64,000 bases of DNA. It comes from Candidatus Kapaibacterium sp. (GTDB lineage: Bacteria; Bacteroidota; Ignavibacteria; Kapaibacteriales; UBA2268). Within the stretch, counting starts at the first letter, position 1; each line of letters opens with the position of its first letter. Of this stretch, positions 1-64,000 are shown in pieces. Location of the stretch: the NCBI GenBank assembly GCA_963665665.1, contig OY762428.1:3680001-3744000 (forward strand). The letters are read 5' to 3'. The notes below the pieces were generated by a model. It saw only the letters and a program-made list of their open reading frames with translations, searched no databases and had not been told where the DNA came from. A program made the translations under genes and the position numbers.

Positions 1-3000
1 TTCAGATCAAGCTATACGAAACTACAGGAAGGTTTGATATTGTTTGGGCAGCTCCTTCGTCAGCATTCGGCGACCGCACAGGTTCTATGTTTGCAACTGG
101 TGGATCTACAAGCAGATATATAAATATCCAGCCTGGAAACCCATCTACTTTTTACTTTAGCAATGTAAACCCAAATACAACTCAGTGGATGAGAAACCCA
201 TACACTGACAATATTCATGCTGGTAAAACATATTCATTCACAACATATCCTGCATTAATGGGTGCTTTCCCGGCCCAGGATGCAATCCTGCGCAGGGGAA
301 CAATCGTAAATGACGAAAACAAACCCGGCGTTGTTATGGAAAACAACCAGATGGACGGCGTTTATATAAAATATTCAATCGAAGGCCCTTTGCCGGCAAG
401 CAATCCTCAGTTCAGAACAGTTTACACTGCAACTGTTGAGGGTGACGAAACTGACGATATGGTTCCAGTCTATAATAATGGAAGAACTAATTTTACACAT
501 GCCACAGGATTTATTGCCAGGACTGATCCTGACAATAATGGTGATATTGATCTTGAAACAAATGAACTTAATATTCCCGGTGGAACTTATAAAGTAAAAG
601 CTGAAATGCAGATACCTTCAGTCGGTTTCACACAGGAACTTGCAGACCAGACATTTATTATCGCTCTTGAAAATGACCTTGCAATTAACAGGATAATTTC
701 TCCAAAACCTAAAGACGAAAAGAAATATCCTCTTTCAACAGGACGCATACGCGTACAGTGCAGGGTTCAGAACTATGGTATCAATGATGTAACAGAATTT
801 GACGCTGTAGCAAGAATTTATAAAGATGACGAACAGGTTTACGAAGAAGATTTCGAATGGTCTTCAACTGACCCGATGAGCACAGGTGAATACGTTGATA
901 TCAGCTTCCCTGACTACCGTCCGTTCGAAACAGGTGATTTCGATATAGTTTTTGAAGTAACAATGGTAGGCGTATTAGACAGAGAGCTTTCTAATAACCG
1001 CTGGCCAAAGACAGGCGACCATTACTGGTTCGAAGTTGCTCACGAGATAGAAGCAGAAGCATTGGATATAATCGATCCGACAGGTGAAGTATTTGTTGGC
1101 CGCCCTGTTAAACCTCTGGCAAGCTTCCAGAACAACGGCGTTTCTGATATATCTGACATCGATGCTGAAATGGTTATTACCAATTCAGACGGTGATGTTG
1201 TTTACAGAAGCCCGATCATCATTCAGGATATTCCCCAGGGAAGGTCAAATAAAGTGATCGTTGACTTTGATGACTTTGTTCCCCCGGCAGCAGGCGAATA
1301 TACAGCATGTATCACAATTACATCTAATGATGACCCTGTTACAGATAATAACTCGATTTGTGAAGATTTCTCAGTTGTTGAAGCCCTTAGCGGAACATAT
1401 ACGATTGGAACTTTATACGAAGGAAATATCAAAAACTTCCTTACTTTTGAAGCAGCTCTTGATCAGCTCTACCGTCGTGGTATGACTGGCCCTGTTACAT
1501 TTGAACTTACAGATGCCGTATATAATATTGGCTCGCTGGATAGAATGAATCAGCCGGCAATCGACATGAGCTCTACAATTGTAGGCCTTAGCGAAGACCA
1601 GCCGATCGTATTCAAGCCTTCAAGGCAGCGTGCCGTTTACCGTGCAGGTGTTAAGATCAACATGGTATCCGATAACGGTATTGGTATCTACATGGGTCAG
1701 AATATGGCTCCGAGCAACTCAAATGCTCCTGTTCATATCGTAAGAAACAGCAGTAAGAAAAACTATTCCAACTTCCCCGGATTTGTAACATTTGACGGCG
1801 GTGCAAACAAAGCATTCCAGTTCTCAATCGACAGTGATGAAGATTTCAGGACTGTTTTCTATCTTGCACAGGGCGCTTCAAACGTTACTATCAAGAACTG
1901 TATTATCAGGGGTGATTATAACACTACACCTTCATTTGATGCAGACCTTCCGAAGATGGTATTCAACTCTGCACAGAGCCAGTTCCTTTATGAAGATGAT
2001 ATTCGCACCAGCGGAACATATAGTGCAGGTATTCTTCTCAGAAGCCTGCCTCCGACAGATGACAAACAGACATCAAACCTGAACGCCCTTGATTCATTGT
2101 TCAACCAGAACAACGTAATCGAGAACAACGAGATCACAGGCTTTGGTTATGGTATAGCATCAATGGGTATGGGCGTACTGTTCAAACAGGAAGCCAACAA
2201 CTTCGTAAAATACTACAACATGAATAACGAGTATAAAGACAATGTTATCCATAATGTAAGCCGCGCAGCTATATTCCTTGGTTCCGAGCAGAACTCAACG
2301 ATCAAAAACAACAGGATATATGAAATCAACGGCGTAAGCGGCATGGACGCAGCCGGTATTATCCTTGGCGGCGACGCAGAACGCGACTGGTTCGGTTACA
2401 ACGTAATCGACATCACAGTTGACGGCAACGAAATAAGCGAAATCGACGGCGACTACGAGATCCGCGGAATCAAAGTATCCCAGGATCCTATCGTTATGCA
2501 GGCACCGGGCGGCGGACTTTCCTTCTATCCTGACAGGGCAGAAACAGTTGTAATCAAAAACAACGTAATCCGCAACTTAAATCCTGAAAATGCAGACGTG
2601 AAACGCTGCGGTATCCAGCTTTCAACACAGCGTGCAGGCATTGCAGACGAATACATGAATATACTTACACCTGCAAGGAAAGATTATCTTTCACGCAATG
2701 ACATAATAGCAAACAATACTATCATCATCACAGATGACGCTGTTGAAAACGTAGGCGCAACAGCAGGTATCATGCTTCAGCAGGTAGACGGCGCAGTTCT
2801 CAAGAACAATGCAATCGCCTTTGAAGACGAAGAATTTGCAGACAATGCATACACAACAACAGCAATCCTGCTCCAGAGCGAATGGCCTGAATGGGGTGCA
2901 GTAACATCCGACAGGAATGCCTTCGACATGGGCAATGCCAATGCAGACCTCATCCGCTTCATCCACATGGACGAAGACCAGAACGTAATAGAATACGGGC

Positions 3001-5096
3001 AGACAGGTGAATTTGCAAACATAGCACAGTGGCAGGTATGGACAAAACAGGATGAGAACTCCGTAGTAGGCGAGTTCCTTGGCGACCTTGACTATACAGG
3101 CAACTATCCCTACCAGCTTCGCGTTGTATCGGATCCTTATCCTCTTGGATGTATCCTTAACAACCGCGGCGGCGAAGTAACAGAAGTAGAATATGACATC
3201 GACGGCAACCTTCGCGGAGCAGCAGGCCAGCGTTACGACATCGGCGCCTTTGAATTCTCAGGCCGCATGTATGTAAGCGACGTAGAAATGCTTAACGTAC
3301 CAACACCGGGCGCATACAGGGCCGGCATGGGTACATTCAGCGATGCAGAATACATAATGACAGAAGCCCCGACAAACATCGTGGCAAGCCTGAGGAATAA
3401 CGGAACACTTCAGCAGTCAAACATCAATGTATATGCAAAGATCTACCGCGAACAGCCTGACGGATCATTCTCTGATACAGTAGAAATAGAAACAACAGTA
3501 AAAACAAGCATTCCAACAACAGAATCCGTTGACGTGGACTTCCTTCTTGATGACGAAGACGGCGTTGACTTCTATCCTCAGACTTACGGCGAGCTTGGCT
3601 TCTACAACGTACCGGATCAGTTTGCAGGTATGGAATCAAACGTAACACCACGCTACAGGATAGTAATCTCGGTAGAATCAGACCAGTATAACTCTAATAA
3701 TGTTATCGACAAAGTTGTACGTTTCTATGTTAAACGTTCATCACTCGGCCTTCTGGCATCAGCCAGGGATATTGCCACAGAAATCTACTGGGGCGAACCG
3801 ACAACAGACGAGATAGCCGGTAAGCTGAACCTTGACAGCCTTCGTGAAGGCCTCCGCAAAGTCGGCTGGGTATCAGACCTTGGCGAAGGACAGTATGATA
3901 TAGACCTGTTCAACAGGCTCGGCTGGGAACCCAGGTCAGTAAACTACACAATGTACAAAACACTTCTCTGGTCAGACGGTGATGAAAACACAATGAGCAG
4001 ATACGAGAAGATGGACATTGAAAGCTTCCTTGAAGGCGGCATGCAGAATGATAAGAAAAACCTTGTAATCGGTTCACAGGAACTTGTACGCCAGCTTGGA
4101 GGCAACGCATCCTCACTTGATTATGATCCTGACTTCCTTGATGAAGTATTCAGGGCCGAATACGTAACACCTGGCAACCCGATGGGCGCCGGCGTTAGCA
4201 ACAGCGGCAATACTGCAATCGGTATCTCGGTAGGAACAAACCTTGAAAATGCAATCGTGGCTACAAGCTATGAATTTGCAGAAGATGAAGATCCTTACTG
4301 CTCACTGATGAAAGTAACACAAAACGGTGAAGGCCTTGCAAGGCCGGCATATTACTATACAACACATACAGCCACACCTTCGGACAGCACACTTGGCGTG
4401 GCAGTAACATCACTAAGCAAGAACATAGTAACACTTGGCGTTGACTGGCGTCACTGGGCAGACATGGAAGACGTTCTTCGCCAGGTACTTGACTTCCTGG
4501 ATCAGAACGGCGGCTCGGTAGTACCGGTAGAACTTACAAGCTTCGATGCTATAGCAGCAGGCCAGAGGGTTGACCTTAGCTGGGAAACAGCAAGTGAATA
4601 CAAATCCTCACACTTCGAGATAGAAAAAGCAGAAGTAAGCCAGGCAGGCATGGGTTCATTCATGCAGATCGGACGTATGAAAGCAGCCGGAACAAGCAGC
4701 TATGCCACACAGTACGGCCCTGTAGTTGACTATGATGTAAACTATGGCAATACTTACGCATACCGCCTGAAAATGGTTGACATTGACGGAAGCTACGACT
4801 ACAGCGATGAAGAAGTAGTAACAATCGGTGGAAATGAAATGATCTCTCTCGGCCAGGCATATCCGAACCCGAGTAAAGAATCAGCTAAGTTCGAACTTAC
4901 AACCGGCAACGATGTAAATGTAAGCATCGATCTTTATGACATGAGCGGCAAGCTTGTACGCAACGTACTCAGCGAAACAACAAGCGGCACAGTAACAGTT
5001 GAAGTGGATACCCGCGACCTTACAAGCGGCAGCTACACACTTGTTCTTCGCAGCGGCTCAACAATCATCAACAGGACAGTACGCGTTGTTAAGTAA
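1..5096 (+). CDS. Very large secreted/surface protein with CARDB/Ig-like domains, a right-handed beta-helix region and a C-terminal T9SS type A sorting domain; 5' end lies outside the window
   Basis: The frame is open from position 3 (QIKLYETTGRFDIV...). Motifs include 'VQNYGINDVT' and 'FQNNGVSDIS' (CARDB-like), repeated 'IKNNRIYEI/IENNEITG' (PbH1-like), 'YDIGAFE', 'VPVELTSFDA...WETASE' and the terminal 'QAYPNPS...YDMSGKLV...SGSYTL...VVK'. Confidence 0.85.
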   Translation, partial: QIKLYETTGRFDIVWAAPSSAFGDRTGSMFATGGSTSRYINIQPGNPSTFYFSNVNPNTTQWMRNPYTDNIHAGKTYSFTTYPALMGAFPAQDAILRRGTIVNDENKPGVVMENNQMDGVYIKYSIEGPLPASNPQFRTVYTATVEGDETDDMVPVYNNGRTNFTHATGFIARTDPDNNGDIDLETNELNIPGGTYKVKAEMQIPSVGFTQELADQTFIIALENDLAINRIISPKPKDEKKYPLSTGRIRVQCRVQNYGINDVTEFDAVARIYKDDEQVYEEDFEWSSTDPMSTGEYVDISFPDYRPFETGDFDIVFEVTMVGVLDRELSNNRWPKTGDHYWFEVAHEIEAEALDIIDPTGEVFVGRPVKPLASFQNNGVSDISDIDAEMVITNSDGDVVYRSPIIIQDIPQGRSNKVIVDFDDFVPPAAGEYTACITITSNDDPVTDNNSICEDFSVVEALSGTYTIGTLYEGNIKNFLTFEAALDQLYRRGMTGPVTFELTDAVYNIGSLDRMNQPAIDMSSTIVGLSEDQPIVFKPSRQRAVYRAGVKINMVSDNGIGIYMGQNMAPSNSNAPVHIVRNSSKKNYSNFPGFVTFDGGANKAFQFSIDSDEDFRTVFYLAQGASNVTIKNCIIRGDYNTTPSFDADLPKMVFNSAQSQFLYEDDIRTSGTYSAGILLRSLPPTDDKQTSNLNALDSLFNQNNVIENNEITGFGYGIASMGMGVLFKQEANNFVKYYNMNNEYKDNVIHNVSRAAIFLGSEQNSTIKNNRIYEINGVSGMDAAGIILGGDAERDWFGYNVIDITVDGNEISEIDGDYEIRGIKVSQDPIVMQAPGGGLSFYPDRAETVVIKNNVIRNLNPENADVKRCGIQLSTQRAGIADEYMNILTPARKDYLSRNDIIANNTIIITDDAVENVGATAGIMLQQVDGAVLKNNAIAFEDEEFADNAYTTTAILLQSEWPEWGAVTSDRNAFDMGNANADLIRFIHMDEDQNVIEYGQTGEFANIAQWQVWTKQDENSVVGEFLGDLDYTGNYPYQLRVVSDPYPLGCILNNRGGEVTEVEYDIDGNLRGAAGQRYDIGAFEFSGRMYVSDVEMLNVPTPGAYRAGMGTFSDAEYIMTEAPTNIVASLRNNGTLQQSNINVYAKIYREQPDGSFSDTVEIETTVKTSIPTTESVDVDFLLDDEDGVDFYPQTYGELGFYNVPDQFAGMESNVTPRYRIVISVESDQYNSNNVIDKVVRFYVKRSSLGLLASARDIATEIYWGEPTTDEIAGKLNLDSLREGLRKVGWVSDLGEGQYDIDLFNRLGWEPRSVNYTMYKTLLWSDGDENTMSRYEKMDIESFLEGGMQNDKKNLVIGSQELVRQLGGNASSLDYDPDFLDEVFRAEYVTPGNPMGAGVSNSGNTAIGISVGTNLENAIVATSYEFAEDEDPYCSLMKVTQNGEGLARPAYYYTTHTATPSDSTLGVAVTSLSKNIVTLGVDWRHWADMEDVLRQVLDFLDQNGGSVVPVELTSFDAIAAGQRVDLSWETASEYKSSHFEIEKAEVSQAGMGSFMQIGRMKAAGTSSYATQYGPVVDYDVNYGNTYAYRLKMVDIDGSYDYSDEEVVTIGGNEMISLGQAYPNPSKESAKFELTTGNDVNVSIDLYDMSGKLVRNVLSETTSGTVTVEVDTRDLTSGSYTLVLRSGSTIINRTVRVVK

Positions 5097-5135
5097 TCAA
5101 CCTTAACAGCTGAATATAATTCTTATAATTAAGAA

Positions 5136-5168
5136 AAGAACCCCGGGGCAAAGCCCCGGGGTTTTTTG
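5136..5168 (+). terminator. Rho-independent terminator, probably bidirectional
   Basis: AACCCCGGGGC-AAA-GCCCCGGGGTT followed by a T-tract, between convergent genes. Confidence 0.9.
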
Positions 5169-5215
5169 TTTTGTAATCGAGTTTTCTAAAACTACTGAAT
5201 ATCAGGAACTGGTTT

Positions 5216-7249
5216 TCATTTTCCCGATTCAAAGTAGTTGTAAATTAATTCCTGAGAAGAACTGACAGCAGCATCTCTTTCTTTAAATAAATTCTTAAGG
5301 TCAGGTTCGATTATACGTGCTTTTTTCCGGTCACTGAGTTGAATATTAATTATATCCATTAATTCCTGCTGAATATTATCATCATAAATTGGGAATACTA
5401 CTTCGATACGCCTGCTAAGGTTTCTTTTCATCCAGTCGGCTGAACCCGCGTAAATTTTAGTATTGCCATTGTTGTGGAAAACAAACACTCTTGAATGCTC
5501 CAGGAAACGATCAACAATACTTATAACCTCAATATTTTCACTTAGTCCGGCTACTCCGGGTTTCAGGCAGCATATTCCCCGGCAGATAATTTTTATACTT
5601 ACTCCGGCATTAGAAGCTTCATAAAGTTGTTTTATCATCTTTCTGTCTTCCAGCCCGTTTACTTTTATAATTATTCCGGACTTCTTCCCCTGACGGGCAT
5701 TTTCAATTTCTTTTCGTATTCTCGCGATAAATACTTTCCTCATATTGAACTGTGCTACCAATAGATGCGTAAATTTATAATTCAACCTTTTGCCTTCGAG
5801 TATTTCGAATACTCTGTCAAGTTCGGAGCAAATGCCCTCATGAGAAGTAAAATATCCTATATCAGTATATATTTTAGCATTTTTTTCATTGAAATTTCCG
5901 GTTGACAGAAAGGCATATCTTTTTATAGCTGTTCCGTCTTTTCTATGAATAAGGGCTATCTTTGCGTGTACTTTCAGCCCGGGAAAACTATAGTGAACTT
6001 TTATACCGGCTTTTTCCATTTCTTCAGCCCAGTATATGTTGGACTCTTCATCAAAGCGGGCTTTTATTTCAACAAAAACGGTAACATCTTTTCCGGCATG
6101 CACTGCTCTGATCAATGCCTTCACTACTTCAGAATCACGGGCTACACGATATTGTGTGATTTTAATTGACTCAACCTGCTTGTCGGTGGCAGCAGCATTA
6201 AGGAAATCCAAAACATGATCGTAAGTATGATACGGGAAATTGATGATATTGTCTTTTGCATTAATAGCATCAAAAACAGCTATTCCTTCGGGCAGCTCTT
6301 TGTACCGCATGGGTGGCATTTCTTTGTAGGAAAGGCTTGCATCATTAGTTCTTGGAAATCCGAAATAATCACTAAAATTGTGATATCTCCCGCCTGGTAC
6401 TAAGTCCTCTTCGAATAATGAAAGGCTTTCCTGAAGATAATCCAGCATTTCGAAACTTATATTTTTATCATATAAAAAACGACATGGAGGGCCGTTTGGC
6501 CTCTTATTCAAGCCTTTTTTGATTTTTTGAAGTAAATTGCCGCTGAATTCATCATCAATATTCAGGTGCGCACCTCTTGTTAATTTAACTGATGCAATCT
6601 CTGCAACTTGATATTCCGGAAAAAGTTCAGAAATAAAATGCCGGATAATATCATCAATATAAATCACATAGGTTTTTGATCCGGTATCAGGAAGTCGGAT
6701 AAATCTTTTATACTCATCTGAAGGTATGTTTACAATGAAATAATCAAGCATTCCGCTGTTATTAACAGCTTTTACTGAAAAATATATCTGCCCGTTTTTC
6801 AGAAAAGGTATTGACATTGATTTTTTAATTTTCACAATATTGATCAATGGTTTAATCTCTTCCCGGAATATTTTTGAAATCACACCTGACTGTTCATCGT
6901 TTAGTTCTGTGTCATTTACCAGGTAAATATTATTGTTTCTTAGGCTGGGAACTATTGATTTCCTGAAAATATTGCCAAACTCCTCCTGATGCTTATTCAC
7001 GGTAAAATTGATCTGCTTAATAAGTTTTGAAGGATTGAACTTTAATTTCTCAACTGATTTTTTATTCAGTTCCAGCAATGACATAAGTGATGCAACTCTT
7101 ACTCTGTAAAATTCATCAAGGTTTGATGAGAAGATTGCCAAAAATTTAATTCTCTCGAATAATGGTACTTCAGTATCAGCTGCTTCCTGAAGCACCCTGT
7201 GGTTAAATGCAAGCCAACTGATCTCGCGGTTAATGTATATGTCTTTCAT
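5216..7249 (-). CDS. ppk1: Polyphosphate kinase 1
   Basis: 'YINREISWLAFNHRVLQEA', 'SSNLDEFYRVRVA', 'KARFDEESNI', 'KVHAKIALI', 'SIVDRFLEHSR', 'GSADWMKRNL'. Confidence 0.97.
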   Translation of the reverse strand: MKDIYINREISWLAFNHRVLQEAADTEVPLFERIKFLAIFSSNLDEFYRVRVASLMSLLELNKKSVEKLKFNPSKLIKQINFTVNKHQEEFGNIFRKSIVPSLRNNNIYLVNDTELNDEQSGVISKIFREEIKPLINIVKIKKSMSIPFLKNGQIYFSVKAVNNSGMLDYFIVNIPSDEYKRFIRLPDTGSKTYVIYIDDIIRHFISELFPEYQVAEIASVKLTRGAHLNIDDEFSGNLLQKIKKGLNKRPNGPPCRFLYDKNISFEMLDYLQESLSLFEEDLVPGGRYHNFSDYFGFPRTNDASLSYKEMPPMRYKELPEGIAVFDAINAKDNIINFPYHTYDHVLDFLNAAATDKQVESIKITQYRVARDSEVVKALIRAVHAGKDVTVFVEIKARFDEESNIYWAEEMEKAGIKVHYSFPGLKVHAKIALIHRKDGTAIKRYAFLSTGNFNEKNAKIYTDIGYFTSHEGICSELDRVFEILEGKRLNYKFTHLLVAQFNMRKVFIARIRKEIENARQGKKSGIIIKVNGLEDRKMIKQLYEASNAGVSIKIICRGICCLKPGVAGLSENIEVISIVDRFLEHSRVFVFHNNGNTKIYAGSADWMKRNLSRRIEVVFPIYDDNIQQELMDIINIQLSDRKKARIIEPDLKNLFKERDAAVSSSQELIYNYFESGK

Positions 7250-7338
7250 AGCAAATCAGGATTATTGATAATTATATCATGAAAAATACAAATAATTTGT
7301 TAATTCATTATGAAGATGAAAAAGTATAAATAACAAAA

Positions 7339-7365
7339 TGCACGAAATAGTGACTATTTCGTGCA
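7339..7365 (-). terminator. Hairpin, probable terminator of the TlpA-like gene
   Basis: Perfect inverted repeat TGCACGAAATAG-TGA-CTATTTCGTGCA flanked by A-runs. Confidence 0.6.
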
Positions 7366-7392
7366 AAATCAAATCAAGCTGCGATTATCTGT

Positions 7393-8583
7393 TTATAATT
7401 CATTTTCAATTGCTTTTTCCAGTATATCCTCAAAGCCAGTGTTGTAGCCAAGCAGAGAGAATTTTATTTTCCCGTCCCTGCCAATAAGATAAAGCGTCGG
7501 GAAAGCCTGGACTTTATACGCGCCCAATAAATCATCTCCCGGAAAAACATTTGGATAGGTCATTCCCATTTCATCTATAAAATCTCCAAGCATCTTTTCT
7601 CTTCTGCTTTCATTATCGGTATTCATTCCGATAACCCGGAATCCTCTTGATTGATATTTCCTGTAGAATTTCTCGATATGAGGAATAAAAAGCTTGCAGG
7701 GATGGCATGTTGAAAACCAGAAGTCAAGCAGTACTACATTTCCCCTGTATTTGCTTAGTTTTATTCTTGTCTTGTCCATACTGAAAAGCTCAAAATCAGG
7801 GGCAACGCTGCCGTCCTGCAATAACTGTTCAGCGAAATCTGTTTCGGGGGGAACAAAATCCTCGAAAACATAATCCGGAGGAATAACATTTCTGGAAAAA
7901 TGCCCGTCAGTGATATTTTGATTAGTTTTAATTGAACTTATATACACATCATTGAACTGAATGTTTTTACCATTGCTTACCGAGAAAATTATTCTTTCCG
8001 GCAAAAGAGTACTGCGATTAATATAATATCGCTTATTAATATTTGTCCAGGGGCCGTCATCAGGATATTTGAACTGAACAATACGATATCTTTTGTTTGT
8101 ATCAGGCAGGAATTTTATTTCCGGATTATCCTTTTTAAATCTCGAGAAAGGAGCATTTACGGTGTATTCCGGAAATATCAGGTCTTTAACAATATTCTGC
8201 CTGATAAACCCCGGCCCGTTTTTGTGGGGGTTATCAACTATCACTTTTTTATTAACAAAATCCACAGAAAAAATATTCTTTCCGTCATAAATTTTCTCAT
8301 AAAAATCATTTCGGCGCACCCTTACTTTATACCCGAAAATCGTATCGGAGGGCATTTTGTCGATAAGGCAAAAACCCTTAACAGTAAGTGTATCCATTTC
8401 GTCGATCATTTTTATTCTGTAATCAACGTTATAAGAAATATTTTGAATATTAAGCAATTCTGCTTCTGATTTCATAAGAAAATCCCATGGATTCTCGTCA
8501 ATTTTTTCAATAGTATCCTTATTATCTCCGCAGGAAGCAAAAAAAGGCAGGAGCAGTAATAGCAGTAGTTTTTTCATTGTCAT
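7393..8583 (-). CDS. Lipoprotein with C-terminal TlpA/ResA-like thioredoxin domain
   Basis: Lipobox 'LLLLLLPFFASC'; 'APDFELF...KYRGNVVLLDFWFSTCHPC' (CxxC); 'AFPTLYLIGRDGKI'. Exact start codon uncertain. Confidence 0.85.
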   Translation of the reverse strand: MTMKKLLLLLLLPFFASCGDNKDTIEKIDENPWDFLMKSEAELLNIQNISYNVDYRIKMIDEMDTLTVKGFCLIDKMPSDTIFGYKVRVRRNDFYEKIYDGKNIFSVDFVNKKVIVDNPHKNGPGFIRQNIVKDLIFPEYTVNAPFSRFKKDNPEIKFLPDTNKRYRIVQFKYPDDGPWTNINKRYYINRSTLLPERIIFSVSNGKNIQFNDVYISSIKTNQNITDGHFSRNVIPPDYVFEDFVPPETDFAEQLLQDGSVAPDFELFSMDKTRIKLSKYRGNVVLLDFWFSTCHPCKLFIPHIEKFYRKYQSRGFRVIGMNTDNESRREKMLGDFIDEMGMTYPNVFPGDDLLGAYKVQAFPTLYLIGRDGKIKFSLLGYNTGFEDILEKAIENEL

Positions 8584-9014
8584 TTCCAAAAAATTGTTTG
8601 CTTTATTTCTAAACTCTAAGATAATATCCCGACTTGAGATATAAAAATTTATTGTTTATCCTAAGCGTTTCAGGAGCAATAATTGCTTTTTCCGATTGAA
8701 ATAATTATTAAGCCGGAAAATGTTGCATTGAAGCAAGTGAAGGAGTCATTCTTCAGGATTTTATCATAGAAACAAGTGTATTCTTTATTTCGATTCTGCC
8801 ACTGCCGAAGAATTTTATTCTTTCCCGGGGGCTTGAAAACGCATAATTTGGAGAAATTATTCCCTGAATGTAATTGAATTACAGCGATCCCGATCATATT
8901 CCTGTCGAATTTTTACTTATTTCCTATCCGTACTCGTAATTGCCTGATATTATTGATATTAATATCGTTGACACATCCTTCTGAAACGATTTTTTACAGC
9001 CAAAATCCCTTTTT

Positions 9015-9301
9015 CTGAGCCTTCCGAGCATTCCCTCGTGCCTGCCGAGCGTTCCCTCGTGCCTTCCGAGCGTTCCCCCGACCCTGTCGAGCGTTCCCTC
9101 GTGCCTGCCGAGCGTTCCCCCGTGCTTTCCGAGCGTTCCCCTGAGCTTTCCGAGCGTTCCCTCATGCCTGCCGAGCGTTCCCCTGAGCTTTCCGAGCGTT
9201 CCCTCATGCCTGCCGAGCGTTCCCCCGTGCTTTCCGAGCGTTCCCCCGAGCTTTCCGAGCATTCCCTCGTGCTTTCCGAGCGTTCCCCCGTCCTTTCCGA
9301 G
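9015..9301. repeat. 21-bp tandem repeat, 13 full units plus partial ends
   Basis: Consensus CCGAGCGTTCCC(T/C)CGTGC(C/T)T(G/T); units start at 9024, 9045, 9066 ... 9276, with a partial unit at 9297. Confidence 0.95.
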
Positions 9302-9587
9302 ACACTTTTTCAGGTAAAATTTTACTCAGAAAAGACAGAGTTTCACTTTTTTGATATAGAATTTCGCTCTATTGGTCAGTTCATTTCCCTTGATCAGTTG
9401 ATGTTTTTTTCGGAAAGTAGCCCAATTCGCTATGACGATGAAAATATTCAGTTCAAAAACATTGAAGTTTGCTATGCCCGGCAAATTTAATGATCATTTT
9501 GCACAGAATTTCAATCGGATGAGGGTAGAGATAACTAAGTAACAATATGTATTAGGTTTCGGAGAGTATAATCTTGCAATACAAGCT

Positions 9588-9767
9588 TTAATCCCCGATA
9601 TTTGATACTGACCAGTTAATCTTTCTAAGTGGTTTCCTGCGTTTATATACAGGAGGGCTGTCAATTTTATACACAATCGGTGTCGGGTTTCTTAAAGTAG
9701 CTGTTTGGTCGATTTCGATAATCGACAATACTAATGAGATCGTTATTGATATAAAAAGGTTTTTCAT
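9588..9767 (-). CDS. Putative 59-aa small protein with a hydrophobic N-terminus
   Basis: Manual translation: MKNLFISITISLVLSIIEIDQTATLRNPTPIVYKIDSPPVYKRRKPLRKINWSVSNIGD*. It falls just under the ORF track cutoff. Confidence 0.35.
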   Translation of the reverse strand: MKNLFISITISLVLSIIEIDQTATLRNPTPIVYKIDSPPVYKRRKPLRKINWSVSNIGD

Positions 9768-9955
9768 ATTGAAATATGATAAAATTTATAATAATATGCA
9801 AGTATGAAAGAAGAAATTTCTATTGTAAACGGGTACTCAGAAACATCAATGGAAACATCAATGTATTTTCAATATGCAGGAGAAGCATTTCGATATCTTT
9901 TATTATTTTTGTAGAATATTTGTAGAATAATTTATGGACAAATTTGGTTGAAGAA

Positions 9956-10918
9956 ATGAAACTCCCGCAATTTTCAGACATTATCTCTGCATCAGAAGTT
10001 TTAAAAGGTTTTGCTCACAGGACACCTGTACTTACTTCAAGAATGATTGATGATATATTTTCCTGCAATCTTTATTTCAAATGTGAAAATTTTCAACGCG
10101 CCGGAGCGTTTAAATTTCGCGGGGCTTTTAATTCAGTATCGAATCTTGATGATCAATCTGCTGCGAAAGGAGTTGCCACTCATTCTTCCGGAAACTTTGC
10201 ACAGGCACTGGCACTTGCTGCCAAAATGAGAAACATACCTGCTTACATTGTAATGCCGGAAACTGCGCCCAAAGCAAAAGTTAATGCCGTTAAGGGCTAT
10301 GGCGCAAATATTACTTTCTGCAAGCCAACCCTTGAAGCAAGGGAATCAACCCTGGATAATGTAGTTGCTGAAACCGGGGCAGTCTTTCTTCATCCTTATG
10401 ATAATTTTCACGTAATAGCAGGCCAGGGAACCTCTGCGTTCGAACTTCTGACAGATTTCCCTGATATTGATACAATTATTGCCCCGGTCGGCGGGGGAGG
10501 GCTGATAAGCGGAACGGCAACGGCAGCCAAGGCAATGCGTCATGATATAAACGTTCTTGCAGGCGAACCCCAGGGAGCTGATGATGCTTACCGTTCATTT
10601 ACTACAGGAGAGTTTGTTGCTTCAGTTAATCCCAACACAATAGCCGACGGCCTTCTGACTTCCCTTGGGAAGCTGACATTCCCAATAATCCGTGAAAAAG
10701 TGGATTCTGTTATAACTGTACCGGACGAAATTACAATAGAAATTATGAAGCTGATATTCGAAAGAATGAAATTGGTTATCGAGCCTTCATCGGCAGTGGC
10801 AGTTGCGGCCATTTATTCTCAGAAGGAAGCCCTGAAAGACAGGAAAATCGGTATTATTATAAGTGGCGGCAACCTGGATCTTGATAATCTGCCCTGGCAG
10901 AATAATATTGTGAAATAA
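9956..10918 (+). CDS. PLP-dependent serine/threonine dehydratase or serine racemase family protein
   Basis: 'FKCENFQRAGAFKFRGA' (PLP lysine), 'HSSGNFAQA', 'PVGGGGLISG', 'IEPSSA', 'ISGGN'; no C-terminal ACT domain. Confidence 0.92.
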   Translation: MKLPQFSDIISASEVLKGFAHRTPVLTSRMIDDIFSCNLYFKCENFQRAGAFKFRGAFNSVSNLDDQSAAKGVATHSSGNFAQALALAAKMRNIPAYIVMPETAPKAKVNAVKGYGANITFCKPTLEARESTLDNVVAETGAVFLHPYDNFHVIAGQGTSAFELLTDFPDIDTIIAPVGGGGLISGTATAAKAMRHDINVLAGEPQGADDAYRSFTTGEFVASVNPNTIADGLLTSLGKLTFPIIREKVDSVITVPDEITIEIMKLIFERMKLVIEPSSAVAVAAIYSQKEALKDRKIGIIISGGNLDLDNLPWQNNIVK

Positions 10919-11130
10919 TTGCAATATTTATTACCATCCATGGAAATTTTTCTTAAATGAAAAAGTTTGATTTTAATATTCCAATAGCCTGATGTGTTAA
11001 TGCAAATAATTTATGCCTCAGCTCTGTATATAATATATTTGGAATAAATTATTGATATATATAATTTGCAGCAAAATGATTAATTGGTTAAAATTTTACT
11101 TAAATATTTTTTGAAAAAGGGGAATTTTTA

Positions 11131-12165
11131 ATGCTGCGCAATTCGTTAATTTTTATAATTTTGATATTATTTTTCTTTTCCTGCGGGGACGATAGCGGAA
11201 CCAATAATGGAAATTCAGATTCCTTATGGATATATTACAATTTTAGGCCTGATAACGACCAGCCATTTGTAATCGAGAGAATGGACCTTCAAACAGGCAA
11301 GAGATATGAAATTATTGATTCTGCCGAATTAGCATCTCTGCCTGTAAATAACAGACTGATATTTAAGAGATATGATGAGGAAGAAGATAGTCAGGGGCAT
11401 AAAACCGGAACCAATCAGCTATGGGTTTCTGCTGCCGATGGCAAAAACAGGCAATTGCTGATAGAAAAAGAATATGACCAAAATCAATTCGAAGCCTGGA
11501 TGTTGAATGACGGAAATACTGCTGTATTGCTTTCAAACAAAGAATTATCAGTTATTGGCATTGATGATGGAAGTGAAGAAAAGATAAGCAATACGCCTTC
11601 TTACCTGAATATTCATTACATGGCCATTGCTCCGGACGGATCAGGAGGAGCATTTTTCTCCAATAATTGTTTATATATAGTTGATCACGAGGCAAAAACA
11701 CTAAGGGAAATTGATATTCCGGATTGTAATCTGGATTCTTTTTTTTCATACGACCAGCAAGGTAAAAATATAATAGGCAAAATTAATGGCAATGAAACGA
11801 ATACTCTGGTAAAAATTAATTTGGAATCTGCTGATATTGATACAATTGGAACCGGAAAAAGTTTTAACAGGCCTTACTTACTTGCAAATGGCGAAATTAT
11901 TTTTAATGAATTAGAACCTAACGCACAGTATCGTAATTATTTTTATAATGTTTGGGTGATCAAACCCGGCAGTACCGTACCCCAAATATTAAGCCCGAAA
12001 GAAGGCAACGGCTACAGGCATATTTATCATAAAGAATTTGTTGGTAATGATGAAATCCTTCTCGGAAAAATCAGGCCTTATTCAGCTCACTACTATGATA
12101 AAATATACGCTTGCAATATCTACACGGGCGAATTAAGATTTCTTTGTGATGTAAATTTAATTTAA
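11131..12165 (+). CDS. Lipoprotein, TolB/DUF5050-like beta-propeller
   Basis: Lipobox 'LFFFSC'; 'LWVSAADGKNRQLL' and 'IAPDG' blade-like motifs. Confidence 0.7.
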   Translation: MLRNSLIFIILILFFFSCGDDSGTNNGNSDSLWIYYNFRPDNDQPFVIERMDLQTGKRYEIIDSAELASLPVNNRLIFKRYDEEEDSQGHKTGTNQLWVSAADGKNRQLLIEKEYDQNQFEAWMLNDGNTAVLLSNKELSVIGIDDGSEEKISNTPSYLNIHYMAIAPDGSGGAFFSNNCLYIVDHEAKTLREIDIPDCNLDSFFSYDQQGKNIIGKINGNETNTLVKINLESADIDTIGTGKSFNRPYLLANGEIIFNELEPNAQYRNYFYNVWVIKPGSTVPQILSPKEGNGYRHIYHKEFVGNDEILLGKIRPYSAHYYDKIYACNIYTGELRFLCDVNLI

Positions 12166-12190
12166 TAATACTAACACACCGGAGATTATT

Positions 12191-13231
12191 ATGCTACGCA
12201 AATTTTGTTTATTCACTGTTATAATATTATTTTTCATGTCATGCGGGGATGATGATAATGGAACTACTACGACTGGGGACACTCCCGAATGGTTTTACAT
12301 GACGAGAACAACCGATAGCGAAGAATGCACCAATCATTATATTGAAAGAATTAATATCAACAATGGGAATGTGGAACATGTAATCGACAGTGCCAGGATG
12401 TTTTCACGTCCCGGCGGCGGCAAACTTGCTTTTATAAGAACTTTAAGGCGGCTTACACAGGATAGCGGCCTGGTCGACGACAGGTATCTTTACATTTGTA
12501 ATGAGGATGGCAGTAATCCTGAACTACTATTGAATGAGAGCTTCGGGCAGATGACCTGCATTCCCCATATTTCGCCCGATGGCAAAAATATCTTAATGTC
12601 GGCAGGAAGTAATATTATGGATATTGATGTGGAAACAGGTGAAAAAAGGGAAATTATTAACGCCGGAGGATTTTTCAATTTGCATTTTGTTGCTTTCCGG
12701 GAAAATTCAAGCATCTGTGCCTTTGTTTTCAATAATGTTGTTGCTACCTATGATTTTGCCTTGAATTCACTCGAGGCACGTTTCCAAAGCGAAAATGATA
12801 TAAATGATGTTATTTGTTTCGATGAAACCGGCGATTATATTTTTGCAAATGTTAAAGCAGAAGATGATTACCTTTTGAAAATTGAAATTGCAACAGGCAA
12901 TGCCGATACTCTTGATAAGGGAAAAGACTATAAAAATTTATGCTGCAATAACGAAGGTATTGTGATATTTGCTGAAATGACAACACTTACAACAAATAAT
13001 TATATTTTTAATTTATGGAAAATGAATTCTGACGGCAGCAGTCCGGAAAAACTTATCCCGCTTGATGGGAACGGATATTATCACGCCCCTAATAAACCAT
13101 TTACAAATAATAACGAGCTTTTGGCAGGACGTGTTGTTCCAAATGGAAACGGCCGGTGCGATAATCTTGTGGGAATAAATATTTCAACTGGACACATCAG
13201 GCAAATCTGTAATGGATGCCTGAATGATTAG
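12191..13231 (+). CDS. Lipoprotein, TolB/DUF5050-like beta-propeller; paralog of the upstream gene
   Basis: Lipobox 'LFFMSC'; 'LYICNEDGSNPELL', 'ISPDGKNI', 'LWKMNSDGSSPEKL'; similar ends and length to 11131-12165. Confidence 0.7.
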   Translation: MLRKFCLFTVIILFFMSCGDDDNGTTTTGDTPEWFYMTRTTDSEECTNHYIERININNGNVEHVIDSARMFSRPGGGKLAFIRTLRRLTQDSGLVDDRYLYICNEDGSNPELLLNESFGQMTCIPHISPDGKNILMSAGSNIMDIDVETGEKREIINAGGFFNLHFVAFRENSSICAFVFNNVVATYDFALNSLEARFQSENDINDVICFDETGDYIFANVKAEDDYLLKIEIATGNADTLDKGKDYKNLCCNNEGIVIFAEMTTLTTNNYIFNLWKMNSDGSSPEKLIPLDGNGYYHAPNKPFTNNNELLAGRVVPNGNGRCDNLVGINISTGHIRQICNGCLND

Positions 13232-13258
13232 GTATTAATATAATAATTAGGAGAATCA

Positions 13259-13558
13259 ATGATAAAGCATGTTGTAATGTTCAGGATAAAAGAAGCCGAA
13301 GGGCTTAGCAAAGAAGAAAATATAATAAAAGCACAAAACTTACTGAAATCCCTGCCTTCGAAAATCGACCTTATCCGGGAGTACCAGGTGGGCATAAACG
13401 CAAAAGAATCGGAAAGAGCCGGAGATATTGTACTTATTTCAGCTTTTGATAATATGGAAAAACTTGCTGAATACAGTTCACACCCTGAGCATCAGGCTGT
13501 GGTTTCATTCCTGAAAAAAGTATGGTTCGACGTAATGGTTGTAGACTACGAGTATTGA
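13259..13558 (+). CDS. Dabb family stress-responsive A/B barrel protein
   Basis: 'MIKHVVMF', 'Y..HPEH', terminal 'VVDYE'; GGAG SD site. Confidence 0.9.
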   Translation: MIKHVVMFRIKEAEGLSKEENIIKAQNLLKSLPSKIDLIREYQVGINAKESERAGDIVLISAFDNMEKLAEYSSHPEHQAVVSFLKKVWFDVMVVDYEY

Positions 13559-13587
13559 TTATTATAAGGTTTGAACGATATACAAAT

Positions 13588-13650
13588 TAAAAAACCTTCC
13601 TTCCGCATTGGAAAAGAAGGTTAAGGGGGGGATGAAACTTTAGTTTTCAA
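13588..13650 (-). ncRNA. Candidate small RNA, putatively sigma54-dependent
   Basis: The minus strand has a promoter-like TTGGCACGAATTATGAT, a short hairpin, a C7 segment and a terminator with a U-tract; no ORF. Confidence 0.4.
13589..13622 (-). terminator. Rho-independent terminator oriented for a minus-strand transcript
   Basis: Minus strand reads AACCTTCTTTTCC-AATGC-GGAAGGAAGGTT-TTTT. Confidence 0.7.
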
Positions 13651-13660
13651 TAAATATTAC

Positions 13661-13677
13661 ATCATAATTCGTGCCAA
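13661..13677 (-). promoter_or_regulatory. Sigma54-like -24/-12 promoter
   Basis: Minus strand TTGGCACGAATTATGAT: perfect TGGCAC -24 element, with GG-N10-GA instead of GC at -12. Confidence 0.45.
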
Positions 13678-13694
13678 CATTTAATAAAAGCAAT

Positions 13695-13725
13695 AAAAAA
13701 AGCCGGGAATCATCCCGGCTTTTAT
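13695..13725 (-). terminator. Terminator of the DUF1573 gene
   Basis: A7-GCCGGGA-ATCA-TCCCGGC-TTTT. Confidence 0.85.
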
Positions 13726-13744
13726 TAATTCTTTTTACATACGA

Positions 13745-14458
13745 TCAATTATTATTAAAGATCGGAGATTCTTTTACTTTTCCAAATCCGTCAATTTTCA
13801 GTGTTCTATAATCATCATTGCTTGTTGACATTCTAACCCTGACATTAAAGTATCCTTTCTTCTCAGGTTTTGCTTTTACTTTAATATCAATTTTCTCACC
13901 GGGTGCAAGTGTTACCGGAGAAGCCAGGCTTATAGACACATTGTCCGGCTTAACTTCATAATCTGATAAAGTAACCTCTTCCTTGGAATTGTTCTTAACC
14001 CAGAATGATACTTCTTCACTTGTTCCTACCTGCATTTCATCAAAGGAAAAATAAGAATTTGGCCCGATTTCAATTTCCCTGACAACATTTGCTTTCAGCC
14101 AAAGAACTTTTCTCTTTTTCGTGGGATCGTTCGAACTGATATAAATCGTTTTGCTAACGGCACCAGAACGGCTGCCGATCCTTAGCGAAACATGCATAAC
14201 CGTAGATTCACCAGGCTTCAGTTCATTCTTGTCCAGCGGAGCTGTTGTACACCCGCAAGTAGGTTTTACATTAGTTATTTTCAGTGTTTCGTTACCGGTA
14301 TTTTTAAGAACAATATCAGCTTTCAGCGGAGAGTCGTTTGGCTTAACATCCTTCCAATTATATGTATCACCACCCTGAATTTCCAGTTTAGGCTGTGCAA
14401 GAGCAGCGGCTGCCGAGAAAACTCCAAAAGCCAGTAGAACAAATAAAATCCTCTTCAT
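13745..14458 (-). CDS. DUF1573 domain protein (secreted, two Ig-like domains)
   Basis: Signal peptide; 'KNTGNETLKITNVKPTCGCT...LKPGES' and 'SND' motifs. Confidence 0.9.
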   Translation of the reverse strand: MKRILFVLLAFGVFSAAAALAQPKLEIQGGDTYNWKDVKPNDSPLKADIVLKNTGNETLKITNVKPTCGCTTAPLDKNELKPGESTVMHVSLRIGSRSGAVSKTIYISSNDPTKKRKVLWLKANVVREIEIGPNSYFSFDEMQVGTSEEVSFWVKNNSKEEVTLSDYEVKPDNVSISLASPVTLAPGEKIDIKVKAKPEKKGYFNVRVRMSTSNDDYRTLKIDGFGKVKESPIFNNN

Positions 14459-14639
14459 AATTTATACTCCATAAAACAGAATACGACTATAGTAAATTTC
14501 TAACAGGTCAACTTACAAAAGTAAAAAAACTCTGCTTATCAAAAAAATACTCTTTATATAATAACACTACATAATTTAATATGTCACATCACAAATTATT
14601 ATTATTTTTAATACGAGATGAAAATGCAAAAGGATTCGT

Positions 14640-15710
14640 ATGAATAAAAAAATTAGTGATTTTCTCAGGAAGTTTGTTGTTTACGCAATATTTTGGGCTA
14701 TAGCCTATTCTTTTTTCATATCAATAAAACTAACAAGTATTGAATTTACCCTTGATGTATTGAACGAACCGGATTTCAGATGGACGAGCCTGTATTTTGG
14801 TTCTTTTATAGGTGCAGTTTTCCTGTCGTTCATGCTTACATTTTTCGATGAAATATTATTTCCCAAACGTCTTCAAAGAAGTTCGTTTTCGTTGAATATT
14901 GCAATAAAAACTTTCACGTATTTCATTATTATTAACCTCACAATTTATTTAGTCTTTTTCTATTTTTCATTTTTCAGGGAATTTGATTCAAAGACGGTTA
15001 GAATATTTTTCAAATCCGGCACATATATCGGGTTTTCAATTTTCGGGCTGGTTTGCATAGCTTTGCTGAATTTCTTTCGCCAAATGTTTGATTATATTGG
15101 CAAAAGAAAACTATTTCGGCTGATAAGCGGTTATTATCACAAGCCCAGGAAAGAAGAAAGAGTTTTTATGTTTTTGGATATTAAGTCCTCCACAACTCTT
15201 GCCGAATCGATGGGTGAGATTGAATACAGCAGAATGCTTACCGATTTCTTTCATGATATTTCCATGCCGATAAAAAAATTCGGTGGCAGTATTTATCAAT
15301 ATGTTGGCGACGAAGCTGTTATCACCTGGCTGAAAAATGACGGCATCAGTAATTCTGCATGTGTGGAATGCTTCTTTGCTATCGAGGATGTAATAATTGA
15401 ACGGTCGGATATTTATCTGGAAAAATTCGGAGTTGTGCCCGAATTCCGTGCAGGCATGCATGCCGGGCCAGTGGTTACTACGGAGGTAGGAACTTTGAAA
15501 AAAGATATTGTTCACCATGGCGATACCGTTAATACAGCTTCTCGGATACAGGAAGAGTGTTCGGCCAGAGGCCTGGAGCTTCTGATATCATCCAACCTGT
15601 TCGAGCTGCTAAACCTGCCATATTATTTCAGCCTGAAAATGCTTGGCGAAATCAGCCTGAAAGGACGAGAAGAACCAATAGAGCTGCTAAGTATAACGTA
15701 CACAGGATAG
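14640..15710 (+). CDS. Membrane-bound class III adenylate/guanylate cyclase
   Basis: About four N-terminal TM segments; 'FMFLDIKSSTTLAE', 'YQYVGDE', 'HGDTVNTASRIQ', 'LKGRE'. Confidence 0.92.
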   Translation: MNKKISDFLRKFVVYAIFWAIAYSFFISIKLTSIEFTLDVLNEPDFRWTSLYFGSFIGAVFLSFMLTFFDEILFPKRLQRSSFSLNIAIKTFTYFIIINLTIYLVFFYFSFFREFDSKTVRIFFKSGTYIGFSIFGLVCIALLNFFRQMFDYIGKRKLFRLISGYYHKPRKEERVFMFLDIKSSTTLAESMGEIEYSRMLTDFFHDISMPIKKFGGSIYQYVGDEAVITWLKNDGISNSACVECFFAIEDVIIERSDIYLEKFGVVPEFRAGMHAGPVVTTEVGTLKKDIVHHGDTVNTASRIQEECSARGLELLISSNLFELLNLPYYFSLKMLGEISLKGREEPIELLSITYTG

Positions 15711-15811
15711 AAAATCCCGGGACAGCAAAAAAGGAATTAATTTTTTCTGTCTCTACAAAAATTTGTAAATTCTTTTTGAATAAATTCGTGAAATATTTTC
15801 GAGATATTATT

Positions 15812-16942
15812 ATGGATATAAATGTTTACCCGATCAGCGGAAGCGCCGGAATCAAAAAATTTGTTAAATCACAGTTTAAGTTTTATAAAAACGACCCGAA
15901 TTTTGTTCCTAAAATGATTGCTGAAAGTACAAAGCAACTTAACAAAGAGAAGAATCCTTTCTTTGAGCATTCAGATATACAGCTTTATCTTGCCGAAAAA
16001 AATGGTGAAATTGCAGGCCGTATAGCTGCTATTAAAAACGGAAATCATAACAAAACACATAAAGACAAAGTTGGATTCTTTGGCTTTTTTGAATGTATTG
16101 ACGATCAGGACGTAGCCAACGCTTTGTTTACCGCTGCCGAGGACTGGCTGAAAAAACAGGGGTTTGATACCATCAGGGGCCCGATGAACCCCTCACTTAA
16201 TGATGAGTGTGCCCTTCTTATCGACGGTTTTGATTCGCCGCCGGTTGTAATGATGCCCTACAATCCTAAATATTACTTGAAACTTATCGAAGGAGCCGGG
16301 CTTGCCAAGGCCAAGGACCTGAATGCATACTTCCTTGATCAAAAAACTTTTAAAGACCCCAAAATTGACAGGCTGCAAAATATTATCAGAAAAAGGCATA
16401 ATATTGTTGTAAGGAATGTTAATTTTAAAAATAAAGAGCAGTATCATAAGGATGTTGATACTCTTAAGTATCTATACAATGAAGCATGGGAGCCGAATTG
16501 GGGGTTTGTAAAAATGACAGAACATGAATTCGACCATCTCGCCGCAGACCTCAAAAAAGTTGCCGAACCCAGCTTTACAATGATAGTTGAAGTAGACGGA
16601 GAACCGGCTGGTTTTGCTCTTGGACTTCCGGATATTAACCAGTGCCTTATACATAATAAAAAAGGCGGTACTCTCGGTGGTATTTATCATTTACTGACAA
16701 AGTACAATAAAATTGATTCTTTAAGAATAATTGTTCTGGGTATAATACCAAAATATCAAAAATCAGGCGCTGACGCCGTTCTATATTGGGAGTTTGGCGA
16801 AAGAGCCCCTAAACTTGGTATTGAAAACGCAGAGGCTTCATGGGTGTTGGAGGACAACCTGATGATGAACAGAGGTCTTACCATTACTATGAAGGGCAAA
16901 CTTTACAAAAGATACAGGATTTATGAAAAAGCGATCGATTAA
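15812..16942 (+). CDS. GNAT-fold acyltransferase, YghO / bacterial ceramide-synthase-like family
   Basis: 'GRIAAIKN..HN', 'GFFGFFECIDD', 'IRGPMNPSLNDECALLIDGFDSPP..MMPYNP.YY', 'EASWVLEDN'. Start placed at ATG 15812 because the longer ORF overlaps the cyclase gene. Confidence 0.8.
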   Translation: MDINVYPISGSAGIKKFVKSQFKFYKNDPNFVPKMIAESTKQLNKEKNPFFEHSDIQLYLAEKNGEIAGRIAAIKNGNHNKTHKDKVGFFGFFECIDDQDVANALFTAAEDWLKKQGFDTIRGPMNPSLNDECALLIDGFDSPPVVMMPYNPKYYLKLIEGAGLAKAKDLNAYFLDQKTFKDPKIDRLQNIIRKRHNIVVRNVNFKNKEQYHKDVDTLKYLYNEAWEPNWGFVKMTEHEFDHLAADLKKVAEPSFTMIVEVDGEPAGFALGLPDINQCLIHNKKGGTLGGIYHLLTKYNKIDSLRIIVLGIIPKYQKSGADAVLYWEFGERAPKLGIENAEASWVLEDNLMMNRGLTITMKGKLYKRYRIYEKAID

Positions 16943-16968
16943 ATAATCCGGGCCGAATATTTGATTTT

Positions 16969-16998
16969 TGCCGGTTTTTATAACCGGCATTTTTTTTA
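16969..16998 (+). terminator. Rho-independent terminator
   Basis: TGCCGGTT-TTTAT-AACCGGCA followed by a T-tract. Confidence 0.75.
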
Positions 16999-17024
16999 GT
17001 GATCTTTGCTGAAATTGATAATAG

Positions 17025-17318
17025 TTAGAGTTCAATTTTCAGATTGAAATCATTTTCTTTTTTACCGGTATTTTTTTCTTTATCGATATATTCCCTGATA
17101 ACCGGTTTTACATATATATCATCGATATTTTCATTAATAAGGCAGCGTGCCAGAACTGAAGACTGCATTTCAAGGGGCGTGGTTCGATTGAAAAGAACTA
17201 CACGTTTCTCATTCAGAATGCAGTAACCACTTCTGAATCGTCCCTGATCCCTGCGTACGGTAATACCTTTTTGCCTGGCTACTTCTTTCAGTTCGTCAAA
17301 TATTTCGTGGATCTTCAT
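17025..17318 (-). CDS. Small hypothetical protein
   Basis: 97-aa ORF downstream of and co-oriented with the membrane protein; 'GITVRRDQGRFRSGYCIL'. Confidence 0.7.
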   Translation of the reverse strand: MKIHEIFDELKEVARQKGITVRRDQGRFRSGYCILNEKRVVLFNRTTPLEMQSSVLARCLINENIDDIYVKPVIREYIDKEKNTGKKENDFNLKIEL

Positions 17319-17341
17319 AGTTGAATACCTTTATTTAAATA

Positions 17342-17878
17342 TCAGTTATTCTGATTATTCAGAGGCCTCCAGATTACAAATACTATGGCAGTAAGCCCGG
17401 AAAGGAATGAAAGCCCGGAGGGAACAGTTATCAACGGGTTCGTAAGACGCCCGATGAAATGATCCTGAATAGCCGGGTGGTTTATGTCTCTGACATTATC
17501 CCAAAACACTGACAGGCCAAGCTGTATGTCATGATAAATCAGCACAGTTTCTGCCGGCACACACAGTATGAATAGGATTATGGCCATAAACATCCAGCCT
17601 TTGCTTCTTAATTGCTTTCTTTTCAAAATAAATAATATAATTACGCAAAGCGCGGCAATGGCAAACCCGATATCGGAATAAACTGAGAGCATGGAAAATA
17701 TATAAACAGATTGCATAGCAATGTTAGTCGAATACGCGCTGTTCAGAACTATTTCCTCGCCAGGTTTCACCAGGTCGAAAGCAATAAATGAACGTGCCAG
17801 GGAAATACCCATCCATAGTATATACCCGATTGCCATCAGGCTTAATATCAATTTATCCGTTTTTGTCTTTTGCTGCAT
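17342..17878 (-). CDS. Hypothetical integral membrane protein (about 4 TM)
   Basis: Four hydrophobic segments; AAAGG upstream of the ATG. Confidence 0.75.
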   Translation of the reverse strand: MQQKTKTDKLILSLMAIGYILWMGISLARSFIAFDLVKPGEEIVLNSAYSTNIAMQSVYIFSMLSVYSDIGFAIAALCVIILFILKRKQLRSKGWMFMAIILFILCVPAETVLIYHDIQLGLSVFWDNVRDINHPAIQDHFIGRLTNPLITVPSGLSFLSGLTAIVFVIWRPLNNQNN

Positions 17879-17978
17879 GCCTTTAACCGTATTATTACAT
17901 CAGTACAAAAATAATAATTACAACGCTAAAGTTATCCACAAAATTTTGGGAATGATATTAAAAATTTTTACTGAAAGG

Positions 17979-18410
17979 TTATTTTTCAGGAATAACTTCC
18001 AGGCTTACACGGGCAGTACCGTTTTTGATCATATCCAGTTTCCTGGCAGCAGCCTCGGAAACATCGAGAATCCTTCCGGGTTTGAAGGGGCCTCTGTCAT
18101 TGATCTTAACAATTACTGATTTCCCGTTATCCAGGTTTGTTACTTTTAACCTTGTTCCGAATTCAAGTGTTTTGTGAGCCGCCGTCATCGCGTTTTTATT
18201 AAATATTTCTCCGCTGGAAGTGCGCCTGCCGTGGTATTTGTCGGCATAATACGAAGCCCTTCCTGCCATTGCCTGCTCGGGATTATCATCAAAAAAACTT
18301 ATGCCGTCGAACTTACCTTTAAGTCCGGAAACATCAATATCCTCTTTGCTTACCGAGGCAAAAACAATTGAAACTGCCAGAAAGAAAAGTATATATTTGA
18401 ATAATTTCAT
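17979..18410 (-). CDS. rlpA: RlpA-family septal ring lytic transglycosylase (DPBB domain only)
   Basis: 'GRASYYADKYHGRRTSSGE', 'TAAHKTL', 'VKINDRGPF..GRILDVS'. Confidence 0.93.
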   Translation of the reverse strand: MKLFKYILFFLAVSIVFASVSKEDIDVSGLKGKFDGISFFDDNPEQAMAGRASYYADKYHGRRTSSGEIFNKNAMTAAHKTLEFGTRLKVTNLDNGKSVIVKINDRGPFKPGRILDVSEAAARKLDMIKNGTARVSLEVIPEK

Positions 18411-18450
18411 TACTTAATCAATTGATAATTTTACATATACTATCTGTATA

Positions 18451-18467
18451 AGCAGATTTGATGCCAA
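18451..18467 (-). promoter_or_regulatory. Sigma54-like promoter upstream of rlpA
   Basis: Minus strand TTGGCATCAAATCTGCT gives exact GG-N10-GC spacing, about 40 nt before the ATG. Confidence 0.55.
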
Positions 18468-18544
18468 ATTTACTTTCTTGTATTAATAGCAAAATCTTTC
18501 CCTGATTTTTCAGGGAAAGATCTTTATAATATTATCCAAATAAA

Positions 18545-19696
18545 CTACCTCGTTTTAAGTTGCAGTATCGAGAGGAAAAATGAGAAATAAATAACCTGGA
18601 AACCCAGTATCAGCAATGTTATTGCAGGTATTACCAGCCGCATGGTATTCTGAATGCCAAGTTCGGGGAACCTGCCCTCCGAGGCAAATATAAGCAGGTA
18701 AATTGAAACTCCAAGGCCGGTTAATATCATCAGCGACCCGGCAATAAGCCCCTTTTCCAATGTAAGGAATTTTATCAGCCGCTGCAGCGTAGGGTGTGCC
18801 GGCATCAATTGTTCGTGCAGTGCGAATATCCTGGTAAGTAGCGCAAAGGATACCGATTGAAAACCAATCGATACAGCTGCCGATGCATAAAGCATGGTAT
18901 GCACATCCAGCGACATCTTTGTTCCCGGAAGCAACCACAGGCCAATCACCAAACCTAACAATATCAGCGTTAGCCCGGGGTAGAGAAAAAGCCACTTGGG
19001 TGAGAACATGAACAGGAATCGAAGGTGGCGCCAGCCATCCCTGAAGCTTCTCAGGTGGGCAGGGCCGGTTCTGCCTGCCGGAGCCATTTTTGTTGGTACT
19101 TCCACCATGTTTACCTTGAAAAGCGATGCCTTAACAATCATTTCGCTGGCAAATTCCATTCCCGTGGCACGAAGGTCCAGCCTGTTGAACAGTTCTTTTC
19201 GGAAACCCCGCAGGCCGCAATGGAAATCCTTAACCTTTGAATGGAAGAAAATCCTGCCAATTCCGGATAATATAGGGTTGCCGATATACCTGTGGGCAAA
19301 GGACATTGCCCCCGGCTCGATGCCGCCCCGGAAACGGTTGCCAACAACAAGTTCGTATCCCTCTTCAAGTTTTTCCACGAATTCATCAAGGTTTTCCAGG
19401 TCATGGCTGTCGTCGGAATCGCCCATAATCACATATTTGCTTTCAGCAGCGCTGATACCGCCAATCAGTGCGGATCCGTATCCCTTTTCAGGTACGTTGA
19501 CAACACGGGCGCCGTTTGCCCTTGCAATATCGGGCGAGCCGTCCGTGGAACCGTTATCGGCCACGATAACCTCGCCGTTTATATTTTTTCTTTTCAGGAA
19601 TCCGACTGCCTTGCGAACGCATAATCCAACAGTCTCGGATTCGTTCAGGCAGGGCATAACAATAGTCAGATCGTATTTATATTTGGAATCGTCCAA
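18545..19696 (-). CDS. GT2 glycosyltransferase, polyprenol-phosphate glycosyltransferase (DPM1-like) with C-terminal TM helices
   Basis: 'IVMPCLNESET', 'ADNGSTDGS', 'KGYGSAL', 'MGDSDDSH', 'DFHCGLRGF', 'GMEFASEM', 'HLRSFRDGWRHLRF'. Confidence 0.92.
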   Translation of the reverse strand: MDDSKYKYDLTIVMPCLNESETVGLCVRKAVGFLKRKNINGEVIVADNGSTDGSPDIARANGARVVNVPEKGYGSALIGGISAAESKYVIMGDSDDSHDLENLDEFVEKLEEGYELVVGNRFRGGIEPGAMSFAHRYIGNPILSGIGRIFFHSKVKDFHCGLRGFRKELFNRLDLRATGMEFASEMIVKASLFKVNMVEVPTKMAPAGRTGPAHLRSFRDGWRHLRFLFMFSPKWLFLYPGLTLILLGLVIGLWLLPGTKMSLDVHTMLYASAAVSIGFQSVSFALLTRIFALHEQLMPAHPTLQRLIKFLTLEKGLIAGSLMILTGLGVSIYLLIFASEGRFPELGIQNTMRLVIPAITLLILGFQVIYFSFFLSILQLKTR

Positions 19697-20087
19697 GTTT
19701 CCCCGGTGTTTTAGTTAGCACAAACTAAGTATTTCAAATTTACAAAAAAGTATGAAAGAAACAACCCGGCTTATAAAATTTATCAAAGCCAACAAAAATA
19801 TATTGATAAAACGCGGCAGTTATATTTTACGTGTATCGAATGCCGGCTAAATCCCCACCCGCTTTCAGCGCTGACAGGTTCAGAATTGAAAGTTGTGGTT
19901 TGTTGGAGCTATCCCCTGCTGCCTGTAATGGCACGAAGGCATGGGGGAATTATTCTTTTTCTCCAATAAAAACTTTCCTGCGTCTTTTTGCCTTTTCATG
20001 TGTTCTGATAATGAAAAGGAATTGTGGTTTATGGTTAATTAAAACATTTATTCAACACCTTTAACAATAATTAAATAGGAAAATATC

Positions 20088-21332
20088 ATGAAAAAGATAA
20101 TTTTAAATATCATTTTGTTTATTATTATATCCAGCAATCTAATTGCAGCAGATGAATGGGTTGCTATTGACAAGAATAATTCAGGCCTGAAAAGCGACTA
20201 TATAGATATAATTGGAATTAGAAATAATAAAAAGTATTTTATATCTAATGAAGCTTTGTACATATATGATGGAAAAACCTGGGATATAAAATTGAATATT
20301 GAGAACAATGATTATTATTTTCGTACAGGCGGTGTTCACGGATTTGCTGAAGATAGCCAAAATAATATTTGGTTTGCAAATAGGTATCTCGGCCTGGCAA
20401 AATACGATGGTTCTGAATGGAAATTAATAATCCTGCATGACGACAAATCAATGAGAAGTATTAATGATGTTGTTTTCCATAATGGGATTTTATGGGCTTC
20501 ATCCGATACACTCGGAATTTATCGCTTTGACGGTAATGAATGGCAGAACTTTAATCCTGATAATTCAGAAATTCTTTATAATTATATATATAAATTAGCC
20601 GTTGATTCAAGCGGAAATGTTTGGGCTTCATGTAATTCAGCGATTATAAAATATGACGGTTCAAATGTTACTAATTATAATCCGGAAAATTCTCCTATTC
20701 CTAAAGAATATGCCAGAGATATTGCTTTTGATTCGGATAATAATCTGTGGGCCACATATTCAAACGGACTTTACAAATATGCCGGTGAGAACTGGACGGT
20801 ATATAATCTTGAAAATTCCGAAATTCCGGTTCAGGACCTGGGAATTATTGCTATTGAAAACAACATACTTTGGATTTGTAGTCGAAATGCACAGGGTATG
20901 TTAAAATTCGACGGAACAAATTTCGAACAGTTTAAAATGGACAATTCAGGATTACTTTCGAATGCTCCGAGGGATATTTCAATAGATACAAACGGCAACA
21001 AATGGATTGCTACAATTGCCGGAGTTTCGGTTTACCGCGAGGGCGGGGTAATACTCGGCGTGGAAGAGGGCGGCAGCCCGGCTGGCAAAACAGCCCCCAA
21101 CCCGGCGGAGCAAACCGTTAATATTGAATATACCCTTGCCGCGCCCGGAAATGTAAGCATTGAAGTTTATACTTCCGCAGGCAGCCCGGCAGGCAGCTAT
21201 AAGGCAGGCTGGCAGGAAGAAGGCGGTAATAATTACATAATTCCTCTTTCAAATTTCCCGTCCGGCTCTTATTATTATAAGGTTCGTTGCGGCAAGCAGG
21301 TTGTGAACGGCAGCTTTATAGTAAGAAAGTAG
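20088..21332 (+). CDS. Secreted beta-propeller protein (two-component regulator propeller type) with T9SS C-terminal domain
   Basis: Signal peptide; repeated 'D..gN.W....gl.kyDG..W..yn..NS' blades; terminal 'APNPA...SGSYYYKV...FIVRK'. Confidence 0.88.
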   Translation: MKKIILNIILFIIISSNLIAADEWVAIDKNNSGLKSDYIDIIGIRNNKKYFISNEALYIYDGKTWDIKLNIENNDYYFRTGGVHGFAEDSQNNIWFANRYLGLAKYDGSEWKLIILHDDKSMRSINDVVFHNGILWASSDTLGIYRFDGNEWQNFNPDNSEILYNYIYKLAVDSSGNVWASCNSAIIKYDGSNVTNYNPENSPIPKEYARDIAFDSDNNLWATYSNGLYKYAGENWTVYNLENSEIPVQDLGIIAIENNILWICSRNAQGMLKFDGTNFEQFKMDNSGLLSNAPRDISIDTNGNKWIATIAGVSVYREGGVILGVEEGGSPAGKTAPNPAEQTVNIEYTLAAPGNVSIEVYTSAGSPAGSYKAGWQEEGGNNYIIPLSNFPSGSYYYKVRCGKQVVNGSFIVRK

Positions 21333-21341
21333 ATTTTAAAC

Positions 21342-22063
21342 AACCTCCCCTTTAATCCCCTCCTATCGTAGGAGGGGAATTATATCTATGATAATTAGGA
21401 ATGATTTATTGCCCACCGCCAGCGGGGGAGAGTGATGTTGTCATTCTGACGGAGCGAAGCGACCGAAGAATCCATCTTTGTTTGCAGATAATGAGTGAAG
21501 AATCCACCCCGCCCTTCGGGCACCCCTCAAGAGGTACTGTGTTAAATTGCAAGTTTTTTTTTATAAAATCAGCCATCCAGAAAGCGGCGTAGCCGCGACA
21601 TTTTTGTAGTAAGGAAAACCTTTGATATTCAAAGCCCCGTCGGGGCGACATAGACAAGTATCGGTGTCGCTCCTACGGAGCTTTTAGAAATAATGACTGA
21701 CACAATATCTACAAAAATTCCGCTCCTACGGAGCTAAAAACAGATATACAATACTTTCGTCGATGGACTCCCTGCTATAAGGAACACAGGAATGTTTTAA
21801 ACTCGCATCTAAGCCCCTGCTTAGATGTGTAGTATTAATTTTTTACCCAGTGGTATTTGCCTTCCCAAGCGGGGCTTGGGAAGGAGTAGAAAGTAGGAAA
21901 ATTTCAATAGCCACGTGCTTTAGCTTGTGGATAAAGATGCAAGGTACAGAAGCAAAGAAAGAAAACCTCCCCTGTATTCCCCTCCTCCCCGAGGAGGGGA
22001 TAAGAAGTTAAATATCATATAATTAACTCCTCCTCCTTCCTAAGGAGGGGGCCGGGGGGAGGT
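21342..22063. repeat. Mosaic of REP/MITE-like palindromic elements (cluster A)
   Basis: CCCCTCCT..AGGAGGGG hairpins (21357, ~21979, ~22030); GTCATTCTGA..GAAGAATCC unit (21440); GCGGCGTAGCCGC, GCCCCGTCGGGGC and two GCTCCTACGGAGC (21583-21736); CCTTCCCAAGCGGGGCTTGGGAAGG (21860); AGCCACGTGCTTTAGCTTGTGG (21909). Confidence 0.85.
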
Positions 22064-22344
22064 AGAAGAGTTTTTTTATATTTTTTATAATTCCCTTACA
22101 ATAAAAACAAAAGTTAATTCCCTGGAAAGTAACGGGATAAGAGTTGGAAAGAGAAGAATTGCTATAATAAATCGCGGAACAGGCCAGGAAAACACAATAA
22201 ATACAGGTTAGAATTCTTACCCCGGAAAAATTAACAGCTGTTTTACTTCCTAAGAAGCAGGCCATGATATTTGAGGGTCATCCGGCTTATTTTCTATTTC
22301 CGTCCTTAATCTGCGAAAGAAAGGAATGGAACAATAAAGTATTT

Positions 22345-22617
22345 CACGAACCCGTTCCGCCTTTAGACAAGACCGTTCCGTCCTTAGACAAGACTGTTCC
22401 GCCTTTAGACAAACCCGTTCCGCCCTCAGACAAACCCGTTCCGCCCTCAGACAAACCCGTTCCGGCTTCTCACAGACCCGTTCCGGCTTCTCACGAACCC
22501 GTTCCGGCTTCTCACGAACCCGTTCCGGCTTCTCACAGACCTGTTCCGTCCTCTCACGAACCTGTTCCGGCTTCTCACGAACCTGTTCCGCCTTCTCACG
22601 AACCAGTTCCGGATATT
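22345..22617. repeat. 21-bp tandem repeat, 13 units
   Basis: Consensus CACGAACCCGTTCCGGCTTCT, with GACAAACCCGTTCCGCCCTCA-type variants; units start at 22345, 22366 ... 22597. Confidence 0.95.
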
Positions 22618-22733
22618 GACAGACACTGTTTTGGACAGATTTTTATTCTTATGCTATATTTCAATTCTTTAGATTGATAAAAAATTGATAACCGGCAATT
22701 AATCAGTATAGGAACATTTGTGTGAAATCATAC

Positions 22734-22770
22734 AAAAAAACTTCCGAAGGCATAAAACCCCTCGGAAGCT
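22734..22770 (-). terminator. Terminator of the acyl-CoA ligase gene
   Basis: A7-CTTCCGAAGG..CCTCGGAAG hairpin. Confidence 0.7.
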
Positions 22771-22794
22771 GTAATAATTATTTTTTTTTATCTG

Positions 22795-24435
22795 TCAGGT
22801 ATAAAGGAAACGTTTGATCTTCTGGGTGGCTGTTTTCGTAAACGGAGTCGGGTGGGCAATAACGAGCTGCACCCTGGAAAATTTGTTTACCCTTGAATTA
22901 ACATATTCCTGAAGTTCCACCGCCAATTCGTCTATTTTTTGTTCCACGTAGTTGGTAACTTCAGTTTTCATGTGTTCGTAACGATTTTCAAGTTCTTCCA
23001 TGTTGAAATGAACTAAAGCCACGAGTTTTCCCTTTTGTTCTATTACAACAGATTCCACCACGTAGCGGAAATTATTGATCACGGATTCTATTTCCTCGGG
23101 GAAGATATTTTCACCGGAAGCGCCGATTATAACATTTTTCAGCCTTCCTTTTATATACAGGTTTTGTTCTTTATCTAAAATCGCAAGGTCACCGGTTTTC
23201 AGCCAGCCGTCTTCGGTAAGTACATCTTTGGTCAGTTCCGGTTCTTTGTAATAGCCTTTCATAATATTCGGGCCTTTCGCCCAAACTTCACCTTCACCGG
23301 TTTTAGTATTGATATTATGAAGTTTGATTTCAGCTCCTTCTATTGCCGGGCCCGTCGACTGAAGAATTGTATCTTCCGGGGCAAGGCCTGCCAGCAGCGG
23401 CGAGGTTTCAGTAAGCCCGTACCCGATAGCATAGGGGAATTTGGCTTCCCTAAGGAAAACCTCTACCTTTCTGTTCAGTTTTGCTCCGCCGATACCAAAG
23501 AACTTGATCTCGCCGCCAAAAGTTTTCATAAGTTTTTTTCCTGCCACTTTGTTCAGTTTTTTCCTGAAGAAAGGAACTTTATATAGAGCTTTGGTTGCAA
23601 ATTTTTCATTAATTGTTGACAGAATCTTTTTCCGGTATATTTTTTCAATTACCAATGGCACGGAAAGCATAATTGTTGGTTTTACTTTTGCCATGGCCGG
23701 AATTAACACGGACGGCGAGGGCAGTTTCTTTAAATAATATATGCATGCGCCACTAATCAGCGGAAGTATCAGCCCGAGAGTATTTTCGTAAGTGTGAGAA
23801 AGCGGCAATATTGACAGAAACCTGTCCGTGCTTTCCACAGGTTGTACTTTTTTGCCTGCAACTGCGTCGAAAGCAAGATTCTTGTGTGTAAGCATTACTC
23901 CTTTGGAAGTACCTGTAGTACCCGATGTATATATAATTACCGCCAGGTCTTCTTCATCAACAATATAATTTTTTTTAGGTTTTTTGTCCTGCTGATATTC
24001 CACATTTGTTTTTCCTTCTAAAACAGAAAAATCCTCTATGGAAATTCTGCAATCCAGGGTTTTGTTTTTAAAACCTTCAATTTTTGCTTTCAATCCATTA
24101 GAAACAAAGATAGCTTTAGATTCGGAATGGTTAAGGATATTCTCAATTTCTCCGGGGTGGAAATCAGGCAATAACGGAACTGCAATTGCTCCCATACTGA
24201 CAATTGCAAAGTAAGCCGCCCCCCAGTTAGGCATATTCTGGCTTAGTATTGCAACTCTGTCGCCTTTTTTAATTCCCGATTGCTCCAGAAAATGAATAAT
24301 GGAGTCAACGATATTCTCGAAATCAGAAAATTTATAAGGGGTGCCGTCAACGAAGGTCATGAAATCATTATCAGCAAATTCCTTCACGGAATTCCGGAAA
24401 AATGATTGTAACGTAAGTTGGTCAGTTTTTATCAA
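22795..24435 (-). CDS. Long-chain fatty acid-CoA ligase (AMP-binding)
   Basis: 'IIYTSGTTGTSKGVMLTH', 'GYGLTETSP', 'GWLKTGDL', 'GRLKNVII'. Confidence 0.93.
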   Translation of the reverse strand: MIKTDQLTLQSFFRNSVKEFADNDFMTFVDGTPYKFSDFENIVDSIIHFLEQSGIKKGDRVAILSQNMPNWGAAYFAIVSMGAIAVPLLPDFHPGEIENILNHSESKAIFVSNGLKAKIEGFKNKTLDCRISIEDFSVLEGKTNVEYQQDKKPKKNYIVDEEDLAVIIYTSGTTGTSKGVMLTHKNLAFDAVAGKKVQPVESTDRFLSILPLSHTYENTLGLILPLISGACIYYLKKLPSPSVLIPAMAKVKPTIMLSVPLVIEKIYRKKILSTINEKFATKALYKVPFFRKKLNKVAGKKLMKTFGGEIKFFGIGGAKLNRKVEVFLREAKFPYAIGYGLTETSPLLAGLAPEDTILQSTGPAIEGAEIKLHNINTKTGEGEVWAKGPNIMKGYYKEPELTKDVLTEDGWLKTGDLAILDKEQNLYIKGRLKNVIIGASGENIFPEEIESVINNFRYVVESVVIEQKGKLVALVHFNMEELENRYEHMKTEVTNYVEQKIDELAVELQEYVNSRVNKFSRVQLVIAHPTPFTKTATQKIKRFLYT

Positions 24436-24728
24436 TACAGTTCCTGTAAAAAATTACAAAGATAATAAAATTGCTTTACTTAACATAACAGTTGTTATTC
24501 AAAGCTTACGACGAATTAATAATTTCAAACATTGTATTCATTTAATGTATTTCCTGTCAGGCTTTTACATAAGTAAAAGTAACATATATCTGAATAATTC
24601 ACCTCCCGATATTAATATTCAAAAGCAAACATGGAAATGATTGAGCCAGGCTCATTCTCTTTTTTTTATTGAACTTATTTCTATTATGGTTTTTGCAACA
24701 CATTGATTTTTTTACTTTTATCTTTTTA

Positions 24729-24900
24729 GTCATACTGATGGAGCGAAGCGACTAAAGAAACCATATTCTTTTGCAGATGATGTATAAAGAATCCACTCCG
24801 CCCTTCGGGCACCCCTCAAAGAGAATCTTTCGGAATTCCACCCCCGCCTGCTTGCGCAAACACCCTCAGCTTGCCCTGATTTATCGGGGGCTATCGGGTT
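24729..24900. repeat. REP-like composite element (cluster B)
   Basis: Diverged copy of 21440-21534 (GTCATACTGATGGAGCGAAGCGAC...CCGCCCTTCGGGCACCCCTC) plus the palindrome CCCTGATTTATCGGGG. Confidence 0.8.
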
Positions 24901-25134
24901 TCTGGTATTGTACATATTTATCTTTATGCTGACTATTTAAGATAAAACTATATGAATATTAACGCTGAAAAGTAAAATATTTCCAGGGATTCCTCGGGTA
25001 GTTCCGGATATTTTCAAAATCTAACATATTATTATCCAAAATGTGATAATGATTATATGTCTATCCTGTAATATTCTTAATCATTGTTCGTAATGACTTA
25101 AAATGAAAATTTAAAACTAAGTTAGAGAATCAAA

Positions 25135-25623
25135 ATGAAACATATAAAATTCTTATCACTGGCAATTATTTCTATGATAGTTCTCATTTCCTGCGGGAAT
25201 GATAGCAGTAAAGATGAAACGCCCGAAACAGTGAATAAACCTGAACTGAAAAAAATGATGCTTCATGAGGCAACTGTTGAAATTGATGTAATGCAATACA
25301 TTTCTGATTGCAAAATAAATCCCGGTAATTCAGCTGAAATGACATTGAAAACTCCGGACGAAGCTGACTTCAATGCTGATGATTTTCTCGGGCCCTGGGC
25401 TGCAGGCTTATTTTATAAAGTTCTAATTCTTGAGAAACTTACAATTCATGCCCAAAGAAACGGGGAAAATATTGTTTTTAGCATATCCAGGCCGGAAATC
25501 GAAGAATTCTGGGGAATTGAGCTTTCAGAAATGAAAGCTGACCAATGGAAAAAATTCCGGGAAAGCGAATTCAAGGATAGTAAATTGGAAGAATATATCA
25601 CTAAATTTTCAAAACCGGAATAA
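25135..25623 (+). CDS. Hypothetical lipoprotein
   Basis: Signal peptide with lipobox 'IVLISC'. Confidence 0.75.
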   Translation: MKHIKFLSLAIISMIVLISCGNDSSKDETPETVNKPELKKMMLHEATVEIDVMQYISDCKINPGNSAEMTLKTPDEADFNADDFLGPWAAGLFYKVLILEKLTIHAQRNGENIVFSISRPEIEEFWGIELSEMKADQWKKFRESEFKDSKLEEYITKFSKPE

Positions 25624-26223
25624 TTATATTTTTATCTCTCCTGAAACAATTTTTTGCAGGGTATCAGTATAAAGCTGGTGCTCTGTTTTTAATACACGGG
25701 CAGCAAGGTCATCAGGTGTATCTTCCGGCAGTACAGGCACATGCGATTGGGCAAGTATCCTGCCATTGTCGTAAACTTCGTCAACAATATGAATTGTAGC
25801 TCCGCTTTCTTTTTCTCCTGCGGCAACAACTGCCTTGTGAACATTCATACCATACATACCCTGTCCGCCATATTTGGGCAGCAGCGCGGGATGAATATTA
25901 AGAATCCTGCCCTGATATTTCTCAAGAATCGGACTACCGATTTTTTTCATGTAGCCTGCAAGAATAACCAAATTAACATTATTACTTTCAAGTGCGGCTA
26001 TCATTGACTTTTCCATTTCAGATTCATCGGGATGAGTTTTCGAACTAATATGATAAAACGGAATACCCTCTTTTTCAGCTCTGTCCGATGCACCGGATTT
26101 TGAATTATTTGAAATAACGCATCCGAGTTCAGCGTCCAGGCTGCCTGCTTTAACAGCGTCAATAATTGCCTGCATGTTTGATCCGCCGTGAGAAGCAAAA
26201 AATCCAAGTATAAGTTTCATCAT
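25624..26223 (-). CDS. purN: Phosphoribosylglycinamide formyltransferase
   Basis: 'ASHGGSNMQAII', 'LAGYMK', 'LNIHPALLPKYGG', 'GATIH.VDE.YD.G'. Confidence 0.96.
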   Translation of the reverse strand: MMKLILGFFASHGGSNMQAIIDAVKAGSLDAELGCVISNNSKSGASDRAEKEGIPFYHISSKTHPDESEMEKSMIAALESNNVNLVILAGYMKKIGSPILEKYQGRILNIHPALLPKYGGQGMYGMNVHKAVVAAGEKESGATIHIVDEVYDNGRILAQSHVPVLPEDTPDDLAARVLKTEHQLYTDTLQKIVSGEIKI

Positions 26224-26609
26224 CACATCCTTAATTGAAATATCATTACGGGAGCAAAAATAAGGATTAGTTTTAAATTATCATACAGATTATGAGGATT
26301 TACAATTTTTTTATTTTCGATTATTACCATTTGGATTTCAAAAATTTGCCGGGGAATAATCTTTTAAAAATTATGAACCCTGTTCCGGTTTGTATTTAAA
26401 ATATACCGAAACGAAGAAGGAATTGAAATAGATTTTTTGGAGTGGTTATTCAGTAATTACATTCAAAAATGATCGCCATCAATTCCTATATTGTACGGAA
26501 AATATTTATTATATTGCAGTTTCATAGGTTTAGCTTTATCGGTTCAAACCTTATTTGCTTTTTGATTTATTGTGTAAACATTTAAATACTAATAAATTAC
26601 GGAACAATA

Positions 26610-29177
26610 ATGGCACAAGCGAAAAAGATCACTGCAAAGAGTAATTCTGAAAACAAGAAAAGCCTGATACCCGAAAAGTATCAGAATTGGTTATACTGCG
26701 GGGCAATAATATTATTAATATTTATTTTCTTTGGCGGAGCAATCGGCGGAGGCGGGTTCAACGTTTCTGATAACGTTGCATCAGTCAGCTTCAGGCCCTT
26801 TGTAGCTGAATCGAATGAAACCGGGGATTTTCCTTTATGGATGCCTTACATCTTTAGTGGTATGCCGGGCTATTCAGCCCTGCTCGTTACAGGTGAGCGT
26901 ATCTGGGACGTTGGCCCCATGCTTGCTTTCGAAACAACCGAACTAATGGGTGCCATTTTCAATAATGATACAGTCAGAGTGCTGAGTTATTATATGATTT
27001 TCGGCATAGGTATGTTCTTCCTGATGAGATTCAAAAATCACGAAAGGTTTATATCTTTTATAACTGCCCTGGCAGCTGTATTCTCAACAAGTGTGATAGC
27101 CTGGGTAATGATCGGGCATAATACCAAACCCTTTGTGTTTTCGATGTTCCCGTTTATATTTATTCTACTTGAAAAACTAAGGATAAAATTCTCCTTCATA
27201 TACGCGGCTTTGCTGGTTTTCGCAGTACACGTTATGATGGAGGCAGGCCACCTTCAGATGATATTCTATGGGATATGCGCATTTGGAATATATTTAGTAT
27301 TTGAACTAATTTATCGCGGAATCAAAAAAGATAAACCGATCAATGTTATTCGTTCAGCTGTTATACTGGCAGTAGCCGGCGGACTGGCATTCCTTATGAG
27401 CGCTGACAGGTATTTCTCAACACTGGAATACACCCCTTACTCAACCCGAGGTTCCGCCCCGATAGTTCAATCAGAAAGCAACAAACAGGATCAATCGGGT
27501 GGAAATGATTATGATTACGCAACCATGTGGTCGTTCAATCCTGCCGAAATGCTTACATTTTTTGTACCTGAGTATTACGGTTTTGGTAAAATGGATTACT
27601 CCGGGCCGGCTACCGGGAACAAAGATGTAAAGATATATTCTTACTGGGGTACTAAACCTATTGAAGACGCTCCGCCTTACATGGGAATTATTATTTTCAT
27701 CTTTGCCATTATTGGCATAATAATCTTCAGGCGTGATCCGTTTGTTCTATCACTTGCTACCGTTTCTGTTTTCGCATTGCTTTTATCATTCGGACACCAC
27801 ATGTCTCTGTTGTATGACATCTTCTATAATCTTGTACCCGGATTCAATAAATTCAGGGCGCCGAGCATGGTTCTGGCATTAATGCAGTTCTCATTCCCGA
27901 TTCTTGCAGGTTACGGCCTGACAGGACTTGTTAAAATGAGCAGGGAAGGTAATCCGGATATTCAGAAATGGCTGAAAATTTTATTTATTGTTGTTGGCGC
28001 TTTCCTTGGGCTTGCAATTATATTCAATCTTGGAATGAAAGGTGCTTATCTTGATGCCGTGGCAGCAACAAGCACCGGCCAAAGGCTTCCTGCCGAAATA
28101 CATAATTTCATCTGGAAAACAATGATTAACGGCTGGTATATAACAGCTATTCTGGCTGTTGCAGCAGTTGGTGCACTGTGGTTATTCGTGAAGAAAAAAA
28201 TTAATTCAACTATTTTCTTTGCTGCTATTGCGCTTTTTGTTATCATTGATCTGTGGCGCGTTGGATCTAATCCAATGGAAATATCAGATAATAAAATTGA
28301 ACAGGAAATATTTAAACGCACGGATGTAATAGATTTTCTCAAAAATGATAATTCAATATATCGAGTTGCTGATTTTGCATCAGCTTCACCAAATATGCCA
28401 GCTTATTATTTCCTTGAAAATGTAAATGGTTATCATTCTGCAAAACTCAGGGTTTATCAGGATCTGATGGATGTTGCCAATATTATCGAAGAAGGCTCGA
28501 CATCCAATATCAGGAATCCACTTCTTTGGGATATTCTTAATGTTAAATATATTATTACTGACCAGAACCTTTCCTATAACGGCCAGTTTATGATGCAGCA
28601 GGGCCCCGACGGTAAGCCGGCACTGAGCAGACGTTACCAGGTTGCACATGCATCTCAGCAGACGGGCAGCTATGTATTCCAAAACAATAGCGTACTGCCG
28701 AGGGCATTTTTCGTTAAAAGCGTTGAGAAAGCAGAACCTATGCAGATTCTCAGGCATCTCAAGAATAATGATTTCGACCCCCTGGAAAAAGCGTTTATTG
28801 AAAAAGACCTGCCGGTTAGTATAGATGTTCCAATGGAAGGCGTTAATGCCAAAATCGTGGAGAAAAAACCTAAATACATGAAGATAGAAGCCGAAGCAAG
28901 CGGGAACAACCTGCTGCTGATCAGCGAAATTTATTATCCTGCAGGCTGGAAAGCCCTTATTGACGGAAAAGAAACGGAAATACATAAAACAAATTTTGCT
29001 TTCAGGTCGGTTATTGTTCCGGCTGGAAAGCATACAGTCGAGCTGAAGTTCGAATCGGAGAAATTTGAATCCGGCAAGACATACAGCATCATGGCAAATG
29101 CAATTACCATTCTTTGCCTTGCTGTCGGGATTTTTCTTAATTACAGGAACAGGAACCAGTCCCGGAAAGAAGATTAA
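26610..29177 (+). CDS. YfhO-family membrane protein (GT-C-like)
   Basis: Many TM helices; 'PLWMPYIFSGMP', 'PGFNKFRAP', 'GYHSAKL..YQD', 'SEIYYPAGWKA.IDG', 'VPAGKH'. Confidence 0.9.
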   Translation: MAQAKKITAKSNSENKKSLIPEKYQNWLYCGAIILLIFIFFGGAIGGGGFNVSDNVASVSFRPFVAESNETGDFPLWMPYIFSGMPGYSALLVTGERIWDVGPMLAFETTELMGAIFNNDTVRVLSYYMIFGIGMFFLMRFKNHERFISFITALAAVFSTSVIAWVMIGHNTKPFVFSMFPFIFILLEKLRIKFSFIYAALLVFAVHVMMEAGHLQMIFYGICAFGIYLVFELIYRGIKKDKPINVIRSAVILAVAGGLAFLMSADRYFSTLEYTPYSTRGSAPIVQSESNKQDQSGGNDYDYATMWSFNPAEMLTFFVPEYYGFGKMDYSGPATGNKDVKIYSYWGTKPIEDAPPYMGIIIFIFAIIGIIIFRRDPFVLSLATVSVFALLLSFGHHMSLLYDIFYNLVPGFNKFRAPSMVLALMQFSFPILAGYGLTGLVKMSREGNPDIQKWLKILFIVVGAFLGLAIIFNLGMKGAYLDAVAATSTGQRLPAEIHNFIWKTMINGWYITAILAVAAVGALWLFVKKKINSTIFFAAIALFVIIDLWRVGSNPMEISDNKIEQEIFKRTDVIDFLKNDNSIYRVADFASASPNMPAYYFLENVNGYHSAKLRVYQDLMDVANIIEEGSTSNIRNPLLWDILNVKYIITDQNLSYNGQFMMQQGPDGKPALSRRYQVAHASQQTGSYVFQNNSVLPRAFFVKSVEKAEPMQILRHLKNNDFDPLEKAFIEKDLPVSIDVPMEGVNAKIVEKKPKYMKIEAEASGNNLLLISEIYYPAGWKALIDGKETEIHKTNFAFRSVIVPAGKHTVELKFESEKFESGKTYSIMANAITILCLAVGIFLNYRNRNQSRKED

Positions 29178-29204
29178 TTATTTTTTTGAAACACAGGAGT
29201 TATC

Positions 29205-29633
29205 ATGCCAAAAGCAGAAAAAGGAAATGTAGTTGACGTACATTACAAAGGAACACTTGACGACGGGACAATGTTCGACAGTTCAGAAGGACGCGAGCCA
29301 CTCAGCTTTACTCTCGGTTCAGGCGAAGTGATCGTTGGTTTTGACGAGGGAGTTCTCGGAATGGAAGTTGGAGAAAAAAAATTGGTAAATATTCCGGCTG
29401 AAAAAGCTTATGGCCCGCACAGGAAAGAACTCGTTCTTGAAGTTGGCCGCGACCAGCTTCCTCCGGACGTGAACCCTAACAGGGGCGACAAACTTGAAAT
29501 GCAGGACCCGAACGGGAACAGGATTCCTGTAACAGTATCAGGCCTTACGGACGAACATATCATCCTTGATGCCAATCCTCCGCTTGCCGGCGAAAACCTT
29601 AATTTCGAACTTGAACTTGTTGCCGTAAAATAA
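29205..29633 (+). CDS. FKBP-type peptidyl-prolyl isomerase (SlyD/FkpB-like, no His-rich tail)
   Basis: 'VHYKGTLDDGTMFDSS', 'PAEKAYG', 'LDANPPLAGENLNFE'. Confidence 0.93.
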   Translation: MPKAEKGNVVDVHYKGTLDDGTMFDSSEGREPLSFTLGSGEVIVGFDEGVLGMEVGEKKLVNIPAEKAYGPHRKELVLEVGRDQLPPDVNPNRGDKLEMQDPNGNRIPVTVSGLTDEHIILDANPPLAGENLNFELELVAVK

Positions 29634-29653
29634 GAAATCAACTCATAGAATAT

Positions 29654-29689
29654 AAAAAGCTGTCCTGAGAAACCGGGGCGGCTTTTTTT
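29654..29689 (+). terminator. Rho-independent terminator
   Basis: AAAAAGCTGTCC..GGGCGGCTTTTTTT. Confidence 0.8.
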
Positions 29690-29711
29690 ATGGGGAATAC
29701 ACTCCTGCTTT

Positions 29712-29825
29712 CTGCCACTTTTTCCAATCCAACTGTCATTTTATCATAATCTTAACAAAATTCTGACAAATTTTTCGTCCGGGCTGTCATTATTTCATAC
29801 TGCCGGAAATTGGCATGGAATTCGT
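29712..29825 (+). promoter_or_regulatory. Four CTG(A/T/C)CA boxes plus a sigma54-like promoter upstream of hsp20
   Basis: Boxes at 29712, 29733, 29763 and 29784; TTGGCATGGAATTCGT at 29810-29825. Confidence 0.55.
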
Positions 29826-29912
29826 AATACAGTCCCGTGAAAGCGAATTTCAATAATCGGTTTATCAGATTTATCTAATTAACTTTGTCTAACTAATGAT
29901 TTGGAGGTTGCT

Positions 29913-30356
29913 ATGGCTATCGTAAAATTTGATCCCTTCCGCGGTTTCGAATCATTGACCAGGCGGATGAATCAGTTCATGAACGAATTTGACCGCGATA
30001 CGCGGACGTTTGATAACAGCAGGGTTTTCCTGCCCAAGGTCAATATCCGCGAGGATAAGGAAAATATTTACGTAGACGCTGAAATTCCCGGAGTAAAAAA
30101 GGATGATATCAAGCTGACACTAAACCAGGATAATATCCTTGAGATCCGGGGCGAGAGAAAGGCCGAAGAGAAGAAAGAAGGCGAAAATTACATTCGCTAT
30201 GAAAGTTCTTACGGCGAATTTACACGATCCTTTATGCTTCCGGATGCAGCTGATAGCGAACAGATATCAGCTGAGTACAAAGATGGTATGCTTCGCCTGT
30301 CGATAGGTAAGAAGGAAGAGGTGAAGCCGAAAGAAAAAGAAATTGCAATAAACTAA
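29913..30356 (+). CDS. Small heat-shock protein, Hsp20/alpha-crystallin family
   Basis: GGAGG SD site; 'PKVNIRE', 'AEIPGVKKDDI', 'YGEFTRSFMLP', 'AEYKDGML'. Confidence 0.95.
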   Translation: MAIVKFDPFRGFESLTRRMNQFMNEFDRDTRTFDNSRVFLPKVNIREDKENIYVDAEIPGVKKDDIKLTLNQDNILEIRGERKAEEKKEGENYIRYESSYGEFTRSFMLPDAADSEQISAEYKDGMLRLSIGKKEEVKPKEKEIAIN

Positions 30357-30369
30357 TTTCCCGGTTAAT

Positions 30370-30408
30370 ACGCGGGGCTGCTTTAACCGGCAGTCCCGTG
30401 ATTTTTTT
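30370..30408 (+). terminator. Rho-independent terminator
   Basis: CGCGGGGCTGC..GCAGTCCCGTG-A-T7. Confidence 0.8.
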
Positions 30409-30754
30409 GAGAATATTTACAAAACATCAATGAAATATGCACTGAGGAAAGCGAAGAGATCATTCATCTGGTAAATGTTGCAAGAAATAGATTCTGCAGA
30501 TGCAAGCTCTTTAAGCCTGCTCCGAAATGTCGGGCAGTGACAATTTTGCAATTATTCTTTTCAAAACAGAATAATATCAGATTTGCTGAGCAAAGACGCA
30601 AATTATTCTATCGAAAAATAATTTGTATAATACGCTGAATAGAAATAATTTTGTAGCTTTGTTTTTAATGACTTATTATTATTATAAATTGTTTAAACTC
30701 TATTTCGTCTTATGCACACTAAGAATGATAATATTTTAAAGGAGACGGGTTAAA

Positions 30755-31498
30755 ATGGCGGATAAAAATAAAGGCGGAAATAATAAATCGCGGGCAAAGG
30801 GGATTGCCAGGGATGTTTTTGCTGCTTACAGAAAGAACAGGAAAGAAAAAGAAATTCCGATACAGGATGAAAATGAGGATATTATGACCGATGAAACTGA
30901 AAAAATTGATGTGAAACCGGAAAAGGATTCTGAAGCAAAGAAAGAAAAGGATGAAAAAGTTTCTGCAGAAACTTCTGAAAATGATAAAAAAGACCTGACC
31001 GAAGAAGACCTGCTGGAAATTGTTGATAATTATAACAACATTTTAAAAGAAAGAGACGAACTTAAGGATAAACTTATCCGCAACACTGCCGAGATGGAAA
31101 ATATTCGCCGCAGGACTGCCAGGGAAAAACAGGACGCGATTATTTATGGTAATGAAAAACTTCTGGATAAACTTCTCCCTGTTATCGACGACCTGGAAAA
31201 TGCCGTTGAAGCCGGAAAAAAATCCGGAGAAGGTGATGCCCTACTACAGGGTGTGGAAATGATACTGAAAAAAGCCCTGAAAACTTTCGAGGAATCCGGC
31301 GTCACAAAGATGAAAGACCCCACGGGCGAAGAATTCGACGTTAATTTCCACGAAGCCCTTATGCAGATGCCTTCGGATCAGCCTGAGGGGCATGTGGCAC
31401 AGGTTGTTCAGCCGGGATACATGATCCACGACAAAGTACTCCGCCACGCAAAAGTAGTTACTTCATCGGGCAGCCCGGCAGAAACTGAAAAGAAATAA
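30755..31498 (+). CDS. grpE: Nucleotide exchange factor GrpE
   Basis: 'AEMENIRRRT', 'LLPVIDDLE', 'FDVNFHEAL', 'GYMIHDKVLRHAKVV'. An alternative start at 30883 is possible. Confidence 0.95.
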   Translation: MADKNKGGNNKSRAKGIARDVFAAYRKNRKEKEIPIQDENEDIMTDETEKIDVKPEKDSEAKKEKDEKVSAETSENDKKDLTEEDLLEIVDNYNNILKERDELKDKLIRNTAEMENIRRRTAREKQDAIIYGNEKLLDKLLPVIDDLENAVEAGKKSGEGDALLQGVEMILKKALKTFEESGVTKMKDPTGEEFDVNFHEALMQMPSDQPEGHVAQVVQPGYMIHDKVLRHAKVVTSSGSPAETEKK

Positions 31499-31528
31499 TT
31501 TGATAATTAAAAAAGATTAAGATATAAA

Positions 31529-32686
31529 ATGGCTAAAAGAGATTATTACGAAGTATTGGAAGTTAGCAGGGACGCCTCGGCGGAAGAAATAAAGTCAAGT
31601 TACAGGAAGAAAGCCATTCAGTTCCATCCGGATAAAAATCCCGGTAATTCCGAAGCCGAAGAAAATTTTAAAGAGGCTTCCGAAGCTTATGAGGTGCTCA
31701 GCGATGCTGATAAACGCGCCCGATACGACAGGTTTGGTCATGACGGTCTGCGCGGCGGACAGGACTTTCGTTCTTCGGGCAGCGTGGATGATATTTTCTC
31801 AGCTTTCGGGGATATCTTCGGCGGCAGTATATTCGGTGATTTCTTTGGCGGCGGACAGGCCCGAGGACGTGGCAGGCGTTCACCCGGCGAGCCGGGCAGC
31901 GATATTAAGATCAGGCTGCCCCTGACCCTGGAGGAAATTGCTACAGGAGTTGAAAAAAATATTAAACTGAAACGCATGGTGAATTGTGATGAATGCAGTG
32001 GCAGCGGCGCCAAACCAGGCTCCGGCCACGCAACATGCCCCACCTGCAACGGGGCAGGTGAAATCAGGCAGGTTTCGAGATCATTATTCGGCCAGTTTGT
32101 TAATATTCAGCCATGCCCCGCCTGCAACGGCGCAGGGCAGATTATTAAAGATCATTGTATGGCATGTTCAGGCGAAGGCCGTGTGAAAGGCGAAGATACT
32201 ATCACGGTAAAAATCCCTGCCGGAGTGGAAGAAGGAAATTACCTGCCGGTACGCGACAGAGGAAATGCAGGCCGCAGGGGAGGAACTCCCGGAGATTTGA
32301 TTGTGATCATTGAAGAAAAAGAGCACGAGAACTTTACCCGCCAGGGCAATGATATAATATTTGAATTGATGATAAGCTATCCTTCGGCAGCATTGGGAAC
32401 TGAAGTTGAAGTACCAACACTACACGGAACCGAAAAAATTAAAATTGAAGCAGGTACACAGCCCGGTACAACAATAAAGCTGCGCGACAAGGGAATCCCA
32501 TTCCTGAATTCTTACGGCAAGGGCAACCAGATTGTTTATGTTAATGTATTTGTACCAAAGAAACTTGATTCAAAGGAGAAAGCTCTTCTAAAAGAATTAG
32601 AAGAAAAACCAAATATTTGCCCACGTAAGAAGGACCAGAAAAAGAGCAAGGACTTCATCGATAAGATCAAAGATCTGTTCTCGTAA
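31529..32686 (+). CDS. dnaJ: Chaperone DnaJ
   Basis: J-domain with HPD, G/F-rich region and four CxxCxGxG motifs. Confidence 0.98.
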
Positions 32687-32727
32687 TTATTTTCTCATAA
32701 CCATCAATATCGAACAAAATATTAAAC

Positions 32728-32760
32728 AATCCGATCGCATAAGGTGTTCGGATTTTTTTT
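32728..32760 (+). terminator. Rho-independent terminator after dnaJ
   Basis: AATCCGA..TCGGATT followed by a T-tract. Confidence 0.7.
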
Positions 32761-32831
32761 CGATTATAAGTTATTTTGTTTCCATTCAGCTAAGTTGATA
32801 TTATTATGTTTTAAAAAAAGAATTGCAAAAT

Positions 32832-33115
32832 TGTCATTCCCCGAGCTGTCACCGATAAATCGGAAATATATCGGAACCAGCGGTGGACAGTGCCGTTTTT
32901 GTTCTGAAGTCCCCCGCCAGCGGGTGACAGATAATGTTGTCTGACGGAGCGAAGCGTCCGAAGAATCCATCTTTGTTTACAGATAGTGTGTGAAGAATCC
33001 ACCCCGTTTCGCTGCGCTTGCCACCCCTCAACGAGGGGAATTATTTCCATCCTTCCCAAGCGGGGCTTGGGAAGGAGTATAAAAGAATGGATTCTTCGCT
33101 GGCGCTCAGAATGAC
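32832..33115. repeat. REP-like mosaic (cluster C)
   Basis: Copy of the ~100-bp composite (32934-33038); exact copy of CCTTCCCAAGCGGGGCTTGGGAAGGAGTA (33051); inverted arm GGATTCTTCGCTGGCGCTCAGAATGAC; CCGATAAATCGG; CCCCCGCCAGCGGG. Confidence 0.85.
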
Positions 33116-33209
33116 CTTCCAGCAACTATAATAACTTCAATCGTAAAAAGAAACCTTCCACAGGTTCGAACCCTGCAGAAGGTTTAATAAAATATTAAAA
33201 TTGCAATTC

Positions 33210-34274
33210 TTATGCTACGGTCACTTCTTTGGTCAGGTAAACATCCTGGATTGAGTTGAGAAGTTTCACGCCATCTTCCATCGGGCGCTGGAATGCTTTC
33301 CTGCCGGAAATAAGGCCCATACCGCCGGCACGTTTGTTAATAACAGCGGTTTTAACTGCTGCGCCGAAATCATTGCTGCCTGATGCGCCGCCGCTGTTTA
33401 TAAGGCCAATCCTGCCCATGTAAGTATTGGCTATCTGGTAGCGGCAAAGATCGATCGGATGGTCGCTGTTCAGCTTGGTATAAATTTCATCGCTGTATTT
33501 GCCGAATTTCACACCGTCGGAGTTCATTGCAATATAACCGCCATTGTTTGTGGCAAGTTTCTGCTTAACTATATCGGCCTGGATAGTGGCGCCAAGGTGG
33601 TTGGCCTGGCCTGTCAGGTCGCTTGATGAATGATAATCTTTATCCTTTTTAAATTCCGGGTTGCGCAGGTAGCACCACAGAACGGTGGCCATGCCAAGCT
33701 CGTGTGCAAGCTGGAAAGCTTCTGCTATTTCAACTATCTGTGCACGGGCATTGTCCGAACCGTAGTAAATAGTAGCGCCAACAGCCGCAGCGCCCATGTC
33801 ATAAGCCTGTTCTACCTGGCCAAAAAGTACCTGGTCGAATTCATTCGGGTAAGTCAGTAATTCGTTGTGATTGATCTTTACGAGAAATGGAATTTTATGT
33901 GCATATTTCCTGGAAAGAATACCGAGAACGCCAAATGTTGAAGCTACAGCATTACAGCCGCCTTCCATTGCAAGCTTCACAATGTTTTCCGGATCGAAAT
34001 ATGCCGGGTTGGGTGCAAAGCTGGCTCCGGCCGAATGTTCAATTCCCTGGTCAACAGGAAGTATCGACAAATAGCCGGTACCGGCCAGCCTGCCGTGATT
34101 ATACATCCATTGCAGGTTACCCAATACACGGTTGTTCCTGTCGGATTGAGCAAAGATCCTGTCAACAAAATCAGGCCCCGGAAGGTTAAGCTGATCTTTG
34201 GATATCTTTGGAGTATCGAACCCAAGGAGGTTTTCGGCATCGTTGCCAAGATATTCGCGAATTTTCTCTATCAT
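33210..34274 (-). CDS. fbaB: Class I fructose-bisphosphate aldolase (FbaB/DhnA)
   Basis: '[26 protein letters not shown]', 'ADIVKQK', '[20 protein letters not shown]'. Start set at ATG 34274 after GGAG. Confidence 0.96.
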
Positions 34275-34641
34275 CTGAGTTTCTCCGTTTATAAATAACA
34301 AAATCAATATCAAAAATTGCAACTTTTATTATAGCAAAGATATTAACATTAGGGATTATATAAAAAATAATTCGTGACAACTAAGAATAGAAATTGAAAA
34401 AAAGTATGTTTACTTCATTACAAGTATTGGCAATGATTTCAATTCAATCCTCCCAGCTTATCACAAAGCAGGATATATAAACATTTTGAATCCCCAGCCG
34501 GAAGGGTTTAAAGCCAACTGTATGATTGATTCAGCACTGCTTTCAAATAATCTTAGGAAGAGTTTTAGCAAAAAAAAACATCTTATTCGTCTATATATTT
34601 AATAAATTGCATCATTGAAAATGACAAAACACGATTGGACA

Positions 34642-35964
34642 ATGGCAACAGCGCATAAAAATAGAAGAAACAAGAACAGAAAAAGGATTTCGGAGAAAAA
34701 AGTTAAGCCGGTAAAGAAAGAAAATCCGGTTAATAAGACCATTCTAAATAACGGAATCAGAATTTTAACCGAGGAAGTGGAAAGCGTAGAGTCATTTTCG
34801 CTTGGAATTTTTATTACAGCGGGCTCAAGAGATGATTTCAAAGCTTATGAAGGAATGGCTCACCTTCTGGAGCACGTTACATTCCGATCCTGCAAAAATG
34901 GCACATCAAGGCAGGTAGCCGCTAAGTTCGAATCCGTGGGCGCTCACCTGAACGCCTATACAACCAAGGAATTTACCTGCTACCACGTCAGGGCCCTCAA
35001 ATCTAACGTGAAAAAAATATTCAACTTATTAGCAGATGTTGCGCTGAACGGCAATTTTACACAGAAAGAAATTGATGCTGAAAAACCTGTGGTTATCGAC
35101 GAGATACGCTATTACAACGACGACCCCGAGGAAACTGCCGCCGAAACTGCCGACAAAGCGCTTTTCCCCGGCCACAGCCTGGGAGTTCCTGTTGCCGGTT
35201 ATGAAGACAGTGTAAAAAGGATTAGCGAGAAAGAACTAAAAGAATTTTACAATAAATTTTACTCGCCGGAAAATATTATAATTGCCGCCTCGGGTAATAT
35301 CAGGCATGATAAAATGACGAGCCTTGCCGAACAGCTTTTTGCTGATAAAGTCCCGTCGGGAAGCGAATCCGGAAGAACCGTGCCGGATGAGATTGAATCT
35401 CCTGTGGCAATAGAAAAAACTTATCCCTCGCAACAGGTTTACTGGACTTATGGCCACCGTATGCCCGGTATTAACTCCCGATTCAGGATAAAAGTGAAAG
35501 TGTTGGATGAGTTGTTTGCCGGAAGCATGAGCTCGCGCCTTCAATACAGGCTAAGGGAAAAGGAAGCTCTGACTTATAATATTGAATCCGAGATGGATAT
35601 GTTCTCCGATTCCGGGGCTTATTATATAAACTGTTCCTACGATCCCGACCTGAAGGCAAATATTCCCGCTATAATATTTGCTGAAATGGAAAAAATACTG
35701 ACCGGCAAAATATCCGGCGCGGAACTGCAAAGGGCAAAAGAACAGATTAAATCCGGCCTTGTGATGGAAATGGAAAGTATGTCTGCCCGTATGGATGCAT
35801 TGGTTAGCGCAGAGGTTAATACATACGGCCCGGCAGGCATCAGCGATATTATACGCGAGGTAGAAGGCGTTACCCGCGAGGATATTGTTCAGGCAGCCGG
35901 GGTTATCTTCGACCGCTCGAATGCCGTGATAGTGAAATTGGTACCCGAAAATAAAAGCAAGTGA
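34642..35964 (+). CDS. M16 (pitrilysin-family) zinc metallopeptidase
   Basis: 'GMAHLLEH' (HxxEH), 'LNAYTTKE', 'SMSSRLQYRLREK'; basic N-terminal extension. Confidence 0.92.
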   Translation: MATAHKNRRNKNRKRISEKKVKPVKKENPVNKTILNNGIRILTEEVESVESFSLGIFITAGSRDDFKAYEGMAHLLEHVTFRSCKNGTSRQVAAKFESVGAHLNAYTTKEFTCYHVRALKSNVKKIFNLLADVALNGNFTQKEIDAEKPVVIDEIRYYNDDPEETAAETADKALFPGHSLGVPVAGYEDSVKRISEKELKEFYNKFYSPENIIIAASGNIRHDKMTSLAEQLFADKVPSGSESGRTVPDEIESPVAIEKTYPSQQVYWTYGHRMPGINSRFRIKVKVLDELFAGSMSSRLQYRLREKEALTYNIESEMDMFSDSGAYYINCSYDPDLKANIPAIIFAEMEKILTGKISGAELQRAKEQIKSGLVMEMESMSARMDALVSAEVNTYGPAGISDIIREVEGVTREDIVQAAGVIFDRSNAVIVKLVPENKSK

Positions 35965-36114
35965 TTGCCTGTTATTTTCTTTGCGAAGCTACTGCTATGT
36001 AGCGGAATTTTTTAAAGCCGGGTTTGAAGGTTTTATAGTTCAACTTTGTAAGAATTTCCGATTTCCTGATATTTATTTGAAATGATAGAAACCGGCTATA
36101 AGGAGCCCTGAGTT

Positions 36115-36412
36115 TTATTTTGCGTTCAATCTGTCTTTCCAGTATTCCGGCTTACGGTGGAGATGCATAATAGCTATTATTAAAACTTCATTATCTTCAT
36201 GAGAATAAATTATACCATAAGGAAATCGTTGGACAAGCGCTTTTTTCGTATTTTCTGAAATTTTCGGCCATGAATCAACAAAGTTTACAATTTTCTCAAT
36301 AGTTTTTTATCTCATTGGCAAAATCAAAACCAAGCCCGTCACTCTGCTCATTATAGTAATTAATTGCCTCTTCGAATTCCAGTTTCGCTTTGCTGAGAAA
36401 ATTAACCTGCAT
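36115..36412 (-). pseudogene. RelE/ParE-family toxin, frameshifted
   Basis: MQVNFLSKAKLEFEEAINYYNEQSDGLGFDFANEIK, then a frame change at the T6 run 36303-36308, continuing TIEKIVNFVDSWPKISENTKKALVQRFPYGIIYSHEDNEVLIIAIMHLHRKPEYWKDRLNAK*. Confidence 0.85.
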
Positions 36413-36413
36413 A

Positions 36414-36635
36414 TCAAACATTCAACGATGAAAAAACTTCGTTGGCTGGAATCTTTTCAATTGATCCTTTTTTAGCAGCTTTTAGTCTTTCCTCTGCTTC
36501 AAGGGCCCAATCATTTTCAATTTTTTCCATAGCTTCAAAATCAAAACTGCCCAGAATGTGTTCAATTAATTGAGTTTTTTCTATGGGTGATAGTTTTAAA
36601 GCCTGTTCAAATAGTTCTTCTCTCGATATAATCAT
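36414..36635 (-). CDS. Putative addiction-module antitoxin (TIGR02574-like)
   Basis: 'QALKLSPIEKTQL', 'W..EAEERL', 'IPANEVF'; lies immediately upstream of the ParE-like gene. Confidence 0.85.
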   Translation of the reverse strand: MIISREELFEQALKLSPIEKTQLIEHILGSFDFEAMEKIENDWALEAEERLKAAKKGSIEKIPANEVFSSLNV

Positions 36636-36855
36636 TGTTTTACCTAATATATTATTTATCTAAAAGAAAACACTTCTTTCAATAATAATAACAAGCAAAT
36701 ATAATTAATATTTGAATTTATACAAATTAATTACAAAAGTCACAAAGAGGAGCTACTTCTGTATTTATATAGTCCTTAAAACCAATAGGTTGAAGTCCCG
36801 AAGAGCGGCATATATTAACAATATGCCACTCCTTGGGAACAGTCTGATTCAATCA

Positions 36856-37689
36856 TCATTTCCTGCAAAAGCTGAAAGTCAGGTTAAGGCCGTTCCAGGG
36901 ATCATCGCCTTTCACAACGTCGTCATAATATTCCATTTCTGAAAAGCCTGCTTCGCCAAGCATTTCAGTTAGTTTTTTATTCGAGAACATTGAAGTCCAG
37001 AATCTGTAAACGGAAACCATATCATTATTTTCCAGGATTACATGCTGGTAGAGAACTACTTTTTCATCCTCGTAAAGGAAGGAATCCGATAGAGCCAGGT
37101 ATGGCGTGGGACGCCAGAATCCCTTTTCAGCCATTTCCCAGTTCCTCGGGGTAAGTTTGGAATCCATATCCCTGTCGTTCAGAACATCAAAAATGAAAAT
37201 CCCGCCCGGTTTCAAAGCTGCATAAATATTTTCAAGAAGTTTCTTCTGGTCGACTGGATTCAAGACGCCGAAATCGGTATATATCAGCGTAATCAGGTCA
37301 TATTCCTGTTCCGCGTCAAGGTCCAGGTAGTTCATGTTCAGGTAGCTTATAGCTTCATTATTATCCATAGCATTCTGTTTCGCGTATTCAATGGAGACCC
37401 TGGAAAAATCCACTCCCGTTACATGGTGGCCGGCTTTATGGAATTCCCTGCAATACAGGCCCGGGCCGCAACCGAGGTCAAGAATTTTCATATTGTCGCG
37501 CCCGGCCTTTTCCAGTATCCATTTCACGGTTTCGTCGATAGTGGTTTTCTTCCTGCTGGCCAGGTCAAGTTCGGGATTCAGGTGAACGTGCAGTAATTGT
37601 GCGGCAATATATTCATCAGTCCACATAAGGCGTGTGCCTTCTTCAAACAGTGCCGGTTTGTCAGTATATTTCAATATATCGTTAATCAT
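36856..37689 (-). CDS. Class I SAM-dependent methyltransferase
   Basis: 'ILDLGCGPGLY', 'VTGVDFS', 'ALKPGGIFIFDV'. Confidence 0.92.
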   Translation of the reverse strand: MINDILKYTDKPALFEEGTRLMWTDEYIAAQLLHVHLNPELDLASRKKTTIDETVKWILEKAGRDNMKILDLGCGPGLYCREFHKAGHHVTGVDFSRVSIEYAKQNAMDNNEAISYLNMNYLDLDAEQEYDLITLIYTDFGVLNPVDQKKLLENIYAALKPGGIFIFDVLNDRDMDSKLTPRNWEMAEKGFWRPTPYLALSDSFLYEDEKVVLYQHVILENNDMVSVYRFWTSMFSNKKLTEMLGEAGFSEMEYYDDVVKGDDPWNGLNLTFSFCRK

Positions 37690-37765
37690 AGTGATAATCT
37701 TTTATTTTTGTATAAATTCAGTTGCTTAGCCATATAGATAGTGTAATTATCGAAGGTTTAGATAT

Positions 37766-37908
37766 AAATTGACAGTCCTTTCGAAAATCACTGGCTGTCA
37801 TTCTGAAGAAGCTTGCGACTGAAGAATCAAACATTCTTATAAGAAAATATCAAAGAATGGATTCTTCGCTGCGCTCAGAATGACATTTTTCAAAAGATCA
37901 TCAAATTT
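37766..37908. repeat. MITE-like element with an internal REP doublet (cluster D)
   Basis: TGTCATTCTGA..GAAGAATC faces GATTCTTCGCTGCGCTCAGAATGACA; imperfect outer inverted repeats. Confidence 0.7.
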
Positions 37909-38128
37909 CAATACATTCAACTATCAAAAAAAGCTAAGTAAATTATTATATTCAAAGGAAATATTTAATTCCCTGATATCAATATCACGGTAGGAGTTAT
38001 TTGTGGCGTTATTTTGTTACTTTTTCATAACATACAAAATTAGTGAAAAATCCTGATAAGGAAAAAATTTTCTTTGGGTTGGGGGGGGGAGAAGCTTTAG
38101 CACAATACTTCCATATCCCCGCAGCTAT

Positions 38129-38572
38129 TTATAATTTCTTTTTCAGATAAACCATATCGATAAGTTGTATTCCGTCTTCAAACATCGGGTGGTCATAATT
38201 ATCGGTAAAGAAATTCCTGATGTAATGAGAAATTGCAAATCCGCTCTTTTCATAAAAGTTCAATATTGTTGGAATATCGCCGGTTCCTACAAGCATGCTT
38301 TTATATTTGTTTTTGTAATGGCCGGTGAGGAACTTTATCAGAGCAGTTGCATATCCATTGCCCTGATATTCGGGATATGTGGCTATGTTTTTCAATTCGC
38401 AGGTATCGTCGTCAATCGCAGCAACAACGCAAACAGTTTTCAAATCGTCGTCGAATAGCGCGAACATATCGCCGCTTTCCAGATACTTGTCAATCATATC
38501 TTCCTGCTCGTCTGCCAGTAGCAATAAATCTAAGTATAGCTTCTTATTATCGATAATTTGTTCTATTCTCAT
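38129..38572 (-). CDS. GNAT family N-acetyltransferase
   Basis: 'DLLLLAD', '[17 protein letters not shown]', 'VGTGD', 'FYEKSGF'. Confidence 0.92.
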
Positions 38573-38644
38573 TATATTTTCAATTCATTAATAACTATTT
38601 CAGGAAATAATTTTTTATGTTCGTGTTTTATCAACAGCAGTTCT

Positions 38645-39514
38645 CTAATCAGGCCTGTGATTTACAATTTTATCAATCCCGATCTGCTCTCCAAATTCTT
38701 TTAAATCACAATAACATTCAAGATTATTAAATAGTTTCTCAATTTTTAAAGAATCTGTTGGAGATATTAATTCGTATCCGTTTTCTTTTGTGATAAAATC
38801 ACCAAAAATATTTTTTATTGTCTCAAAGGAAACTATTTCGTTTGAAAATTTTGTTCTGAATAATTTCCTGATCTTTTTTTGAATAATAAAATAGTCAACT
38901 TCGGGTATAACTGTAGAAATATGCTCAGGCCAAACACACAAGGTAGAAATCAATCCTGTTTGATGTTCCCTATAATAAAAAATACCCGGAACAAATGTCA
39001 TATCGCCAAGCTTTTCCTGAAGAGTCTGTCTGTTGTGATTGAATTCCCATGATTTATTTGATTTATCTGGGTCAAGGTAAAATAATTCATACTTGTCGAA
39101 ATACCGGGAAGAATTCCTGGCATTAATGCCACTCCAATTTTCAAATAAATCCTTATGAGTATATTTTGCAAGTGTGTCATCTCCACCTAATTGTGGATTA
39201 AAAACCAACAAGTCAAGATCATTAATTAAATTTACTACCAGCGGAAATGCCTCTAATCCGAAAAACTGAGGCCTGATAAAATTGATATTGAACATCCAGT
39301 TCGTATTGTCAAAATCCTCGAAGCCTTCAATCGGCTCATCATCAGGATCAGGTTCGTTATATTCGAAGGAGAAATAAACCCCTGTATTCTTATTCTCATA
39401 CCAGTATTGGTCTGAGTTTTCCGAATTTTGAAATTTTTCGCTCAGATAATTCCTGATGTCCGAATCAGTCGTTTTGCAATTTTTTTCTTTATAAAAGTAT
39501 AAATCGTAACTCAT
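38645..39514 (-). CDS. Hypothetical protein
   Basis: 289-aa AT-rich ORF; 'MSYDLYF', 'YENKNTGVYFSF', 'NINFIRPQFFGLEA'. Confidence 0.75.
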   Translation of the reverse strand: MSYDLYFYKEKNCKTTDSDIRNYLSEKFQNSENSDQYWYENKNTGVYFSFEYNEPDPDDEPIEGFEDFDNTNWMFNINFIRPQFFGLEAFPLVVNLINDLDLLVFNPQLGGDDTLAKYTHKDLFENWSGINARNSSRYFDKYELFYLDPDKSNKSWEFNHNRQTLQEKLGDMTFVPGIFYYREHQTGLISTLCVWPEHISTVIPEVDYFIIQKKIRKLFRTKFSNEIVSFETIKNIFGDFITKENGYELISPTDSLKIEKLFNNLECYCDLKEFGEQIGIDKIVNHRPD

Positions 39515-39698
39515 TGTTGCATCTTTCCATTTCTAATGTTGGACAACTGCTCCTTACACCTTATTCGATTTATCTTTATGATGATTAGGATAAACGAAAG
39601 TGATTCTATAAATTTACATAAAGAATAATATTTTAGCAAATTAAAAAGGAAATTGAATACTGTCGGGGGTGCACAAAATTAGTTGAGTTATTATTACA

Positions 39699-40766
39699 TT
39701 ATAGCGGATCACTTTTATCTGATTTATCTTTCATTTTATTTTTTGCCTGCCTGGTTTTCCATCTTTCCCTGGCATATTTCTGCATGTCAATTATAGTGTC
39801 CTTTTCATCAACAATTTCAAGCCCGAGCAATGTTTCGATAACATCCTCCATGGTAACTATCCCGTCCAGGCCTCCAAATTCATCCACTATCAGTGCAATA
39901 TGTTCTTTATGTTCCAACAGTTTTTCCCATAATGAAAACAGCATCACACTATCAGGAAAAGTCATTATATTACGTTTTAAATCCCTTAATTTAAGATCAT
40001 GTTCATCTTCAGCCAGTTTTTCAAACACCTGCTGCCGGAATACATACCCGCTAATATGATCATCCTTGCCGGTATAAACCGGTATCCGGGAAAAATTTAA
40101 GAAATTTTTGTTTTTCAGGAACTCATTCAAAGATAAATTTTCATCTGCTGATGCCACAACAACCCGGGGCGTCATTACTTCAGTTGCTTTAATGTTTTTC
40201 AGCTTAAGTATGTTCTGGATAATCTTATTTTCTTTGTCCGAGAACAATCCTTCGGTTGTTCCAATGCTTGCTAATGCAGCAATTTCCTCTCTGCTTGTTG
40301 TTTTTTCATCTTTATTACTTGATATTATTTTTGTAATGAATGCTGACATAACAACAAGCGGGTAGGTGATGATTATCATTGATTTTATGGTGTAATAAGA
40401 TAACATCGAAAAATTTTTCCAGTACCTTGCACCTATCGTTTTAGGGATTATTTCAGTTATCACAAGAATCAGAATGGTAAGTATGGCAGATGCAATTCCA
40501 AATGAAGCTTCTCCGAAGACTTTTACAGCCTGTGCTCCGACACCCGCGGCCCCGATAGTATGAGCAACCGTGTTCAATGATAATATGGCTGAGAGGGGTT
40601 TGTCGATATTCACCTTAAATTCAATATATGATCTTGCCCAGCTATGTCCTTCGTTCTGCTTCACTATCAGATATGAGCGCGGAGTGGATAGAAGAACAGA
40701 TTCCATAATTGAGCATAGGAATGACACGAATAAGGCCAGGAAGAGATATGCAAATAAGGCTATCAT
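39699..40766 (-). CDS. CNNM/DUF21-CBS domain protein (CorC/hemolysin-like)
   Basis: 'SFLCSIMESVLLS', 'LNTVAHTIGA', 'EIIPKTIG', 'VMTPR', 'FSRIPVY', 'VDEFGGLDGIVTMEDVIE'. Confidence 0.94.
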   Translation of the reverse strand: MIALFAYLFLALFVSFLCSIMESVLLSTPRSYLIVKQNEGHSWARSYIEFKVNIDKPLSAILSLNTVAHTIGAAGVGAQAVKVFGEASFGIASAILTILILVITEIIPKTIGARYWKNFSMLSYYTIKSMIIITYPLVVMSAFITKIISSNKDEKTTSREEIAALASIGTTEGLFSDKENKIIQNILKLKNIKATEVMTPRVVVASADENLSLNEFLKNKNFLNFSRIPVYTGKDDHISGYVFRQQVFEKLAEDEHDLKLRDLKRNIMTFPDSVMLFSLWEKLLEHKEHIALIVDEFGGLDGIVTMEDVIETLLGLEIVDEKDTIIDMQKYARERWKTRQAKNKMKDKSDKSDPL

Positions 40767-40890
40767 TTTTTCTCTAAAATATCCGAAATTATGTATTGTA
40801 TTTATTTATTATCAGAAAATACCCTTCCGAAACCCGACACTTTGCGCCATTACAGCAGAGGCCGCCAAAAAACATATTGCCTGTTATCCA

Positions 40891-41460
40891 TTACTTTCTT
40901 CTGCCGACTAATAAAAGCGAGTCGTCTTCTTCAAATTCCTGATAACTTTCTAATAAAAGAATTTCAAAATACCCGGAAAAGAATTTCCGAATAATATTTT
41001 CATTATGGTAGTTAACGAAAAGGCCCTTAAATATCTCTGAACCATCACCTTTCCAGAATGAATGGCAAATTATTCCGTCAGGAGCCAGGATATTATATTG
41101 TCTTTTAATTGAACTCTTCAGGCCATCATCAGCCAAATGATGTAACACTTTATTTGAATAAATACCATGAAATTTTTTTTTAGTATCAATCGTAATTGCG
41201 TCAAGCTCAAGAAAGCTGCCATCAGGATTTTCCGATCTCAAATGTTTTAAAAACTCTGTTGAATTGTCAGAACCGGTTGCATTGTAGTACTGTTTCAATA
41301 TTTTCCAATCCGTTCCGGGGCCGGAGCCAATTTCAAGCAGGTCGGAATTTTCAGGCAGAAATTTTCTGAGTTTATCAATTAGTTTCCTGCCATTAACATC
41401 TTTCGCCAGTTCAATATACTCTTCAACGGATTCTTTAGTTTTATAGTAGTCTTTATCCAT
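40891..41460 (-). CDS. Class I SAM-dependent methyltransferase
   Basis: 'LLEIGSGPGTD', 'SNKVLHHL', 'LAPDGII'. Confidence 0.88.
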   Translation of the reverse strand: MDKDYYKTKESVEEYIELAKDVNGRKLIDKLRKFLPENSDLLEIGSGPGTDWKILKQYYNATGSDNSTEFLKHLRSENPDGSFLELDAITIDTKKKFHGIYSNKVLHHLADDGLKSSIKRQYNILAPDGIICHSFWKGDGSEIFKGLFVNYHNENIIRKFFSGYFEILLLESYQEFEEDDSLLLVGRRK

Positions 41461-41680
41461 TCTCTACTGGTGTTTTTAAATAATTCTATTCATTATCAAT
41501 AAACTTTTCTTTCGGAAAATTATTTTAACATTCCTCACATTCCGGAAAAAAGCAATTTGACGTTATTTGAAAATAATAGGATAAACTTAATTATTACACA
41601 ATGCTTTTTAAACCTCAGCTTTCATTGACAGCTTTAAATTGATATATACGGTTTAATAACTTTCACAAGCCCATAAAAAA

Positions 41681-42991
41681 TCATGCGTTTTCAACATCAT
41701 CTTCCCTGCGGTGGCGGTACATGGATATTTGCATGGCTGCAATCGACAAAGCAAGGAAAAATACGCCCAGCGCGAAAATTCCTGAAAATCCGATTATTTC
41801 ATAAAGGCCCACGCCAAGAAGAGGAGCAAAAGAAGCCCTGGCTCCAACAAGAGTAAGATGAACCGACTGGTAATCGGCAGATTCCTCATTACGGCAGAAG
41901 TAAGCCGACCCAATTGCCCAGAGAATACCCATTGTTGCTGCAAAAAAACCGTGGAAAATAAACGCCACAATAAGCATATAATATATCTGCAAGCCGAAAA
42001 TTTCGGTATTGTATGGCACATATTCGGTTATGCCGATAAACAGAATATACAACAGCAGCGACAGGAATGTAATCGAGGCAAATTTCCGGGGGTCGATACT
42101 GTCAAGCATTTTTCCGAAAAACGGCAGCAGTATAATAGCAATAATATTATATGCATTTTTATAAAAGGCAATGGAGGAATAGTTCAGGTCAAGTTCTTCG
42201 GCAAGGAAAATAGTTATCACGCTTATTGTCAGCATAAATGAAAATCCGTACAGCATAAAACCTATCTCGAAATCACGGTACGGTTTATTACTAAGTATAA
42301 TATCTTTCATCCTGATAACAGACTGCCAGGCACTGCTCATAATTCCCCCACCGTTTCTTTCCGGCTCAATTCCCGGATCGAGAAGAGAAAGCAGGTAAAT
42401 GGAACTAATACCGAGAACAGCTAATAGCGGGTAAATATAAGTAAAGGCATAATTGTCGAAATCCAGCAGCAGCCCAAACAGGAAGGTTATTACCAGCATC
42501 ACAATTTTGTTGGTACTGGTGGCAATACTGTACAGCCTGCCAAAATGCGAAGCCATGTAATTTGTTTTTAGAAACAGGTTTATCGTTGGAAGGATGATAG
42601 GCTGAGCCAGGTAGAAAAGCAGGAAAATTGCCAGGAATATATAGTGATAAATACTGCCGGCCTGGTGATATTCGTGCCCCACGGGAAAGAAAGCCAGCAA
42701 AGCCAGGGGAAGCCTTGTTATCAAAGCAACTATCCTGAGAAGTTTTTTCTTTCTGAATCTTTTTACAACCTGGTTCAAAATTACAGTTACAAGCAAAACC
42801 ACAGTGCTGAACTGAAACAGCACCCCAAGCTGGAAATTTGTGCCGTGCAGGCTTTTCAGGAAAATAAATTCGTTAAGGGCAAGAGCGCCAAGTATAATCC
42901 CCTCGATTATCGAATATATCAGGTGTATTCGAAACACTTTTTTCTCGTTATTTTCCAGGCCTTTAAGCATCAGTTTTCCATCAGTTATCAA
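41681..42991 (-). CDS. MFS transporter
   Basis: About 12 hydrophobic segments in two halves; 'FFGKMLD' motif-A-like. Confidence 0.85.
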   Translation of the reverse strand: MITDGKLMLKGLENNEKKVFRIHLIYSIIEGIILGALALNEFIFLKSLHGTNFQLGVLFQFSTVVLLVTVILNQVVKRFRKKKLLRIVALITRLPLALLAFFPVGHEYHQAGSIYHYIFLAIFLLFYLAQPIILPTINLFLKTNYMASHFGRLYSIATSTNKIVMLVITFLFGLLLDFDNYAFTYIYPLLAVLGISSIYLLSLLDPGIEPERNGGGIMSSAWQSVIRMKDIILSNKPYRDFEIGFMLYGFSFMLTISVITIFLAEELDLNYSSIAFYKNAYNIIAIILLPFFGKMLDSIDPRKFASITFLSLLLYILFIGITEYVPYNTEIFGLQIYYMLIVAFIFHGFFAATMGILWAIGSAYFCRNEESADYQSVHLTLVGARASFAPLLGVGLYEIIGFSGIFALGVFFLALSIAAMQISMYRHRREDDVENA

Positions 42992-43258
42992 TCCTAACCT
43001 GCAAATATACGATTAAATTATCCGATTATTTCGTGGAAGTTTATTTTACGCATTACTAATCCAATTAGTTAGCCAGCATAATGATTTTCAGATTCCAGTG
43101 CAATTATTCTTAGGAATAGATATAATTAGTATTTAAGTAACATAATATCAATGTTTATTTTGCGGGATAATGTCATTTCTATAATTCAAAAATTCTTTTT
43201 TAAACAAAAATATTCCATTTTTCCCTTGATTCTGAAACATATTTCAACTATTTTCGTT

Positions 43259-43297
43259 ATATCAATAAAATATCATTATGATATCACTTTAATATCA
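43259..43297 (+). promoter_or_regulatory. Operator of four ATATCA direct repeats at 11-bp spacing
   Basis: ATATCA at 43259, 43270, 43281 and 43292, just before the AAGGAG SD of the SPFH gene. Confidence 0.65.
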
Positions 43298-43313
43298 ACT
43301 GAAGGAGTCCGAA

Positions 43314-44207
43314 ATGAAAAGTAAATACGAAAAAAAAGCTTTCAAGGTGAATGGTTTCGTAATGCTCATCCTGAATATTGCAATACTGGGGGGCGGCCTT
43401 TGGCTGCTTATTCCTAAAACATCGATTTTGTTTGGCATAATCTGCCTTGTGTTGTTTGTACTTATAGCCCCCGGTTACTTTGCGGTACAGCCAAACGAAT
43501 CACGAGTACTAATATTCTTCGGTTCATATACGGGCATGGTATCAACTACGGGCTTCTGGTGGGCAAACCCGTTTGCACAAAAAGTAAAGGTTTCGCTCAG
43601 GGTACACAACTTCGAATCATCCAAAATGAAAGTTAACGACAAAACCGGTAATCCGATTGAAATAGCAGCTGTAGTTTCCTGGAAAGTGGTGGATCCCGGC
43701 AAGGCAACATTTGATGTTGAGCAGTATATGTCCTATATTTCCACTCAGAGTGAAACAGCTATCAGGACGATAGCTACAAATTATCCCTACGATACTTTCA
43801 ACGAGGAGTTACCAGGCAGCTTAAAAGTTGCTTCCGATGAAGATCAGATATCTCTTCGTGAGAATTCGGAAAAAATATCCGAGGAGATGAAAAAGGAACT
43901 TGGCGACAGGCTGGATATTGCAGGTGTAGAAGTTCTCGAAGCAAGGATAACCCACCTGGCATACGCCCCTGAAATTGCTCAGGCAATGCTGCGCCGCCAG
44001 CAGGCAGAAGCTATAATCATGGCAAGAAAGAAAATCGTTGACGGAGCTGTTGGTATGGTTGAAATGGCACTTAAACACTTAGACGAAGGAAACATAGTTG
44101 ATCTGGACGATGAAAAGAAGGCCAGTATGATAAATAACCTGCTCGTTACATTAACGTCTGACAGGGAAACACAGCCGGTAGTAAACACTGGAACTCTTTA
44201 TACCTGA
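43314..44207 (+). CDS. SPFH/Band 7 domain protein
   Basis: N-terminal TM segments; 'KVNDKTGNPIEIAAVV', 'HLAYAPEIAQAMLRRQQA', 'IVDGAVGMVE', 'VVNTGTLY'. Confidence 0.93.
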   Translation: MKSKYEKKAFKVNGFVMLILNIAILGGGLWLLIPKTSILFGIICLVLFVLIAPGYFAVQPNESRVLIFFGSYTGMVSTTGFWWANPFAQKVKVSLRVHNFESSKMKVNDKTGNPIEIAAVVSWKVVDPGKATFDVEQYMSYISTQSETAIRTIATNYPYDTFNEELPGSLKVASDEDQISLRENSEKISEEMKKELGDRLDIAGVEVLEARITHLAYAPEIAQAMLRRQQAEAIIMARKKIVDGAVGMVEMALKHLDEGNIVDLDDEKKASMINNLLVTLTSDRETQPVVNTGTLYT

Positions 44208-44228
44208 TAAAAAAACGGATTAAATGGC

Positions 44229-44393
44229 ATGGCACAAAAAAAACAATTTCCATTGAGAATTGATCAGAAACTCTATGAAAGTTTGAAAAAATGGGCAGAT
44301 GATGACTTCAGAAGCATTAATGCACACATAGAGTTCCTGCTTAGGGAGGCTGTGCGGAAATCCGGCAGGGAGAAAAAGGATAAAGAGAAGTAG
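44229..44393 (+). CDS. Arc-family ribbon-helix-helix DNA-binding protein (54 aa)
   Basis: Manual translation: MAQKKQFPLRIDQKLYESLKKWADDDFRSINAHIEFLLREAVRKSGREKKDKEK*. Not in the ORF track. Confidence 0.88.
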   Translation: MAQKKQFPLRIDQKLYESLKKWADDDFRSINAHIEFLLREAVRKSGREKKDKEK

Positions 44394-44425
44394 AATTGAA
44401 ATATATCAAATGATTAATAAAAAAC

Positions 44426-44460
44426 AAACCGTCTGCTTAGTATTTAAGTTGACGGTTTTG
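44426..44460 (+). terminator. Hairpin terminator after the SPFH-RHH operon
   Basis: AAACCGTC..CTTA..TAAG..GACGGTTTT. Confidence 0.65.
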
Positions 44461-44673
44461 GTATTAAGGCAAAGAAGAATTGTGACTTCGATTACAACGG
44501 GTTATAGGGCAAAAATAATTTTTCCGATCCATTTTTTAAACAGTTTATTTCGCATTACGCATAATTGCGTTACGCAGATTAGCGTAATTTAGCCATATTT
44601 CTAATAAATCGTATAAAAAAAAGAGGCTTACCAGCCTCCTTATATTTAAAATTTATGTAATATTCATGGGTAA

Positions 44674-45330
44674 TTATAATTCTATTGTATAGAATAAACC
44701 TATAACCCTTTTGATATCAATTTTTTTCATATTGAATTCACTGTCGTAAGTGTAGTGAAGTGTTAACTTCTGATTCTTGGCTATTTTGAAATCTGTTCCG
44801 ATCCTGAGCCTGTAACTGTTGAACCTGTCGCCTTTGTCGTAATTGAAGCGGTAAAAAAGCTCTCCTGAAATGAAAGGATCAACAGGGCCTTTGATATTGT
44901 AATACAGCTCCAGCCTGTTCCTCAGATAATATTCATTATCCTTATCCTGATTGGGTTCATTATCGAATCTAAGGCGATATTCCATGCTTAATCTTTTAAT
45001 TTCTTTCTCCGCGTATGCTGAGAGGATCAACACATGATTTTTTTCATCAGTTCTGCTTTTCAATCTGTAGAATGCAGCAAATTTCATAAAATCAAGTGGT
45101 TTATACTGAACACCGATATCTATCAGGTTGCTTTCGAATTTTGAAATATCCTGATCGAAGCGAATTTGCTCACTAACCTGCAGCTCGAATAACTCATGAA
45201 TATCATACTGCACTTCAACGCCGGACCACATATTAAGATCGTTAGATTTAATTTTTCCGGCCATCAGGTTTGTAGTAATTAACAAATTGAGCAATAAAAC
45301 AAGAATCAGCTTCTTATGGCTTTTGTACAT
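44674..45330 (-). CDS. DUF2490-like outer-membrane beta-barrel protein
   Basis: Signal peptide; alternating beta-strand pattern; 'YRLRFD', 'YYLRNRL', 'PFISGELFY'. Confidence 0.75.
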   Translation of the reverse strand: MYKSHKKLILVLLLNLLITTNLMAGKIKSNDLNMWSGVEVQYDIHELFELQVSEQIRFDQDISKFESNLIDIGVQYKPLDFMKFAAFYRLKSRTDEKNHVLILSAYAEKEIKRLSMEYRLRFDNEPNQDKDNEYYLRNRLELYYNIKGPVDPFISGELFYRFNYDKGDRFNSYRLRIGTDFKIAKNQKLTLHYTYDSEFNMKKIDIKRVIGLFYTIEL

Positions 45331-45955
45331 TTGTCCTGCCCTTAATATCCTCGTTATAAAATACCTTTATGTTCACAATATCTTTTAAAAAATCAATTTT
45401 CCCGATCTCGAACCTGTGAATATTCAGGCCTGTTCTTTCCCTGAGGTCAGCCATAAGTTCATCATGATTTTCCGGCTTGATCAAATCGATTTTTTCATAT
45501 AAGATATTTCTTTTCAGCTCGTTTTTTACCCATGATTTTTCAAGAACGAAGGTGAAGCCTATTATAATAATATTAGTAAACAACACCTGAATAAGCCCTA
45601 CCGCGTGACTGCTTATAGCATTTATAATAGCTATACTTATTGATATGAACATATAGGTCATTTCTTTGATAGGAACCGTTTCGGTACGGTATCTTAATAT
45701 CGAGAAAATCGCAAAAATACCAAAAGCAAATCCAAGGCTTAGCTTTACGCTGTTCAGAAGATAGCAAACAAAGAATATTATCAGGTTGAACATGAACATG
45801 GTAAAAAGATAATCCCTGCTCGGATGTATTCTGAAATATATTTGCCTGACAATAATATAAATAACCCCCAGGTTAATCAGGAACCGGAAGGCAAAGTCAA
45901 GAGTATTTACGCCGTCGAGAAGTTTAATACCAAATAGGGTTTCCATTTCCACCAT
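45314..45955 (-). CDS. DUF4956 family membrane protein
   Basis: 'LSLGFAFGIFAIFSILRYRTETVPIKEMTYMF', 'DLRERTGLNI'. Confidence 0.9.
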   Translation of the reverse strand: MVEMETLFGIKLLDGVNTLDFAFRFLINLGVIYIIVRQIYFRIHPSRDYLFTMFMFNLIIFFVCYLLNSVKLSLGFAFGIFAIFSILRYRTETVPIKEMTYMFISISIAIINAISSHAVGLIQVLFTNIIIIGFTFVLEKSWVKNELKRNILYEKIDLIKPENHDELMADLRERTGLNIHRFEIGKIDFLKDIVNIKVFYNEDIKGRTNVQKP

Positions 45956-46706
45956 TACATATTTTGTTAATCATCAACATTTTAGATTTATACCTGTTGT
46001 ATTTGATATTGGGTACGGTAAGTATATTACCGGTGCAATATTTACTAACAGATTCTTCTCTTATACCGTGCTTTATCATTAATTTCCGGAAAGTGGTATT
46101 TACAGAATTCTTTGATATTTTCACCTCGGCAATTGCCAATTCAGACAAACTCATGTTTTTTTCCGAACTTTCAAACTCCAGGTCGAAATCGAAAGTAATT
46201 TTCTCATTATCTCTCTTATTCAGCAGAGTTATTCTGCGATACCTGACCTTTAATCCGGGGACAATATTTTCGGGATCAATATCATGATTTTTAAGCAGTT
46301 GCATTTCATCCGGCCTGAGATGCCCGTTTAAACCGGGAATTTTTATCCGGTACTTTTCGGTAAGGCCTTTGTTGCTTTTTGTTTTCAGCTCAAAGAATGA
46401 AATATCTGCATCAACATAATGTCTTGCTCTTATTTTATATCTTGCCGCTTTGCCGTTAACATGCATTCTGTGCAAAAACAGATCTTCGGTATCATAATAC
46501 TGATTATCATACTGAAAGCATCGTTTTTCCTTTACCTGAAGTATATCGTAATCATCTTTAAGTTCATCAAGCATTTCAGGGATTATTTCGGTATTGAATA
46601 TGTACTTTGTGTCATATCTGTCAAGAAGTTTCATTTCCTCCAAATCAGATAATCCTATTGGATTGTATTCTGCCAAAATTTTTTCAATATTTTCTCTGCA
46701 GGCCAT
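45924..46706 (-). CDS. VTC/polyphosphate polymerase domain protein (CYTH-like)
   Basis: 'LLDRYDTKY', 'YYDT', 'RYKIRARHY', 'FFELKTK', 'YRRITL', 'ITFD', 'IAEVK', 'SKYC'. Confidence 0.9.
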   Translation of the reverse strand: MACRENIEKILAEYNPIGLSDLEEMKLLDRYDTKYIFNTEIIPEMLDELKDDYDILQVKEKRCFQYDNQYYDTEDLFLHRMHVNGKAARYKIRARHYVDADISFFELKTKSNKGLTEKYRIKIPGLNGHLRPDEMQLLKNHDIDPENIVPGLKVRYRRITLLNKRDNEKITFDFDLEFESSEKNMSLSELAIAEVKISKNSVNTTFRKLMIKHGIREESVSKYCTGNILTVPNIKYNRYKSKMLMINKICNGGNGNPIWY

Positions 46707-47001
46707 AAAATCATTCCCGGATAAAAAAAAACTACTTATTAAAAAGAGACACAAATTTTCATAATGGTTAATATTTTGTTAATAAAATTTTGCCAGAATT
46801 ATTAAATTAACATATTCACTTACCTATATAGACACACGAAACAGCAAAAAGTCTTAAAAAATAATTACAAAAAATTTTATTTTTTTTATAAACCGAAAAT
46901 TAACAAAAAATACCTACAAAATTAACACAATTTTTCAAGCTATAAAACTGTGAATTTTTCTATATTTATTGATTAACTGTTTTTTGAAAAAAAGTAACGC
47001 T

Positions 47002-47499
47002 ATGAATAAAAAATCTAAAGTATTTATTAACCTTACTAACGGAATTGAAGCAATAGATAAGTACAATCTCGATCCTGATAATGTTTCATTTTTACGTATT
47101 CAGTCTTCACATTGCGAAGGCCATTCCTGGGACAGAATGCTGCTTGATCTGGACAATAACCTGCTGATGCATCTTGCGCTTGGCTATGAATGTATTGTTT
47201 ATGATTTCGGGGCGCATACGGAATACAGCAAGGCTGTATATATAGGGTTGGAATGGATAAAATACTGCCTGAACAGGCGCTGGTTTAACAGGATTGCAAA
47301 GCCGATAGTTAAGGGAAAGGATATATCAAATTATTTCGAAGTTGAGTACGCCAAGCTAAGCAAATACGCAAAAAAGAAAATTGACTATTACAAAAAATTC
47401 CTGCTGACCGATGAAATTAAACTTAACGGCATATCGACAATAACCGAACATGATAATAAGAATGAATATTATATTGATTTGGTAAAAGATATTTATTAA
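47002..47499 (+). CDS. Hypothetical protein
   Basis: 165-aa ORF divergent from the VTC operon; 'FINLTNGIEAI', 'FLRIQSSHCE', 'LMHLALGYECIVYDFG'. Confidence 0.75.
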   Translation: MNKKSKVFINLTNGIEAIDKYNLDPDNVSFLRIQSSHCEGHSWDRMLLDLDNNLLMHLALGYECIVYDFGAHTEYSKAVYIGLEWIKYCLNRRWFNRIAKPIVKGKDISNYFEVEYAKLSKYAKKKIDYYKKFLLTDEIKLNGISTITEHDNKNEYYIDLVKDIY

Positions 47500-47566
47500 G
47501 CATATAAAACGAAAAAAAAGAGCTCCGATCGATAGATGAAGCTCTTTCTTCAATCAAATTCTCCTG

Positions 47567-48337
47567 CTACCTTTTCTTCATTTCCTTGCTCATTACCACG
47601 CGTCTGCAACGTTTTTTCCAGTCGCTGCCTGATTCACCCTGTTTCTTTTCGAGCAATTCGTTCTCGCCGGCAGATTTTACTTCCATCAGCGCTACCGGTA
47701 CGCCGCGTTTCTGCAACTCGTCGAAGAGGAATTGTGCGCGATTCTCGCCAAGCTTCATGTTTGCTGCGTCGGAGCCGTCGCTGTCCGTATGCCCGGTAAT
47801 TATAATCTTGCTAATATAATCTTTATATTTGTTCAAGTCCTCGGCAACCTGCTCAAGAGCTAATTGCCATGTATCTGTTGATTCGTTTCCATCATCGTCC
47901 AGAACAAAAGGATAAGGATTATCAAATTTATTAGTCGGGAAGTTTAGCCTGAGCTGCAATTCCGATGGGAGATAAAAATCGTGTTCAATTTCTTCAACCG
48001 AATCCCTGATACTTACCCGGGTTGCCCAGGTATCATAGAATAGTTCCGGTGCCTGGGCTTTAATGTCCAGATCCACACCTCTCGGAATTGTAACGGTATA
48101 AAATCCGTTTGCATCGGCTTTTACTTCTGCAAGGACTTTTTGCTGTGATGCTTCCCGTATGGTAACATCAGCATTTGGCACAAGCTGATTTGATACTTTG
48201 TTGTAAACATTGCCCTTTAGTATCAGTGTCATGGGCTTTTTGGCTTTAGGAATTCCCGGAAGCTGCTGCCTGTCCTGAGCCATCAATCCGGGAACAAAGA
48301 ATAAACAAATAAGCATATAGATAATAATTTTTTTCAT
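47567..48337 (-). CDS. OmpA-family peptidoglycan-binding protein with an N-terminal carboxypeptidase-regulatory-like beta-sandwich
   Basis: Signal peptide; 'LKGNVYNK...VPNADVTI...ADANGFY'; 'ITGHTDSDGSDAANMKLGENRA', 'RCRRV'. Confidence 0.88.
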   Translation of the reverse strand: MKKIIIYMLICLFFVPGLMAQDRQQLPGIPKAKKPMTLILKGNVYNKVSNQLVPNADVTIREASQQKVLAEVKADANGFYTVTIPRGVDLDIKAQAPELFYDTWATRVSIRDSVEEIEHDFYLPSELQLRLNFPTNKFDNPYPFVLDDDGNESTDTWQLALEQVAEDLNKYKDYISKIIITGHTDSDGSDAANMKLGENRAQFLFDELQKRGVPVALMEVKSAGENELLEKKQGESGSDWKKRCRRVVMSKEMKKR

Positions 48338-48356
48338 CTTTTTCTCCGGTTTGGGT

Positions 48357-49739
48357 TTAAGGTTCGGTAAATTCAACATCGCCATCAGAATCAGACAGCC
48401 TTATCAGGCCGTGCAGCTTAACGGAATCCAGCCCGAGATAAGCTCTTTCATATCCTTTCAGGTTGTATAGCTGTACCTGTCCGTTATGGTTCGAGGACGT
48501 TCCACAGAATACAGTCAGTTTTCCGTAAATATTCCATGTTCTTAGCTGGCCGTTGCCGTCGGAACTTGTTCCAACATAAGATGTCATGTTGCCCTTAGTG
48601 TTCCATGTCCTCATCTGGCCGTTGCCTTCTGTACTGGTACCAACGAAAGCAGTCATTTGGTCTGCTGAATTAAATAGTTGAAGCTGGCCGTTTTCTTTCA
48701 GGTTAGTACCGAAGTTCCCGGTTTCATTTCCGGACTTTGCAAAAGTCTGAAGCAGGCCGTGACCGTCTGCTGTAGTACCGATATTTGCAGTTTCATTTCC
48801 AGCTTTACCAAAAGTATGCATAATACCTCTGCCATCTTCTGTTGTGCCAATATTTGCAGTTTCATTTTTACTTTTGTTGTATGTATGAAGTAGTCCGTTT
48901 TCATCTTTTGTTGTTTCGGCATAGATGGTTTTAACGCCGTTGGTATTTGCAAGATACATTTCACCGTTAGCGCTTTCATCAGAACCGATAAAACCGATAA
49001 ACTTTGAATCCTTATTATAAATATTCATTGCTGCTCCGCCTGCACCGGAATAAATAATTGCAGAAGTATCACCTGCCGGGGAATTTATCTGTACCAGGCC
49101 GCTACCGTCAACTACTGTTCCGATATAGGAGCTTATTTGATCGTCCTTGTTCCAGGTTTTAAGTTCCCCGCCCTTGTTGCTGTTTATTCCAAATACAGCC
49201 ACAGTATCTCCCGATTGGTTATAGGCCGAGAATAATCCTGCATATATCCTGCCGGTAAGACTACCTTCGGGAACTTTGTACAGATTCAGGTAGCCGTTCC
49301 TGTCGCCGTCAACAGAACCCAGCTCTGTGGTAATATTTCCGTCTCTGTCTTTAGTTCTGAGCATTCCTGTTTCTTTATTGTCCGTACCGAAATACCCTGA
49401 TTCCTTTCCATTGCCGTTATAAGTAATCAGCATTCCGGCATTCTGCGTGCCTGTACCTGCATATACAGAAACTTTTTCGTCGATATTGTAAGTCATCACA
49501 ACACCGCTGCCGCCCTGGTCGGTACCAAAATATCCGGTAACCTTTCCGTCACTGTTATAGGTTCTCAGGAAACCGTCGGTAAGCACTCCGACAACATTTC
49601 CGTCATCATCGACGATCGAGATTTGCTTAACAAAAAGATTCTCATAAGTAGCGCCAATCGGTGAAGCTCCTACAATAACAATCAGCAAAAGCATTGAGAG
49701 CATTCCGATTATCAGGCTTTTGGGGTCAATTTTTTTCAT
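48357..49739 (-). CDS. N-terminally anchored protein built of about 18 ~23-aa beta-hairpin-like repeats
   Basis: Hydrophobic N-terminus; repeats such as NGQLQLFNSADQMTAFVGTSTEG and NGQMRTWNTKGNMTSYVGTSSDG; GAGG SD site. Confidence 0.8.
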   Translation of the reverse strand: MKKIDPKSLIIGMLSMLLLIVIVGASPIGATYENLFVKQISIVDDDGNVVGVLTDGFLRTYNSDGKVTGYFGTDQGGSGVVMTYNIDEKVSVYAGTGTQNAGMLITYNGNGKESGYFGTDNKETGMLRTKDRDGNITTELGSVDGDRNGYLNLYKVPEGSLTGRIYAGLFSAYNQSGDTVAVFGINSNKGGELKTWNKDDQISSYIGTVVDGSGLVQINSPAGDTSAIIYSGAGGAAMNIYNKDSKFIGFIGSDESANGEMYLANTNGVKTIYAETTKDENGLLHTYNKSKNETANIGTTEDGRGIMHTFGKAGNETANIGTTADGHGLLQTFAKSGNETGNFGTNLKENGQLQLFNSADQMTAFVGTSTEGNGQMRTWNTKGNMTSYVGTSSDGNGQLRTWNIYGKLTVFCGTSSNHNGQVQLYNLKGYERAYLGLDSVKLHGLIRLSDSDGDVEFTEP

Positions 49740-49910
49740 TGATCACCTCGAGTATATTAATGAAATGAATATTTTAATTTCTTAGTTCCGGCTTTGTAAT
49801 TCATTTTTCCGTACCGCATATCTTTTGGTATGGGAAATATAATAAAAAAATTCTATCTTGCAATTAAAGGAATGTAAATAAATAGTTAATTTTTGTGTTA
49901 TTTGAAAGTA

Positions 49911-51161
49911 ATGAGTGAAAACAAGAAAATATTAGTTCTCATAATATCATCTTTTTTTATTTCATTTTCGCTATGCTTCGATTTCTTCAGCCCGGAACAT
50001 TTGCAAAGCGATTATTTAACATTTTATTCAGCAAGCCTGTCCGCAGAAACCGGAAACGATCCTTATATTGTCGAAAACCTTGTAATATCTTCCGGATATG
50101 AATCTGTTTATCCATATTTGTATACACCTTTTCCTCTGACGGTATTTTCTGTTTTCAACAGCGGCAATTTTATACTATCACAGACATTATGGGCAATTTT
50201 TAATATTATCATATTCCAGTTAATTATTTCTTTGGTGTTTAAGATAGTTAATAATGATCAAACGATGAAGTTTACCGACAACTCCGGTAAAAGGGGTAAT
50301 TATTTTTTCCTGTTCAGTTCATTTATTATGATATTCATCCTTCTTGCTTTCAGGGAAAATATCAAAATCGGACAGGTTAATATACTTACTTTATTATTTA
50401 TCAGCATGGCAATTTATGCTGCGCAAAAAGGGAAAAGCGATATTTCCGGGCTGTCCATGGCAGCAGCAATTTTAATAAAAACAAGCCCGGCTTTGCTGAT
50501 TATTCCTTTGGTATATAGGTTAAAATTTAAGTTTATCAGGGGATTGGTTGTGGGTTTGGCTGCATTCTTTTTAATCTCAGTTCTGCAATTCGGATTAGAG
50601 CCCTGGCAGCAATACCTTGATTTTTTAGGTACGATCCGGGGATATTCGGAAATACCGGGATTGTTCAAATATACTGTAGCTTTCAATAATTCCCTGTTGT
50701 CTTTGAGCGGAAGAATCCTGGGTGAAACCAGTGCCGCTTATTCAGCATATTATCTGGGAATTATCATCATTATCATCATTATAGTTTTTAAGCAGAGAAA
50801 ACTTATTCAATGGAGTGCAGTTGATTTTCTGCCATGGCTAACCCTTATGGTGATAGCCTCGCCATTGTCCTACAGGCATCATTCGATATATTTATATGCT
50901 CCTTCAGTTGCGATGCTTATTTCTCTTTATTCAAAAAAAAATTACCGGGGCAGGTATTTTTCAATTTCATTGTTCCTGATATTTCTTGCATGGTGCGGGT
51001 ATAATTTCCTCAGGCATTATGTTCCGCTTATCGAAGCCGGACGTGATATGACATTTATATCAGGCCTGGGGCTGTTCGGATATATTGCAATCTTTATTTT
51101 TTATTTCTTCATTAACGACAAATTCAAAACTGTTGGGAACAGTCAGACTGAAGATATTTAA
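49911..51161 (+). CDS. GT87/DUF2029 family GT-C glycosyltransferase
   Basis: 'SDYLTFY', 'DPY', 'PYLYTP', 'NIKIGQVN', 'AILIKTSPAL', 'SPLSYRHH'; many TM helices. Confidence 0.85.
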   Translation: MSENKKILVLIISSFFISFSLCFDFFSPEHLQSDYLTFYSASLSAETGNDPYIVENLVISSGYESVYPYLYTPFPLTVFSVFNSGNFILSQTLWAIFNIIIFQLIISLVFKIVNNDQTMKFTDNSGKRGNYFFLFSSFIMIFILLAFRENIKIGQVNILTLLFISMAIYAAQKGKSDISGLSMAAAILIKTSPALLIIPLVYRLKFKFIRGLVVGLAAFFLISVLQFGLEPWQQYLDFLGTIRGYSEIPGLFKYTVAFNNSLLSLSGRILGETSAAYSAYYLGIIIIIIIIVFKQRKLIQWSAVDFLPWLTLMVIASPLSYRHHSIYLYAPSVAMLISLYSKKNYRGRYFSISLFLIFLAWCGYNFLRHYVPLIEAGRDMTFISGLGLFGYIAIFIFYFFINDKFKTVGNSQTEDI

Positions 51162-51284
51162 CGTCGATAGAAATACCTATCACCTGACCATTGACTGATC
51201 AGGAAAAGCCCTGATAACTTAATTTTTATAAGTACGTGGAATACAATCGGATATGGTTTCAAAGCTCAACTTTGCAGGAAAACT

Positions 51285-51313
51285 CCTTCCCAAGAATGTC
51301 TTGAGAAGGAGGA
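51285..51313. repeat. Degenerate copy of the CCTTCCCAAG..CTTGGGAAGG palindrome
   Basis: CCTTCCCAAGAATGTCTTGAGAAGGAG; compare 21860 and 33051. Confidence 0.6.
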
Positions 51314-51361
51314 TAAAAACTGTTGCATACCTGTATGTGACAATGCAATTTTTTTATTTTA

Positions 51362-51868
51362 TTAATTTTTGATAATGCCGCTATCAATAAAATCTCTGAG
51401 TAATGGTTTTATATCAATCCTGCTGGTGTCTGATGTGCCAGCCCGGCTTACCTGAACAAGCCCTATGCCCTTGCCTTGGGAAAATATCCTCAGAACAACA
51501 CCGAAACTTTCCGTGTAATACAAGGTCTGTACTGATTTGCCGATATTGTAATTCACCATGTAAAAAGTAATTTCTTCATTATTAAAACTCAAGCAGAAGC
51601 TGCTGTCAATTTTTAATTCCGGGAATATTTTTCCGTCATCTATGATTTGTTCAATTTTATCATTCAAATCATAGATGTCAGCATTGTGCTTGAAAAGAGT
51701 TGTTTTAGACTCCGCTCGGATCGTATCAGCAAAAATTCCGGAATAAAAAAAATCATTCTTTTCCAGGTCTATTCCCCTGATAAGAGACCAATGATTAATA
51801 ACGGCATTATATCCCGAACATGAAATAAAAATTACAGAGAATATTACTAATAAAGTGACTCTTTTCAT
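51362..51868 (-). CDS. Hypothetical lipoprotein
   Basis: 'MKRVTLLVIFSVIFISC' lipobox; starts 10 nt after the glmM stop codon. Confidence 0.7.
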   Translation of the reverse strand: MKRVTLLVIFSVIFISCSGYNAVINHWSLIRGIDLEKNDFFYSGIFADTIRAESKTTLFKHNADIYDLNDKIEQIIDDGKIFPELKIDSSFCLSFNNEEITFYMVNYNIGKSVQTLYYTESFGVVLRIFSQGKGIGLVQVSRAGTSDTSRIDIKPLLRDFIDSGIIKN

Positions 51869-51878
51869 CTGTTTATTT

Positions 51879-53243
51879 TTATATATTTTTAACAATATCA
51901 ATTATCTTGGAAGCCAGAAGATTAGCCTCGTGTTCTGATTCTGCTTCGGCCATTATCCTTACAATTGGCTCTGTGTTGGAGGCCCTTAGCTGAACCCAGG
52001 ATTTTTCGAAACTAACTTTAACTCCGTCGTCTTTAACTACATTTCCTTCAGGAAGTGCATCAACAACCTGATCAATAAGTGGATTAATATCTCCGGAAAA
52101 CACCTGTTTTAACTTAATCATGGAATAATCCGTATAATCGGAAACGAGCCGGGAAACAGTCAAATCTTTGTCTGCCAATAAGGACAGGAGCAAAGCTGTT
52201 CCAACAAGAGAGTCCCTGCCATAGTGGCATTCCGGAAGGATAACACCTCCGCTACCCTCTCCGCCAATAACAGCGTCGCATTCTTTCATTTTCTTTACCA
52301 CGTTGATTTCGCCAACCGGAGATCGTTCAACTTTAGCCTTATATTTTGCTGCTACATCTTCAACAGCACGTGTAGTTGAATAATTTACACTAACTTTCAG
52401 GCCTGGTTTATTCATGAATCGAAGAACTGATTCTGTGGAAATCACTATTGTTCTTTCCTCGCCCACGGGGTTACCTTTTTCATCGATTATTACAAGCCGG
52501 TCAGCATCAGGATCAACCGCGATCCCAATATCAGCATTTTCTTTTTTCACGGCTTCGCAGAGCCCGTTCAGGTTTTGAGGCAATGGTTCCGGGGTGTGCG
52601 GGAATAATCCGCTACTGTCGCAGGCAAGCCTTATCACATCGCAGCCCAGTTTATCAAGAAGCATCGGAACTGCTTTCGAACCGGAAGCATTCACGGCATC
52701 CACAACAACTTTAAATTTCCTTGTTCTTATTCTGTCAAATATTCCTGAATCTTTCAGGAAAGGAATTTCAAGTATCCTGCCAACATGCCTTTGAACAGCG
52801 TTGTCATCATTTATAATATTTATCTTACTGCGAAATCCTGTTTCCTCGAAGTAAGAATTATCAACGATATCCCAGAAGTCACTGTTTTCCTTAGCATCAA
52901 GAAAAACCCCGCTCTTATTAAGAAACTTCAACCCGTTCCATTGTTCCGGATTGTGTGAGGCAGTTATTGCTATCCCACCGGCAGCATTGCTGTGCTCTAC
53001 TTCCAGTTGTACAGTGGGGGTTGGCACAATACCAATCATTTTTACTTCGCGTCCTGCAGCTGCTAAAGCTCCGGCAACAATTAATTCAATCCATTTGCCT
53101 GACGGGCGTCCGTCTCTGCCGACAATGATTGGCCCTTCAGGGCAGAATTTGGCAAAACCAAGAGCGTAATTGCTAATCATCGATGCATTCATACTATCGC
53201 CGAGCGTGGCTCTAAGGCCTGATATAGATCTAATAAACGGCAT
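51879..53243 (-). CDS. glmM: Phosphoglucosamine mutase / phosphohexomutase
   Basis: 'ITASHNPEQWNGLK', 'DPDADR', 'GGEGSGGVI', 'RASNTEPIVR'. Confidence 0.85.
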   Translation of the reverse strand: MPFIRSISGLRATLGDSMNASMISNYALGFAKFCPEGPIIVGRDGRPSGKWIELIVAGALAAAGREVKMIGIVPTPTVQLEVEHSNAAGGIAITASHNPEQWNGLKFLNKSGVFLDAKENSDFWDIVDNSYFEETGFRSKINIINDDNAVQRHVGRILEIPFLKDSGIFDRIRTRKFKVVVDAVNASGSKAVPMLLDKLGCDVIRLACDSSGLFPHTPEPLPQNLNGLCEAVKKENADIGIAVDPDADRLVIIDEKGNPVGEERTIVISTESVLRFMNKPGLKVSVNYSTTRAVEDVAAKYKAKVERSPVGEINVVKKMKECDAVIGGEGSGGVILPECHYGRDSLVGTALLLSLLADKDLTVSRLVSDYTDYSMIKLKQVFSGDINPLIDQVVDALPEGNVVKDDGVKVSFEKSWVQLRASNTEPIVRIMAEAESEHEANLLASKIIDIVKNI

Positions 53244-53584
53244 ACTAAAATTTTTCCAGTTTTAATAATTACTAAAATTATTTAAGATAAATTTTTTATT
53301 AAATTATCTGTTCAATCCGAATGCCTGTTTAAAAATTTCAGCAAATTAATTGAAAATTGTATTGATAAATTACTATTTAAAATCAACACGATATAATCCA
53401 ATAATCAATTTATTTATTCGAAATTATAAAAAAATTGAGACTAAATTAAACTTTTAGTGTTCTTATTTCTGTGAAAAGAAAATTTTTTTAAATTCATTAC
53501 TTGCAAATAAGGCTTAACTTTATGATTTTTGTTGTTCGTCGAATGTGTTAAAAATTTATGTTATTATAATTATCAGGAATTATT

Positions 53585-55636
53585 ATGAGTTTCATGTCAA
53601 AAAGTAAGAAGATTTGCAGAATAGGGTTTTCTCTTAGCCTGCTAATTACTTTATTTATTTCCAATTCATTGTTTTCTGCCGCTCCCGACCCGGGTGCAGT
53701 TCTGGTAACAGTTGGTAAAGAAAAAATTACATATTCTGATATCGAGAAAGCATGGATGAAGAATATGAACCGCAATAATAAAGAATTGTGGGAACTTCAC
53801 CCCGACAGCGCAAAATCTTTTCTGGAACTATATGTGAACTACCGCCTGAAAGTAAATGACGCTATTGACCGCGGTTTCGACAAAGATTCGTCAGTTATAG
53901 CTGATATTGAAAACAACAGAAGGATCCTTGCCGAATCATATTATTTCGATAAGGAACTTGTGGACCCGAATGTTGAAAAAATTCTGAAAAAACGGGAATC
54001 GGAAATGAAAATCGCTGTTATCCTGCTTGCATTCGATAACAGCAAACCAATACCTGATACTGTCGAAGCCTTTAAAAAAGCGACCGAAGCAATGAACAGA
54101 ATCAAAAAAGGCGAGGATTTTGGAAAAATTGCCAAGGACCTTTCTGATGATAAAGAAACTGCCAAACGCGACGGCGTTGTACCCGGCTGGATTACTGCCG
54201 GAAGGGTACAAAGGCCAATAGAAGATGCAATTTACGGTATAGATAAAATTGGCGGAATAACCCCTGAATTGGTAAGGGCAAAATTCGGATATTTCATTAT
54301 CAAGCTTCTGGACAGGAAAAAAACTGAATTTGTAAGGGGAAAACACATCCTGATCAGCGGTGGCAAAAAGAATGAAAAAATTGATGCCAGGGCAAAAGCC
54401 GACAGCATACTTAAATTATTGAAGAACGGCGCTGATTTTGCCGAGCTGGCAGAAGCTAATTCCGACGATCCCGGAAGTGCTATGCGCGGCGGTGATATTG
54501 GAGCATGGTATTCACGGTCATTTGGCCTGCAGGGTACGGGCAGAAGCCTTATGCCGGAATTCGAAGAAGGGCTCTATTCTTTGAAAGACGGTGAAATTTC
54601 CGGGCTCGTGAAAACTGATTATGGCTATCACATTATTATGAGGGATTCAACTAAGAAGTATGATCCTAAGCAGGAAAGTTCCGAAGCAAAGAAACTCTAT
54701 AAGAAACTCTATTTTGAAAATGATAAAAAAGAATTAAAAATAAAACTGAAAAAGGATTGTGGCTTTAAATACGTCGAAAATGTATATAATGCCTTCTTCG
54801 GCTTCCTGGATACAACAAAAACCACTCTTGATTCGGCATGGGATGCTAAACTCCCGGAAACCATAATGGATAAACCGCTTTTCCGATTCCTTGATAAGGA
54901 ATATTCAGTTGCCGAATTTGTTGATATGCTTGAAAATAAAATTGAATTGCGCGGAACATCTACAAACCGAAAAGGAATAGACCGGGCCGTTGATAAAATT
55001 ATCGAACCGATAATGATGCAGGAAGCAACTAAGAACCTGGAAAAAGATTATCCTGATTTCGCTGCCCTGATGCGGGAGTTCCGTGATGGTATCCTCCTTT
55101 TCAAAGTGGAAGCTATTGAAGTATGGGACAACCTGAAGTTTGATTCCACTCTTGCTAAAGAATATTATGAACAGAGAAAAGAAGATTATCAAACTTCTCC
55201 TGCTTACGATCTGGCTGAAATTTTCGTTATGAAAGATTCGCTTGCCCGGGATATATATGAAAAGGCTAAATCAGGTGAAGATTTCTCAGCACTTGCTGAA
55301 ACTCACACTCAGCGAGGCGGATACAGGGAGAAAAAAGGCGAACGAGGAGTACTTTCCATTGAAAAAAGCGACCTGGCAAAAGCAGCTTTTGAAAATAAAG
55401 CAAAAGCCGGCGACATAATAGCCCCAATTAAGAATGGCCGTGGATACTCAGTAATTAAAGTAAATAAATTCCTTGACTCCAGGCAAAAAACATTCGAAGA
55501 AGCTATTCCCGATTTTGCTCCCGATTTCCAGGATATGATGCAGAAAAGACTTACCCAAAAATGGCTAAAAAAAGTTAAGGAGAAACATGCTGTTGAAATC
55601 AACAGAGAAAATTTTAAGAAAATTTTTAAAAACTGA
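53585..55636 (+). CDS. Multi-parvulin peptidyl-prolyl isomerase (SurA/PpiD-like chaperone)
   Basis: Signal peptide; three PpiC domains ('GEDFGKIAKDLSDD', 'GADFAELAEANSDDPGSAMRGGD', 'GEDFSALA'). Confidence 0.9.
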   Translation: MSFMSKSKKICRIGFSLSLLITLFISNSLFSAAPDPGAVLVTVGKEKITYSDIEKAWMKNMNRNNKELWELHPDSAKSFLELYVNYRLKVNDAIDRGFDKDSSVIADIENNRRILAESYYFDKELVDPNVEKILKKRESEMKIAVILLAFDNSKPIPDTVEAFKKATEAMNRIKKGEDFGKIAKDLSDDKETAKRDGVVPGWITAGRVQRPIEDAIYGIDKIGGITPELVRAKFGYFIIKLLDRKKTEFVRGKHILISGGKKNEKIDARAKADSILKLLKNGADFAELAEANSDDPGSAMRGGDIGAWYSRSFGLQGTGRSLMPEFEEGLYSLKDGEISGLVKTDYGYHIIMRDSTKKYDPKQESSEAKKLYKKLYFENDKKELKIKLKKDCGFKYVENVYNAFFGFLDTTKTTLDSAWDAKLPETIMDKPLFRFLDKEYSVAEFVDMLENKIELRGTSTNRKGIDRAVDKIIEPIMMQEATKNLEKDYPDFAALMREFRDGILLFKVEAIEVWDNLKFDSTLAKEYYEQRKEDYQTSPAYDLAEIFVMKDSLARDIYEKAKSGEDFSALAETHTQRGGYREKKGERGVLSIEKSDLAKAAFENKAKAGDIIAPIKNGRGYSVIKVNKFLDSRQKTFEEAIPDFAPDFQDMMQKRLTQKWLKKVKEKHAVEINRENFKKIFKN

Positions 55637-55657
55637 TCTGCATTGAAAATTTGTTAT

Positions 55658-55697
55658 AAATCCGTCCCCGTTTGTCAGGGGATGGATTTCTTTTTTT
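55658..55697 (+). terminator. Rho-independent terminator
   Basis: AAATCCGTCCCC..GGGGATGGATTT followed by a T-tract. Confidence 0.85.
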
Positions 55698-55785
55698 ATG
55701 AAAAACAAAATCGTTTGACTTGAAAAAAAATTTTCATAATTTGAATTATTCCCCTGGCAAAGTTGTCGGGTGATATATAAAATAT

Positions 55786-55900
55786 AATTTCTTCGGGGCA
55801 GGGCGAAATTCCCTACCGGCGGTAATAGTCCGCGACTCCCGAAAGGGACTGATCCGGTGAAATTCCGGAACCGACAGTCAAAGTCTGGATGGTAGAAGAT
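55786..55900 (+). ncRNA. FMN riboswitch (RFN element)
   Basis: CTTCGGGGCAGGGCGAAATTCCCTACCGGCGGT..AGTCCGCGA..GATCCGGTGAAATTCCGGAACCGACAGT..AGTCTGGATGGTAGAAG, directly upstream of ribB. Confidence 0.97.
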
Positions 55901-55970
55901 AATACCTTGCATGTACCAAATCAATGGTTCATGCCCTGTCCCGGTTTAATGCATAATGATCGAGGCAGAA

Positions 55971-56606
55971 ATGGAAACAATCAGAAAATTCGGAAAAAAC
56001 TACAACGAAAGAATTAACAATGCGGCTGATGCTTTACGCCATGGTCGTGGTATTTTGCTTGTTGATGATGAAGACAGAGAAAACGAGGGAGATATAATAT
56101 TCCCTGCTAAAACAATGACAGACAAAGATATGGCACTTATGATAAGAGAATGCAGCGGTATTGTATGCCTATGCCTTACTCCCGAAAAGACTCAAAAACT
56201 GGGCCTTCGTCCAATGGTCGAGAACAACAATTGCAAGAATCAAACAGCATTTACAATCTCCATCGAGGCTAAAGAAGGGGTAACAACGGGAGTATCTGCT
56301 GCCGACAGAATAAAAACTATTCATACTGCTGTTTCCGATAGAGCAGTGCCTGAAGACCTGGTACACCCCGGGCATGTATTCCCATTAACTGCAAAGAAAG
56401 GCGGAGCATTGGAAAGACGCGGGCATACTGAAGGCAGCATAGACCTGGTTAAAATTGCCGGACTTGGAGACAGCGCTGTTCTTTGCGAACTGACAAATCC
56501 CGACGGAACAATGGCACGGATGCAGCAAATAATTGATTTTGCAGATTTGCATGAAATGCCGGTAGTTACGATCGAGGATATTTGCCGGTTCAGGATGGAG
56601 AACTGA
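55971..56606 (+). CDS. ribB: 3,4-dihydroxy-2-butanone-4-phosphate synthase (monofunctional)
   Basis: '[10 protein letters not shown]', 'SGIVCLC', 'TTGVSAADR', 'PGHVFPL', 'RRGHTEG'. Confidence 0.97.
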
Positions 56607-57030
56607 TTGGTTTTTAAGGTTTAACTTTCAGCTTCTAATATTTTTGCATAGTTTTCAATAGATAATTATTAATGTAAATGCAATCTATCCCGGATATATG
56701 TTCGGGATAGAACATATCTTAACCAATAATTACTTCAATTGCCGGTTTGTTGACTCAAAATATAATCTGCTATAATATTGCAGATTCGGTATTTTCTGCA
56801 AAGCTCTGTATTGCAATTATATTCCGGCTCTGGCCAGGGCTTGCGGTTTGGTTAAATATTTGTGATCAATATCACCCAATACTCGCCTGAGAATTACCAT
56901 CTGATTTTGGCGGATATAATGATATATACCGCAGTAAATTTGTTAAAAAATTAAAATTTTGACTTATATTCGTTTTTTTATTATTTTTTGAATTATGGAA
57001 ACTCAAAAAACAAAAATAGTTTACTAAAAT

Positions 57031-57603
57031 ATGAATGATAAAGAGTATAACCGGAAAAAAAAGAAAATACTTAATGCTTCCCGGGAGTTGATAAGAATGC
57101 GTGGCGTAAAGGGATGGAATATGGATAATATAGCTGCTGTATGCGGGATGTCCAAAAAAACAATGTATAAAATCATTATGAATAAGGAAAATATGATAAC
57201 TGAGCTTTATGCCCGTGAGGTTATGGATAATTTAAAAAATATCAGGCGTATTATCGAGAATGAAAATGATAAACGCAAAGCATTGGAAAGAATAGCAGAA
57301 GAGATTCCCGCCAATATCGGAGCTTTCGTTTACAAATATGCCAATGAAATGAGCATGGAATTTCCGAATGTAAATAAGAATGTGAATGAATACCTTGAAG
57401 AAGAGAGAAAAGCGCTTATTAATTTCTTCGCCGAATGCTATGGAGAGAAAATTTTCAAAGAGGACTTCCCGCCGGATTTTATAGTGGATCTGACAAAAAA
57501 AATTATTGACACCTATGCTTATAAAGAATACTCAGAATCTGAATTTGTTCGCAAATGTTCTTTGGCTTTGAAGGCAGTATTCTTTGGAATTGTGAAAGAT
57601 TGA
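57031..57603 (+). CDS. TetR/AcrR family transcriptional regulator
   Basis: N-terminal HTH 'ILNASRELI...WNMDNIAAVCGMSKKTMYK...KE'. Confidence 0.88.
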   Translation: MNDKEYNRKKKKILNASRELIRMRGVKGWNMDNIAAVCGMSKKTMYKIIMNKENMITELYAREVMDNLKNIRRIIENENDKRKALERIAEEIPANIGAFVYKYANEMSMEFPNVNKNVNEYLEEERKALINFFAECYGEKIFKEDFPPDFIVDLTKKIIDTYAYKEYSESEFVRKCSLALKAVFFGIVKD

Positions 57604-57700
57604 TTTTATCTTGCAGAAGATTTACACGATGGATTAGGAAAAAGGTTTACGAGCCGCTGTTCGGTAAGGTTATTTATGTTTAATTCGGGAATTATGATAA

Positions 57701-58939
57701 ATGAAAAAACCGCCTATTGATTTGAATACTCTTTACAGGCTGCCATGGACTTTGCCTGACAATGCGATATCATGGCTTGAGCCAACTGCTGCCTGCAACC
57801 TGCATTGCGACGGCTGTTACAGGAAAAATATAAAAGATTCTCACAAGTCCATGGACGAGGTAAAGCAAGAACTTGATGTTTTCCAGACTTACAGAAACAC
57901 AGACTGTATCTCCATTGCCGGGGGCGATCCCCTGCTTTATCCTGATATTATTGAACTTGTTGCTGAAATAAAAAGAAGGGGAATTAAGCCCATAGTTAAT
58001 ACTAACGGTATTGCCCTGACAAAAGAATTATTACACGACCTGAAGAAAGCCGGCGTTTTCGGATTTACTTTCCACGTGGACAGCAAGCAGGGCCGCAAAG
58101 GCGAATGGGCCGGCAAAAATGAACTTGAACTGAATGAACTGCGTTATTATTATGCAAAGATGCTGGCCGACGAAGGCGGTATCTCTTGTTCTTTCAATTC
58201 CACTGTTTACAGCGATACATTGCAATATGTCCCCAAAATGGCTGAATGGGCAAGAAATAATATTGATATTGTAAATACAATGGTATTTATAATGTATCGC
58301 TATATCGTTCCTGGGCTTCCTTTTGACTGGTATGTAAACGGTAAGCAGATAGACTGGAAAGATGTAATGTACAGCTCGGAAGAACCGAGGGATATCAGCG
58401 TTACTGCTCCTATAATGCTTGACCTGATCAGGAAAACAGAACCGGAGTTCAGCCCTGCGGCATACCTGAACGGAACAGGAAAATCAGATTCATACAAATG
58501 GCTTCTAACCGAAAGAATCGGTACAAAGGAAAGAACATTCGGCTATATGGGTAAAAAATTCATTGAACTTGTAATGTCCTGGAATCATTTTGTTAATGGT
58601 ACTTACCTGTCCTATGGATCGCCTGCAACTTTCGGAATGGGACGTTCAACATTGTTTTTCTTATGGCCTTTCGATAAAAAGCTGAGGAAATCAGTTGGCA
58701 AATATTTTAAATATCTATTGGCAAATCCATTCAGGATATTTAAAAAAGTACACATGCAATCTATACTTTTTATACAGCCTATTGATATTCTTGAAAATGG
58801 CCAACAGGTAATGTGCGACGGCTGTCCGGATATAACCGTTCACAAGGGCGAGCTTGTTTGGTCCTGCCGATTGGAAGAACCACTACAGCTCGGTGGTTTC
58901 CTGGTAACAATGCCGAAACAGGATAAAAATCAGAAATAG
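57701..58939 (+). CDS. Radical SAM protein of unknown substrate
   Basis: CNLHCDGC motif, 'AGGDPLLYP', 'NTNG'; extra C-terminal 'MCDGCPD...SC'. Confidence 0.92.
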   Translation: MKKPPIDLNTLYRLPWTLPDNAISWLEPTAACNLHCDGCYRKNIKDSHKSMDEVKQELDVFQTYRNTDCISIAGGDPLLYPDIIELVAEIKRRGIKPIVNTNGIALTKELLHDLKKAGVFGFTFHVDSKQGRKGEWAGKNELELNELRYYYAKMLADEGGISCSFNSTVYSDTLQYVPKMAEWARNNIDIVNTMVFIMYRYIVPGLPFDWYVNGKQIDWKDVMYSSEEPRDISVTAPIMLDLIRKTEPEFSPAAYLNGTGKSDSYKWLLTERIGTKERTFGYMGKKFIELVMSWNHFVNGTYLSYGSPATFGMGRSTLFFLWPFDKKLRKSVGKYFKYLLANPFRIFKKVHMQSILFIQPIDILENGQQVMCDGCPDITVHKGELVWSCRLEEPLQLGGFLVTMPKQDKNQK

Positions 58940-59092
58940 TAATAGGTCCGGATAATAAATGAATTTGAAATGGTTTGGGGAAGTATTAATCATGCTTCCC
59001 CTTATCGAATAAAATCGAAAAGAAAGATCCACAGAATATTCAAATATTTGTAAATTAATTGAATCATATTCGAAATAAAAACTGGAAATATT

Positions 59093-59887
59093 ATGAAACT
59101 GTCAGTTGTGCAATTTGCTCCCGTATTGTGGGATAAAAAAGTAAATACTCAAAAAATTATTGACTTTATTGACAAAATTGATTCTGATATTATAATCTTT
59201 CCTGAGTTGGCTACCACAGGATACTTCTTTGAATCAAAAGAGGAAACTGCCCCTCTTGCCGATGAGATGGGCCAGGGGGATATCGCTGTTTTTCAGCAGA
59301 TGGCAACAGATCAGGATAAAATCATCGTGGTTGGGTTTATTGAAAAAGCCGGAATAAAAATATTTAATTCTGCTGCACTGCTCTTTCCTGATTCAGATTT
59401 AAGTGCATGCTACAGGAAGACACATCTATTCTATAAAGAAAGGTTTTGCTTCGATGAGGGCGATACAGGATACTTTGTTGTCCGGGATGAGAATAGGGAT
59501 ATAAATATCGGTACCATGATCTGTTACGACTGGCGATTTCCCGAGGCTGCAAGATCGCTCGGTATTGCGGGGGCCGACCTGATTGTCTGCCCTTCAAATC
59601 TTGTTACCGATGTTTGGCACATTGCAATGCCTGCACGAGCGTTGGAGAATAAAGTTTACCTTGCTGTTGCGAACAGGTTCGGAACTGAAATCAGGAATGA
59701 GGAATCTCTTTTGTTTCTTGGCAGATCTGCAATTCATAAGTATAACGGGAGCTTAATGGAGCAGGCCCCGGCAGATAAAGAAACAGTAATAACAACTGAG
59801 ATAAGTCCCGCTGAAACAAGGAATAAATCCTTTAACGAATTTAACGATATATTCAAAGATCGCAGGCCGGAGCTATATATCAGGTAA
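59093..59887 (+). CDS. Carbon-nitrogen hydrolase (nitrilase/amidase family)
   Basis: Catalytic triad motifs 'FPELATTGY', 'YRKTHLF' and 'ICYDWRFPE'. Confidence 0.93.
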   Translation: MKLSVVQFAPVLWDKKVNTQKIIDFIDKIDSDIIIFPELATTGYFFESKEETAPLADEMGQGDIAVFQQMATDQDKIIVVGFIEKAGIKIFNSAALLFPDSDLSACYRKTHLFYKERFCFDEGDTGYFVVRDENRDINIGTMICYDWRFPEAARSLGIAGADLIVCPSNLVTDVWHIAMPARALENKVYLAVANRFGTEIRNEESLLFLGRSAIHKYNGSLMEQAPADKETVITTEISPAETRNKSFNEFNDIFKDRRPELYIR

Positions 59888-59993
59888 CTTGTAAATATTA
59901 ACTGACATCATATACCTTTTTTAATCATTGTTTTTTTCCTGCTACTATTTCCGGAAATACAGAATATTTGGTAAACAATATCATATATCTTTT

Positions 59994-60752
59994 TTACTTG
60001 TAATTAGCTGCTACCAGCTTATCAAACATTTTCTCGCTCAGTATCTGGTGGGTCAGGAATTTACCATCCAGGAAAAGGCTGAATATCGTGAAAGGAACAA
60101 CATGCTTCTGTGCCTGCTCCATTGTGTCTATCTTGATTATTTTCAAATTAAAATTTCTTTCATCACATACCCTTGCGAGTTCGGTTTTCACATAGTATTC
60201 GGTAAAAGGGCACGCATTGCTGTAATATGCAGTAAAACCATTTTTATTATCACATTCAGCATCTCTAACACTATCTCTGAATTTTGGTTCAGGAGCTTTG
60301 GAATTAAATTTTCTGCACCAGAGTTCGAAATATGGCGGAGCGCTGTCGCAAAGTTCAAATCCCATTTTTTCAAAGAATTTCTTATCAGAAAGGAAAGGCA
60401 TTTTCTTTTTGCCGGTAATTACTACGATCCCATTTTTTGATTTTGAATCATTCTCGCATAATTCATATAATTGCCTTCCATAACCGCTTTTCTTGTACTT
60501 GCCGGATACCCAAAAGCAATTTATCATAATATATCCCTTAGCATCAACAGGATTCCAGGCAAATTCAGCGGGACAATATTCCATAAAAACTTTACCCCTT
60601 GCATCAAGTTTCCTGAAAATATATCCCTCTTTGAATCTTTCACTAAGCCAATGTTTCTTTGCTGCGTATCCTTCCGAGCATTTTTTATCCGAAAAAGCGC
60701 AGCAGATGTGTTCATCAGCAATGTTATCTTTATTTAAAACTACAAAATCCAT
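59994..60752 (-). CDS. GNAT acetyltransferase with YoaP domain
   Basis: 'EHICCA', 'GKVFMEY.PAE.AW', 'INCFWVSG', 'CPFT', 'DGKFLTH'. Confidence 0.9.
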   Translation of the reverse strand: MDFVVLNKDNIADEHICCAFSDKKCSEGYAAKKHWLSERFKEGYIFRKLDARGKVFMEYCPAEFAWNPVDAKGYIMINCFWVSGKYKKSGYGRQLYELCENDSKSKNGIVVITGKKKMPFLSDKKFFEKMGFELCDSAPPYFELWCRKFNSKAPEPKFRDSVRDAECDNKNGFTAYYSNACPFTEYYVKTELARVCDERNFNLKIIKIDTMEQAQKHVVPFTIFSLFLDGKFLTHQILSEKMFDKLVAANYK

Positions 60753-60991
60753 GGAATTAAACGTTAATTATTAAACACAATTGATGGTAAATATAAGCAA
60801 TAATTATTACATCATTCCAAAAAGAATTTTATGGAAAGTGTTGACTTTTTTGTGTAAGAATTTGAAAATTGATTCTATACAAATCTTGATCGATATTTTT
60901 GGAAAAACTATTATCTTTGCAACTTAATTGCTAAATTTATAAAAAGGCTTTTATGCCATACTGTTTGTTCCATATAAGGCTATTATAAAAA

Positions 60992-63478
60992 ATGAAAGCA
61001 AAATCGAAAGCAAGTAAATCCGGGGATACAAAAGAAAAGAAGATTCCGTACTACCGCAAACCTGATGATATGAGCATTGATGAATGGCAGTCCGGCCTAA
61101 GGAAGCAATATGGGATACAGCAGGAATTTGAAATTGAAAATGTTGGTGACGGTCCCGTGTTTTCTGATTACAATGTTTACAATCCGGAAAGCGGAAAAAC
61201 ATATAAAGTTGCTATCAGATCGAAAGAAAAGGGGCTGAATTTTTGCTCCTGTCCCGATTTTAAAGTAAATAACCTTGGAACATGCAAGCATATTGAAAAT
61301 GTAATTTACCGAATAAAACAAAAGAAGAAAAACGTATCTCTTCTGGATCAGGGAAACATACAGTTTTATTCTTCTGTTAGCCTGAAATATGGAGCAGAAA
61401 GAAAAATTTATCTTCGAATAGGGGAGAACAATTATGATAAAATTAAAGATATTGCTTCAGAATTTTTTGACTCAGATAATTTTCTGAAACCAACTGCGTT
61501 TGCAAAATTTGAACTTTTCCTTGAAAAAGTGAATCGGTTAGATCCTGAATTTCGATGCTATCCTGATGCAATGGATTTTATTATTGATGTCAGAAATCAA
61601 TCAATGAGAAAATTCCTGATCACAGAAAAATTCAGTGATGGGATTGACAGCCCTGAATTTGATAATCTGATCAATGCCAAACTATACAGGTATCAAAAGG
61701 AAGGTGTTCTATTTGCCGCTAAAAACGGACGCTGCCTGATTGCTGATGATATGGGGCTTGGAAAAACAATTCAGGCTATTAGCGCCGTGGAGATTTTTAC
61801 AAAGGAATTCAACGTTGAAAAAGTGCTGATTATCTGCCCCACATCATTAAAATATCAGTGGAAAAGCGAAATTGAAAAATTCACAACAAGGGATGTTTTG
61901 CCAATAGAGGGCCCCGCGGATAAAAGAAAAATGCAGTACAAGGAAGAAGCCTTTTATAAAATAGTGAGCTACAACAGTGTTATTTATGACCTCGACTCGA
62001 TACTGTCTTATTCTCCTGATGTAGTAATTCTGGATGAAGCCCAAAGAATAAAGAATTGGAAGACAAAAACCGCCCAGGCTGTGAAAAGTATACAGTCGGA
62101 ATTCGCATTGGTTCTTACCGGCACTCCGTTAGAGAATAAACTGGAGGAATTACATTCTATTGTTGAGTTTATCGACCGCTATAAGCTCGGGGCATTGTTC
62201 AGGTTCTTAAGTAATCACCAGGTAAAAGAAGATACAGGCAAAGTTATTGGCTACAAGAATCTGAATGAAATATCAAGAACACTTGATAATGTATTAATAA
62301 GACGAAAAAAAACAGAAATTCTGAAAGAACTCCCCGAAAGAGTTGATAAAAACTATTTTGTTCCTGTTACCAAAGAACAGATGGATATTCATTCGGATTA
62401 TTCCTCTACTGTATCCAGATTGGTTAATAAATGGAGAGCAAGAGGTTTTCTGTCTGAACCAGAAAGAAGAAGGCTGATGCTGTCATTAAGCTGCATGAGG
62501 ATGGTTTCCGACAGTACTTATATTCTTGATCAGGAAACAAGATTCGATACTAAAATAAATGAATTAATGGCCCTCCTGATTGATGTTTTTGAAAGTGGAG
62601 AAGAAAAAGTAGTTATATTCAGCCAGTGGGAAAGAATGACAAGGCTGGTAGCAGCTGAGTTGAAAAAAATCGAAGTAGGGTATGAATACCTTCACGGCGG
62701 TGTGCCCAGTGCCAAAAGGAAAGACCTGCTCGAAAATTTTGCCAATGACAGAAGTAAGCGTGTATTTCTTTCTACTGATGCCGGCGGAGTCGGGCTGAAC
62801 CTTCAAAGCGCCAATATTGTTATAAACCTGGATATTCCATGGAATCCTGCTGTACTCGAACAAAGGATCGCGAGAGTATGGAGAATCGGCCAGGGCAGGC
62901 ACGTCAGGGTTGTTAATTTTGTTTCTACCGGAACGATCGAACACCGTATGCTAAATGTCCTGAATTTCAAACAATCTCTTTTTACCGGTGTTCTTGATAA
63001 TGGCGAGGATTCTGTTGTTCTTGATCAGAAAAAATTTGATAAGCTGATGGAAATAGTCGAAGATGTATCCGAAAAACCATACGACGATAGCCTGTCTGAT
63101 AATGATGATATATCAGACAATGAAGCTTACGGTGAGAAAAAAGAAAAGGAAAAAGCAAAAGATACAAGCCAAAAACCGGATAATAAAGAAAATGTTCAGA
63201 AACATGAAATCCCCGCTAAAGAAAAAGAAACAGCAAAAAAAGGTGCGACTCCGGATAATAATGTCGGGGATTTGATATCATCGGGAATTGATTTCCTTCA
63301 AAAATTCGGAAAGGTCCTCTCAGATAAGGAAAATACCAGAAAAATGGTCGATTCATTAGTTACTGAAGACAAAGAAACAGGTAAGAAGAGTATTAATATT
63401 CCAATAAATGATGATAAAACTGTCGATAAGGTTGTTGATGTTATTGATACTTTCCTGAATATGTTCAAAGGAAAATAA
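60992..63478 (+). CDS. SNF2-family helicase/ATPase with N-terminal SWIM zinc finger
   Basis: 'CSCPDF..NNLGTCKHI' (SWIM); 'IADDMGLGKT', 'ILDEAQRIKN', 'LTGTPLEN', 'STDAGGVGLNLQ', 'QRIARVWRIGQ'. Confidence 0.95.
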   Translation: MKAKSKASKSGDTKEKKIPYYRKPDDMSIDEWQSGLRKQYGIQQEFEIENVGDGPVFSDYNVYNPESGKTYKVAIRSKEKGLNFCSCPDFKVNNLGTCKHIENVIYRIKQKKKNVSLLDQGNIQFYSSVSLKYGAERKIYLRIGENNYDKIKDIASEFFDSDNFLKPTAFAKFELFLEKVNRLDPEFRCYPDAMDFIIDVRNQSMRKFLITEKFSDGIDSPEFDNLINAKLYRYQKEGVLFAAKNGRCLIADDMGLGKTIQAISAVEIFTKEFNVEKVLIICPTSLKYQWKSEIEKFTTRDVLPIEGPADKRKMQYKEEAFYKIVSYNSVIYDLDSILSYSPDVVILDEAQRIKNWKTKTAQAVKSIQSEFALVLTGTPLENKLEELHSIVEFIDRYKLGALFRFLSNHQVKEDTGKVIGYKNLNEISRTLDNVLIRRKKTEILKELPERVDKNYFVPVTKEQMDIHSDYSSTVSRLVNKWRARGFLSEPERRRLMLSLSCMRMVSDSTYILDQETRFDTKINELMALLIDVFESGEEKVVIFSQWERMTRLVAAELKKIEVGYEYLHGGVPSAKRKDLLENFANDRSKRVFLSTDAGGVGLNLQSANIVINLDIPWNPAVLEQRIARVWRIGQGRHVRVVNFVSTGTIEHRMLNVLNFKQSLFTGVLDNGEDSVVLDQKKFDKLMEIVEDVSEKPYDDSLSDNDDISDNEAYGEKKEKEKAKDTSQKPDNKENVQKHEIPAKEKETAKKGATPDNNVGDLISSGIDFLQKFGKVLSDKENTRKMVDSLVTEDKETGKKSINIPINDDKTVDKVVDVIDTFLNMFKGK

Positions 63479-63709
63479 TCAATATTTTGATTTTCAGGTT
63501 TGTCAGAAAAGAATATTTTATTGATTCATTAGCCGATTTTGAATGCAATTTACGGCAGTTGTTGCTTATTTACCTGATTTATAAGTTCCGGTAGTATATT
63601 TTTATCAGGTTGAAAAAAATATTAATTCTATAAATCTATGTATTACAATAATATATATAATATCTACATATCATATTAGAAAAAAAATCAAATTACTTTG
63701 TAACTTTTC

Positions 63710-63765
63710 AACTAAATGATGCGTTATATAACTAAACTATTAGTTAATAAACTAAAATTATAGTT
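63710..63765 (+). promoter_or_regulatory. Probable BlaI-type operator array, AACTA-N6-TAGTT at 20-bp spacing
   Basis: AACTAAATGATGCGTT (63710, degenerate), AACTAAACTATTAGTT (63730) and AACTAAAATTATAGTT (63750). Confidence 0.7.
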
Positions 63766-63776
63766 CCGGAGATATA

Positions 63777-64000
63777 ATGAAAGAGTTAACAAAGGCAGAA
63801 GAACAGGTAATGAAAATCCTGTGGAAGATCGGCAAAGGTTTTGTTAAAGATATTATCGCAAAATTCCCTGATCCAAAGCCCGCCTACAACACCGTTTCCA
63901 CCATAGTAAGGATACTTGAAAAGAAAGGTATTGTGTCCTACAAAGCTTATGGCAAGACCCATGAGTATTACCCGTTGATAAGCAGAAAGGAATATACCAA
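63777..64000 (+). CDS. BlaI/MecI/CopY family transcriptional repressor (3' truncated by the window end)
   Basis: Manual translation: MKELTKAEEQVMKILWKIGKGFVKDIIAKFPDPKPAYNTVSTIVRILEKKGIVSYKAYGKTHEYYPLISRKEYT...; GGAG SD site. Confidence 0.93.
   Translation, partial: MKELTKAEEQVMKILWKIGKGFVKDIIAKFPDPKPAYNTVSTIVRILEKKGIVSYKAYGKTHEYYPLISRKEYT

Follow-up and report, generated by a model that had tools for sequence, protein, structure and literature searches.

The Dabb–DUF1573 intergenic region and its two terminators

The window, meaning the whole 64,000-nt stretch of DNA analysed here, contains two convergent genes coding for a Dabb protein and a DUF1573 protein, separated by a spacer of approximately 186–187 nt in which two hairpin terminators, T1 and T2, are located (Table 1). 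Both terminators had been proposed in the first-pass annotation of this DNA and both are present. T1 has folding energies of −17.1 and −18.0 kcal/mol on the two strands and a U7 tract. It serves DUF1573, as had been suggested, and its T-tracts on both strands make it able to end the Dabb mRNA as well, which it probably does.

Table 1 Features of the Dabb–DUF1573 region and related loci (positions are those of the window unless a contig or locus name is given)
Feature	Position	Strand	Remarks
Dabb gene (stress-responsive A/B barrel)	13259..13558	+	Pfam PF07876, E 5e-22
T2, orphan intrinsic terminator	13584..13622	−	stem 13622..13593, then UUUUAAUUU
C7 run, predicted single-stranded seed	13625..13631	−	G7 then ATG on the plus strand
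Weak 5′ hairpin	13633..13649	−	MFE structure: 5 pairs, 7-nt loop
Predicted transcription start	13648..13651	−	inferred from the usual −24/−12 spacing
−12-like element ATGAT	13661..13665	−	TG at 13664-13663; A replaces canonical C
−24 element TGGCAC	13671..13676	−	exact; T0 = 13676
T1, bidirectional terminator	13698..13723	both	11 pairs, 6 GC; T-tracts on either side
DUF1573 gene	13745..14458	−	same strand as the candidate and upstream of it; Pfam PF07610, E 6.5e-30
Sigma-54-type promoter, ppk1	G000:C1:3443236		
Sigma-54-type promoter, flagellar rod gene	G000:C1:3600433		
Sigma-54-type promoter, flagellin gene	G000:C1:1460335		
Genus g9 RNA gene candidate, ~80 nt	L154:1505-1670, also L155-L158	+	conserved block from sigma-54-type promoter

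T2 is separated from T1 by a gap of 75 nt, lies downstream of DUF1573's own terminator and has a stem of 12 pairs, including two G-U pairs, with a 6-nt loop, followed on the minus strand by UUUU-AA-UUU at 13592..13584. Its assignment to the minus strand stands, this being the only strand with a T-tract: the minus-strand RNA folds with −13.4 kcal/mol versus −10.7 kcal/mol for the plus-strand RNA, in which the stem is interrupted and no U-tract follows, and the minus-strand fold is the better one because two of the T2 pairs are G-U there. Hairpins of T2 grade (dG of −13 or lower, at least 10 pairs, positioned before a T-tract), searched for in the intergenic DNA with a purpose-written scanner, number 504 in the real sequence as opposed to 1, 3 and 1 in three dinucleotide shuffles (635,836 nt). 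T2 is a genuine minus-strand terminator and no chance hairpin.

It is reasonable to read such an orphan terminator as the end of a separate minus-strand unit, as was done in the first-pass annotation. Alternatively, T2 could be a fail-safe or insulating terminator catching read-through from T1 before it enters the Dabb gene in the antisense direction, in which case the promoter-like motif and the C-run described below would be functionless and the product would be at most a longer DUF1573 3′ UTR isoform. Two things speak against this, namely that T1 is already strong and that second terminators are rare in the genome. Out of 909 good intergenic terminators genome-wide (dG of −8 or lower, at least 6 pairs), 658 are the first to follow a gene of the same orientation, 220 are not preceded by such a gene and 31 are second or later ones, several of which enclose a unit of their own. 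Seventeen of the second terminators have a gap of 40–200 nt; two of these come after a tRNA, two after repeated small genes, three are part of a repeat element that brings hairpins of its own, and several are leader-like for the next gene. Bare “back-up” terminators are rare in this genome, but no single alternative is common either. These and the other genome-wide counts use a crude greedy longest-ORF map of 4317 ORFs, with some starts misplaced and some genes missed, such as the 356-aa ORF at 14640-15710.

The longest ORF in the gap between T1 and T2 has 20 aa, begins in a terminator loop and is not preceded by a Shine–Dalgarno (SD) sequence, and was rejected as a small gene. Elsewhere in the genome, a repeat element with GTTAATTCTATGATATTTAA and CCCCTCC...GGAGGGG hairpins recurs after genes (G000:C1:157566, 2692322, 2806902 and others) and mimics tandem terminators.

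Sigma-54 promoters in the genome and in the family

The sigma-54 system invoked by the first-pass annotation is present. There is one copy of rpoN coding for a protein with the AID, CBD and DBD domains, whose nearest relatives are labelled Ignavibacteria or Kapabacteria, and seven enhancer-binding proteins, each possessing a Sigma54_activat domain and an HTH_8 DNA-binding domain.

Of the 73 intergenic TGGCAC hexamers, 20 have TG at +12/+13, as compared with 1–8 (mean 4.2) for nine other offsets, and chance would account for about 4.2 of the 20 motif sites; among the 960 genic hexamers, TG is found at the same offset in 70. Seventeen of the 20 sites face a gene start, 12 of them at a distance of 32–66 nt from the motif end (measured for ppk1 from its likely start), and the genes behind them include those coding for flagellin, a flagellar rod protein, polyphosphate kinase (ppk1), a thioredoxin and a small secreted protein whose gene adjoins that of an activator. 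At the position of the canonical −12 C these 17 productive sites have A in seven cases, T in six, C in three and G in one, and the textbook TGGCAC-N5-TTGC occurs at only four sites in 5.46 Mb.

At 13 of 30 ppk1 loci, drawn from different genera, TGGYAY-N5-NTG is retained 43–97 nt ahead of the gene start, the loci compared sharing 61–72% protein identity over the first 120 residues. ATGAT is present in five of the 13 motif-bearing loci, and C at −12 in none of them. Sigma-54 promoters in the family have the form TGGCAY-N5-WTGN, in which the −12 C is not conserved, and most of them therefore escape scans with the standard consensus; the ATGA of the candidate described here is ordinary in this setting. 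Judging by the ppk1 loci, the particular form TGGCAC-N5-ATGAT appears to be used and conserved in the family.

The housekeeping promoter is of the Bacteroidetes type (TTG...TAnnTTTG), an exact TAnnTTTG being located upstream of 31 of the 52 tRNA genes as well as upstream of the rRNA operon (16S at G000:C1:2677302).

The candidate sigma-54 site

The −24/−12-like element noted between the terminators is found on the minus strand as the 17-mer TTGGCACGAATTATGAT (13677..13661), which has the TGGCAC-N5-ATGAT form and is present in the genome in a single copy, no further copies of the element having been detected. The canonical −12 element of sigma-54 promoters is TTGC(W), with the GC exactly 10 nt after the GG. 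The candidate has the correct spacing and the G, but the C is swapped for A, so the earlier description of the −12 element as non-canonical is right as to the missing C, although this is typical for the lineage. The core 17-mer resembles the conserved working promoter form, one relative's ppk1 core differing from it at two positions, both of which are variable among real sites, and this argues against a chance motif in front of a fail-safe terminator.

The flanks of the site fit that explanation better. Beyond the fixed TGGCAC/TG letters the candidate scores −5.3 bits. Leave-one-out scoring places 15 of the 17 productive sites above this value, which is typical for randomly chosen intergenic positions, 58% of them scoring as well. 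The main penalty comes from the G at +16, a position occupied in the 17 productive sites by A (12), T (4) or C (1). In a second strain (runs X4/X5), assigned to the same species by word share, 13660 is A rather than G on the minus strand, and the A allele raises the score to −1.1 bits. The C-run and both terminators are identical in that strain, which differs from the window at three positions in 1601 nt; two of the three SNPs fall within the spacer and one of those in the promoter, a distribution that also fits a functionless motif.

The polymorphic position 13660 (C in the window and T in X4/X5, plus strand) corresponds to position −10 of the candidate promoter, and the other allele is the one closer to the family consensus.

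The room for an enhancer is short, the non-coding DNA upstream of the candidate comprising 68 nt, 26 of which are taken by T1, and this is less than at 16 of the 17 productive sites. Within 220 nt upstream, T1 itself is the sole inverted repeat, and a crude search found no word of at least 10 nt shared with the 17 other promoters beyond AT-rich chance. None of the seven activator genes is located in the 64,000-nt window. The short upstream region and the absence of a detectable enhancer in these searches are again in favour of T2 being a plain insulator, as is the fact that the candidate is one of three motif sites out of 20 facing no gene, where about two are expected by chance.

The combination of motif and terminator is less easily explained in this way. 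A good same-strand terminator located 10–130 nt beyond the predicted start and not separated from it by a gene is found at 2.3% of random intergenic strand-positions, which gives about 0.1 chance pairings of promoter motif and orphan terminator per genome (4.2 × 0.023), and one is observed; the rarity of the pairing is suggestive but not significant. Taken by itself, TGGCAC shows no enrichment ahead of orphan terminators (2 of 73 compared to 1.7 expected). When the intergenic DNA was scanned with a position weight matrix (score of at least 10), the candidate was the only clear sigma-54-like site leading to a terminator without an intervening ORF, the other two matches being weak and one of them preceding a tRNA with its own housekeeping promoter.

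The predicted RNA and its C-run

For assumed starts at 13648–13653 the predicted RNA has a length of approximately 61–66 nt. The small 5′ hairpin suggested in the first-pass annotation is present in the minimum free energy structure but is weak (Table 1), while the C-run does come out as unpaired in silico, every C of C7 having an unpaired probability of at least 0.97 in foldings from four assumed starts. The complementarity of this segment to AAGGGGGGGAUGAAA, noted in the first-pass annotation, is hollow: that sequence is the plus strand of the same locus and no independent target. Runs of at least seven G or C are generally overrepresented threefold in intergenic DNA, which makes up 11.8% of the genome and holds 25 of the 72 runs; C7 is one of these 25, a point in favour of a run without function.

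No hfq gene was found in the genome. The lineage does use SD sequences, as had been supposed: CCUCC is present at the 16S rRNA 3′ end, and SD-like words are most frequent 9–13 nt before gene starts. Classical Bacteroidia are reported not to use SD sequences. Bacteroidetes-type housekeeping promoters thus coexist in this genome with a clear SD-like peak and a canonical CCUCC anti-SD.

The C7 run mismatches the canonical GGAGG at the A and fits G-runs better; GGGGG is found near only 35 of the 4317 crude starts. The best predicted duplex (−27.4 kcal/mol) involves a G9-ATG (genome 1967429) before a 71-aa ORF with no Pfam family; it was reached by none of 30 seed shuffles, which is expected and does not discriminate, because shuffling breaks the C-run. 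The 10-mer GGGGGGGATG occurs at eight other places in the genome, three of them intergenic, and one copy is located in the leader (about 200 nt) of a sigma-54-dependent gene coding for a 2037-aa protein (genome 2441138). A “GGGGGGGATG regulon” as a general rule was rejected, since ATG comes after a run of at least six G in only 16 of 448 cases, and the frames are mostly short. All nine copies of GGGGGGGATG (1.43–4.35 Mb) face the same way, on the plus strand of the contig. If the Dabb mRNA ends at T1, it is fully antisense to the candidate RNA through its 3′ UTR.

Search for relatives of the element

The genome is the sole member of its genus among the genomes compared, and its relatives are 44–63% identical to it in the flanking proteins. 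BLAST of the 141-nt region against 40 relatives returned only short AT-rich matches. Among 29 loci of DUF1573 orthologues (44–55% identity) none has a nearby Dabb gene, a sigma-54-like site or a downstream C-run; 24 of them show, by eye and in the first 220 nt, one obvious terminator-like hairpin with a T-tract. The element was likewise found downstream of none of the Dabb orthologues at 29 loci, one of which has no downstream DNA. The pattern TGGCAC-N5-WTG-N25-50-C6 occurs family-wide in this genome only (1 of 130, with none in the other 129), and metagenome contigs yielded 19 loci with no close kin among them, the best having 53% protein identity. No Rfam family matches at its gathering score, the best hit, STnc430, reaching 35.0 bits where 47 are required and aligning for the most part with the T1 hairpin. 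That the element is conserved nowhere among the relatives compared, all of them from other genera, is consistent with a motif of no function, yet with relatives so distant the lack of homologues is weak evidence against the candidate.

A looser pattern (TGGCAY-N5-WTG, C5, then T6) has matches in five of the 130 genomes versus none for the reversed control, and three of these represent one element of a single genus, designated g9. According to BLAST it is present in all five g9 genomes with 89–100% identity. The conserved block begins exactly at a sigma-54-type promoter, whereas the upstream flanks are unrelated, and extends for about 80 nt to a terminator, which is followed by a second terminator and a convergent gene; there is no forward ORF. 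One genome has a compensatory change in a small stem, and the RNA carries a C5/G5 palindrome. The g9 element has no match in Rfam, no copy in the genome studied here and no detectable sequence similarity to the candidate. A GGGAGC near the 5′ end of the g9 RNA could compete with the 3′ arm of the terminator for GCUCC.

The g9 RNA resembles the candidate in its sigma-54-type promoter, ORF-free stretch, C-run (C5 in g9), terminator, further terminator and convergent gene, and belongs to the same family, but it is conserved in five of five genomes, the candidate's genus being represented by a single one. Putative orphan RNAs running from a sigma-54-type promoter to a terminator do, by this evidence, occur in the family. 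The missing homologues of the candidate say little, because the g9 RNA is itself genus-specific at the BLAST level. Both the g9 RNA and the WTGN promoter form are firmer than the candidate and are useful for annotation.

Comparison with known small RNAs

C-rich small RNAs pairing with G-rich or G-repeat mRNA sites are described for Xanthomonas (sX13, which acts without Hfq) and Helicobacter pylori (RepG/HPnc5490) (PMC3771888). As described there, they share with the candidate an exposed C-run (UCCCCCU in both) that meets G-runs near translation starts, but their C's are in hairpin loops and the RNAs are conserved and experimentally proven, whereas the candidate is predicted from the sequence to have a linear C7 between two hairpins; moreover, no sigma-54 dependence of sX13 is mentioned in the available part of that report, in contrast to the sigma-54-type site of the candidate. 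RsaE and the other Rsa RNAs with a “C-rich box” are reported to bind the SD sequence through an unpaired motif and to block initiation without Hfq (PMC2790875). RsaE/RoxS, which are from Firmicutes, have, in the account given there, the same arrangement, in which an unpaired C-rich motif stands between a 5′ hairpin and a 3′ terminator, but their UCCC motifs match GGGA/GGAG, where the candidate C7 has the above mismatch to GGAGG, the phylum differs, and there is no homology to the candidate in sequence or structure.

Sigma-54-dependent small RNAs are exemplified by Qrr (PMC10162802) and GlmY/GlmZ (PMC3045617), and the sigma-54 regulome of Desulfovibrio vulgaris is reported to comprise four ncRNAs beside 201 coding genes (PMC4641369). 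In these cases, as far as the sources describe them, a short RNA without an ORF, ended by a terminator, follows directly on a −24/−12 promoter, as it would in the candidate. The known sigma-54 small RNAs are described as having mapped activator sites, in contrast to the candidate, for which the searches above found no enhancer, and two of the four D. vulgaris ncRNAs are reported to lie directly downstream of an activator gene (PMC4641369), while the window has none. With no Rfam match and no homology, the candidate is outside all these families. Its presentation in the first-pass annotation as an undescribed kind of regulator was nevertheless too strong, both sigma-54-driven and C-rich-seed small RNAs being known classes. 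Literature searches for small RNAs or sigma-54 in the Ignavibacteria/Kapabacteria lineage turned up nothing among the papers listed, which is not proof of absence.

A possible sigma-54-dependent small RNA and alternative explanations

The sequence features at the locus are real, and the candidate built on them is credible but unproven. We tentatively prefer the reading in which the locus encodes a sigma-54-dependent small RNA as a species-specific, stand-alone minus-strand unit, and put its chances at a little short of even. Sigma-54 RNA polymerase would bind TGGCAC-N5-ATGAT (13676..13661) and, fired by an enhancer-binding protein, would start near 13650 and stop at T2, giving a product of about 61–64 nt with the weak 5′ hairpin, a single-stranded AUCCCCCCCUUA stretch and the terminator hairpin. 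As Hfq is absent from the genome, the RNA would act without it. Its exposed C-run would base-pair with G-rich sequence in or around ribosome-binding sites in the manner of RsaE/RoxS, sX13 and RepG, and by virtue of its position the RNA would also form a perfect duplex with the Dabb 3′ UTR of the convergent mRNA.

A more ambitious version of this, which we consider improbable, would make it the first riboregulator driven by sigma-54 and independent of Hfq in the Ignavibacteria/Kapabacteria branch of the FCB group: a RepG-like RNA whose C7 clamps G-runs in mRNA leaders, with the G7-AUG in the leader of the gene for the 2037-aa protein as a possible target and hence a sigma-54 feed-forward loop, in a lineage lacking the near-universal C at −12. 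Should the RNA be real, both sigma-54-controlled small RNAs and C-rich seeds masking G-rich ribosome-binding sites would extend to a large, almost unstudied, Hfq-less FCB group, and the RNA would offer a small, testable entry to post-transcriptional control there.

The main competitor is the fail-safe or insulating function of T2 combined with a chance motif, to which we would assign about one third of the total probability; the flank score, the short upstream region, the SNPs and the general enrichment of G/C runs count for it, and the strength of T1, the scarcity of second terminators and the rare pairing of motif and terminator against it. A small RNA with the same C-run and also ending at T2, but made independently of sigma-54, is an unlikely third option. 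It would be transcribed from an unrecognised promoter, for example of an ECF-type sigma factor, or cut as a 3′-UTR-derived RNA from DUF1573 read-through. The real terminator and the predicted exposure of the C-run suit it equally, and the shortcomings of the sigma-54 site make another origin conceivable. Reading of the sequence, however, finds no exact copy of the housekeeping −7 box TAnnTTTG in the 75-nt gap, where the nearest words are two positions off, nor was any other promoter motif recognised there, and T1 should let few polymerases through. That the plus strand is the functional one, with the hairpin, G7 and ATG-AAA-CTT-TAG forming a Dabb 3′-UTR element or a three-codon mini-ORF, is very improbable in spite of the ATG directly following G7 (as it does in nine of the 72 runs of at least seven G) and of the Dabb mRNA probably extending through the stretch to T1, because the mini-ORF has only three codons, G7-ATG mostly occurs within genes or at the head of short frames, the plus-strand hairpin is the less stable one and has its T-tract on the opposite strand, and nothing similar is found downstream of Dabb at any of the 29 orthologue loci.

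For the preferred sigma-54-dependent small RNA, then, the firmest ground is the strand-specific T2, the promoter form of the family and the presence of rpoN with its activators, while the firing of the promoter, the start site, the RNA itself and each of its targets are to be taken as predictions.

Other features of the window

Two tandem paralogous genes coding for proteins of 344 and 346 aa (11131-12165 and 12191-13231, plus strand) are located directly upstream of the Dabb gene, and their products have lipoprotein-like N-termini (...FFxSCGDD). A second polyphosphate-kinase paralogue is encoded at 5225-7243 on the minus strand and has 35% identity to the product of the sigma-54-preceded ppk1 (G000:C1:3441096-3443189). 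An FMN riboswitch is located at 55785-55904 on the plus strand (113.7 bits).
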